Positions 1-64,000 of a stretch of DNA of 64,000 nt are shown here, one piece after another. Position 1 is the stretch's first letter. Each line of letters starts with the position of its first letter. This stretch comes from Eledone cirrhosa (lineage: Eukaryota), in the NCBI GenBank assembly GCA_964016885.1, contig OZ024744.1:115134001-115198000 (forward strand), read 5' to 3'. The notes under the pieces were generated by a model. That model saw nothing but the letters and a program-made list of their open reading frames with translations. It was not told where the DNA came from and did no database searches. The position numbers and the translations under genes were made by a program.

Positions 1-3000
1 GTAACAGCTACACAGTGACAGTGACAGCTACACAGTGACAGTAACAGCTACACAGTGACAGTGACAGCTACACAGTGACAGTGACAGCTACACAGTGACA
101 GTAACAGCTACACAGTGACAGTGACAGTGACAGCTACACGGTGACAGTAACAGCTACACGGTGACAGTAACAGCTACACGGTGACAGTAACAGCTACACA
201 GTGACAGTGACAGCTACACAGTGACAGTGACAGCTACACAGTGACAGTGACAGTAACAGCTACACGGTGACAGTGACAGCTACACAGTGACAGTGACAGC
301 TACACAGTGACAGTGACAGCTACACAGTGACAGTAACAGCTACACAGTGACAGTGACAGCTACACAGTGACAGTAACAGCTACACAGTGACAGTGACAGC
401 TACACGGTGACAGTAACAGCTACACAGTGACAGTGACAGCTACACAGTGACAGTGACAGCTATACAGTGACAGTAACAGCTACACAGTGACAGTGACAGC
501 TACACAGTGACAGTGACAGCTATACAGTGACAGTGACAGCTACACAGTGACAGTGACAGCTATACAGTGACAGTGACAGCTACACAGTGACAGTGACAGC
601 TACACAGTGACAGTGACAGCTACACAGTGACAGTGACAGCTACACAGTGACAGTGACAGCTACACAGTGACAGTAACAGCTACACAGTGACAGTAACAGC
701 TACACAGTGACAGTGACAGCTAGACAGTGACAGTAACAGCTACACAGTGACAGTAACAGCTATACAGTGACAGTGACAGCTACACAGTGACAGTAACAGC
801 TACACGGTGACAGTAACAGCTACACGGTGACAGTAACAGCTACACGGTGACAGTAACAGCTACACGGTGACAGTGACAGCTACACAGTGACAGTGACAGC
901 TACACAGTGACAGTAACAGCTACACGGTGACAGTAACAGCTACACGGTGACAGTAACAGCTACACAGTGACAGTGACAGCTACACAGTGACAGTAACAGC
1001 TACACAGTGACAGTGACAGCTACACAGTGACAGTGACAGTGACAGCTACACAGTGACAGTAACAGCTACACAGTGACAGTAACAGCTACACAGTGACAGT
1101 AACAGCTACATGGTGACAGTAACAGCTACACAGTGACAGTAACAGCTACATGGTGACAGTAACAGCTACACAGTGACAGTAACAGCTACACGGTGACAGT
1201 AACAGCTACACAGTGACAGTAACAGCTACATGGTGACAGTAACAGCTACACAGTGACAGTAACAGCTACACGGTGACAGTAACAGCTACACAGTGACAGC
1301 TACACAGTGACAGTGACAGCTACACAGTGACAGTAACAGCTACACAGTGACAGTGACAGCTACACAGTGACAGTAACAGCTACACAGTGACAGTAACAGC
1401 TACACGGTGACAGTAACAGCTACACAGTGACAGTAACAGCTACACAGTGACAGTGACAGCTACACGGTGACAGTAACAGCTACACGGTGACAGTAACAGC
1501 TACACGGTGACAGTAACAGCTACACAGTGACAGTTACACAGTGACAGTGACAGCTACACAGTGACAGTGACAGCTACACAGTGACAGTGACAGCTACACA
1601 GTGACAGTAACAGCTACACAGTGACAGTGACAGCTACACAGTGACAGTAACAGCTATACAGTGACAGTAACAGCTACACAGTGACAGTGACAGCTACACG
1701 GTGACAGTAACAGCTACACGGTGACAGTAACAGCTACACGGTGACAGTAACAGCTACACAGTGACAGTGACAGCTACACAGTGACAGTGACAGCTACACA
1801 GTGACAGTGACAGTAACAGCTACACGGTGACAGTGACAGCTACACAGTGACAGTGACAGCTACACAGTGACAGTGACAGCTACACAGTGACAGTAACAGC
1901 TACACAGTGACAGTGACAGCTACACAGTGACAGTAACAGCTACACAGTGACAGTGACAGCTACACGGTGACAGTAACAGCTACACAGTGACAGTGACAGC
2001 TACACAGTGACAGTGACAGCTACACAGTGACAGTGACAGCTACACAGTGACAGTGACAGCTACACAGTGACAGTAACAGCTACACAGTGACAGTGACAGC
2101 TATACAGTGACAGTGACAGCTACACAGTGACAGTGACAGCTATACAGTGACAGTGACAGCTACACAGTGACAGTGACAGCTATACAGTGACAGTGACAGC
2201 TACACAGTGACAGTGACAGCTACACAGTGACAGTGACAGCTACACAGTGACAGTGACAGCTACACAGTGACAGCTACACAGTGAGAGTGACAGCTATACA
2301 GTGACAGTGACAGCTACACAGTGACAGTGACAGCTATACGGTGACAGTGACAACTACACAGTGACAGTGACAGCTACACAGTGACAGTGACAGCTACACA
2401 GTGACAGTGACAGCTACACAGTGACATTGACAGCTACACAGTGAGAGTGACAGCTACACAGTGAGAGTGACAGCTACACAGTGACAGTGACAGCTACACA
2501 GTGACAGTGACAGCTACACAGTGACAGTGACAGCTACACAGTGACAGTGACAGCTATACAGTGACAGTGACAACTACACAGTGACAGTGACAGCTACACA
2601 GTGACAGTGACAGCTACACAGTGACAGTAACAGCTACACAGTGACAGTGACAGCTACACAGTGACAGTGACAGCTACACAGTGACAGTGACAGCTACACA
2701 GTGACAGTGACAGCTACACAGTGACAGTGACAGCTACACAGTGACAGTGACAGCTACACAGTGACAGTGACAGCTACACAGTGACAGTGACAGCTACACA
2801 GTGACAGTGACAGCTACACAGTGACAGTGACAGCTACACAGTGAGAGTGACAGCTACACAGTGACAGTGACAGCTATACAGTGACAGTGACAGCTACACA
2901 GTGACAGTGACAGCTATACAGTGACAGTGACAGCTACACAGTGACAGTGACAGCTATACAGTGACAGTGACAGCTATACAGTGACAGTGACAGCTACACA

Positions 3001-4432
3001 GTGAGAGTGACAGCTACACAGTGACAGTGACAGCTATACAGTGACAGTGACAGCTACACAGTGACAGTGACAGCTATACAGTGACAGTGACAGCTACACA
3101 GTGACAGTGACAGCTACACAGTGACAGTGACAACTACACAGTGACAGTGACAGCTACACAGTGACAGTGACAGCTACACAGTGACAGTGACAGCTACACA
3201 GTGACAGAGACAGCTACACAGTGACAGTGACAGCTACACAGTGACAGCTATACAGTGACAGTGACAGCTACACAGTGACAGTGACAGCTAGACAGTGACA
3301 GTAACAGCTACACAGTGACAGTGACAGCTACACAGTGACAGTGACAGCTATACAGTGACAGTGACAGCTACACAGTGACAGTGACAGCTACACAGTGACA
3401 GTGACAGCTACACAGTGACAGTGACAGCTACACAGTGACAGTGACAGCTACACAGTGACAGTGACAGCTACACAGTGACAGTGACAGCTACACAGTGACA
3501 GCTATACAGTGACAGTAACAGCTACACAGTGACAGTGACAGCTATACAGTGACAGTGACAGCTACACAGTGACAGTGACAGCTACACAGTGACAGTAACA
3601 GCTACACAGTGACAGTGACAGCTACACAGTGACAGTAACAGCTACACGGTGACAGTAACAGCTACACAGTGACAGTGACAGCTATACAGTGACAGTGACA
3701 GCTACACAGTGACAGTGACAGCTATACAGTGACAGTGACAGCTACACAGTGACAGTGACAGCTACACAGTGACAGTGACAGCTACACAGTGACAGTGACA
3801 GCTACACAGTGACAGTGACAGCTACACAGTGACAGTAACAGCTACACAGTGACAGTAACAGCTACACAGTGACAGTGACAGCTAGACAGTGACAGTAACA
3901 GCTACACAGTGACAGTAACAGCTACACAGTGACAGTGACAGCTACACAGTGACAGCTATACAGTGACAGTGACAGCTACACAGTGACAGTAACAGCTACA
4001 CGGTGACAGTAACAGCTACACGGTGACAGTAACAGCTACACGGTGACAGTGACAGCTACACAGTGACAGTGACAGCTACACAGTGACAGTAACAGCTACA
4101 CGGTGACAGTAACAGCTACACGGTGACAGTAACAGCTACACAGTGACAGTGACAGCTACACAGTGACAGTAACAGCTACACAGTGACAGTGACAGCTACA
4201 CAGTGACAGTGACAGTGACAGCTACACAGTGACAGTAACAGCTACACAGTGACAGTAACAGCTACACAGTGACAGTAACAGCTACATGGTGACAGTAACA
4301 GCTACACAGTGACAGTAACAGCTACACAGTGACAGTGACAGCTACACAGTGACAGTGACAGCTACACAGTGACAGTAACAGCTACACAGTGACAGTAACA
4401 GCTACACAGTGACAGTGACAGCTACCCAGTGA
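1..4432. repeat. 20-bp minisatellite (GTGACAGTGACAGCTACACA)n, >=220 copies, runs off the left edge
   Basis: 20-bp period read directly, with G/A and C/T variants and occasional gain or loss of the 6-bp GTGACA subunit. Confidence 0.98.
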
Positions 4433-4978
4433 CCTGTATTATATGCCCAATCATGTGATTGTGACCAACAATTAAAATGGCAAATACACTAAGAACCTTT
4501 CAACTGATGTACTTAATCACATGAAAGTCATCAACCAACCAAATTACACTTTTAAAAAACAACAATTTGAGCCACAATTTTTAAGACAAATACAATAAGA
4601 ACTTTCGAACATGAACTGGTACAAAATTTATTGATTTATTCATGTGACAGTCATCAACCAATCAAATTACTTTAAATAAAAAAAGACAGCAATTCCAGCC
4701 AATCTTTTTGCATAAAACAGAAAGAACTTTTGAACACAAACCAGATGCAAGTCAGACCACAACAGAAACACAACCCTCCATCTCAATTTTACTTTTGAAA
4801 ATCATAAGAACTGTGAAACTGGTAAAGTAAATAAATAAATATTGGCAGTTCATTAAATGAAAATATGGCATCCTGTCTTTATGATCTTTCACACATATAT
4901 ATTAGTAATAATGAATACAAAGACCCAAAATCCAGAGAGGCCTCAATAATGGTTGTGTATATAGATATATATATATCC

Positions 4979-6550
4979 TCATCATCATCATCATTTTACG
5001 TCCGCTTTTCCCTGCCTATATATCTAGGGCGGGTAAAATTCCCGAGATCCATGGACGAGTCATCTCCAGCGGTCTCTGTCCCTCATTATCGCTGCCATGT
5101 CCTGCGTCTCCAAAGGACCTGTGTCTGTCCTTAGGGCATCAACATATGTCAACCTTCGTCTCGCTCTTATAGTATGTCCGTGTATGGGCTCACACAGGAC
5201 CACTGAGTGTAGTGCCAACTCTGGATGTCGGTGAGCATGTCCAGCTAACCTCAGTCTCCTCTGTATTACTTTCGAGCTGACTTTTGGGAGGCTCCCATAC
5301 AGCTCTGAGTTCTTCATCCTCAGTGTATACTGATTAATGTTCAGAGCCATCCTCAGCATTCTCGTGTAGCACCCATCCACTATCTGAGTGAGTTTCTTGG
5401 TCAGTGTCCAAGTCTCTGACCCGTACAGAAGCACAGACTCCACTACAGCAATGAAGAGGTGGATTTTCAGGTCTTTACGAAGGTCCGACACCGATCTCAA
5501 GCTGTGGCACGCCGCCCAGGCTTTGCTCTTCTTCTCAACCACATCATCTTCCGTATTCCCAATCTTTGCTCCCAAATACAGGAAGTCCTCAACCAATTCT
5601 AGCAGCCTCCCGCTTACATTAGTAATCTTCTCTGGCTTCTTAATATTCTCTACCACATACTTTGTCTTACTCTCATTCATTCTCAGCCCCTCACTCATCG
5701 ACACAGTCTCCACCTCCTACTTCAACTCCTCTGCCTCCTTCACTGTGTTTGTCACCAAAACTATGTCGTCAGCAAATTAAGCATCTGATATCTATTTAGC
5801 CTTAACTCTCCTGCTCTGAGCCAGTGTTACAGTAAAGCCAGAGTCAATAGTCCACTACGATGATAAAAAGGTAGGGAGCCAATGTATCTCCCTGGAGCAC
5901 TCCAGCCAGTATCTCAAAGAACTCTGTCATCCCATCAGGTATAATGACTTGGGCTCTGGTGTTGGTGTAGAGCAGTGATATCAGGTCCACTATCTTATTG
6001 GAGATTCCATAAGCCTGTAAGATCTTCATCAGGCAGTAACGGTCCACAGAATCAAAGGCCTTCCTAAAATCAATGAAAACCATGACTGCAGGAAGGCACT
6101 TTGCTCTAGCTCCCTCTAATATCCTCCTCAGCATCAGGATGTGACTGGTGGTTGATCTACCCTCTCTGAAGCCGTTCTGGTTGTCCCTGAGCTTCTTCTC
6201 CATCTCGGGCTGGATCCTGTTAAGAATCCTCCTGTTGAGGGTCTTTGCCACAAGTGACGTCAGTGAGATCCCCCTGTAGTTGTTGGTATTAGAGAGATCT
6301 CCCTTCTTTGGCACTGGGACGATGTTACTGATCCTCCACTGATTCGGGGTCAACCCCTTTCTCCAGTGCCTGGTTACAGAACTCCAGGATGATATCACCA
6401 AAATCACACCTCTTCATCACCTCTGATGCCACTCCATCTTCTCCATGAGCCTTGCCCTCCTTTATCCTCTTCTTGGCTTTCTGAAGCTCCTCTCTGGTGA
6501 AGGGTCCTGTCTCAATATCAGTTCCTCAAACAGCTGCCTGTTCTCCCCAG
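4979..6550 (-). mobile_element. 5'-truncated, decayed RTE-group LINE (reverse transcriptase to 3' tail)
   Basis: ORFs 5844-6407 (PKKGD..NYRGISL, QNGFREGRST, FIDFRKAFDSV, GVLQGDTLAPYLF) and 5060-5713 (YLGA, LLYGSETW, RRLRLAGH). The FADD catalytic motif near 5765-5777 is preceded by an in-frame stop. (GAT)n tail near 4980-4995. Confidence 0.93.
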
Positions 6551-6568
6551 TGTGTATATATATATACC

Positions 6569-6663
6569 TTAAAGCAAACAATTTTTGCTTTCTCCCTAAA
6601 GTGGGATCCTCTGAAACTCAGAAGATCCCACTTTAGGGTGAAAGTAGAAATTGTTTGCTTTAA
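6569..6663. ncRNA. ~95-bp palindrome made of two inverted hammerhead-like motifs (CAGANGA core)
   Basis: Minus arm: agttt CAGAGGA tccc-acttta-ggga GAA AGCAAA-aattg-TTTGCT T. Plus arm: CAGAAGA tccc-acttta-gggt GAA AGTAGA-aattg-TTTGCT T taact. Flanked by TA runs. Confidence 0.55.
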
Positions 6664-6711
6664 CTTTTAATCTGTGCTAATATTAAATTTATAAATAAAT
6701 ATATATATATA

Positions 6712-6913
6712 TGGAAAGTGATATATGTAAGAAGGTTAAACAATGCAAACTGGACAGTAAGATGAAGGCAAAGAAATAGTTACCTGTTTATCTTTGTTTA
6801 CCCCCCCCCCCTCCCACACACACACATAGATAAACAGGTAACTAACCTTTTCATTGCCTTCATCTTACCATCCAGTTTGCATTGTTTAACCTTATTACAT
6901 ATATCACTTTCCA
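6712..6913. repeat. ~82-bp imperfect inverted repeat around a C10/(CA)n spacer (foldback or MITE-like)
   Basis: tggaaagtgatatatgtaag...gttacctgtttatct (6712-6793) is the reverse complement of agataaacaggtaact...ttacatatatcactttcca (6828-6913). Confidence 0.88.
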
Positions 6914-7171
6914 CATTTTATTATATACTAGCAGAATGGCCCGGCGTTGTTCAGGTTTCTGAAAATAGATTGGCATGTTTATCCCTCCTTTCTGAAACAG
7001 TACAGAGAAGTACGGAATACCTTGGCCTGGAGATGGTGCTTATAAAAGAAATTTGTCGTAGATTACCAGGGGTTTAACTTAATTGGGTGTCTGAGAGTAA
7101 AATGTTCAACCCACGAAAGCCAAGAAGATAGGGTTAAGTAAAAAGGCATTCGACAAACCAAACATGTATTT

Positions 7172-7676
7172 GTTGTGCTATGGTACAATGAAAGCAATAG
7201 TTACAGAGCAGTAAGTATGTGGGACTGCAGTGGTGGAGAGTGGTGTGGTCTTACTGTTGTGCTATGGTACAATGAAAGCAATAGTTACAGAGCAGTAAGT
7301 ATGTGGGACTGCAGAGGTGGAGAGTGGTGTGGTCTTACTGTTATGCTATGGTACAATGAAAGCAATAGTTACAGAGCAGTAAGTATGTGGGACTGCAGTG
7401 GTGGAGAGTGGTGTGGTCTTACTGTTGTGCTATGGTACAATGAAAGCAATAGTTACAGAGCAGTAAGTATGTGGGACTGCAGTGGTGGAGAGTGGTGTGG
7501 TCTTACTGTTGTGCTATGGTACAATGAAAGCAATAGTTACAGAGCAGTAAGTATGTGGGACTGCAGTGGTGGAGAGTGGTGTGGTCTTACTGTTGTGCTA
7601 TGGTACAATGAAAGCAATAGTTACAGAGCAGTAAGTATGTGGGACTGCAGAGGTGGAGAGTGGTGTGGTCTTACTC
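7172..7676. repeat. 84-bp minisatellite, 6 near-identical copies, inside the Helitron
   Basis: Unit gttgtgctatggtacaatgaaagc...gtggtcttact; 28-aa periodicity in ORF 7175-7723. Confidence 0.97.
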
Positions 7677-7919
7677 CTTTCAATGTTTCATTGTATGTTC
7701 ACCAATTGATGCAGAAGTCCTAATGAAAAGTGAAGTCGCCTTCGGTGAATAGGCAAATCATTTTCCATTACGATTTTTCAAAAGCATGTAATTGCGTTCC
7801 CCCTCTTTTTTGTTGTTTTTGCTGCTGTTTATATTTTGTTATTGTGTATGCAAAAATATCTGTACACAAATATATAATTATATATATATATATATATATA
7901 TATTAAAACAACAGATTAA

Positions 7920-7970
7920 AGTTTAAGTGAAGAATCGCTGCTTTCACCCTTAACGGGGTCTTCTGAAACT
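7920..7970 (-). ncRNA. Type I hammerhead-like motif with CAGAAGA core
   Basis: Minus strand: agttt CAGAAGA cccc-gttaa-gggt GAA AG...CT T aaact. Stem I agttt/aaact is perfect. Lies between (TA)n runs at ~7880 and ~8030. Confidence 0.5.
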
Positions 7971-8021
7971 AAAAAAAATTAATCTGTGAACGCAGAAGTA
8001 AATATTTCGAAAAACGTTACA

Positions 8022-8064
<43 letters not shown>

Positions 8065-8513
8065 GATAGCGTCATAATGTCGTAATCCAGACAGATATTA
8101 TAAGGGCGCGACGTTACCAGGGCCTAATGAGGTCCCTAGAGCATTGAAAATTTGAAATTTTTTTTGCTCACATGACTAGAAATATTACATGTGTAAAGTT
8201 TGAAAAAAATCGGTTGGGTGGTTCTCAAGTTTTAGGGAGTCAGACAGACAGACAGACAGACAAACATTCTCTGTTTTAGATATATAGATTATATATATAT
8301 ATATATATACAGAGAGAGAGAGGGTAACAATATATCGTTAAAGGTAATCCGATAAGAGTTTGTGAAAACTACTTATGATGGATAGTTTAAGCGTACGGTG
8401 CTGTGTGACTCAACAAGAGGTTTACGTGGGTGACGAGTAAATGACTTCATTTGTCAGACTGCAAATAAATCTCCTTGTTTATAATGTTGACCATGTTATT
8501 CTTCACTTTTTAT

Positions 8514-8672
8514 ATCATCATCATCATCATGATCATCATTTTACGTCCACTTTTTCCTGCTTGCAAGGGTGGGACAGGAACTGTTTCTGGCTGGATTTCT
8601 ACAGCTGGATGCCCTTCCTAACACCAACCTCATTTACAGTGAGTGCTGGGTGCTTTTTTTTCTGTGGCACCT
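8514..8672 (-). mobile_element. RTE-type 3' tail fragment
   Basis: (CAT)n then ...tacagctggatgcccttcctaacaccaacctcatttacagtgagtgctgggtgc, the reverse complement of the RTE 3' UTR at ~54779-54835 in this window. Confidence 0.8.
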
Positions 8673-8699
8673 CCACGACCACTTTGCATCATCTCATTT

Positions 8700-8992
<293 letters not shown>

Positions 8993-9250
8993 GGGACCCC
9001 TTTTGGTCATGATTTGCAAACAGAGACAATGAACATTAAATTATGATGATGATAACCATGGATTTCCATCTGGGAAATTCCTCTCCAATGCATAAACCTC
9101 TCCGAGTTGTTTTGTGGGAGTCCATCATTTACCCATACCAGACTCATCTCTCCATGCACCATAAATACAATACAACGTTACACTTTTCTTTCATTTTAAA
9201 CTATAAAGTAAATGATATCCAGAACTTGTTTGAGATTAAATATATCTTAC

Positions 9251-9342
9251 CAATAAAGAACTGCCACTGAGAAATGCTGCCAAATTATTCCAGGCCAAGT
9301 CAATATCTTTTAGTAGTGTCTCTAGACGTTCATTTGTTAACA
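9251..9342 (-). CDS. SYNRG: Synergin gamma internal exon (92 bp, phase 1 to 0)
   Basis: ttctag|...|gtaaga; encodes (V)LTNERLETLLKDIDLAWNNLAAFLSGSSLL, matching the remembered vertebrate SYNRG segment SEKLQQLLKDIDKVWNNLIGFMS. Not in the ORF track. Confidence 0.92.
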
Positions 9343-9582
9343 CTAGAATAAAAAAGAATGTATTGAAATGTAGCATTAAATATAAGAATGTTTACAGTAT
9401 CTTTACTAGTGTGCAAATAGTTGTGAAAATTTACAATATAAGTGTAAAGACTTCAGTTTTTTATGTGATACAGTCATAATGTTGTCTTATATATTTCATA
9501 TATTTCTTTAGTTGTTAGAAGTAAGAGTTATGTGGGAGCTCTCTGTAGTAACACTTATTTCTGAGTCCATCTATATACTGTG

Positions 9583-9800
9583 TGGGGTAGGTTCTCCTCC
9601 TTCATCTCATACTCTTTGTTAAGTACCCCAGTGTTATTGGGGGCAGGTCCTCCTCCTTCATCTCATACTCTTTGTTAAGTACCCCAGTGTTGTTGGGGGC
9701 AGGTCCTCCTCCTTCATCTCATACTCTCTGTTAAGTACCCCAGTGTTATTGGGGGCAGGTCCTCCTCCTTCATCTCATACTCTCTGTTAAGCAACCAAGT
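9583..9800. repeat. 56-bp minisatellite, ~4 copies
   Basis: Unit cctcctccttcatctcatactctttgttaagtaccccagtgttattgggggcaggt. Confidence 0.93.
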
Positions 9801-9999
9801 GTGTTAAGGGCTGACAAATGTATATTTAATGCAATCATACTTTTTAAAATTTTTTTTTCTTTCTGTTTCTTCTCTGCTGTAGTAAAAGTCTGTCGGTGAT
9901 CTTCATCCAACATTTCATCTTCATCATCTCTAATGGATGGAGTGGCATTTTGAGGGGGAATTTTGACTTTGTGATTGAGCTTCTATAGTAAAACAGTAT

Positions 10000-10190
10000 T
10001 AGGATCTTTCGGCCATCCTCTACTGTAGCTTCCTTCCACTGGGATTTCTTGGCACTTCTTCACCAAACAATCATCATCACATGTCCATACCAGAGAGGTC
10101 TTCTCTTCTGCACACTACAACTGATTCTTCTTATGAACAGTTTGTGTCACAGATTCCCGTTTCACTGTTCATGACACAAATATACTAGCT
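10000..10190 (-). mobile_element. Decayed RTE RT C-terminal fragment
   Basis: Minus strand reads ...ISCSVQKRRPLWYGHV..., the RRLxWxGHV motif of RTE reverse transcriptases. Collinear with the adjacent 96-bp array. Confidence 0.65.
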
Positions 10191-11308
10191 TCATTTCTTT
10201 CCAGTCTTTATATAACCTCTACATTAACTACCCATGTCTTACTACCATGTAACATTACATCAGATGTCCATTGAAACATGCTAGCTTCATTTCTCTCCAG
10301 TCTCTATATAACCTCTACAGTAACAACCCATGTCTCATTACTATGTAACATTACATCAGATATCCATTGAAACATGTTAGCTTCATTTCTCTCCAGTCTC
10401 TATATAACCTCTACAGTAACAACCCATATCTCACTACCATGTAACACTACATCAAATGTCCATTGAAACATGTTAGCTTCATTTCTCTCCAGTCCATATA
10501 ACCTCTACATTAACTACCCATGTCTCACTACCATGTAATATTAGATCAGATGTCCATTGAAACATGCTAGCTTCATGTCTCTCTAGTCTCTATATAACCT
10601 CTACATTAACTACCCATGTCACACTACGATGTAACATTACATCAGATGTCCATTGAAACATGCTAGCTTCATGTCTCTCCAGTCTCTGTATAACCTCTAC
10701 ATTAACTACCTCTGCCTCACTACCATGTAACACTACATCGGATGACCATGTAACATGCTAGCTTCATTTCTCTCCAGTCTCTATATAACCTCTACATTAA
10801 CTACCCATGTCTCACCACCATGTAACATTACATCAGATGTCCATTGAAACATGCTAGCTTCATGTCTCTCCAGTCTCTATATAACCTCTACATTAACTAC
10901 CATGTCTCACTACCATGTAACACTACATCGGATGACCATGTAACATGCTAGCTTCATTTCTCTCCAGTCTCTATATAACCTCTACATTAACTACCCATAT
11001 TTCACTACCATGTAACATTACATCAGATGTCCATTGTAACATGCTAGCTTCATGTCTCTCCAGTCTCTATATAACCTTTACATTAACTACCATGTCTCAC
11101 TACCATGTAACACTACATCGGATGACCATGTAACATGTTAGCTTCATGTCTCTCCAGTCTCTATATAACCTCTACATTAACTACCATGTCTCACTGCCAT
11201 GTAACACTACATCGGATGACCATGTAACATGCTAGCTTCATTTCTCTCCAGTCTCTATATAACCTCTACATTAACTACCCATGTCTCACTACCATGTAAT
11301 GTTACATA
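10184..11308 (-). repeat. 95-96-bp minisatellite (~12 copies) derived from RTE RT coding sequence
   Basis: Unit translates on the minus strand as MLHGSETWVVNVEVI*RLERNEASM; compare AMLHSREIWALSVEDLCRLERNKACM in the RTE at 54356-54721. Confidence 0.9.
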
Positions 11309-11395
11309 TCACAGAAATGGAATCGATACACTTCTTGCTGGATAAATGTCTGATGATAAAGCTTTAGAATTTCTCACCTGAAAATCAATATTGTA

Positions 11396-11437
11396 AAACC
11401 TTATTTTCTCCATATGAATATGGAGAAAATAAGGTTT
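11396..11437. repeat. Perfect 19-bp-stem hairpin
   Basis: aaaccttattttctccata-tgaa-tatggagaaaataaggttt. Confidence 0.9.
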
Positions 11438-11511
11438 ATTTAAAAGAAGAAAGGGAAAGCTGTTGTATAAAGGTTATGAGGTAAATTGTTATGAGGTAAA
11501 TAATTGATGAT

Positions 11512-12045
11512 GCTCATCATTATCATCATCATCATCATCATCATCCTCACCACCATCATCATCATCACTACCATCATCACCACCACCAAGATCACCATCA
11601 CCACCATCATCATCATTATCACTATCACCATCACCAGCATCAAGCATCATCATCACCATCAATACGACCATCCTCACCATCATCACCATCACCACCAACA
11701 CCATCATCATCACCATCAATACGACCATCCTCACCATCACCACCAACACCATCATCATCACCATCAATACGACCATCCTCACCATCATCATCATCATCAC
11801 CATCACCATCACCATCAACACCATCATCATCACCATCAATACAACCATCACCACCATCATCATCCTCACCATCATCATTACCACCACCACCACCACCATC
11901 ACCATTACCATCATCATCACCAAATCAGCATCCACATTAACATCATTAGCCACATTATCATCATCACGATCAACATCATTATTTTCACCATCATCATCAA
12001 CACCATCACCATCACCATCACCAACACCAACAACAACAACAACAC
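11512..12045. repeat. (CAT/CAC)n degenerate trinucleotide tract
   Basis: Direct reading; source of the poly-His, poly-Met and poly-Asp ORFs. Confidence 0.96.
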
Positions 12046-12068
12046 TATATTTATTTAAATATCTTTAC

Positions 12069-12125
12069 CTGACATTCTCATTGTAACTGTTATTTTGCAA
12101 ACAACGCGATAAATTTCAATGATTG
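12069..12125 (-). CDS. SYNRG: Synergin gamma internal exon (57 bp, phase 1 to 1)
   Basis: ttttcag|...|gtaaag; encodes (A)IIEIYRVVCKITVTMRMS, matching SYNRG VVEVYRVTKRVELGIKAT. Phases fit both neighbouring exons. Confidence 0.88.
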
Positions 12126-12131
12126 CTGAAA

Positions 12132-13236
12132 ATATAAAACAATGGAGATCTGTAGGACATCTGTAGTGTTATTGTAACAATATATAAAACAATGGAGATC
12201 TGTAGGAGATCTGTAGTGTTATTGTAACAATATATAAAACAATGGAGATCTGTAGGACATCTGTAGTGTCATTGTAACAATATATAAAACAATGGAGATC
12301 TGTAGGAGATCTGTAGTGTTATTGTAACAATATATAAAACAATGGAGATCTGTAGGACATCTGTAGTGTTATTGTAACAATATATAAAACAATGGAGATC
12401 TGTAGGACATCTGTAGTGTTATTGTAACAATATATAAAACAATGGAGATCTGTAGGAGATCTGTAGTGTTATTGTAACAATATATAAAACAATAGAGATC
12501 TGTAGGACATCTGTAGTGTTATTGTAACAATATATAAAACAATGGAGATCTGTAGTGTTATTGTAACAATATATAAAACAATAGAGATCTGTAGGACATC
12601 TGTAGTGTTATAGTAACAATATATAAAACAAAGGAGATCTGTAGGAGATCTGTAGTGTTATTGTAACAATATATAAAACAATAGAGATCTGTAGGACATC
12701 TGTAGTGTTATAGTAACAATATATAAAACAATGGAGATCTGTAGGAGATCTGTAGTGTTATTGTAACAATATATAAAACAATAGAGATCTGTAGGACATC
12801 TGTAGTGTTATAGTAACAATATATAAAACAATGGAGATCTGTAGGAGATCTGTAGTGTCATTGTAACAATATATAAAACAATAGAGATCTGTAGGACATC
12901 TGTAGTGTTATTGTAACAATATATAAAACAATGGAGATCTGTAGGAGATCTGTAGTGTTATTGTAACAATATTTAAAACAATGGAGATCTGTAGGAGATC
13001 TGTAGTGTTATTGTAACAATATATAAAACAATGGAGATCTGTAGGACATCTGTAGTGTTATTGTAACAATATATAAAACAATGGAGATCTGTAGGACATC
13101 TGTAGTGTTATTGTAACAATATATAAAACAATGGAGATCTGTAGGACATCTGTAGTGTTATTGTAACAATATATAAAACAATGGAGATCTGTAGGAGATC
13201 TGTAGTGTTATTGTAACAATATATAAAACAATGGAA
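12132..13236. repeat. 50-bp minisatellite, ~22 copies, abutting the exon acceptor
   Basis: Unit atataaaacaatggagatctgtaggacatctgtagtgttattgtaacaat; period 50 (12181 to 12231). Confidence 0.97.
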
Positions 13237-13239
13237 CTC

Positions 13240-13360
13240 CATGAGACAAGTCTGGCCAGTTGGCCATGCCATACCTTGCTCAGACAACACTAATTTGGTT
13301 GGGGTTTTTACAGTTGGATGACCTTCCTTACACAAACCCCGTTTATAATGTGGAACTGAA
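13240..13360 (-). mobile_element. Degenerate RTE-type 3' tail fragment
   Basis: ggtttttacagttggatgaccttccttacacaaacc resembles the tail motif at 8595-8630. Confidence 0.5.
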
Positions 13361-13796
13361 TGGCATTGTTATGAGGGAGGGGTGACAGGCACATTGGAAC
13401 AATAGTTAGGGAGCCAGGTGGTCCCACTAGGAGGGAGGTTTGGCCACACCAAGCCTTACACATTGTGGAGTTGTGTTACTGGGTGGTCCTGTTATGAGCT
13501 AGGTCAGGCCAGATGAACGTGCCACACCTTCCACAATATAGGGACTCTTGCTGTGATCTGGCTGGTCTCAGGAGGGAGATCTAGCCAGGGGCCACACCAT
13601 GCCTTACTCATAGTGGAGCACTGGGTGGCACCATTATGAGGAGAGTCTGGCTGCACCATACCATGCTCAGGACAGAACCATTATTTGGGATCCTTATATA
13701 TATATATGTATAAAATAAACATTTGGTGAGCCACAGCTATGCCAAAACAACAGAGATGAACGCCATCTGGCGGTGTCCAGCAGAAGCAAGGGGGAC

Positions 13797-13844
13797 AATC
13801 GTGGATACACATTTCAAACTGAACTGGTTCTCATCAGCACAATC
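13797..13844 (-). ncRNA. Minimal type I hammerhead ribozyme (canonical core)
   Basis: Minus strand: gattgtg CTGATGA gaac-cagttca-gttt GAA AT-gtgt-AT C cacgatt. Stem I is 7 bp (2 G:U), stem II 4 bp, stem III 2 bp, cleavage triplet AUC. Confidence 0.7.
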
Positions 13845-13959
13845 CCTTGCAACTGTTGGACTTTGAAAACAGGTGAGAATATGTGGTTTGTTCGTCTATG
13901 TAAATGAGGTGATTAATCTCATTTGCATATGAAGCTGTATAAGTTGGATCAACTTAGAA

Positions 13960-14027
13960 TTACAATTTAGCTTCAGGCATAGTTGTATACATATCTGCAT
14001 ACAACTATGCCTGATGCTAAATTGTAA
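13960..14027. repeat. 29-bp-stem hairpin next to (TA)n
   Basis: ttacaatttagcttcaggcatagttgtat-acatatctgc-atacaactatgcctgatgctaaattgtaa (one mismatch). Confidence 0.9.
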
Positions 14028-14040
14028 ATCTATCTATCTA

Positions 14041-14109
<69 letters not shown>

Positions 14110-14113
<4 letters not shown>

Positions 14114-15189
14114 GAATATATGAGAGAGATCAACACAGATACAAGTACACATGTGTTCCAATTACAAATGACCAAGTTAGCTAGGTTGAAAAAATACTAA
14201 CTTAAAACAATATGGTTTGCCTGACTCAATTTAAAGTAATAAATCAATAAAAATAACAAACCTATATCGGGCAACAGCCTTTGATACCCGGACAGACCTA
14301 AATCTGTTTTGCAAGAATTATTAACTGAAGGCAACAATTCCTGTGCTCTTCTGCGGGTATCCAGGAAATTCATACCTTTCACTTCATAGGATCTAAGAAG
14401 ACTGAACGATATGCTGATATAAAAGCACATGTCGCAGCACCTAGTGCATCTCAAACTCATGCCACTAAAAATAGCAGCCAGGTTTATGAGACTAAAGTTA
14501 GCTCTACACAAGTATACATGTGTTCCAATTGCAAATGACCAAGTTAGTTAGGCTGAAAAAATACTAATTTAAAACAATATGGTTTGTCTGACTTGATTTA
14601 AATCAATAAAAATAACAAACCTATATCGGGTAATAGCCTTGATACCTGGACAGACATACTTATATCTGTGTTCATCCCTCTCATATATTCAATTATATTA
14701 CACGGCTCGGAAAGATTCCCTTCTTTGAGCTATTTAATTGTAAAAGACTATTTTGAGTTTCTAACTCATTCTATGATATTCTCGGCTCCTTCACGTAGAG
14801 CTAACTTTAGTCTCATAAACCTGGCTGCTATTTTTAGTGGCATGAGTATGAGACGCACTAGGCGCTGCGACATGTGCTTTTATATCAACATGTCGTTCAG
14901 TCTTCTTAGATCCTATGAAGTGAAAGGTATGAATTTCCTGGATCCCCGCAGAAGAGCACAGGAATTGTTGCCTTCAGTTAATAATTCTTGCAAAACAGAT
15001 TTAGGTCTGTCCGGGTATCAAAGGCTGTTGCCCGATATAGGTTTGGTATTTTTATTGATTTATTACTTTAAATTGAGTCAGGCAAACCATATTGTTTTAA
15101 GTTAGTATTTTTTCAACCTAGCTAACTTGGTCATTTGCAATTGGAACACATGTGTACTTGTATCTGTGTACATCCCTCTCTTTGAGCTA

Positions 15190-15190
<1 letters not shown>
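14110..15190. mobile_element. Foldback repeat with ~375-bp inverted arms, flanked by (TA)n; family uncertain (possibly Penelope-like)
   Basis: ~14133-14507 is the reverse complement of ~14795-15170 (near-identical ORFs 14197-14511 minus and 14668-15105 plus). There is a third partial direct copy at 14508-14655, and a related element at 16494-17220. Confidence 0.75.
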
Positions 15191-15237
<47 letters not shown>

Positions 15238-15245
<8 letters not shown>

Positions 15246-15797
15246 ATACTTTGGGAGGGCCATGCTGCCAATAAGAAACACACGCACCAGTTGCTTTCAC
15301 TTCAATTTATTATATATTTATAAATTTATAAATTTACAAATTTACAAACTTATAAATTTCTGGTTGGTTGGTTGGTTCCACAACCAGATAGTTGTTTATA
15401 TATAGTCATAGTCCTTTCGTCACACACTCTGTGACCTCTTCAGTGACTGGGGATTCCTTTCTTCGTTTCTGTGCCTTTCCTTTCTTCTATCCTACGCCAT
15501 TTTGTTTCTGTGTGTGTGTTGTGTGCTCAGTTTGCACATGTGCCACATCCGGGTGTCTGTGTGTGTTTGTGTTCATTTTTCTATTTGTTTATTTATTTAT
15601 TTATTTATTGTTGGTTGGTTGTTTGTTCTATGTGTGTGTGTGTTTTCATTTTGTCCTGTGTGTGTTTTCATTTTGTCCTTAATTGTAAGTTGTGATGTTG
15701 CTGTTCCACTCATATTTTCTATTTAATTTTGGTTTTAATTCTTTTATGCTTACTTGTTTCTTATTGGCAACATGACCCTCCCAAAGTATAACAATAT
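15238..15797 (-). mobile_element. Probable Penelope-like 3' remnant bounded by ~45-bp inverted repeats
   Basis: atattgttatactttgggagggccatgctgccaataagaaac (15238-15281) is inverted at ~15755-15797. The minus strand encodes IKELKPKLNRKYE, like the C-terminus of Penelope GIY-YIG domains. Confidence 0.5.
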
Positions 15798-15940
15798 CGG
15801 TTTCAACACACGATTTCAGATAAAGAATCTTGCTAAACAAATTCAGAAACGAAATATATATATATACGTTATTCCGGGTTGAATCGGAGGTAACCACAGT
15901 AAGTAAGGAACTCAATACATAGCAGAGTATAACAGTTTTA

Positions 15941-16042
15941 ATATAGATGAGATTCTACAGGACTAGAACTGTTTCATTCATTAGAAATCAGATTCCTGAT
16001 GATTTCTAATGAATGAAACAGTTCTAGTCCTGTAGAATCTCA

Positions 16043-16048
<6 letters not shown>
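15941..16048. repeat. ~49-bp-stem palindrome containing a decayed hammerhead core
   Basis: tatagatgagattctacaggactagaactgtttcattcattagaaatca and its reverse complement; the plus strand contains CTGATGA-tttctaatgaat-GAAAC. Adjacent to (TA)n. Confidence 0.85.
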
Positions 16049-16116
<68 letters not shown>

Positions 16117-16493
16117 ATTTCCAAGAGATGGCGAGATGAATAGACCTGCGTTATCTCTAAGGAAAATCTTTTTAATTTCTGCTACTCCCCATTCTCTTCT
16201 ATCTTTCAATTTCATCTTTAATTTCTCATTCTATTTTCTGATGAAGGATTAGCATCCAAAATGTTAAGACTCTTTTCCTAATATATGAAGCATAAAATTA
16301 ATAATATATTTCTTCCTTGTACTTTGTCATTTGCTTTCTTATGTCTGTTTGCCTTTTGCATACACACACATTATATATATACACATATATATATATATAA
16401 TCAATTCTGTCAATAGGTAAAACAATAGTAACTTGTTCAGAACTTGGGGACCAATTTTCTATGTTTTATATTAATAAATTTATATATATATAT

Positions 16494-17208
16494 ATACTAT
16501 AAATATAGAGTTATAAACTCAAACAGTCTTTTACAATTAAATAGCTCAAAGAAAGAAATATTTCTGAGCTGTGAAATACAAGTTAATATAAATTAATATA
16601 TATGATAAACACTAATACAATCATATTAGTGTTTGTATTGTAAATGACCAAGTTAGCTAGATTGAAAAATACTAATTATATAAATACAGTTTGCCTGTCT
16701 CGATTTAAAACAATAAATCAATAAAAACAAACCCACATTGGCAATAGCCATGGTACTTGGACTAATTTAAATTTCAAAATCCAAACCTGTTCCGTAGATA
16801 AGTTTAAACTTCAAAATCCAAATAAGTTTCGATAGTTGAAAAAGTGAAAAAATACCATTTTCAGTTCTCATCAGCAAGTACCCAGAAAATTGGTATGTTT
16901 CACCTCAAAATATTTAAGAAGACTGATCAACGCACATGGTTTCTCCGTGTCAAGCTACCGCATACTCGTGCTGCTAGAAATAACAGCCGTTTTTATGGGG
17001 TTAAAATTAGCTCGACAGAAGGAGCCATAATACTATAAATATAGAGTTATAAACTCAAACAGTCCTTTACAATTAAATAGCTCAAAGAAAGAAATATTTC
17101 TGAGCCGTGAAATACGTGAAATATATTTATAGTATTACGGCTCCTTCTTGGTCATTTACAATACAAACACTAATATGATTGTATTAGTGTTTATCATATA
17201 TATTAATT

Positions 17209-17222
<14 letters not shown>
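16494..17222. mobile_element. Rearranged repeat related to 14110-15190, with direct (~85 bp) and inverted (~65 bp) terminal duplications
   Basis: 16495-16579 is repeated directly at 17031-17115; 16588-16652 is inverted at 17147-17212. Shares aaatgaccaagttagctag with 14165-14183. Confidence 0.7.
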
Positions 17223-17241
<19 letters not shown>

Positions 17242-17309
17242 ATTTAACTTAGAGAAATGATAAGGGTGACAACATGACAACAATGGTTACAGGGTATCTA
17301 TCTTTCACA

Positions 17310-18305
17310 ATGTCAGCCACCAAGTCAGGATGTCAATCACCAAGTTAGGGTGTCAATCACCATGTCAGGGTGTCAGTCATCAAGTCAGGGTGTCAGTCAT
17401 CAAGTCAGGGTGTCAGTCACCAAGTCAGGATGTCAATCACCATGTCAGGGTGTCAGTCATCAAGTCAGGGTGTCAGTCATCAAGTCAGGGTGTCAGTCAC
17501 CAAGTCAGGATGTCAATCACCATGTCAGGGTGTCAATCACCATGTCAGGGTGTCAATCACCATGTCAGGGTGTCAATCACCAAGAAGTCAGGGTGTCAGT
17601 CACCATGCCAGGGTGTCAATAACCAAGCCAGGGTGTCAATCACTGTATCAGGGTGTCAATCAGCATGTCAGGGTATCAATCACCATGTTGAGGTGTCAAT
17701 TACCATGTCAGGGTGTCAATCAGCATATCAGGGTGTCAATCACTGTATCAGGGTGTCAATCACTGTATCAGGGTGTCTATCACGATGTCAGGGTGTCAAT
17801 CACTGTATCAGGGTGTCAATCACTGTATCAGGGTGTCAATCACTGTACCAGGGTGTCTATCACCATGTCAGGGTGTCAATCACTGTATCAGGGTGTCTAT
17901 CACCATGTCAGGGTGTCAATCACTGTATCAGGGTGTCAATCAGCGTATCAGGGTGTCAAACACTGTACCAGGGTGTCTATAACTGTATCAGGGTGTCAAT
18001 CAGCATGTCAGGGTGTCTACCACCATGTCAGGGTGTCAATCACTGTATCAGGGTGTCAATCACCATGTCAGGGTGTCTACCACCATGTCAGGGTGTCAAT
18101 CACTGTATCAGGGTGTCAATCACTGTATCAGGGTGTCTATAACTGTATCAGGGTGTCAATCACCATGTCAGGGTGTCTACCACCATGTCAGGGTGTCAAT
18201 CACTGTACCAGGGTGTCAATCACTGTATCAGGGTGTCAATCACTGTATCAGGGTGTCAATCACTGTATCAGGGTGTCAATCAGCATGTCAGGGTGTCTAT
18301 AACTG
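17310..18305. repeat. 20-bp minisatellite (GGGTGTCAATCACTGTATCA)n, ~50 copies
   Basis: Direct reading; variants shift from caccaag/caccatg on the left to cactgta on the right. Confidence 0.97.
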
Positions 18306-18477
18306 GTGGGACTAAAAGAAAATATCTTCAAATGCGTAAAGTTGAACCAGAATGGCTAAAGACAGGCAACAGTTAAACTAGGGGCCAGTTTAACTCTAGC
18401 AGGCTCTCCAGGAGTTTCACCAAAGAAATAAAGATCTCAATTTACCCATTCACTCCACTATAAGCATGAAATAAGGG

Positions 18478-18672
18478 TTTCTAGATTTGGCACAGGTCGA
18501 GCAATTTGAAGGGAAAGTCGATTAAATCGACCCCAGTGTGTGACTTGTACTTTATTAATTGATCCCATGAGGATGAAAGACAAAGCTAACCCTGGCGGGA
18601 TTTAAGCTCATGGCGTAAAGGGCCATAACTCTACGTCGCTAAGCATGTCCGCCGCTCTACCGATTCTGCCGA
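18478..18672 (-). mobile_element. SINE (octopus-type tRNA-derived), near full length, diverged
   Basis: ggcacagg...gtcgattaaatcgaccccagt...ggatgaaagacaaag...gggatttaagctca (degenerate B box on the minus strand). Homologous to 18726-19298. Confidence 0.75.
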
Positions 18673-18725
18673 TGACAAGAAAAACCAAAGAAAAGTTTTC
18701 AAGTTAGAGGAAGAAATTTGGCAAC

Positions 18726-19298
18726 AATAATTGTTTCTACTTTTTGACACAGGGCCAACAAACCACAGTACATTACTGGTACTTTATTTTATCGACCCCC
18801 ATAAGGATGAAAGGCAAAGTTAATAATTGTTTCTACTTTTGGCACAAGGCCAGCAATTACCCAGTACATTACTGGTACTTTATTTTATCGACCCCCATAA
18901 GGATGAAAGGCAAAGTTAATAATTGTTTCTACTTTTGGCACAAGGCCAGCAATTACCCAGTACATTACTGGTACTTTATTTTATCGACCCTGTAAGAATG
19001 AAAGGCAAAGTTAATAATTGTTTCTACTTTAGGCACAAGGCCAGCAATTACCCAGTACATTACTGGTACTTTATTTTATCGACCCCGTAAGGATGAAAGA
19101 CAAAGTTAATAATTGTTTCTACTTTAGGCACAAGGCCAGCAATTACCCAGTACATTACTGGTACTTTATTTTATCGACCCCGTAAGGATGAAAGGCAAAG
19201 TCAACCTCGGCGTGATTTGGACTCAGATCGTAAAGGGACGTAACTATGCTGGAAAGCATGGCGTCCAACCCTCTACCGATACTGCCAATCCACCGCCC
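18726..19298 (-). mobile_element. SINE whose 3' half is tandemly amplified (95-96-bp unit x5)
   Basis: Unit aataattgtttctacttttggcacaagg...ggatgaaaggcaaagtt at 18726, 18822, 18918, 19013 and 19108. The last unit continues into the SINE head (19201-19298). Confidence 0.88.
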
Positions 19299-19330
19299 TA
19301 TAAAAGAGAAAGTTATAAATTGTAACTCAC

Positions 19331-19481
19331 CCATAATGTAGTCAGCTCCTTGGCATGATTTGATAACTTCGTTACATACAGATGATGTACTGATGGAGTT
19401 AAATACATTGTTAGCTTCTTTAATTCTCTGGTAACATTTATCTAAACATTTAGTCCACTCATGACAATGGTGTTCACTTCC
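19331..19481 (-). CDS. SYNRG: Synergin gamma internal exon (151 bp, phase 0 to 1), start of the conserved C-terminal domain
   Basis: ttttgcag|...|gtgagt; encodes GSEHHCHEWTKCLDKCYQRIKEANNVFNSISTSSVCNEVIKSCQGADYIM, matching SYNRG ENERYAYEWQRCLGSALNVIKKANDTLNGISSSSVCTEVIQSAQGMEYLL. Confidence 0.95.
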
Positions 19482-19501
19482 CTGCAAAATAGAATAACGA
19501 G

Positions 19502-20058
19502 ATCACCATCACCATCACCATTACCATCATCACCATCATCACTACCATCACCATCATCAACATAACCATCACTGTCACTATCATCACCATCATCATCATC
19601 ATCACCATAACCATGACCGTCACTATCATCACCACCCACCACCCACCACCACCACCAATCATCATAACTACCATCATCATCATCACCACCACCACCACCA
19701 TCACCACCAATCATCATAACTACCATCATCATCATCATCATCATCATCACCACCACCACCACCACCAATCATCATAACTACCATCATCATCATCACCACC
19801 ACCACCACCATCACCACCAATCATCATAACTACCATCATCATCATCATCATAAAAATCATCACTATCACCACCACCACAATCATCATCAACATCACCACC
19901 ACCACCAATCATCATAACTACCATCACCATCATCATCAACATCACCACCACCACCACAATCACCATAACTACCATCATCAACATCATCACCACCATCACT
20001 TTCACCATTATAAACATTATCATATTCATTATGTTCATCATCTCCATCACCATGTATC

Positions 20059-20090
<32 letters not shown>

Positions 20091-20147
20091 CACCACCATC
20101 ATCATCATCACCGTCACCACCATCATCACCATCATCACCGTCACCAC

Positions 20148-20206
<59 letters not shown>
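19502..20206. repeat. (CAT/CAC)n tract ending in an RTE-tail-like remnant
   Basis: Direct reading; followed by gttaacatctactctccacggctgcatgggtt, similar to the RTE 3' termini at 4990-5030 and 8535-8570. Confidence 0.95.
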
Positions 20207-20282
20207 GTTAACATCTACTCCTCCACGGCTGCATGGGTTACACAGGTATACTTATATATGAAATCACAACGCAAAAGACAAA

Positions 20283-23200
20283 TGTTGTTAAGGTGTTCAC
20301 TTCACAACATAGGTGTAGACATGGCTGTGTTGTTAATGTGTTCACTTCACAACATAGGGGTAGGTATGGCTGTGTTGTTAAGGTGTTCACTTCACAACAT
20401 AGGTGTATGTATGGCTGTGTTGTTAAGGTGTTCACTTCACAACATAGGGGTAGGTATGGCTGTGTTGTTAAGGTGTTCACTTCACAACATAGGTGTATGT
20501 ATGGCTGTGTTGTTAAGGTGTTCACTTCACAACATAGGGGTAGGTATGGCTGTGTTGTTAAGGTGTTCACTTCACAACATAGGTGTAGGTATGGCTGTGT
20601 TGTTAAGGTGTTCACTTCACAACATAGGGGTAGGTATGGCTGTGTTGTTAAGGTGTTCACTTCACAACATAGGTGTTGACATGGCTGTGTTGTTAAGGTG
20701 TTCACTTCACAACATAGGTGTAGGTATGGCTGTGTTGTTAAGGTGTTTACTTCACAACATAGGTGCAGGTATGGCTGTGTTGTTAAGGTGTTCACTTCAC
20801 AACATAGGGGTAGGTATGGCTGTGTTGTTAAGGTGTTCACTTCACAACATAGGTGTAGACATGGCTGTGTTGTTAAGGTGTTCACTTCACAACATAGGTG
20901 TTGACATGGCTGTGTTGTTAAGGTGTTCACTTCACAACATAGGTGTATGTATGGCTGTGTTGTTAAGGTGTTTACTTCACAACATAGGTGTAGGTATGGC
21001 TGTGTTGTTAAGGTGTCACTTCACAACATAGGTGTAGGTATGGCTGTGTTGTTAAGGTGTTTACTTCACAACATAGGTGTAGGTATGGCTGTGTTGTTAA
21101 GGTGTTCACTTCACAACATAGGTGTAGGTATGGCTGTGTTGTTAAGGTGTTCACTTCACAACATAGGTGTAGGTATGGCTGTGTTGTTAAGGTGTTTACT
21201 TCACAACATAGGTGTAGGTATGGCTGTGTTGTTAAGGTGTTTACTTCACAACATAGGTGTAGGTATGGCTGTGTTGTTAAGGTGTCACTTCACAACATAG
21301 GTGTAGGTATGGCTGTGTTGTTAAGGTGTTTACTTCACAACATAGGTGTAGGTATGGTTGTGTTGTTAAGGTGTTCACTTCACAACATAGGTGTAGGTAT
21401 GGCTGTGTTGTTAAGGTGTTCACTTCACAACATAGGTGTAGACATGGCTGTGTTGTTAAGGTGTTCACTTCACAACATAGGTGTAGGTATGGCTGTGTTG
21501 TTAAGGTGTTCACTTCACAACATAGGTGTAGGTATGGCTGTGTTGTTAAGGTGTTCACTTCACAACATAGGTGTAGGTATGTCTGTGTTGTAAAGGTGTT
21601 CACTTCACAACATAGGTGTAGGTATGGCTGTGTTGTTAAGGTGTCACTTCACAACATAGGTGTAGGTATGGCTGTGTTGTTAAGGTGTTCACTTCACAAC
21701 ATAGGTGTAGGTATGGCTGTGTTGTTAAGGTGTTCACTTCACAACATAGGTGTAGGTATGGCTGTGTTGTTAAGGTGTCACTTCACAACATAGGTGTAGG
21801 TATGGCTGTGTTGTTAAGGTGTTCACTTCACAACATAGGTGTAGGTATGGCTGTGTTGTTAAGGTGTTCACTTCACAACATAGGTGTAGGTATGGCTGTG
21901 TTGTTAAGGTGTCACTTCACAACATAGGTGTATGTATGGCTGTGTTGTTAAGGTGTTCACTTCACAACATAGGTGTAGGTATGGCTGTGTTGTTAAGGTG
22001 TTCACTTCACAACATAGGTGTATGTATGTCTGTGTTGTTAAGGTGTTCACTTCACAACATAGGTGTAGGTATGGCTGTGTTGTTAAGGTGTTCACTTCAC
22101 AACATAGGTGTAGGTATGGCTGTGTTGTTAAGGTGTTCACTTCACAACATAGGTGTAGGTATGGCTGTGTTGTTAAGGTGTTCACTTCACAACATAGGTG
22201 TAGGTATGTCTGTGTTGTTAAGGTGTCACTTCACAACATAGGTGTAGGTATGGCTGTGTTGTTAAGGTGTTCACTTCACAACATAGGTGTAGGTATGGTT
22301 GTGTTGTTAAGGTGTTCACTTCACAACATAGGTGTAGGTATGGCTGTGTTGTTAAGGTGTCACTTCACAACATAGGTGTAGACATGGCTGTGTTGTTAAG
22401 GTTTTCACTTCACAACATAGGTGTAGGTATGGCTGTGTTGTTAAGGTGTCACTTCACAACATAGGTGTAGGTATGTCTGTGTTGTTAAGGTGGCACTTCA
22501 CAACATAGGTGTAGGTATGGCTGTGTTGTTAAGGTGTTCACTTCACAACATAGGTGTAGGTATGTCTGTTTTGTTAAGGTGTTCACTTCACAACATAGGT
22601 GTAGGTATAGCTGTGTTGTTAAGGTGTTCACTTCACAACATAGGTGTAGGTATGGCTGTGTTGTTAAGGTGTTCACTTCACAACATAGGTGTAGGTATAG
22701 CTGTGTTGTTAAGGTGTTCACTTCACAACATAGGTGTAGGTATGGTTGTGTTGTTAAGGTGTTCACTTCACAACATAGGTGTAGGTATGGCTGTGTTGTT
22801 AAGGTGTCACTTCACAACATAGGTGTAGGTATGTCTGTGTTGTTAAGGTGTTCACTTCACAACATAGGTGTAGGTATGGCTGTGTTGTTAAGGTGTTCAC
22901 TTCACAACATAGGTGTAGGTATAGCTGTGTTGTTAAGGTGTTCACTTCACAACATAGGTGTAGGTATGGTTGTGTTGTTAAGGTGTTCACTTCACAACAT
23001 AGGTGTAGGTATGGCTGTGTTGTTAAGGAGTTCTCTTCACAACATAGGGGTAGGTATGGCTGTGTTGTTAAGGTGTTCACTTCACAACATAGGTGTAGAC
23101 ATGGCTGTGTTGTTAAGGTGTTCACTTCACAACATATGTGTAGGTATGGCTGTGTTGTTAAGGTGTTCACTTCACAACATAGGTGTAGGTATGGCTGTGT

Positions 23201-26200
23201 TGTTAAGGTGTTCACTTCACAACATAGGTGTAGGTATAGCTGTGTTGTTAAGGTGTTCACTTCACAACATAGGTGTAGGTATGGTTGTGTTGTTAAGGTG
23301 TTCACTTCACAACATAGGTGTAGGTATGGCTGTGTTGTTAAGGTGTCACTTCACAACATAGGTGTAGGTATGTCTGTGTTGTTAAGGTGTTCACTTCACA
23401 ACATAGGTGTAGGTATGGCTGTGTTGTTAAGGTGTTCACTTCACAACATAGGTGTAGGTATGGCTGTGTTGTTAAGGTGTCACTTCACAACATAGGTGTA
23501 GGTATGGCTGTGTTGTTAAGGTGTTCACTTCACAACATAGGTGTAGGTATAGCTGTGTTGTTAAGGTGTTCACTTCACAACATAGGTGTAGGTATGGTTG
23601 TGTTGTTAAGGTGTTCACTTCACAACATAGGTGTAGGTATGGCTGTGTTGTTAAGGAGTTCTCTTCACAACATAGGGGTAGGTATGGCTGTGTTGTTAAG
23701 GTGTTCACTTCACAACATAGGTGTAGACATGGCTGTGTTGTTAAGGTGTTCACTTCACAACATAGGTGTAGGTATGGCTGTGTTGTTAAGGTGTCACTTC
23801 ACAACATAGGTGTAGGTATGGCTGTGTTGTTAAGGTGTTCACTTCACAACATAGGTGTAGGTATAGCTGTGTTGTTAAGGTGTTCACTTCACAACATAGG
23901 TGTAGGTATGTCTGTGTTGTTAAGGTGTTCACTTCACAACATAGGTGTAGGTATGGCTGTGTTGTTAAGGTGTTCACTTCACAACATAGGTGTAGGTATA
24001 GCTGTGTTGTTAAGGTGTTCACTTCACAACATAGGTGTAGACATGGCTGTGTTGTTAAGGTGTTCACTTCACAACATAGGTGTAGGTATGTCTGTGTTGT
24101 TAAGGTGTTCACTTCACAACATAGGTGTAGGTATGGCTGTGTTGTTAAGGTGTCACTTCACAACATAGGTGTAGGTATGGCTGTGTTGTTAAGGTGTTCA
24201 CTTCACAACATAGGTGTAGGTATGTCTGTGTTGTTAAGGTTTTCACTTCACAACATAGGTGTAGGTATGTCTGTGTTGTTAAGGTGTTCACTTCACAACA
24301 TAGGTGTAGGTATGTCTGTGTTGTTTAGGTGTTCACTTCACAACATAGGTGTAGGTATGGCTGTGTTGTTAAGGTGTTCACTTCACAACATAGGTGTAGA
24401 CATGGCTGTGTTGTTAAGGTGTTCACTTCACAACATAGGTGTAGGTATGGTTGTGTTGTTAAGGTGTTCACTTCACAACATAGGTGTAGACATGGCTGTG
24501 TTGTTAAGGTGTTCACTTCACAACATAGGTGTAGGTATGTCTGTGTTGTTAAGGTGTTCACTTCACAACATAGGTGTAGGTATGGCTGTGTTGTTAAGGT
24601 GTCACTTCACAACGTAGGTGTAGGTATGGCTGTGTTGTTAAGGTGTTCACTTCACAACATAGGTGTAGGTATGTCTGTGTTGTTAAGGTGTTCACTTCAC
24701 AACATAGGTGTAGGTATGGCTGTGTTGTTAAGGTGTTCACTTCATAACATAGGTGTAGGTATGTCTGTGTTGTTAAGGTGTTCACTTCACAACATAGGTG
24801 TATGTATGTCTGTGTTGTTAAGGTGTTCACTTCACAACATAGGTGTAGGTATGGCTGTGTTGTTAAGGTGTTCACTTCACAACATAGGTGTAGGTATGTC
24901 TGTGTTGTTAAGGTGTTCACTTCACAACATAGGTGTAGGTATGGTTGTGTTGTTAAGGTGTTCACTTGACAACATAGGTGTAGACATGGCTGTGTTGTTA
25001 AGGTGTTCACTTCACAACATAGGTGTAGGTATGTCTGTGTTGTTGAGGTGTTCACTTCACAACATAGGTGTAGGTATGGTTGTGTTGTTAAGGTGTTCAC
25101 TTCATGACATAGGTGTAGACATGGCTGTGTTGTTAAAGTGTCACTTCCCAACATAGGTGTAGGTTTGTCTGTGTTGTTAAGGTGTTCACTTCACAACATA
25201 GGTGTAGGTATGTCTGTGTTAAGGTGTAGACATGGCTGTGTTGTTAAGGTGTTCACTTCACAACATAGGTGTAGGTATGGCTGTGTTAAGGTGTTTACTT
25301 CACAACATAGGTGTAGGTATAGCTGTGTTGTTAAGGTGTTCACTTCACAACATAGGTGTAGGTATGGCTGTGTTGTTAAGGTGTTCACTTCACAACATAG
25401 GTGTAGGTATGGCTGTGTTGTTAAGGTGTTTACTTCACAACATAGGTGTAGGTATGGCTGTGTTGTTAAGGTGTTTACTTCACAACATAGGTGTAGGTAT
25501 GGCTGTGTTGTTAAGGTGTCACTTCACAACATAGGTGTAGGTATGGCTGTGTTGTTAAGGTGTTTACTTCACAACATAGGTGTAGGTATGGTTGTGTTGT
25601 TAAGGTGTTCACTTCACAACATAGGTGTAGGTATGGCTGTGTTGTTAAGGTGTTCACTTCACAACATAGGTGTAGACATGGCTGTGTTGTTAAGGTGTTC
25701 ACTTCACAACATAGGTGTAGGTATGGCTGTGTTGTTAAGGTCTTCACTTCACAACATAGGTGTAGGTATGTCTGTGTTGTAAAGGTGTTCACTTCACAAC
25801 ATAGGTGTAGGTATGGCTGTGTTGTTAAGGTGTCACTTCACAACATAGGTGTAGGTATGGCTGTGTTGTTAAGGTGTTCACTTCACAACATAGGTGTAGG
25901 TATGGCTGTGTTGTTAAGGTGTTCACTTCACAACATAGGTGTAGGTATGGCTGTGTTGTTAAGGTGTCACTTCACAACATAGGTGTAGGTATGGCTGTGT
26001 TGTTAAGGTGTTCACTTCACAACATAGGTGTAGGTATGGCTGTGTTGTTAAGGTGTTCACTTCACAACATAGGTGTAGGTATGGCTGTGTTGTTAAGGTG
26101 TCACTTCACAACATAGGTGTAGGTATGGCTGTGTTGTTAAGGTGTTCACTTCACAACATAGGTGTAGGTATGGCTGTGTTGTTAAGGTGTTCACTTCACA

Positions 26201-29200
26201 ACATAGGTGTATGTATGTCTGTGTTGTTAAGGTGTTCACTTCACAACATAGGTGTAGGTATGGCTGTGTTGTTAAGGTGTTCACTTCACAACATAGGTGT
26301 AGGTATGGCTGTGTTGTTAAGGTGTTCACTTCACAACATAGGTGTAGGTATGTCTGTGTTGTTAAGGTGTTCACTTCACAACATAGGTGTAGGTATGGCT
26401 GTGTTGTTAAGGTGTCACTTCACAACATAGGTGTAGGTATGGCTGTGTTGTTAAGGTGTTCACTTCACAACATAGGTGTAGGTATGTCTGTGTTGTTAAG
26501 GTTTTCACTTCACAACATAGGTGTAGGTATGGCTGTGTTGTTAAGGTGTTCACTTCACAACATAGGTGTAGGTATGTCTGTGTTGTTAAGGTGTTCACTT
26601 CACAACATAGGTGTAGGTATGTCTGTGTTGTTTAGGTGTTCACTTCACAACATAGGTGTAGGTATGGCTGTGTTGTTAAGGTGTTCACTTCACAACATAG
26701 GTGTAGACATGGCTGTGTTGTTAAGGTGTTCACTTCACAACATAGGTGTAGGTATGGTTGTGTTGTTAAGGTGTTCACTTCACAACATAGGTGTAGACAT
26801 GGCTGTGTTGTTAAGGTGTTCACTTCACAACATAGGTGTAGGTATGTCTGTGTTGTTAAGGTGTTCACTTCACAACATAGGTGTAGGTATGGCTGTGTTG
26901 TTAAGGTGTCACTTCACAACGTAGGTGTAGGTATGGCTGTGTTGTTAAGGTGTTCACTTCACAACATAGGTGTAGGTATGTCTGTGTTGTTAAGGTGTTC
27001 ACTTCACAACATAGGTGTAGGTATGGCTGTGTTGTTAAGGTGTTCACTTCATAACATAGGTGTAGGTATGTCTGTGTTGTTAAGGTGTTCACTTCACAAC
27101 ATAGGTGTATGTATGTCTGTGTTGTTAAGGTGTTCACTTCACAACATAGGTGTAGGTATGGCTGTGTTGTTAAGGTGTTCACTTCACAACATAGGTGTAG
27201 GTATGTCTGTGTTGTTAAGGTGTTCACTTCACAACATAGGTGTAGGTATGGTTGTGTTGTTAAGGTGTTCACTTGACAACATAGGTGTAGACATGGCTGT
27301 GTTGTTAAGGTGTTCACTTCACAACATAGGTGTAGGTATGTCTGTGTTGTTGAGGTGTTCACTTCACAACATAGGTGTAGGTATGGTTGTGTTGTTAAGG
27401 TGTTCACTTCATGACATAGGTGTAGACATGGCTGTGTTGTTAAAGTGTCACTTCCCAACATAGGTGTAGGTTTGTCTGTGTTGTTAAGGTGTTCACTTCA
27501 CAACATAGGTGTAGGTATGTCTGTGTTAAGGTGTAGACATGGCTGTGTTGTTAAGGTGTTCACTTCACAACATAGGTGTAGGTATGGCTGTGTTAAGGTG
27601 TTTACTTCACAACATAGGTGTAGGTATAGCTGTGTTGTTAAGGTGTTCACTTCACAACATAGGTGTAGGTATGGCTGTGTTGTTAAGGTGTTCACTTCAC
27701 AACATAGGTGTAGGTATGGCTGTGTTGTTAAGGTGTTTACTTCACAACATAGGTGTAGGTATGGCTGTGTTGTTAAGGTGTTTACTTCACAACATAGGTG
27801 TAGGTATGGCTGTGTTGTTAAGGTGTCACTTCACAACATAGGTGTAGGTATGGCTGTGTTGTTAAGGTGTTTACTTCACAACATAGGTGTAGGTATGGTT
27901 GTGTTGTTAAGGTGTTCACTTCACAACATAGGTGTAGGTATGGCTGTGTTGTTAAGGTGTTCACTTCACAACATAGGTGTAGACATGGCTGTGTTGTTAA
28001 GGTGTTCACTTCACAACATAGGTGTAGGTATGGCTGTGTTGTTAAGGTGTTCACTTCACAACATAGGTGTAGGTATGGCTGTGTTGTTAAGGTCTTCACT
28101 TCACAACATAGGTGTAGGTATGTCTGTGTTGTAAAGGTGTTCACTTCACAACATAGGTGTAGGTATGGCTGTGTTGTTAAGGTGTCACTTCACAACATAG
28201 GTGTAGGTATGGCTGTGTTGTTAAGGTGTTCACTTCACAACATAGGTGTAGGTATGGCTGTGTTGTTAAGGTGTTCACTTCACAACATAGGTGTAGGTAT
28301 GGCTGTGTTGTTAAGGTGTCACTTCACAACATAGGTGTAGGTATGGCTGTGTTGTTAAGGTGTTCACTTCACAACATAGGTGTAGGTATGGCTGTGTTGT
28401 TAAGGTGTTCACTTCACAACATAGGTGTAGGTATGGCTGTGTTGTTAAGGTGTCACTTCACAACATAGGTGTAGGTATGGCTGTGTTGTTAAGGTGTTCA
28501 CTTCACAACATAGGTGTAGGTATGGCTGTGTTGTTAAGGTGTTCACTTCACAACATAGGTGTATGTATGTCTGTGTTGTTAAGGTGTTCACTTCACAACA
28601 TAGGTGTAGGTATGGCTGTGTTGTTAAGGTGTTCACTTCACAACATAGGTGTAGGTATGGCTGTGTTGTTAAGGTGTTCACTTCACAACATAGGTGTAGG
28701 TATGGCTGTGTTGTTAAGGTGTTCACTTCACAACATAGGTGTAGGTATGTCTGTGTTGTTAAGGTGTCACTTCACAACATAGGTGTAGGTATGGCTGTGT
28801 TGTTAAGGTGTTCACTTCACAACATAGGTGTAGGTATGGTTGTGTTGTTAAGGTGTTCACTTCACAACATAGGGGTAGGTATGGCTGTGTTGTTAAGGTG
28901 TTCACTTCACAACATAGGTGTAGGTATGGCTGTGTTGTTAAGGTGTTCACTTCACAACATAGGTGTAGGTATGGCTGTGTTGTTAAGGTGTTCACTTCAC
29001 AACATAGGTGTAGGTATGGTTGTGTTGTTAAGGTGTTCACTTCACAACATAGGTGTAGGTATAGCTGTGTTGTTAAGGTGTTCACTTCACAACATAGGTG
29101 TAGACATGGCTGTGTTGTTAAGGTGTTCACTTCACAACATAGGTGTAGGTATGGTTGTGTTGTTAAGGTGTTCACTTCACAACATAGGTGTAGGTATGGC

Positions 29201-32200
29201 TGTGTTGTTAAGGTGTCACTTCACAACATAGGTGTAGGTATGTCTGTGTTGTTAAGGTGTTCACTTCACAACATAGGTGTAGGTATGGTTGTGTTGTTAA
29301 GGTGTTCACTTCACAACATAGGTGTAGGTATGGCTGTGTTGTTAAGGTGTTCACTTCACAACATAGGTGTAGGTATGGTTGTGTTGTTAAGGTGTTCACT
29401 TCACAACATAGGTGTAGGTATGTCTGTGTTGTTAAGGTGTCACTTCACAACATAGGTGTAGGTATGGCTGTGTTGTTAAGGTGTTCACTTCACAACATAG
29501 GTGTAGGTATGGTTGTGTTGTTAAGGTGTTCACTTCACAACATAGGTGTAGGTATGGCTGTGTTGTTAAGGTGTCACTTCACAACATAGGTGTAGACATG
29601 GCTGTGTTGTTAAGGTTTTCACTTCACAACATAGGTGTAGGTATGGCTGTGTTGTTAAGGTGTCACTTCACAACATAGGTGTAGGTATGTCTGTGTTGTT
29701 AAGGTGGCACTTCACAACATAGGTGTAGGTATGGCTGTGTTGTTAAGGTGTTCACTTCACAACATAGGTGTAGGTATGTCTGTGTTGTTAAGGTGTTCAC
29801 TTCACAACATAGGTGTAGGTATAGCTGTGTTGTTAAGGTGTTCACTTCACAACATAGGTGTAGGTATGGCTGTGTTGTTAAGGTGTTCACTTCACAACAT
29901 AGGTGTAGGTATAGCTGTGTTGTTAAGGTGTTCACTTCACAACATAGGTGTAGGTATGGTTGTGTTGTTAAGGTGTTCACTTCACAACATAGGTGTAGGT
30001 ATGGCTGTGTTGTTAAGGTGTCACTTCACAACATAGGTGTAGGTATGTCTGTGTTGTTAAGGTGTTCACTTCACAACATAGGTGTAGGTATGGCTGTGTT
30101 GTTAAGGTGTTCACTTCACAACATAGGTGTAGGTATAGCTGTGTTGTTAAGGTGTTCACTTCACAACATAGGTGTAGGTATGGTTGTGTTGTTAAGGTGT
30201 TCACTTCACAACATAGGTGTAGGTATGGCTGTGTTGTTAAGGAGTTCTCTTCACAACATAGGGGTAGGTATGGCTGTGTTGTTAAGGTGTTCACTTCACA
30301 ACATAGGTGTAGACATGGCTGTGTTGTTAAGGTGTTCACTTCACAACATATGTGTAGGTATGGCTGTGTTGTTAAGGTGTTCACTTCACAACATAGGTGT
30401 AGGTATGGCTGTGTTGTTAAGGTGTTCACTTCACAACATAGGTGTAGGTATAGCTGTGTTGTTAAGGTGTTCATTTCACAACATAGGTGTAGGTATGGTT
30501 GTGTTGTTAAGGTGTTCACTTCACAACATAGGTGTAGGTATGGCTGTGTTGTTAAGGTGTCACTTCACAACATAGGTGTAGGTATGTCTGTGTTGTTAAG
30601 GTGTTCACTTCACAACATAGGTGTAGGTATGGCTGTGTTGTTAAGGTGTTCACTTCACAACATAGGTGTAGGTATGGCTGTGTTGTTAAGGTGTCACTTC
30701 ACAACATAGGTGTAGGTATGGCTGTGTTGTTCAGGTGTTCACTTCACAACATAGGTGTAGGTATAGCTGTGTTGTTAAGGTGTTCACTTCACAACATAGG
30801 TGTAGGTATGGTTGTGTTGTTAAGGTGTTCACTTCACAACATAGGTGTAGGTATGGCTGTGTTGTTAAGGAGTTCTCTTCACAACATAGGGGTAGGTATG
30901 GCTGTGTTGTTAAGGTGTTCACTTCACAACATAGGTGTAGACATGGCTGTGTTGTTAAGGTGTTCACTTCACAACATAGGTGTAGGTATGGCTGTGTTGT
31001 TAAGGTGTCACTTCACAACATAGGTGTAGGTATGGCTGTGTTGTTAAGGTGTTCACTTCACAACATAGGTGTAGGTATAGCTGTGTTGTTAAGGTGTTCA
31101 CTTCACAACATAGGTGTAGGTATGTCTGTGTTGTTAAGGTGTTCACTTCACAACATAGGTGTAGGTATGGCTGTGTTGTTAAGGTGTTCACTTCACAACA
31201 TAGGTGTAGGTATAGCTGTGTTGTTAAGGTGTTCACTTCACAACATAGGTGTAGACATGGCTGTGTTGTTAAGGTGTTCACTTCACAACATAGGTGTAGG
31301 TATGTCTGTGTTGTTAAGGTGTTCACTTCACAACATAGGTGTAGGTATGGCTGTGTTGTTAAGGTGTCACTTCACAACATAGGTGTAGGTATGGCTGTGT
31401 TGTTAAGGTGTTCACTTCACAACATAGGTGTAGGTATGTCTGTGTTGTTAAGGTTTTCACTTCACAACATAGGTGTAGGTATGGCTGTGTTGTTAAGGTG
31501 TTCACTTCACAACATAGGTGTAGGTATGTCTGTGTTGTTAAGGTGTTCACTTCACAACATAGGTGTAGGTATGTCTGTGTTGTTTAGGTGTTCACTTCAC
31601 AACATAGGTGTAGGTATGGCTGTGTTGTTAAGGTGTTCACTTCACAACATAGGTGTAGACATGGCTGTGTTGTTAAGGTGTTCACTTCACAACATAGGTG
31701 TAGGTATGGTTGTGTTGTTAAGGTGTTCACTTCACAACATAGGTGTAGACATGGCTGTGTTGTTAAGGTGTTCACTTCACAACATAGGTGTAGGTATGTC
31801 TGTGTTGTTAAGGTGTTCACTTCACAACATAGGTGTAGGTATGGCTGTGTTGTTAAGGTGTTCACTTCACAACATAGGTGTAGGTATGTCTGTGTTGTTA
31901 AGGTGTTCACTTCACAACATAGGTGTAGGTATGGCTGTGTTGTTAAGGTGTTCACTTCATAACATAGGTGTAGGTATGTCTGTGTTGTTAAGGTGTTCAC
32001 TTCACAACATAGGTGTATGTATGTCTGTGTTGTTAAGGTGTTCACTTCACAACATAGGTGTAGGTATGGCTGTGTTGTTAAGGTGTTCACTTCACAACAT
32101 AGGTGTAGGTATGTCTGTGTTGTTAAGGTGTTCACTTCACAACATAGGTGTAGGTATGGTTGTGTTGTTAAGGTGTTCACTTGACAACATAGGTGTAGAC

Positions 32201-35200
32201 ATGGCTGTGTTGTTAAGGTGTTCACTTCACAACATAGGTGTAGGTATGTCTGTGTTGTTGAGGTGTTCACTTCACAACATAGGTGTAGGTATGGTTGTGT
32301 TGTTAAGGTGTTCACTTCATGACATAGGTGTAGACATGGCTGTGTTGTTAAAGTGTCACTTCCCAACATAGGTGTAGGTTTGTCTGTGTTGTTAAGGTGT
32401 TCACTTCACAACATAGGTGTAGGTATGTCTGTGTTAAGGTGTAGACATGGCTGTGTTGTTAAGGTGTTCACTTCACAACATAGGTGTATGTATGGCTGTG
32501 TTGTTAAGGTGTTCACTTCACAACATAGGTGTAGGTATGTCTGTGTTGTTAAGGTGTTCACTTCACAACATAGGTGTAGGTATGGTTGTGTTGTTAAGGT
32601 GTTCACTTCACAACATAGGTGTAGACATGGCTGTGTTGTTAAGGTGTTCACTTCACAACATAGGTGTAGGTATGTCTGTGTTGTTGAGGTGTTCACTTCA
32701 CAACATAGGTGTAGACATGGCTGTGTTGTTAAGGTGTCACTTCACAACATAGGTGTAGGTATGTCTGTGTTAAGGTGTTTACTTCACAACATAGGTGTAG
32801 GTATAGCTGTGTCGTTAAGGTGTTCACTTCACAACATAGGTGTAGGTATAGCTGTGTTGTTAAGGTGTTCACTTCACAACATAGGTGTAGGTATGGTTGT
32901 GTTGTTAAGGTGTTCACTTCACAACATAGGTGTAGACATGGCTGTGTTGTTAAGGTGTTCACTTCACAACATAGATGTAGGTATGGCTGTGTTGTTAAGG
33001 TGTTCACTTCACAACATAGGTGTAGACATGGCTGTGTTGTTAAGGTGTTCACTTCACAACATATGTGTAGGTATGGCTGTGTTGTTAAGGTGTTCACTTC
33101 ACAACATAGGTGTAGGTATGGCTGTGTTGTTAAGGTGTTCACTTCACAACATAGGTGTAGACATGGCTGTGTTGTTAAGGTGTTCACTTCACAACATATG
33201 TGTAGGTATGGCTGTGTTGTTAAGGTGTTCACTTCACAACATAGGTGTAGGTATGGCTGTGTTGTTAAGGTGTTCACTTCACAACATAGGTGTAGGTATA
33301 GCTGTGTTGTTAAGGTGTTCACTTCACAACATAGGTGTAGGTATGGTTGTGTTGTTAAGGTGTTCACTTCACAACATAGGTGTAGGTATGGCTGTGTTGT
33401 TAAGGTGTCACTTCACAACATAGGTGTAGGTATGTCTGTGTTGTTAAGGTGTTCACTTCACAACATAGGTGTAGGTATGGCTGTGTTGTTAAGGAGTTCT
33501 CTTCACAATATAGGGGTAGGTATGGCTGTGTTGTTAAGGTGTTCACTTCACAACATAGGTGTAGACATGGCTGTGTTGTTAAGGTGTTCACTTCACAACA
33601 TAGGTGTAGGTATGTCTGTGTTATTAAGGTGTTCACTTCACAACATAGGTGTAGGTATGGCTGTGTTGTTAAGGTGTTCACTTCACAACATAGGTGTAGG
33701 TATAGCTGTGTTGTTAAGGTGTTCACTTCACAACATAGGTGTAGACATGGCTGTGTTGTTAAGGTGTTCACTTCACAACATAGGTGTAGACATGGCTGTG
33801 TTGTTAAGGTGTTCACTTCACAACATAGGTGTAGGTATGTCTGTGTTGTTAAGGTGTTCACTTCACAACATAGGTGTAGGTATGGCTGTGTTGTTAAGGT
33901 GTCACTTCACAACATAGGTGTAGGTATGGCTGTGTTGTTAAGGTGTTCACTTCACAACATAGGTGTAGGTATGTCTGTGTTGTTAAGGTTTTCACTTCAC
34001 AACATAGGTGTAGGTATGGCTGTGTTGTTAAGGTGTTCATTTCACAACATAGGTGTAGGTATGTCTGTGTTGTTAAGGTGTTCACTTCACAACATAGGTG
34101 TAGGTATGTCTGTGTTGTTTAGGTGTTCACTTCACAACATAGGTGTAGGTATGGCTGTGTTGTTAAGGTGTTCACTTCACAACATAGGTGTAGACATGGC
34201 TGTGTTGTTAAGGTGTTCACTTCACAACATAGGTGTAGGTATGGTTGTGTTGTTAAGGTGTTCACTTCACAACATAGGTGTAGACATGGCTGTGTTGTTA
34301 AGGTGTTCACTTCACAACATAGGTGTAGACATGGCTGTGTTGTTAAGGTGTTCACTTCACAACATAGGTGTAGGTATGGCTGTGTTGTTAAGGTGTCACT
34401 TCACAACATAGGTGTAGGTATGGCTGTGTTGTTAAGGTGTTCACTTCACAACATAGGTGTAGGTATAGCTGTGTTGTTAAGGTGTTCACTTCACAACATA
34501 GGTGTAGGTATGTCTGTGTTGTTAAGGTGTTCACTTCACAACATAGGTGTAGGTATGGCTGTGTTGTTAAGGTGTTCACTTCACAACATAGGTGTAGGTA
34601 TAGCTGTGTTGTTAAGGTGTTCACTTCACAACATAGGTGTAGACATGGCTGTGTTGTTAAGGTGTTCACTTCACAACATAGGTGTAGGTATGTCTGTGTT
34701 GTTAAGGTGTTCACTTCACAACATAGGTGTAGGTATGGCTGTGTTGTTAAGGTGTCACTTCACAACATAGGTGTAGGTATGGCTGTGTTGTTAAGGTGTT
34801 CACTTCACAACATAGGTGTAGGTATGTCTGTGTTGTTAAGGTTTTCACTTCACAACATAGGTGTAGGTATGGCTGTGTTGTTAAGGTGTTCACTTCACAA
34901 CATAGGTGTAGGTATGTCTGTGTTGTTAAGGTGTTCACTTCACAACATAGGTGTAGGTATGTCTGTGTTGTTTAGGTGTTCACTTCACAACATAGGTGTA
35001 GGTATGGCTGTGTTGTTAAGGTGTTCACTTCACAACAGAGGTGTAGACATGGCTGTGTTGTTAAGGTGTTCACTTCACAACATAGGTGTAGACATGGCTG
35101 TGTTGTTAAGGTGTTCACTTCACAACATAGGTGTAGACATGGCTGTGTTGTTAAGGTGTTCACTTCACAACATAGGTGTAGGTATGTCTGTGTTGTTAAG

Positions 35201-38200
35201 GTGTTCACTTCACAACATAGGTGTAGGTATGGCTGTGTTGTTAAGGTGTCACTTCACAACGTAGGTGTAGGTATGGCTGTGTTGTTAAGGTGTTCACTTC
35301 ACAACATAGGTGTAGGTATGTCTGTGTTGTTAAGGTGTTCACTTCACAACATAGGTGTAGGTATGGCTGTGTTGTTAAGGTGTTCACTTCATAACATAGG
35401 TGTAGGTATGTCTGTGTTGTTAAGGTGTTCACTTCACAACATAGGTGTATGTATGTCTGTGTTGTTAAGGTGTTCACTTCACAACATAGGTGTAGGTATG
35501 GCTGTGTTGTTAAGGTGTTCACTTCACAACATAGGTGTAGGTATGTCTGTGTTGTTAAGGTGTTCACTTCACAACATAGGTGTAGGTATGGTTGTGTTGT
35601 TAAGGTGTTCACTTCACAACATAGGTGTAGGTATGTCTGTGTTGTTGAGGTGTTCACTTCACAACATAGGTGTAGGTATGTCTGTGTTAAGGTGTAGACA
35701 TGGCTGTGTTGTTAAGGTGTTCACTTCACAACATAGGTGTATGTATGGCTGTGTTGTTAAGGTGTTCACTTCACAACATAGGTGTATGTATGTCTGTGTT
35801 GTTAAGGTGTTCACTTCACAACATAGGTGTAGGTATGGCTGTGTTGTTAAGGTGTTCACTTCACAACATAGGTGTATGTATGTCTGTGTTGTTAAGGTGT
35901 TCACTTCACAACATAGGTGTATGTATGTCTGTGTTGTTAAGGTGTTCACTTCACAACATAGGTGTAGGTATGGCTGTGTTGTTAAGGTGTTCACTTCACA
36001 ACATAGGTGTAGGTATGTCTGTGTTGTTAAGGTGTTCACTTCACAACATAGGTGTAGGTATAGCTGTGTTGTTAAGGTGTTCACTTCACAACATAGGTGT
36101 AGACATGGCTGTGTTGTTAAGGTGTTCACTTCACAACATAGGTGTAGACATGGCTGTGTTGTTAAGGTGTTCACTTCACAACATAGGTGTAGGTATGTCT
36201 GTGTTGTTAAGGTGTTCACTTCACAACATAGGTGTAGGTATGGCTGTGTTGTTAAGGTGTCACTTCACAACATAGGTGTAGGTATGGCTGTGTTGTTAAG
36301 GTGTTCACTTCACAACATAGGTGTAGGTATGTCTGTGTTGTTAAGGTTTTCACTTCACAACATAGGTGTAGGTATGGCTGTGTTGTTAAGGTGTTCATTT
36401 CACAACATAGGTGTAGGTATGTCTGTGTTGTTAAGGTGTTCACTTCACAACATAGGTGTAGGTATGTCTGTGTTGTTTAGGTGTTCACTTCACAACATAG
36501 GTGTAGGTATGGCTGTGTTGTTAAGGTGTTCACTTCACAACATAGGTGTAGACATGGCTGTGTTGTTAAGGTGTTCACTTCACAACATAGGTGTAGGTAT
36601 GGTTGTGTTGTTAAGGTGTTCACTTCACAACATAGGTGTAGACATGGCTGTGTTGTTAAGGTGTTCACTTCACAACATAGGTGTAGACATGGCTGTGTTG
36701 TTAAGGTGTTCACTTCACAACATAGGTGTAGGTATGGCTGTGTTGTTAAGGTGTCACTTCACAACATAGGTGTAGGTATGGCTGTGTTGTTAAGGTGTTC
36801 ACTTCACAACATAGGTGTAGGTATAGCTGTGTTGTTAAGGTGTTCACTTCACAACATAGGTGTAGGTATGTCTGTGTTGTTAAGGTGTTCACTTCACAAC
36901 ATAGGTGTAGGTATGGCTGTGTTGTTAAGGTGTTCACTTCACAACATAGGTGTAGGTATAGCTGTGCTGTTAAGGTGTTCACCTCACAACATAGGTGTAG
37001 ACATGGCTGTGTTGTTAAGGTGTTCACTTCACAACATAGGTGTAGGTATGTCTGTGTTGTTAAGGTGTTCACTTCACAACATAGGTGTAGGTATGGCTGT
37101 GTTGTTAAGGTGTCACTTCACAACATAGGTGTAGGTATGGCTGTGTTGTTAAGGTGTTCACTTCACAACATAGGTGTAGGTATGTCTGTGTTGTTAAGGT
37201 TTTCACTTCACAACATAGGTGTAGGTATGGCTGTGTTGTTAAGGTGTTCACTTCACAACATAGGTGTAGGTATGTCTGTGTTGTTAAGGTGTTCACTTCA
37301 CAACATAGGTGTAGGTATGTCTGTGTTGTTTAGGTGTTCACTTCACAACATAGGTGTAGGTATGGCTGTGTTGTTAAGGTGTTCACTTCACAACATAGGT
37401 GTAGACATGGCTGTGTTGTTAAGGTGTTCACTTCACAACATAGGTGTAGACATGGCTGTGTTGTTAAGGTGTTCACTTCACAACATAGGTGTAGACATGG
37501 CTGTGTTGTTAAGGTGTTCACTTCACAACATAGGTGTAGGTATGTCTGTGTTGTTAAGGTGTTCACTTCACAACATAGGTGTAGGTATGGCTGTGTTGTT
37601 AAGGTGTCACTTCACAACGTAGGTGTAGGTATGGCTGTGTTGTTAAGGTGTTCACTTCACAACATAGGTGTAGGTATGTCTGTGTTGTTAAGGTGTTCAC
37701 TTCACAACATAGGTGTAGGTATGGCTGTGTTGTTAAGGTGTTCACTTCATAACATAGGTGTAGGTATGTCTGTGTTGTTAAGGTGTTCACTTCACAACAT
37801 AGGTGTATGTATGTCTGTGTTGTTAAGGTGTTCACTTCACAACATAGGTGTAGGTATGGCTGTGTTGTTAAGGTGTTCACTTCACAACATAGGTGTAGGT
37901 ATGTCTGTGTTGTTAAGGTGTTCACTTCACAACATAGGTGTAGGTATGGTTGTGTTGTTAAGGTGTTCACTTCACAACATAGGTGTAGGTATGTCTGTGT
38001 TGTTGAGGTGTTCACTTCACAACATACGTGTAGGTATGTCTGTGTTAAGGTGTAGACATGGCTGTGTTGTTAAGGTGTTCACTTCACAACATAGGTGTAT
38101 GTATGGCTGTGTTGTTAAGGTGTTCACTTCACAACATAGGTGTATGTATGTCTGTGTTGTTAAGGTGTTCACTTCACAACATAGGTGTAGGTATGGCTGT

Positions 38201-41200
38201 GTTGTTAAGGTGTTCACTTCACAACATAGGTGTAGGTATGTCTGTGTTGTTAAGGTGTTCACTTCATGACATAGGTGTAGACATGGCTGTGTTGTTAAAG
38301 TGTCACTTCCCAACATAGGTGTAGGTTTGTCTGTGTTGTTAAGGTGTTCACTTCACAACATAGGTGTAGGTATGTCTGTGTTAAGGTGTAGACATGGCTG
38401 TGTTGTTAAGGTGTTCACTTCACAACATAGGTGTATGTATGGCTGTGTTGTTAAGGTGTTCACTTCACAACATAGGTGTAGGTATGTCTGTGTTGTTAAG
38501 GTGTTCACTTCACAACATAGGTGTAGGTATGGTTGTGTTGTTAAGGTGTTCACTTCACAACATAGGTGTAGACATGGCTGTGTTGTTAAGGTGTTCACTT
38601 CACAACATAGGTGTAGGTATGTCTGTGTTGTTGAGGTGTTCACTTCACAACATAGGTGTAGACATGGCTGTGTTGTTAAGGTGTCACTTCACAACATAGG
38701 TGTAGGTATGTCTGTGTTAAGGTGTTTACTTCACAACATAGGTGTAGGTATAGCTGTGTCGTTAAGGTGTCACTTCCCAACATAGGTGTAGGTATGGCTG
38801 TGTTGTTAAGGTGTTCACTTCACAACATAGGTGTAGGTATGGCTGTGTTGTTAAGGTGTTCACTTCACAACATAGGTGTAGGTATGGCTGTGTTTTTAAA
38901 GTGTTCACTTCACAACATATGTGTAGGTATGGCTGTGTTGTTAAGGTGTTCACTTCACAACATAGGTGTAGGTATGGCTGTGTTGTTAAGGTGTTCACTT
39001 CACAACATAGGTGTAGGTATGGCTGTGTTGTTAAGGTGTTCACTTCACAACATAGGTGTAGACATGGCTGTGTTGTTAAGGTGTTCACTTCACAACATAT
39101 GTGTAGGTATGGCTGTGTTGTTAAGGTGTTCACTTCACAACATAGGTGTAGGTATGGCTGTGTTGTTAAGGTGTTCACTTCACAACATAGGTGTAGACAT
39201 GGCTGTGTTGACAAGGTGTTCACTTCACAACATAGGTGTAGGTATGGTTGTGTTGTTAAGGTGTTCACTTCACAACATAGGTGTAGGTATGGCTGTGTTG
39301 TTAAGGTGTCACTTCACAACATAGGTGTAGGTATGGCTGTGTTGTTAAGGTGTTCACTTCACAACATAGGTGTAGGTATTGCTGTGTTGTTAAGGTGTTC
39401 ACTTCACAACATAGGTGTAGGTATGTCTGTGTTGTTAAGGTGTTCACTTCACAACATAGGTGTAGGTATGGCTGTGTTGTTAAGGTGTTCACTTCACAAC
39501 ATAGGTGTAGGTATAGCTGTGTTGTTAAGGTGTTCACTTCACAACATAGGTGTAGACATGGCTGTGTTGTTAAGGTGTTCACTTCACAACATAGGTGTAG
39601 GTATGTCTGCTGTGTTGTTAAGGTGTTCACTTCACAACATAGGTGTAGGTATGGCTGTGTTGTTAAGGTGTCACTTCACAACATAGGTGTAGGTATGGCT
39701 GTGTTGTTAAGGTGTTCACTTCACAACATAGGTGTAGGTATGTCTGTGTTGTTAAGGTTTTCACTTCACAACATAGGTGTAGGTATGGCTGTGTTGTTAA
39801 GGTGTTCACTTCACAACATAGGTGTAGGTATGTCTGTGTTGTTAAGGTGTTCACTTCACAACATTGGTGTAGGTATGTCTGTGTTGTTTAGGTGTTCACT
39901 TCACAACATAGGTGTAGGTATGGCTGTGTTGTTAAGGTGTTCACTTCACAACATAGGTGTAGACATGGCTGTGTTGTTAAGGTGTTCACTTCACAACATA
40001 GGTGTAGGTATGGTTGTGTTGTTAAGGTGTTCACTTCACAACATAGGTGTAGACATGGCTGTGTTGTTAAGGTGTTCACTTCACAACATAGGTGTAGGTA
40101 TGTCTGTGTTGTTAAGGTGTTCACTTCACAACATAGGTGTAGGTATGGCTGTGTTGTTAAGGTGTCACTTCACAATGTAGGTGTAGGTATGGCTGTGTTG
40201 TTAAGGTGTTCACTTCACAACATAGGTGTAGGTATGTCTGTGTTGTTAAGGTGTTCACTTCACAACATAGGTGTAGGTATGGCTGTGTTGTTAAGGTGTT
40301 CACTTCATAACATAGGTGTAGGTATGTCTGTGTTGTTAAGGTGTTCACTTCACAACATAGGTGTATGTATGTCTGTGTTGTTAAGGTGTTCACTTCACAA
40401 CATAGGTGTAGGTATGGCTGTGTTGTTAAGGTGTTCACTTCACAACATAGGTGTAGGTATGTCTGTGTTGTTAAGGTGTTCACTTCACAACATAGGTGTA
40501 GGTATGGTTGTGTTGTTAAGGTGTTCACTTCACAACATAGGTGTAGGTATGTCTGTGTTGTTGAGGTGTTCACTTCACAACATAGGTGTAGGTATGTCTG
40601 TGTTAAGGTGTAGACATGGCTGTGTTGTTAAGGTGTTCACTTCACAACATAGGTGTATGTATGGCTGTGTTGTTAAGGTGTTCACTTCACAACATAGGTG
40701 TATGTATGTCTGTGTTGTTAAGGTGTTCACTTCACAACATAGGTGTAGGTATGGCTGTGTTGTTAAGGTGTTCACTTCACAACATAGGTGTAGGTATGTC
40801 TGTGTTGTTAAGGTGTTCACTTCATGACATAGGTGTAGACATGGCTGTGTTGTTAAAGTGTCACTTCCCAACATAGGTGTAGGTTTGTCTGTGTTGTTAA
40901 GGTGTTCACTTCACAACATAGGTGTAGGTATGTCTGTGTTAAGGTGTAGACATGGCTGTGTTGTTAAGGTGTTCACTTCACAACATAGGTGTATGTATGG
41001 CTGTGTTGTTAAGGTGTTCACTTCACAACATAGGTGTAGGTATGTCTGTGTTGTTAAGGTGTTCACTTCACAACATAGGTGTAGGTATGGTTGTGTTGTT
41101 AAGGTGTTCACTTCACAACATAGGTGTAGACATGGCTGTGTTGTTAAGGTGTTCACTTCACAACATAGGTGTAGGTATGTCTGTGTTGTTGAGGTGTTCA

Positions 41201-44200
41201 CTTCACAACATAGGTGTAGACATGGCTGTGTTGTTAAGGTGTCACTTCACAACATAGGTGTAGGTATGTCTGTGTTAAGGTGTTTAATTCACGACATAGG
41301 TGTAGGTATAGCTGTGTCGTTAAGGTGTCACTTCCCAACATAGGTGTAGGTATGGCTGTGTTGTTAAGGTGTTCACTTCACAACATAGGTGTAGGTATGG
41401 CTGTGTTGTTAAGGTGTTCACTTCACAACATAGGTGTAGGTATGGCTGTGTTTTTAAAGTGTTCACTTCACAACATATGTGTAGGTATGGCTGTGTTGTT
41501 AAGGTGTTCACTTCACAACATAGGTGTAGGTATGGCTGTGTTGTTAAGGTGTTCACTTCACAACATAGGTGTAGGTATGGATGTGTTGTTAAGGTGTTCA
41601 CTTCACAACATAGGTGTAGACATGGCTGTGTTGTTAAGGTGTTCACTTCACAACATATGTGTAGGTATGGCTGTGTTGTTAAGGTGTTCACTTCACAACA
41701 TAGGTGTAGGTATGGCTGTGTTGTTAAGGTGTTCACTTCACAACATAGGTGTAGACATGGCTGTGTTGTTAAGGTGTTCACTTCACAACATATGTGTAGG
41801 TATGGCTGTGTTGTTAAGGTGTTCACTTCACAACATAGGTGTAGGTATGGCTGTGTTGTTAAGGTGTTCACTTCACAACATAGGTGTAGGTATAGCTGTG
41901 TTGTTAAGGTGTTCACTTCACAACATAGGTGTAGGTATGGTTGTGTTAAGGTGTTCACTTCACAACATAGGTGTAGGTATGGCTGTGTTGTTAAGGTGTC
42001 ACTTCACAACATAGGTGTAGGTATGTCTGTGTTGTTAAGGTGTTCACTTCACAACATAGGTGTAGGTATGGCTGTGTTGTTAAGGTGTTCACTTCACAAC
42101 ATAGGTGTAGGTATGGCTGTGTTGTTAAGGTGTCACTTCACAACATAGGTGTAGGTATGGCTGTGTTGTTAAGGTGTTCACTTCACAACATAGGTGTAGG
42201 TATAGCTGTGTTGTTAAGGTGTTCACTTCACAACATAGGTGTAGGTATGGTTGTGTTGTTAAGGTGTTCACTTCACAACATAGGTGTAGGTATGGCTGTG
42301 TTGTTAAGGAGTTCTCTTCACAACATAGGGGTAGGTATGGCTGTGTTGTTAAGGTGTTCACTTCACAACATAGGTGTAGACATGGCTGTGTTGTTAAGGT
42401 GTTCACTTCACAACATAGGTGTAGGTATGGCTGTGTTGTTAAGGTGTCACTTCACAACATAGGTGTAGGTATGGCTGTGTTGTTAAGGTGTTCACTTCAC
42501 AACATAGGTGTAGGTATAGCTGTGTTGTTAAGGTGTTCACTTCACAACATAGGTGTAGGTATGTCTGTGTTGTTAAGGTGTTCACTTCACAACATAGGTG
42601 TAGGTATGGCTGTGTTGTTAAGGTGTTCACTTCACAACATAGGTGTAGGTATAGCTGTGTTGTTAAGGTGTTCACTTCACAACATAGGTGTAGACATGGC
42701 TGTGTTGTTAAGGTGTTCACTTCACAACATAGGTGTAGACATGGCTGTGTTGTTAAGGTGTTCACTTCACAACATAGGTGTAGGTATGTCTGTGTTGTTA
42801 AGGTGTTCACTTCACAACATAGGTGTAGGTATGGCTGTGTTGTTAAGGTGTCACTTCACAACATAGGTGTAGGTATGGCTGTGTTGTTAAGGTGTTCACT
42901 TCACAACATAGGTGTAGGTATGTCTGTGTTGTTAAGGTTTTCACTTCACAACATAGGTGTAGGTATGGCTGTGTTGTTAAGGTGTTCACTTCACAACATA
43001 GGTGTAGGTATGTCTGTGTTGTTAAGGTGTTCACTTCACAACATAGGTGTAGGTATGTCTGTGTTGTTTAGGTGTTCACTTCACAACATAGGTGTAGGTA
43101 TGGCTGTGTTGTTAAGGTGTTCACTTCACAACATAGGTGTAGACATGGCTGTGTTGTTAAGGTGTTCACTTCACAACATAGGTGTAGGTATGGTTGTGTT
43201 GTTAAGGTGTTCACTTCACAACATAGGTGTAGACATGGCTGTGTTGTTAAGGTGTTCACTTCACAACATAGGTGTAGGTATGTCTGTGTTGTTAAGGTGT
43301 TCACTTCACAACATAGGTGTAGGTATGGCTGTGTTGTTAAGGTGTCACTTCACAACATAGGTGTAGGTATGGCTGTGTTGTTAAGGTGTTCACTTCACAA
43401 CATAGGTGTAGGTATGTCTGTGTTGTTAAGGTGTTCACTTCACAACATAGGTGTAGGTATGGCTGTGTTGTTAAGGTGTTCACTTCACAAAATAGGTGTA
43501 GGTATGGTTGTGTTGTTAAGGTGTTCACTTCACAACATAGGTGTAGACATGGCTGTGTTGTTAAGGTGTTCACTTCACAACATAGGTGTAGGTATGTCTG
43601 TGTTGTTGAGGTGTTCACTTTACAACATAGGTGTAGGTATGGTTGTGTTGTTAAGGTGTTCACTTCACGACATAGGTGTAGACATGGCTGTGTTGTTAAA
43701 GTGTCACTTCCCAACATAGGTGTAGGTATGTCTGTGTTGTTAAGGTGTTCACTTCACAACATAGGTGTAGGTATGTCTGTGTTAAGGTGTAGCCATGGCT
43801 GTGTTGTTAAGGTGTTCACTTCACAACATAGGTGTATGTATGGCTGTGTTGTTAAGGTGTTCACTTCACAACATAGGTGTAGGTATGTCTGTGTTGTTAA
43901 GGTGTTCACTTCACAACATAGGTGTAGGTATGGTTGTGTTGTTAAGGTGTTCACTTCACAACATAGGTGTAGACATGGCTGTGTTGTTAAGGTGTTCACT
44001 TCACAACATAGGTGTAGGTATGTCTGTGTTGTTGAGGTGTTCACTTCACAACATAGGTGTAGACATGGCTGTGTTGTTAAGGTGTCACTTCACAACATAG
44101 GTGTAGGTATGTCTGTGTTAAGGTGTTCACTTCACAACATAGGTGTAGGTATAGCTGTGTCGTTAAGGTGTTCACTTCACAACATAGGTGTAGGTATGGC

Positions 44201-47200
44201 TGTGTTGTTAAGGAGTTCTCTTCACAACATAGGTGTAGGTATGTCTGTGTTGTTGAGGTGTTCACTTCACAACATAGGTGTAGGTATGGTTGTGTTGTTA
44301 AGGTGTTCACTTCACGACATAGGTGTAGACATGGCTGTGTTGTTAAAGTGTCACTTCCCAACATAGGTGTAGGTATGTCTGTGTTGTTAAGGTGTTCACT
44401 TCACAACATAGGTGTAGGTATGTCTGTGTTAAGGTGTAGCCATGGCTGTGTTGTTAAGGTGTTCACTTCACAACATAGGTGTAGGTATGTCTGTGTTGTT
44501 AAGGTGTTCACTTCACAACATAGGTGTAGGTATGGTTGTGTTGTTAAGGTGTTCACTTCACAACATAGGTGTAGACATGGCTGTGTTGTTAAGGTGTTCA
44601 CTTCACAACATAGGTGTAGGTATGTCTGTGTTGTTGAGGTGTTCACTTCACAACATAGGTGTAGACATGGCTGTGTTGTTAAGGTGTCACTTCACAACAT
44701 AGGTGTAGGTATGTCTGTGTTAAGGTGTTCACTTAACAACATAGGTGTAGGTATAGCTGTGTCGTTAAGGTGTTCACTTCACAACATACGTGTAGGTATG
44801 GCTGTGTTGTTAAGGAGTTCTCTTCACAACATAGGGGTAGGTATGGCTGTGTTGTTAAGGTGTTCACTTCACAACATAGGTGTAGACATGGCTGTGTTGT
44901 TAAGGTGTTCACTTCACAACATAGGTGTAGGTATGGCTGTGTTGTTAAGGTGTCACTTCACAACATAGGTGTAGGTATGGCTGTGTTGTTAAGGTGTTCA
45001 CTTCACAACATAGGTGTAGGTATAGCTGTGTTGTTAAGGTGTTCACTTCACAACATAGGTGTAGGTATGTCTGTGTTGTTAAGGTGTTCACTTCACAACA
45101 TAGGTGTAGGTATGGCTGTGTTGTTAAGGTGTTCACTTCACAACATAGGTGTAGGTATAGCTGTGTTGTTAAGGTGTTCACTTCACAACATAGGTGTAGA
45201 CATGGCTGTGTTGTTAAGGTGTTCACTTCACAACATAGGTGTAGACATGGCTGTGTTGTTAAGGTGTTCACTTCACAACATAGGTGTAGGTATGTCTGTG
45301 TTGTTAAGGTGTTCACTTCACAACATAGGTGTAGGTATGGCTGTGTTGTTAAGGTGTCACTTCACAACATAGGTGTAGGTATGGCTGTGTTGTTAATGTG
45401 TTCACTTCACAACATAGGTGTAGGTATGTCTGTGTTGTTAAGGTTTTCACTTCACAACATAGGTGTAGGTATGGCTGTGTTGTTAAGGTGTTCACTTCAC
45501 AACATAGGTGTAGGTATGTCTGTGTTGTTAAGGTGTTCACTTCACAACATAGGTGTAGGTATGTCTGTGTTGTTTAGGTGTTCACTTCACAACATAGGTG
45601 TAGGTATGGCTGTGTTGTTAAGGTGTTCACTTCACAACATAGGTGTAGACATGGCTGTGTTGTTAAGGTGTTCACTTCACAACATAGGTGTAGGTATGGT
45701 TGTGTTGTTAAGGTGTTCACTTCACAACATAGGTGTAGACATGGCTGTGTTGTTAAGGTGTTCACTTCACAACATAGGTGTAGGTATGTCTGTGTTGTTA
45801 AGGTGTTCACTTCACAACATAGGTGTAGGTATGGCTGTGTTGTTAAGGTGTCACTTCACAACATAGGTGTAGGTATGGCTGTGTTGTTAAGGTGTTCACT
45901 TCACAACATAGGTGTAGGTATGTCTGTGTTGTTAAGGTGTTCACTTCACAACATAGGTGTAGGTATGGCTGTGTTGTTAAGGTGTTCACTTCACAACATA
46001 GGTGTAGGTATGGTTGTGTTGTTAAGGTGTTCACTTCACAACATAGGTGTAGACATGGCTGTGTTGTTAAGGTGTTCACTTCACAACATAGGTGTAGGTA
46101 TGTCTGTGTTGTTGAGGTGTTCACTTCACAACATAGGTGTAGGTATGGTTGTGTTGTTAAGGTGTTCACTTCACGACATAGGTGTAGACATGGCTGTGTT
46201 GTTAAAGTGTCACTTCCCAACATAGGTGTAGGTATGTCTGTGTTGTTAAGGTGTTCACTTCACAACATAGGTGTAGGTATGTCTGTGTTAAGGTGTAGCC
46301 ATGGCTGTGTTGTTAAGGTGTTCACTTCACAACATAGGTGTATGTATGGCTGTGTTGTTAAGGTGTTCACTTCACAACATAGGTGTAGGTATGTCTGTGT
46401 TGTTAAGGTGTTCACTTCACAACATAGGTGTAGGTATGGTTGTGTTGTTAAGGTGTTCACTTCACAACATAGGTGTAGACATGGCTGTGTTGTTAAGGTG
46501 TTCACTTCACAACATAGGTGTAGGTATGTCTGTGTTGTTGAGGTGTTCACTTCACAACATAGGTGTAGACATGGCTGTGTTGTTAAGGTGTCACTTCACA
46601 ACATAGGTGTAGGTATGTCTGTGTTAAGGTGTTTACTTCACAACATAGGTGTAGGTATAGCTGTGTCGTTAAGGTGTCACTTCCCAACATAGGTGTAGGT
46701 ATGGCTGTGTTGTTAAGGTGTTCACTTCACAACATAGGTGTAGGTATGGCAGTGTTGTTAAGGTGTTCACTTCACAACATAGGTGTAGGTATGGTTGTGT
46801 TGTTAAGGTGTTCACTTCCCAACATAGGTGTAGGTATGGCTGTGTTGTTAAGGTGTTCACTTCACAACATAGGTGTAGGTATGGCTGTGTTGTTAAGGTG
46901 TTCACTTCACAACATAGGTGTAGGTATGGCTGTGTTTTTAAGGTGTTCACTTCACAACATATGTGTAGGTATGGCTGTGTTGTTAAGGTGTTCACTTCAC
47001 AACATAGGTGTAGGTATGGCTGTGTTGTTAAGGTGTTCACTTCACAACATAGGTGTAGGTATGGCTGTGTTGTTAAGGTGTTCACTTCACAACATAGGTG
47101 TAGGTATGGCTGTGTTGTTAAGGTGTTCACTTCACAACATAGGTGTAGGTATGGCTGTGTTGTTTAGGTGTCACTTCACAACATAGGTGTAGGTATGGCT

Positions 47201-50200
47201 GTGTTGTTAAGGTGTCACTTCACAACATAGGTGTAGGTATGGCTGTGTTGTTAAGGTGTCACTTCACAACATAGGTGTAGGTATGGCTGTGTTGTTAAGG
47301 AGTTCTCTTCACAACATAGGGGTAGGTATGGCTGTGTTGTTAAGGTGTTCACTTCACAACATAGGTGTAGACATGGCTGTGTTGTTAAGGTGTTCACTTC
47401 ACAACATAGGTGTAGGTATGGCTGTGTTGTTAAGGTGTCACTTCACAACATAGGTGTAGGTATGGCTGTGTTGTTAAGGTGTTCACTTCACAACATAGGT
47501 GTAGGTATAGCTGTGTTGTTAAGGTGTTCACTTCACAACATAGGTGTAGGTATGTCTGTGTTGTTAAGGTGTTCACTTCACAACATAGGTGTAGGTATGG
47601 CTGTGTTGTTAAGGTGTTCACTTCACAACATAGGTGTAGGTATAGCTGTGTTGTTAAGGTGTTCACTTCACAACATAGGTGTAGACATGGCTGTGTTGTT
47701 AAGGTGTTCACTTCACAACATAGGTGTAGACATGGCTGTGTTGTTAAGGTGTTCACTTCACAACATAGGTGTAGGTATGTCTGTGTTGTTAAGGTGTTCA
47801 CTTCACAACATAGGTGTAGGTATGGCTGTGTTGTTAAGGTGTCACTTCACAACATAGGTGTAGGTATGGCTGTGTTGTTAAGGTGTTCACTTCACAACAT
47901 AGGTGTAGGTATGTCTGTGTTGTTAAGGTTTTCACTTCACAACATAGGTGTAGGTATGGCTGTGTTGTTAAGGTGTTCACTTCACAACATAGGTGTAGGT
48001 ATGTCTGTGTTGTTAAGGTGTTCACTTCACAACATAGGTGTAGGTATGTCTGTGTTGTTTAGGTGTTCACTTCACAACATAGGTGTAGGTATGGCTGTGT
48101 TGTTAAGGTGTTCACTTCACAACATAGGTGTAGACATGGCTGTGTTGTTAAGGTGTTCACTTCACAAATATAGGTGTAGGTATGGTTGTGTTGTTAAGGT
48201 GTTCACTTCACAACATAGGTGTAGACATGGCTGTGTTGTTAAGGTGTTCACTTCACAACATAGGTGTAGGTATGTCTGTGTTGTTAAGGTGTTCACTTCA
48301 CAACATAGGTGTAGGTATGGCTGTGTTGTTAAGGTGTCACTTCACAACATAGGTGTAGGTATGGCTGTGTTGTTAAGGTGTTCACTTCACAACATAGGTG
48401 TAGGTATGTCTGTGTTGTTAAGGTGTTCACTTCACAACATAGGTGTAGGTATGGCTGTGTTGTTAAGGTGTTCACTTCACAACATAGGTGTAGGTATGGT
48501 TGTGTTGTTAAGGTGTTCACTTCACAACATAGGTGTAGACATGGCTGTGTTGTTAAGGTGTTCACTTCACAACATAGGTGTAGGTATGTCTGTGTTGTTG
48601 AGGTGTTCACTTCACAACATAGGTGTAGGTATGGTTGTGTTGTTAAGGTGTTCACTTCACGACATAGGTGTAGACATGGCTGTGTTGTTAAAGTGTCACT
48701 TCCCAACATAGGTGTAGGTATGTCTGTGTTGTTAAGGTGTTCACTTCACAACATAGGTGTAGGTATGTCTGTGTTAAAGTGTAGCCATGGCTGTGTTGTT
48801 AAGGTGTTCACTTCACAACATAGGTGTATGTATGGCTGTGTTGTTAAGGTGTTCACTTCACAACATAGGTGTAGGTATGTCTGTGTTGTTAAGGTGTTCA
48901 CTTCACAACATAGGTGTAGGTATGGTTGTGTTGTTAAGGTGTTCACTTCACAACATAGGTGTAGACATGGCTGTGTTGTTAAGGTGTTCACTTCACAACA
49001 TAGGTGTAGGTATGTCTGTGTTGTTGAGGTGTTCACTTCACAACATAGGTGTAGACATGGCTGTGTTGTTAAGGTGTCACTTCACAACATAGGTGTAGGT
49101 ATGTCTGTGTTAAGGTGTTTACTTCACAACATAGGTGTAGGTATAGCTGTGTCGTTAAGGTGTCACTTCCCAACATAGGTGTAGGTATGGCTGTGTTGTT
49201 AAGGTGTTCACTTCACAACATAGGTGTAGGTATGGCTGTGTTGTTAAGGTGTTCACTTCACAACATAGGTGTAGGTATGGCTGTGTTTTTAAGGTGTTCA
49301 CTTCACAACATATGTGTAGGTATGGCTGTGTTGTTAAGGTGTTCACTTCACAACATAGGTGTAGGTATGGCTGTGTTGTTAAGGTGTTCACTTCACAACA
49401 TAGGTGTAGGTATGGCTGTGTTGTTAAGGTGTTCACTTCACAACATAGGTGTAGGTATGGCTGTGTTGTTAAGGTGTTCACTTCACAACATAGGTGTAGG
49501 TATGGCTGTGTTGTTTAGGTGTCACTTCACAACATAGGTGTAGGTATGGCTGTGTTGTTAAGGTGTCACTTCACAACATAGGTGTAGGTATGGCTGTGTT
49601 GTTAAGGTGTCACTTCACAACATAGGTGTAGGTATGTCTGTATTGTTAAGGTGTTCACTTCACAACATAGGTGTAGGTATGGCTGTGTTGTTAAGGTGTT
49701 CACTTCACAACATAGGTGTAGGTATGGCTGTGTTGTTAAGGTGTTCACTTCACAACATAGGTGTAGGTATGGCTGTGTTGTTAAGGTGTTCACTTCACAA
49801 CATAGGTGTAGGTATGGCTGTGTTGTTAAGGTGTTCACTTCACAACATATGTGTATGTATGGCTGTGTTGTTAAGGTGTTCACTTCACAACATAGGTGTA
49901 GGTATAGCTGTGTTGTTAAGGTGTCACTTCACAACATAGGTGTAGGTATGGCTGTGTTGTTAAGGTGTTCACTTCACAACATAGGTGTAGGTATGGCTGT
50001 GTTGTTAAGGTGTTCACTTCACAACATAGGTGTAGGTATGGCTGTGTTGTTAAGGTGTTCACTTCACAACATAGGTGTAGACATGGCTGTGTTGTTAAGG
50101 TGTTCACTTCACAACATAGGTGTAGACAAGGCTGTGTTGTTAAGGTGTTCACTTCACAACATAGGTGTAACTATGGCAGTGTTGTTAAGGTGTTCACTTC

Positions 50201-50935
50201 ACAACAAAGGTGTAGGTATGGCTGTGTTGTTAAGGTGTTCACTTCACAACATAGGTGTAACTATGGCAGTGTTGTTAAGGTGTTCACTTCACAACATAGG
50301 TGTAGGTATGGCTGTGTTGTTAAGGTGTTCACTTCACAACATAGGTGAAACTATGGCTGTGTTGTTAAGGTGTTCACTTCACAACATAGGTGTAGGTATG
50401 GCTGTGTTGTTAAGGTGTCACTTCACAACATAGGTGTAGGTATGGCTGTGTTGTTTAGGTGTTCACTTCACAACATAGGGGTAGGTATGGCTGTGTTGTT
50501 AAGGTGTTCACTTCACAACATAGGTGTAGGTATGGCTGTGTTAAGGTGTTCACTTCACAACATAGGTGTAGGTATGGCTGTGTTGTTAAGGTGTTTACTT
50601 CACAACATAGGTGTAGACATGGCTGTGTTGTTAAGGTGTTCACTTCACAACATAGGTGTAGGTATGGCTGTGTTATTAAGGTGTTCACTTCACAACATAG
50701 GTGTAGACATGGCTGTGTTGTTAAGGAGTTCACTTCACAACATAGGTGTAGGTATGGCTGTGTTAATAAGGTGTTCACTTCACAACATAGGTGTAGGTAT
50801 GGCTGTGTTGTGAAGGTGTTCACTTCACAACATAGGTGTAGGTATGGCTGTGTTGTGAAGGTGTTTACTTCACAACATAGGTGTAGGTATGGCTGTGTTG
50901 TTAAGGAGTTCACTTCACACCATGGGTGTAGACAT
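20283..50935 (+). repeat. 45-bp satellite, ~30.6 kb, ~680 copies, intronic
   Basis: Consensus AGGTGTAGGTATGGCTGTGTTGTTAAGGTGTTCACTTCACAACAT, with recurring 44-bp, 42-bp and truncated variants. Accounts for every ORF listed between 20233 and 50974. Confidence 0.99.
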
Positions 50936-51072
50936 TACTCTACCACCACTAGTATTTCTACATTAGTACTGTAATATATTTGGTTTGTCTTTTACTATAG
51001 CCTCATGTCAACCAATGCTTCGCCAGTGAAATTCTGAGTGAATGAAATTGTGCAGATACCATTCGGTATATA
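50880..51072 (+). mobile_element. Decayed tRNA-derived SINE forming the right end of the satellite
   Basis: The last unit leads into ...gtcttttactatagcctcatgtcaaccaatgc...gaaattgtgcagataccattcggtatatat. This resembles the body of an octopus SINE I remember as GGCGCAGGCATGGCTGTGTGGTAAGAAGCTTGCTTCCCAACCAC...GTCTTCTACTATAGCCTCGGGCCGACCAAAGCC. Confidence 0.65.
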
Positions 51073-51985
51073 TCACCATCATCACTATCATTTCCATGAT
51101 GGTATTAGTTAACAAGATGGGTTAAACAGCCACACCATCTAATGTTCCATATTGGCATGGTTCCAATAGTTAGATGCCCTTTTTATAACAGCCCATTTAC
51201 AGAGTGTACTGGGCGTATTTTATCATGGCACCAGCACTACCACTTTACAGAGTATATTGGGTGTATTATTTTGTGACAGCAACACTACCACTTTACAGAG
51301 TGTACTGGGTGTATTTTATCATGACACCAACACTACCACTTTACAGAGTGAACTGGGTGTATTTTATCATGACACCAACACTACCACTTTACAGAGTGTA
51401 CTGGGTGTATTTTATCATGACACCAACACTACCACTTTACAGAGTGTACTGGGTGTATTTTATCATGACACCAACACTACCACTTTACAGAGTGAACTGG
51501 GTGTATTTTATCATGACACCAACACTACCACTTTACAGAGTGAACTGGGTGTATTTTATCATGACACCAACACTACCACTTTACAGAGTGAACTGGGTGT
51601 ATTTTATCATGACACCAACACTACCACTTTACAGAGTGTACTGGGTGTATTTTATCATGACACCAACACTACCACTTTACAGAGTGTACTGGGTGTATTT
51701 TATCATGACACCAACACTACCACTTTACAGAGTGTACTGGGTGCATTTTATCATGACACCAACACTACCACTTTACAGAGTGTACTGGGTGCATTTTATC
51801 ATGACACCAACACTACCACTTTACAGAGTGTACTGGGTGTATTTTATCATGACACCAACACTACCACTTTACAGAGTGTACTGGGTGTATTTTATCATGA
51901 CACCAACACTACCACTTTACAGAGTGTACTGGGTGTATTTTATCATGACACCAACACTACCACTTTACATAGCGTACTGGGTGTT
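51073..51985 (-). repeat. RTE-type 3' tail fragment with a 48-bp segment amplified ~16 times
   Basis: Unit tttacagagtgtactgggtgtattttatcatgacaccaacactaccac. The single-copy homolog tttacagtgagtgctgggtgctttttttctgtggcacc is at 8633-8670, and both are preceded by gatgccctt. Confidence 0.88.
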
Positions 51986-52216
51986 TATGTGAGTGTATGT
52001 GTGAGTGTGTCTATGTGTTGAACATGTCTGTGTGTTTATGTATGTATATGAGTGTGTCTGTATGTGTATGTGTATATGTGTGTATGTATGTGTGTAAGCA
52101 TGAATATGTGTATGTGAGCATATCTATGTGAGTGTGTATGTGTGCGTATGTGTGTATGTGTGTAAAGATGTGACCGGGTCTATGTAAATGTGTATGTATA
52201 TCTGAATGTGTATGTG
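51986..52216. repeat. Degenerate (TG)n/(TATG)n tract
   Basis: Direct reading. Confidence 0.9.
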
Positions 52217-52219
52217 ATC

Positions 52220-54962
52220 AGGTGTCCAGGATTGCGAGGCAGTGTGTCAGAGAGAAGTGTGTCCGGAATGATAAAGGTGAGCTTGCCCTCACGCTGAGAA
52301 GAAAGATGCATAGAAGAGCCACTATGAAAGATTACTGAATGAGGAGAATGCATGGGAGAAAGGGAACCTACCCCCAAATGGACCCTATAGAGGGGCCAGC
52401 AGTACAAGTCAGCAGCAGCGTAGTAAGGCAATTAAAGATATGGAGACTGGGAAGGCAACCAGTCCATTGGGTATAGTTGCCGAGATGCTGAAGGCATCTG
52501 GGTCAGTAGGTTTCACCATAACTACACGTATTGTTAACCAGGTAAAACTAGAGGGTGTCATACCAAAAGATTGGTGCAGTAGCATCATTGTCAACTGCTA
52601 CAAGGGTAAAGGTGATGCACTAGATAGAGGAAACTTACCGATGCCTGTCTGCAAAATAAAGCAATTATTAAAGAGATAATCAGAAGAGTTCTGGAGAATG
52701 AACTCTAACGATAATGAAGACAACTGCAAGGATATGGTCCGAACGTGGAAGAACCGGACTCCCACTGTCATCACCTCAATCTCTCTCGCCCTCCCTATCT
52801 ATCTGTGTGGTGAGCAAATGGGGTCCCACATGCTGGCCTCCCCACAGCCCCGACAGACAGAATTTAGGTGTTTCCACCTCAGAGCCTATTCCAGCTTAAC
52901 ACCTATGGTGGTGAATAGGGAGGTGGTCTTAGGGCCATGGACACCAGAAGTTTCCACTGCCAAGGGCTCAACCGCAAACCTGTCGGAGAGCGACCAGTAC
53001 TTGGAGAATTTGCTCCCCTCAGCCTGAAGTGCAGCCGAACCTGGGTTAGTTGCAGACTGCACCAGGTTACGGCTGGAAAAAGTGTCGCTGCAAGTAGCAT
53101 CCCAGACGAGGGGTTTGCCACTGCGGAACGGGAAGATGGTCATACCATCTGGCTTTTTGCCGCCCCCTCGGTCCAGCCCCACTGACTCGAGCTGGGAGGG
53201 GAAGCCTGCAGCATCAAAGCCATGCTTTATGACCTTGTTGAGGGCAGCATGGCATGGAAGGCGGCTGGCACTGTGGCGGGAAAGCGAGTGGAGGTCGAAG
53301 AGTCACAGTGGATCCACAGCGACATTTATGTGGCTCACAGATCCAGAGGCCAAGCCTCAAGGAAACACTGATGCGCAGGCTATCGTTATCCAAGGGGAAA
53401 CTATAAAGGCATAAAGCTGATGGACCAGGTCATGAAAGTAACGGAAAGAGTTATAACACAGTTGATTAGGGGCCGGGTGAAACTAGATGAGATGCAATTT
53501 GGGTTTGTGCCAGGAAAAGGCACCACTGATGCCCTCTTCCTTGTGAGGCAGTTACAGGAAAAGTACCTAGCTAAAAGTAAGCCGCTCTACCTGGCATTCG
53601 TCGATCTCGAGAAAGCCTTCGACAGAGTCCCCTGTGCTATAATCTGGTGGGCTCTTAGAAAACTAGGAGTAGATGAATGGCTTGTGAAAGCTGTACAAGC
53701 CATGTAGAGGGGAGCAGTCAGCAAAGTAAGGATTAGCAATGAATATAGCAAGGAATTTAGCATACAGGTCTGTGTCCACCAGGGCTCTGTTTTTAGCCCT
53801 CTCCTGTTTATTATTGTATTGCAGGCAATAACGGAAGAGTTTAAGACTGGATGCCCATGGGAACTCCTGTATGCAGATGATCTCACACTTATCGCTGAAT
53901 CTATGGTGGAACTAGAGAAGAAATTCCAAACATGGAAGCGGGGACTAGAAAGAAAGGGTCTCAAAGTCAACCTGACAAAGACTAAGATCCTCGTAAGTAG
54001 AAGAGAAAACAGAACCCAGATCCCCTCAGGCAAATGGCCTTGCTCAGTATGTAGGAAAGGTGTAAGTAGAAACTCGATCCTCTGTCCTAAATGCAAATAT
54101 GGGTACACAAGAGATGTAGTGGGATCTCAGGAAGCTTAACTAAGAATGTAGGCTTTACATGTAGCAACTGCACAGGAAACAAGCACCACCAAACTCTGGG
54201 AGGGCTCTGTAGAAACAGTAGACAGATTTTGCTACCTAGGTGACTGAATTAGCAGTGGAGGTGGGTGTTCTGAAAGTACAGTAACTAGGATAAGAACGGG
54301 ATGGAAGTTCAAGGAGCTACTGCCTCCGTTAACTGCAAAAGGCTTTTCCCTCAAAATGAAAGGCAGACTGTATAGTGCGTGTATACGAACAGCAATGTTA
54401 CATAGTAGAGAGATCTGGGCGCTGTCTGTGGAAGACTTGTGTAGATTAGAAAGAAACAAAGCTTGCATGCTCCCATGGATGTATAAGCAAAGCATAAACG
54501 ATGTGATGTGTATGAAGGATGACAGCTGCATAAAAAGGTGCAGATTACTAAAAGTTGCTGGAAGCCATGGAGTGGGGAGACCCAAGAAGACCTGGGATGA
54601 GGTGATAAAAGCTGACCTTGCCCAATTGCACTTCTCAAAGGTGATGACACAGGAACGAGATCTCTTTTATTATGATATGATACAGAAGACCCAACTTCCC
54701 ATGGGCACAGGCCAAAGTTGATGCATATAGATAGTATGCTCCTACCCCACCCTTCCATGTGTAGGTGTCACAACAAAAAGCACCCAGCACTCACTGTAAA
54801 TGAGGTTGGTGTTAGGAAGGGCATCCAGCTGTAGAAACCAAACCAAAATTAGTTCTGTATGTGCAAAACATGGTCACCTGACCGGGCACTGCTCACCACA
54901 GGACAACTCGTCTAACCCATGCTAATGTGGAAAATGTACGTAAAACAGTGATGATGATGATG
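52220..54962 (+). mobile_element. Decayed RTE-clade LINE (RT plus 3' UTR), interrupted by an insertion
   Basis: Fragments IPKDWCSSIIVNCYKGKGDALDRGN, MQFGFVPGKGTTDA...FVDLEKAFDRV, HQGSVFSPLLF, ELLYADDL, WPCSVCRKGV, YLGD, GRPKKTW, with several stops and frameshifts. (GAT)n tail at ~54949-54961. Confidence 0.95.
52636..53395 (-). mobile_element. 5'-truncated CRE-like (restriction-like endonuclease) non-LTR retrotransposon fragment nested in the RTE
   Basis: Minus strand: [27 protein letters not shown] (zinc knuckle), [38 protein letters not shown]...KY...EPLAVETSG (PD-D/ExK-type RLE). GGAAACT is duplicated at both junctions. Confidence 0.82.
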
Positions 54963-54986
54963 TATGTGAGTGAGTGTGTGACTTAC

Positions 54987-55090
54987 CTGGACATCCTGAA
55001 TAACACTGCTATATCTATCTCGGGCAATTAAATTCTCTTTATTTACAAGAGTTTGGGGAGATACAGGTTGTGGTAATGTTGACAGTGGTC
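54987..55090 (-). CDS. SYNRG: Synergin gamma internal exon (104 bp, phase 1 to 0)
   Basis: ttctctttattccag|...cag|gtaagt; encodes (G)PLSTLPQPVSPQTLVNKENLIARDRYSSVIQDVQ, matching SYNRG LPVIRDKYKDLTGEVE. Phases join 57877 and 19481. Confidence 0.88.
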
Positions 55091-55112
55091 CTGGAATAAA
55101 GAGAAAATATAG

Positions 55113-55765
55113 AGTGGTGGTGGTGGTGGGGTGGTATGGTGGTGGTGGTGGTGGTGGTGGTGGTGTTGGTGGAGATGGTGGTGGTAGTGGTGGTGGTGGT
55201 AGTGGTTGTGTGTTGCGGTGGTAGCGTTTGTTTTGATGCTACTAATGGTGGTGTTGGAGAGGATGGTGGTGGTGTTAGTGTTGGTGGTGGTAGTTGTGTT
55301 GGTGATGGTGGTTGTGGGGGTGGTGGTGGTGGCGGTGTTTCTGTTGTTGCTTGTTGTGTTGATGGCGGTGGTGGTGTTGGTAGCGATGGTGGTGGTGGTG
55401 GTGGTGGTGTGTTGGTAGTGATGGTGGTGATGGTGGTGGTGTTGGTGGTGATGGTGATGGTGGTGTTGGTAGTGATGGTGGTGATGCTGTTGGTAGTGGT
55501 GGTGATGGTGGTGGTGATGGTGGTGATAGTGGTGGTGATGGTGGTGACGGTGGTGGTGGTGATGCTGGTGATGGTGATGGTGATGGTGGTGCTGGTGGTG
55601 GTGGTGCTGGTGGTGAAGCTGGTGATGATGATGTGTTGGTAGTGATGGTGATAATGGTGGTGATGGTGGTGGTTTTGATAGTGATGGTGGTGATGATGGT
55701 GGTGATGGTGGTGATGATGGTGTGTGTGTGATTTTCTGTTTTGGTAGTGATGCAGGTGGTGATAA
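55113..55765. repeat. (GGT/GAT)n degenerate tract
   Basis: Direct reading; source of the Thr/His/Pro/Val-rich ORFs. Confidence 0.95.
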
Positions 55766-56019
55766 TATTTGTTTGTCCAAAGGCACGAAGTCCCAACCAT
55801 TTTTTGAGGCATATAATAGTTTTCATCAACACCAATATGTAACTGGTATAGTTTTTATCAACCCAATATTGGACGAAAGGAGCCATTACATTAATGTTGA
55901 TTGTTCTGTCAGAATTAGTTCTGCTGTGGTGGGTGTCACATTCTGTTCTCTAAGATTTGGAGTACGGTTGAGGTAACAGACTTGAAAAAATTAAATACTG
56001 ATGTTGTTATCAGGTCAGC

Positions 56020-57820
56020 ACTCCAGTATAGCCACAGTCCAATGACTGACACCAGTAAAACAGTACTGAGGTTGATATGGTAGACTATATCAAGGTAGTG
56101 GCCCAGTATGGCCACAGTCTAATGACTGACACCAGTAAAACAGTACTGAGGTTGATCTGGTAGACTATATCAGGTAGTACCCCAGTTCAGCCACAATCTA
56201 ATGACTGACACCAGTAAAACAGTACTGAGGTTGATATGGTAGACTATATCAAGGTAGTGCCCCAGTATGGCCACAGTCTAATGACTGACACCAGTAAAAC
56301 AGTAGTGAGGTTGATATGGTAGACTATATCAAGGTAGTGCCCCAGTATGGCCACAGTCTAATGACTGACACCAATAAAACAGTACTGAGGTTGATATGGT
56401 AGTCTGTATCAAGGTAGTGCCCCAGTATGGCCACAGTCTAATGACTGACACCAGTAAAACTGTACTGAGGTTGATATGGTAGTCTGTATCAAGGTAGTGC
56501 CCCATTATGGCCACAGTCTAATGACTGACACCAGTAAAACAGTAGTGAGGTTGATATGGTAGACTATATCAAGGTAGTGCCCCAGTATGGCCACAGTCTA
56601 ATGACTGACACCAGTAAAACATTACTGAGGTTGATATGGTAGACTATATCAAAGTAGTGCCCCAGTATGGCCACAGTCTAATGACTGACACCAGTAAAAC
56701 AGTACTGAGGTTGATATGGTAGACTATATCAAGGTAGTGCCCCAGTATGGCCACAGTCTAATGACTGACACCAGTAAAATAGTAGTGAGTTTGATATGGT
56801 AGACTATATCAAGGTAGTGCCCCAGTATGGCCACAGTCTAATGACTGATACATGTAAAACAGTACTGAGGTTGATATGGTAGACTATATCAAGGTAGTGC
56901 CCCAGTATGGCCACAGTCTAATGACTGACACATGTAAAACAGTACTGAGGTTGATATGGTAGACTATATCAAGGTACTGCCCCAGTATGGGCACAGTCTA
57001 ATGACTGACAACAGTAAAACAGTAGTGAGGTTGATATGGTAGACTATATCAAGGTAGTGCCCCAGTATGGCCACAGTCTAATGACTGACACCAGTAAAAC
57101 AGTACTGAGGTTGATCTGGTAGACTATATCAAGGTAGAGCCCCAGTATGGCCACAGTCTAATGACTGACACCAGTAAAACAGTACAGAGGTTGATATGAT
57201 AGACTATATCAAGGTAGTGCCCCATTATGGCCACAGTCTAATGACTGACACATGTAAAACAGTACTGAGGTTGATATAGTAGACTATATCAAGGTAGTGC
57301 CCCAGTATGGCCACAGTCTAATGACTGACACCAGTAAAACAGTACTGAGGTTGATATGGTATACTATAACAAGGTAGTGCCCCAGTATGGCCACAGTCTA
57401 ATGACTGACACCTGTAAAACAGTACTGAGGTTGATATGGTAGACTATATCAAGGTAGTGCCCCAGTATGGCCACAGTCTAATGACTGACACCAGTAAAAC
57501 TGTACTGAGGTTGATATGGTAGTCTATATCAAGGTAGTGCCCCAGTATGGTCACAGTCTAATGACTGACACCAGTAAAACATTACTGAGGTTGATATTGT
57601 AGACTATATCAAGGTAGTGCCCCAGTATGGTCACAGTCTAATGACTGACACCAGTAAAATAGTAGTGAGGTTGATATGGTAGACTATATCAAGGTAGTGC
57701 CCCAGTATGGCCACAGTCTAATGACTGACACCAGTAAAACAGTAGTGAGGTTGATATGATAGACTATATCAAGGTAGTGCCCCAGTATGACCACAGTCTA
57801 ATGACTGACACCAGTAAAAG
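56020..57820 (+). repeat. 80-bp minisatellite, ~22 copies, probably an amplified SINE 3' end
   Basis: Period 80 (56341 to 56421). The unit contains aaggtagtgccccagtatggccacagtctaatgactgacaccagtaaaa, resembling the remembered octopus SINE terminus AAGGCGGTGCTCCAGCATGGCCGCAGTCAAATGACTGAAACAAGTAAAAG. Confidence 0.92.
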
Positions 57821-57876
57821 CATGTAAGGACAAGCATTCAACAATATACTTTTAAAGAGATAATGTGAAAACTTAC

Positions 57877-59061
57877 CGACGACAGACGTTTCAGCAGTAA
57901 GGTTTTGAACACACCTATTTTTATTATCATCTGACACATTCTCTGCATTGTTATCACAAATTTCAGCCCAGCCCTGGTCATCATTCCTGAACTCAAGGCT
58001 GTCAAGTGATTTAGACTCAAGCGTTGTTTCTTGTTTCTGTAATGTTTCAAAGGCTGGAAATTCCGAACTCGACACTGATTGGCTATCAGCGGCCATGTCA
58101 AGGTCTCTTTGATTTTGGCGCCCAGCTGAATTATAACTGAGTTCAAGGCTTGATACGGATTGTGAGTCTTCCTTCTGGAATTTATTGTTATCCTGCCAAC
58201 TCAGACTATCAGTATCTTTCGAAGAATGACTATCTTCGTCAGCAAAATCAAAGTTACCAGCTTGGCACGATGACTGGTTTTCACCTGAGTAAGTATCAGT
58301 AGTTCGACTCTTTGCCATGTGTGTGTGTCCCAAACGTAAATTTGAGCAGTTGACAGGCGTTGGGAAACCAACTGTTTCAGTGAAATCAAAGCTGTCGATA
58401 CCCCGAGAAAAACCACCAAACTCGTCTTCACCTTCTGTGGAATCATCTAGTGGAGGTGGTTCGTGGAACAAATCAAGTTGAGATGAAAGATTTAAACTGA
58501 CATTCGATGCAGCTGTTGGCTGCTGTTGCTGAAAGTTTCGACAAGAACTAGTTGTATTTTCTAGTTTCACTTTTGTTTTGTCTTTCTTTGAGACATTCTT
58601 TCTTGTACCTCCAATAGCATCAGTTGATAATGTTTCTAGATGACTTACAGTATTTTCTCGAGGCACATTCTCCCGTACTTTAAACAGGCTCAGTATTTCT
58701 CCTCTCTGTAAATTATCTTTCACGATAGTCACAAGAGATGAGGACCCATTACCATTTGCAGAATTACCAGAATCAACATCAAAACTGCTTCCTTCACATT
58801 CAACAGATTGTTTTTTCTCTGAGAAAAAATGTGCTGCTGCCGAGGAACCAACTTTTGGTGGTTGAATGGAATTGTTTTCTGCAGAATTCGATGTGATTTC
58901 AGCGAAATCTGCCCAATTATTTGAACTACTGTTAGACGAGACTTGAAATTCTGCCCAGCCAGTATCATCATCATCAACGGGATTCACATTTGATGCCAAA
59001 ACGCTGTTCTTCACTGCAATGTCATAGGGTGGAGGAATATGTGACTGACAGTCCTGACCTG
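57877..59061 (-). CDS. SYNRG: Synergin gamma large internal exon (1185 bp, phase 1 to 1), disordered AP-1 gamma-ear-binding region
   Basis: Within ORF 57764-59104; acceptor ttattgcag|, donor g|gtaagt. Acidic [FW]xxF motifs (DDDTGWAEFQ, NWADFAE, EDEFGGFS, SEFPAFE) and KEDSQSVSSLEL/ESKSLDSLEF, similar to SYNRG KEDSASVKSLDL. Confidence 0.9.
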
Positions 59062-59239
59062 CTGCAATAATAAAACAAAAAATAAAAATAAAATTAATTA
59101 TCACAAAAATATAAAAATATATAAAAATAGAAAATAATATTTATGTACTTGTGTTAATTTCATATATTTTCATGGAAGACAAAGAACAAATATCATACTC
59201 ATCCTTAAACACCAATAATAACAATCTCTTTATGATAAA

Positions 59240-59357
59240 TAAATGTCATAAACAGATATACAAATGTCATAAAAATGTTATCATATGGTGTACAAATGTC
59301 ATAAAAATGTTATCATATGGTATACAAATGTCATAAAAGTGTTATCATATGATATAT
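59240..59357. repeat. 32-bp tandem repeat, ~3 copies
   Basis: tacaaatgtcataaaaatgttatcatatggt repeated. Confidence 0.85.
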
Positions 59358-59529
59358 AACAGCAAAGAATGGAAACTATAATTGTCCCCAGAATACAACG
59401 GAGGAACGACGGCTTTAAACAAAAAATAAACTTATTGAATATATTAAATCAATAATATTGTTTTTTGTTTATTTTAGTTTTTACTGATCCAAGAAAAAAT
59501 GATTCCTAAAATACTTACTTTAAGAGGTG

Positions 59530-59758
59530 ATAATCTTAAGACCTGTCACACCTTAATATACAGTACCTTGTAATACAATATTAAGACCTGTCATAACTAG
59601 ATATACTGTTGTTTGTAATACAATCTTAAGACCTGTCATAACTAGATATACTGTTGTTTGTAATACAATATTAAGACCTGTCATAACTAGAAATACAGTA
59701 CCTTCTAATACAATATTAAGACCTATCATAACTAGATATACTGTTGTTTGTAATACAA
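59530..59758. repeat. 45-bp minisatellite, ~5 copies (unrelated to the large satellite)
   Basis: Unit taatacaatattaagacctgtcataactagatatactgttgtttg. Confidence 0.92.
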
Positions 59759-59898
59759 CCAACTACGTAATTTCCTGGTTATAGTATACATCACTATTTT
59801 CATAAAACTAGATAACATTGAATTTTCTAGTCTTAAAAAACCTCTATATAATTTTATAGTTTTGAACAATTACGAAATAAAATGAGATACAATTGCAG

Positions 59899-60758
59899 CT
59901 CACACCTATGTAGGTTTAGCTGGTCTCCTACAAGGCTGTATCACATAGGAGGTTTCTTGGGTGTTTTAATGATAGGGACCCCAGTCCTATCATGTTACAT
60001 CTCACACCGATGTAGGTTTAGCTGGTCTCCTACAAGGCTGTATCACATAGGAGGTTTCTTGGGTGTTTTAATGATAGGGACCCCAGTCCTATCATGTTAC
60101 ATCTCACACCTATGTAGGTTTAGCTGGTCTCCTACAAGGTTATATCTCATGGGAGGTTTCTTGGGTGTTTTAATGATAGGGACCCCACTCCTATCATGTT
60201 ACATCTCACACCTATGTAGGTTTAGTTTGTCTCCTACAAGGTTGTATCTCATAGGAGGTTTCTTGGGTGTTTTAATGATAGGGACCCCAGTCCTATCATG
60301 TTACATCTCACACCTATGTAGGTTTAGTTTGTCTCCTACAAGGTTGTATCTCATAGGAGGTTTCTTGGGTGTTTTAATGATAGGGACCCCAGTCCTATCA
60401 TGTTACATCTCACACCTATGTAAGTTTAGTTGGTCTCCTACAAGGTTGTATCTCATAGGAGGTTTCTTGGGTGTTTTAATGATAGGGACCCCAGTCCTAT
60501 CATGTTACATCTCACACCTATGTAGGTTTAGTTGCTCTCCTACAAGGTTGTATCTCATAGGAGGTTTCTTGGGTGATTTAATGATAGGGACCCCAGTCCT
60601 ATCATGTTACAGCTCACACCTATGTAGGTTTAGTTGATCTCCTACAAGGTTGTATCTCATAGGAGGTTTCTTGGGTGATTTAATGATAGGGACCCCAGTC
60701 CTATCATGTTACAACTCACACCTATGTAGGTTTAGTTGATCTCCTACAAGGTTGTATC
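59899..60758. repeat. 102-bp minisatellite, ~8.4 copies
   Basis: ctcacacc at 59899, 60001 and onward; 34-aa periodicity in ORF 59882-60637. Confidence 0.96.
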
Positions 60759-60791
60759 AATGACAACCTCCACCTCCTGCAATACGTCATA

Positions 60792-61113
60792 GACCATAGG
60801 TATGCGGGTGGGGGCAGTAAAGCCAGGTTTAGTCAGGATTCTGTTGACCATAGGTATGTGGGTGGGGGCAGTAAAGCCAGGTTTAGTCAGGATTCTGTTG
60901 ACCATAGGTATGTGGGTGGGGGCAGTAAAGCCAGGTTTAGTCAGGATTCTGTTGACCATAGGTATGTGGGTGGGGGCAGTAAAGCCAGATTTAGTCAGGA
61001 TTCTGTTGACCATAGGTATGTGGGTGGGGGCAGTAAAGCCAGGTTTAGTCAGGATTCTGTTGACCATAGGTATGTGGGTGGGGGCAGTAAAGCCAGGTTT
61101 AGTCAGGATTCTG
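60792..61113. repeat. 54-bp minisatellite, 6 copies
   Basis: Unit gaccataggtatgtgggtgggggcagtaaagccaggtttagtcaggattctgtt. Confidence 0.96.
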
Positions 61114-61509
61114 ATCATTTTGGATCAATTGAAAGCTTTTAGATAGAGTTGTCTATCGTCATGGAGACAGGTGGTTTTAGTTATGTCTTTGGCATCTGTG
61201 GAGTTTTGTCAAACTGCTGTTATTGCATCTAAGAAGGATCCAGCTATGGGTTGACTCCAATGTGAAAGGGATTTCTGGAAGTTATTTATGGGCCCTGGAC
61301 CAAAAGTCTTCCAGAAAAGAGTGGCTCGTTGATTTGTATTGATGTCCAGAGTTTCCTCAAACTACATTGTCACTGCTACCTATCCCTAACTCTCTATAGA
61401 ACGCCAATATGGAGTTTATACATATCATACTGTCCAATTGGCAGAGATAAACATGTTGATAAATGACACATTTTATCTTTTGTTTTCTACGCACACACAC
61501 ACACATATA

Positions 61510-62052
<543 letters not shown>

Positions 62053-62206
62053 ATGATATGTTACTAGTTAAGACCAATAAGACCATTGTTAAAGTTAGTA
62101 CTCTATACTTTAAGAAAGTAAAGTAGAGTGTAGGTAATATGATTTTCTGCCCTATGGTTGAACTCAAGGCAAAAAACACAAAATGATTCATTTATTAACA
62201 TATTAG

Positions 62207-64000
62207 CAACATATAACAACATATAACATATAACAACACATAACATATAACAACACATAACATATAACAACACACAATAACATATAACAACACATAACAT
62301 ATAACACACAATAACATATAACAACACATAACATATAACAACATATAACATATAACAACACACAATAACATATAACAACATATAACATATAACACACAAT
62401 AACATATAACAACACATAACATATAACAACACATAACATATAACAACACATAACATATAACAACACACAATAACATATAACAACACATAACATATAACAC
62501 ACAATAACATATAACAACATATAACATATAACAACACATAACATATAACAACACATAACATATAACAACACACAATAACATATAACAACACATAACATAT
62601 AACAACACATAACATATAACAACACACAATAACATATAACAACACATAACATATAACAACACACAATAACATATAACAACACATAACATATAACAACACA
62701 TAACATATAACAACACATAACATATAACAACACATAACATATAACAACACACAATAACATATAACAACACATAACATATAACAACACATAACATATAACA
62801 ACACATAACATATAACAACACACAATAACATATAACAACACATAACATATAACAACACATAACATATAACAACACATAACATATAACAACACATAACATA
62901 TAACACACAATAACATATAACAACACATAACATATAACAACACATAACATATAACAACATATAACATATAACAACACACAATAACATATAACAACACATA
63001 ACATATAACAACACACAATAACATATAACAACACATAACATATAACAACACACAACATATAACAACACATAACATATAACAACACACAATAACATATAAC
63101 AACACATAACATATAACAACACACAATAACATATAACAACACATAACATATAACAACACACAATAACATATAACAACACATAACATATAACAACACATAA
63201 CATATAACAACACACAATAACATATAACAACACATAACATATAACAACACATAACATATAACAACACATAACATATAACAACACAATAACATATAACAAC
63301 ACATAACATATAACAACACATAACATATAACAACACATAACATATAACAACACATAACATATAACACACAATAACATATAACAACACATAACATATAACA
63401 ACACATAATATATAACAACACATAACATATAACAACACATAACATATAACACACAATAACATATAACAACACAATAACATATAACAACACATAACATATA
63501 ACACACAATAACATATAACAACACATAACATATAACAACACATAACATATAACAACACACAATAACATATAACAACACATAACATATAACAACACACAAT
63601 AACATATAACAACACATAACATATAACAACACACAATAACATATAACAACACATAACATATAACAACACATAACATATAACAACACATAACATATAACAA
63701 CACATAACATATAACACACAATAACATATAACAACACATAACATATAACAACACATAACATATAACAACACATAACATATAACAACACATAACATATAAC
63801 ACACAATAACATATAACAACACATAACAACACATAACATATAACACACAATAACATATAACAACATATAACATATAACAACACATAACATATAACAACAC
63901 ATAACATATAACAACACAATAACATATAACAACACATAACATATAACAACACACAATAACATATAACAACACATAACATATAACAACACACAATAACATA
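62207..64000. repeat. G-free ~17-22-bp satellite (ACATAACATATAACAAC variants), runs off the right edge
   Basis: Direct reading; the plus strand has no G for ~1.8 kb. Source of the three ~600-aa C/Y/V/M/L ORFs. Confidence 0.97.

Follow-up and report, generated by a model that had tools for sequence, protein, structure and literature searches.

A putative hammerhead ribozyme variant with A at core position 4 in a high-copy Penelope-like element

Three hammerhead-like motifs in the 64,000-nt stretch of DNA analysed here (the window) are best explained as broken 3′ ends of a high-copy Penelope-like element, whose intact motif, with A in place of U at position 4 of the hammerhead core (A4), would be a slow, possibly protein-assisted, self-cleaving ribozyme under selection; judging from sequence comparison, we give this reading as a whole a slightly better than even chance. 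A recently active family with intact ORFs has kept a substitution in the conserved CUGA turn over a long history, with the remainder of the core preserved. Should the A4 motif cut, natural hammerheads tolerate more in their core than current descriptors allow, and elements scored hammerhead-less deserve a rescan with position 4 left free; should it not cut, the fold has some noncatalytic role. The function of hammerheads in Penelope-like elements has been called unclear (Craig et al. 2021, PMC8557442), and activity of the A4 motif would help show what they do for these elements.

Three broken copies in the window

A window scan in which core position 4 was left free recovered three CAGA[A/G]GA...GAAA cores with stem II, their C3 at 6613 (minus strand), 6619 (plus) and 7965 (minus), where the original prediction had placed them. 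The motifs and the repeats to which they belong are as follows.

6567..6618, minus strand: motif 1, an inverted, truncated older-subfamily hammerhead (80% to the element 3′ end), with the stem I 5′ strand at 6618-6614, C3 at 6613 and stems II and III; the stem I 3′ strand is lost into (TA)n
6619..6675, plus strand: motif 2, an older-subfamily hammerhead (80% to the element 3′ end), from C3 (6619) to the 3′ strand of distal stem I
6569..6663, no strand assigned: fold-back joining motifs 1 and 2 head to head (−65.5 kcal/mol)
6676..6692, plus strand: tail of the element downstream of motif 2, terminating in (TA)n; 6618-6692 matches the element 3′ end
7911..7987, minus strand: motif 3, a hammerhead of the young subfamily, complete with stems I-III, bulge and distal stem I
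7894..8021, minus strand: 5′-truncated 3′ end of a Penelope-like element, flanked by (TA)n runs, 87.5% identical to the L121 unit across 128 nt
4903..4973, minus strand: piece of element tail, oriented like motif 1 and lying on the far side of a LINE-like insertion (76% over 72 nt)
6927..8289, no strand assigned: non-autonomous host repeat with motif 3 as passenger, its flanks common to most of loci L002-L030

The pairings previously described for motif 1 (tccc/ggga and AGCAAA/TTTGCT) and for motif 3 (agttt/aaact and ccc/ggg) are present, the stem I 3′ strand of motif 1 is broken as claimed, and GAAAG lies opposite a CUU triplet in 3/3 motifs. The downstream actttaatctgt, said to be common to all three, is found at motifs 2 and 3; motif 1 instead enters (TA)n at 6567. 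Motif 2 does hold a G:U pair, at 15.5, which is the subfamily consensus state rather than a change, and its stem I 5′ strand, which is missing because the inverted arm occupies that place, had gone unmentioned, as had a distal stem I of 9 bp, set off by a bulge of 7-8 nt. Motif 1 departs from its subfamily consensus in its perfect stem III and in U-A at 10.1/11.1 (consensus U10.1.U11.1). Beyond what had been described, motif 3 carries mutations in stem III, which is mismatched, and at position 10.1, where U is replaced by C. The predicted cuts would fall at 6660/6661 in motif 2 and at 7925/7924 in motif 3.

Positions 6569-6663 form a single hairpin (z = −15 on folding), and there are therefore two independent loci rather than three, as the original prediction had recognized. 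This fold-back is a 5′ inversion typical of Penelope-like insertions, for which such head-to-head pairs are known (PMC4209133; PMC8557442), and it is predicted to sequester motifs 1 and 2 in any transcript. Every window copy is broken, motif 1 lacking the stem I 3′ strand, motif 2 the 5′ strand and motif 3 a matched stem III; the three-helix arrangement with open stem I is absent in motifs 1 and 2. To judge by these defects, the three copies are probably inactive. The window motifs are ordinary decayed repeat ends, and the retained pairing once taken as a sign of selection is, in these copies, inherited and decaying.

The same fold-back junction recurs at L032, L034, L036, L041, L045 and L053, and junctions at the stem I/core boundary are seen repeatedly at independent loci, namely window positions 6614-6618, the six just named, and L052, L058 and L453-L458. 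In one type of junction, CTGAAGA is restored on one of the arms and can be mistaken for a U4 revertant. Next to motif 2, 6742-6883 forms another imperfect palindrome, some 140 nt long and with a (C)n(AC)n loop.

A Penelope-like element carries the motif

The full element (L121) was traced from pairs of motif matches 3.26 kb apart. Its 3.26-kb unit comprises, in order, the motif, a 160-nt tail, ATG, ORF, a long 3′ region, a second motif and (TA)n, so that the motif lies in both pseudo-LTRs; cleavage is predicted 158 nt ahead of the ATG. The 709-aa ORF encodes an RT with a C-terminal GIY-YIG domain and contains the motifs RWR (RW[KR] in relatives), DKT, CNCRNRADC, CDLC and CKH. A Pfam search of this ORF assigned no family, and its nearest proteins, mostly unnamed, are 38-57% identical. 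The element shows pseudo-LTR tandem structure, 5′ inversions, a tail and (TA)n targets; with Hydra-clade motifs in its protein, it is classified by sequence as a Penelope-like retrotransposon, its placement coming from motifs rather than an RT tree. The anatomy agrees with one of the two kinds of carrier that the original prediction had named as known. Hydra-clade elements, whose motif list also includes RWK, have the same C-terminal GIY-YIG, DKT, CxCX5C, CxxC and CxH motifs and (TA)n targets, and the layout of Hydra-1_aJap is very similar (PMC8557442).

Two other assignments were considered and rejected. Naiad elements have (TA)n targets and do not carry canonical hammerheads (Craig et al. 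2021, PMC8557442), but the endonuclease motifs here are C-terminal, not N-terminal. A non-LTR retrozyme would consist of short noncoding units in head-to-tail tandem, every unit bearing a hammerhead, and the copies found are scattered 3′ ends from a 3.26-kb element with coding capacity.

Among 35 distinct ORF-bearing copies, a sample biased to intact elements because it was drawn from the top protein matches, 18 carry the motif at both ends and 14 have an open ORF of at least 708 aa. In the older subfamilies, from which window motifs 1 and 2 derive, copies differ by 11-14% from their own consensus and the ORF remnants upstream of the motif are 43-68% identical to the young ORF. A first metagenome scan and a viral scan found no relative, and the few contigs of organism B are too thin a basis for a second species. 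Hydra-type elements with hammerheads were seen in 19 contigs of bacterial genome assemblies (L344-L362), which are probably host-animal contamination.

Other repeats are interleaved with the element. The host repeat of motif 3 (6927-8289), putatively Helitron/Helentron-like, has an internal 84-bp tandem array (7171-7675) and dominates the 30 best matches of the motif; this non-autonomous repeat captured the element 3′ end and spread with it (L002-L030). In a related host, a second capture is cut exactly after G5 (11 in the first 100 junction matches; L423, L437, L438, L450, L451). A LINE-like element, presumably RTE-type, is inserted at (TA)n beside motif 1 (5020-6545, minus strand; RVT_1 match at 5844-6410, E 7.5e-23), and its family also abuts the element tail in L121.

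Homology to Hydra-clade hammerheads

We compared the motif with 96 loci encoding relatives in other organisms, which are not independent families. At threshold, 68/96 had a match, and 84 of the 86 matches had U4; a relaxed look added nine loci, giving 77/96 with a hammerhead, all U4, and 19 with none, many of these having short 3′ flanks. The lone A4 match (L267:379) was discarded: it lies inside the ORF of a locus that has a U4 hammerhead at 2318, and one such match arose in 3 × 96 shuffles. Upstream of a related ORF, at L316:2168, lies a hammerhead-like motif whose position 4 is C.

A covariance model built solely from 32 U4 relatives ranks the A4 motif first at both pseudo-LTRs of L143 and L149 (23.9 bits, E 2.5e-4). 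In the window the same model gives motif 3 19.9 bits (E 0.003) and motif 2 9.5 bits, which is not significant, and does not find motif 1. These scores argue that the A4 motif is homologous to the hammerheads of the Hydra clade, in which canonical hammerheads are reported to be universal (Craig et al. 2021, PMC8557442), and uphold the hammerhead identity originally proposed. Hydra-clade hammerheads are likewise type I, near the 3′ end and frequently U10.1.U11.1 (PMC8557442); in our set the latter is the commonest state (29/44 relatives). C15.2-G16.2, present in 44/44 relatives, is G15.2-C16.2 here, both bases having changed without loss of the pair, and the stem III region spans 17 nt versus 9-10 nt in 43/44 relatives. 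The stems covary among the relatives, which had, however, been chosen for pairing. The stem covariation called for as a check, the lack of which had been named as an outcome that would refute the original prediction, is seen only in comparison with these relatives, none of the three subfamily consensuses of the family itself showing a compensatory stem change.

It is hardly credible that the likeness arose by chance in an AT-rich repeat end with no hammerhead ancestry. Such an origin would agree with a folding z-score that is not significant (−0.79) and with the lack of any Rfam hammerhead match in window 4000-11000 or in L143. Under closer inspection, the Rfam miss is not due to A4, because canonical relatives are missed too (0 in eight U4 Hydra loci). 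The motif lies where Hydra elements carry their hammerhead, shares their GAT..TGAAA signature and is the top match of the independent U4-only model at both pseudo-LTRs, a result that largely refutes a chance origin. The original expectation that the variant would escape standard searches therefore holds in part: descriptors demanding CUGANGA or CYGANGA, as in the methods of Craig et al. 2021 (PMC8557442) and Perreault et al. 2011 (PMC3088659) and in PMC13481778, skip A4, but A4 is not what causes the Rfam miss.

Canonical U4 hammerhead-like cores with paired stems also occur in other repeat families of the window, at 13837 (minus), 15443 (minus) and 15996 (plus), the last within a palindrome (15946-16044) and scoring 33.9 bits with the Hydra model.

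A4 is fixed across the family

An exact search of the genome with a 35-place pattern returned 21,394 matches, 21,160 (98.9%) with A4 and 234 with C, G or T, compared with 0 for the reversed pattern, so the motif is not a chance one. The family consensus is not U4, and the family-level variant suggested earlier is real; because of A4, we file the motif as a variant rather than a canonical type I hammerhead. Both window motif types are high-copy, with about 2,200-2,300 first-look candidates each. We considered whether this abundance was an artefact of passenger copies, but only 2/30 unselected loci (L091-L120) clearly share the host repeat of motif 3, and the match count is therefore not owed to it.

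Searches with P0001 and P0003 returned the young family only. In the older subfamilies, the first 100 of 219 matches, counted by eye, have 88 A, 7 T, 3 G and 2 C at position 4. A basal U4 subfamily was looked for among these and not found: six of the seven T4 copies are fold-back junctions in which the inverted arm supplies the T, and the seventh resembles an isolated reversion. When loci were sampled by the tail alone, downstream of the cut site, which avoids motif circularity for the core, the 17 readable of 30 loci had 15 A and 2 T, with the other core positions intact. A fourth subfamily shows A4 in 3/5 rows reaching the position.

A4 is thus family-wide and fixed in all subfamilies seen. 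Comparison with the relatives indicates that it is derived, since all 77 related loci showing a hammerhead have U4, and we infer that it arose once, before the subfamilies split.

Stems and core are conserved within the family without covarying

Apart from U4, the core positions of a type I hammerhead are present: C3, G5, A6, G8, A9, G12, A13, A14, A15.1-U16.1 and H17 occur in order in all three subfamily consensuses and in L143. Intact copies have three helices (5 + 9, 3 and 5 bp) with stem I open; the G10.1-C11.1 pair is absent, with U.U in its place. The recurring types of loop II start with G and end with A, ends that may be tied to the known tertiary contact between loop II and stem I.

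The three consensuses were built from 17, 12 and 15 copies, the older two resting on 12 and 15 decayed copies and the older A7 consensus being biased also to the CpG-decayed loop II of the window itself. Across them, 56/58 stem and core columns are unchanged, as against 10/21 in the loops and 87/158 in the flanks (53/111 upstream, 34/47 on the 3′ side of the motif). One of the two changed stem/core columns is position 7; the other is an indel of one base in the internal loop. Stems and core differ from the loops and from the upstream flank with Fisher p of 2e-6 and 4e-10, tests that are partly circular because most copies were gathered by core and stem motifs. The pattern in stems and core is one of conservation, not covariation.

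This pattern bears on whether the motif is an unselected relic, in which drift fixed A4 in a master copy and the subfamilies resemble each other because little time has passed. The lack of covariation in the family, the fairly conserved sequence 3′ of the motif and the ascertainment of copies by motif similarity are all in keeping with such drift. What makes it very unlikely, in our view, is that the changes fell in the loops and the upstream flank rather than in stems and core, even allowing for the partial circularity of the tests, and that the ORF remnants have diverged so far.

Cleavage and its alternatives

We favour slow self-cleavage by the intact A4 motif. The longer stem III, the 9-bp distal stem I and G15.2-C16.2 would let a single copy fold without a dimer partner, and this rebuilt periphery may offset a core weakened by A4, U10.1.U11.1 and the CUU triplet. 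A slowly cutting motif would reduce tandem or read-through transcripts to unit length and leave most RNA uncut to serve as insertion template. Counting for this reading are the stems and other core positions that stayed unchanged while the loops and position 7 turned over, and also precedent: a viroid U4C variant keeps enough activity in vivo, compensation by peripheral contacts having been proposed (Perreault et al. 2011, PMC3088659), Penelope-type hammerheads are slow and a family-level core variant, U3-A8, is known among them (Cervera and De la Pena 2014, PMC4209133), and the PAc Poseidon hammerhead is protein-assisted (Frangieh et al. 2024, PMC11167929).

Several observations count against it. 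The hammerhead fold is not the predicted minimum, lying 2.1 kcal/mol above it (−13.0 vs −15.1 kcal/mol); there is no compensatory change inside the family; and full-length copies without the 5′ motif have scattered start points. U4 mutants are weak: from a deep scan of a type III hammerhead, Roberts 2023 describes all single mutants of the CUGA turn as low in activity, with no rescue by a second mutation except in the C3-G8 swap. Insertion 5′ junctions show no excess at the predicted cut site (384, compared with 690 at a control position 26 nt upstream of it; 30/30 and 27/30 of those inspected were true junctions). However, a missing peak would be expected even of an active motif, because hammerheads of these elements work slowly or with help from protein, and in the one system studied in vitro it is mainly uncut RNA that serves as template.

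A rival reading is that A4 killed catalysis and that the three-way fold is kept solely as a binding or positioning signal for the element protein, in RNP assembly, the start of reverse transcription or endonuclease recognition. This we consider unlikely, though it deserves serious attention. In the Poseidon element, catalytic mutants of the hammerhead left insertion in vitro unaffected, uncut RNA being the main template (PMC11167929), and the weakness of U4 mutants (Roberts 2023), the lack of a junction excess and the spread of the family to >21,000 copies with A4 would all sit well with a dead fold. Yet a scaffold alone has no obvious need for G5, G8 and G12, and the other catalytic-core positions are unchanged across subfamilies, whereas the free position 7 changed.

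A further explanation, compatible with slow cleavage, is that A4 is held because C3-A4-G5 serves as a 3′ splice acceptor (a pyrimidine-rich bulge, then TTTCAG|A), and we rate it as rather improbable. A 5′-UTR intron would then end inside the ribozyme; unspliced RNA would keep the motif, and spliced mRNA would lose the 5′ half of the core and so be unable to cut itself. All subfamilies have a sequence that can be read as an acceptor, conserved donor-like GTAAG sites are present at 494 and 855 nt upstream (GTAAGT in 34 of 36 counted at the distal site), and the Penelope intron of D. virilis ends at the 5′ end of helix I (PMC4209133). Against this, none of the first 100 of 708 junction matches carries the exon end of either donor, and no GT..AG joint to the site appears among the joints listed for two contig sets; both genomic tests are weak because Penelope-like elements keep introns in their genomic copies. 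A second AG 7 nt upstream could be the real acceptor, and a YAG just before C3 is no more than mildly enriched in the U4 relatives (20/65, with 15, 15 and 8 in neighbouring windows).

It is tempting to join the two functions, with a working A4 hammerhead, expected from mutagenesis to be crippled but rescued by a rebuilt periphery, whose same A is the acceptor of a 5′-UTR intron, the spliced RNA being translated and the unspliced RNA trimmed or copied into the genome. Splicing and self-cleavage would then be alternative fates of one RNA, the spliced form losing half of the ribozyme, but we regard this combination as a long shot.

Relation to known hammerheads

Every hammerhead listed for Hydra elements in File S2 of Craig et al. 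2021 (PMC8557442) has U4, and none of the listed motifs, including Hydra-1_oBim, equals the present sequence; the present family differs in A4, G15.2-C16.2, a longer stem III and its 3.26-kb unit. The natural core variants of Perreault et al. 2011 (PMC3088659) offer a parallel in their rare core changes with low activity and their acceptance of U10.1-U11.1. The text of that work names U4C, U3-A8, A6C, insertions and U15.1-A16.1, not U4A, and its variants are rare or single, whereas A4 is fixed in >21,000 copies here. With the minimal hammerheads of Cervera and De la Pena 2014 (PMC4209133), which are low in activity, the motif shares its location in pseudo-LTRs, scattered single copies and opposite-strand pairs, but they have little or no helix III and need dimers, in contrast to the 5-bp stem III and distal stem I found here. 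The PAc hammerhead (PMC11167929) also lies in a pseudo-LTR near the ORF start, and no RNA ends were seen at the PAc cut site; it belongs to another clade, was tested with canonical C3/G8 and cuts inside the ORF. In the literature covered, which took in few subscription papers, we found no natural U4A hammerhead and no account of the present family; an earlier description is possible.

Other features of the window

Two further structures stand out in the window. Between (TA)n runs at 14122-15180 lies an inverted repeat with 386-nt arms, 97% complementary, which may be another 5′-inverted insertion. From about 20160 to 50800, a 30-kb array of a 45-nt unit, with about 600 overlapping copies listed, shows a strong strand skew.
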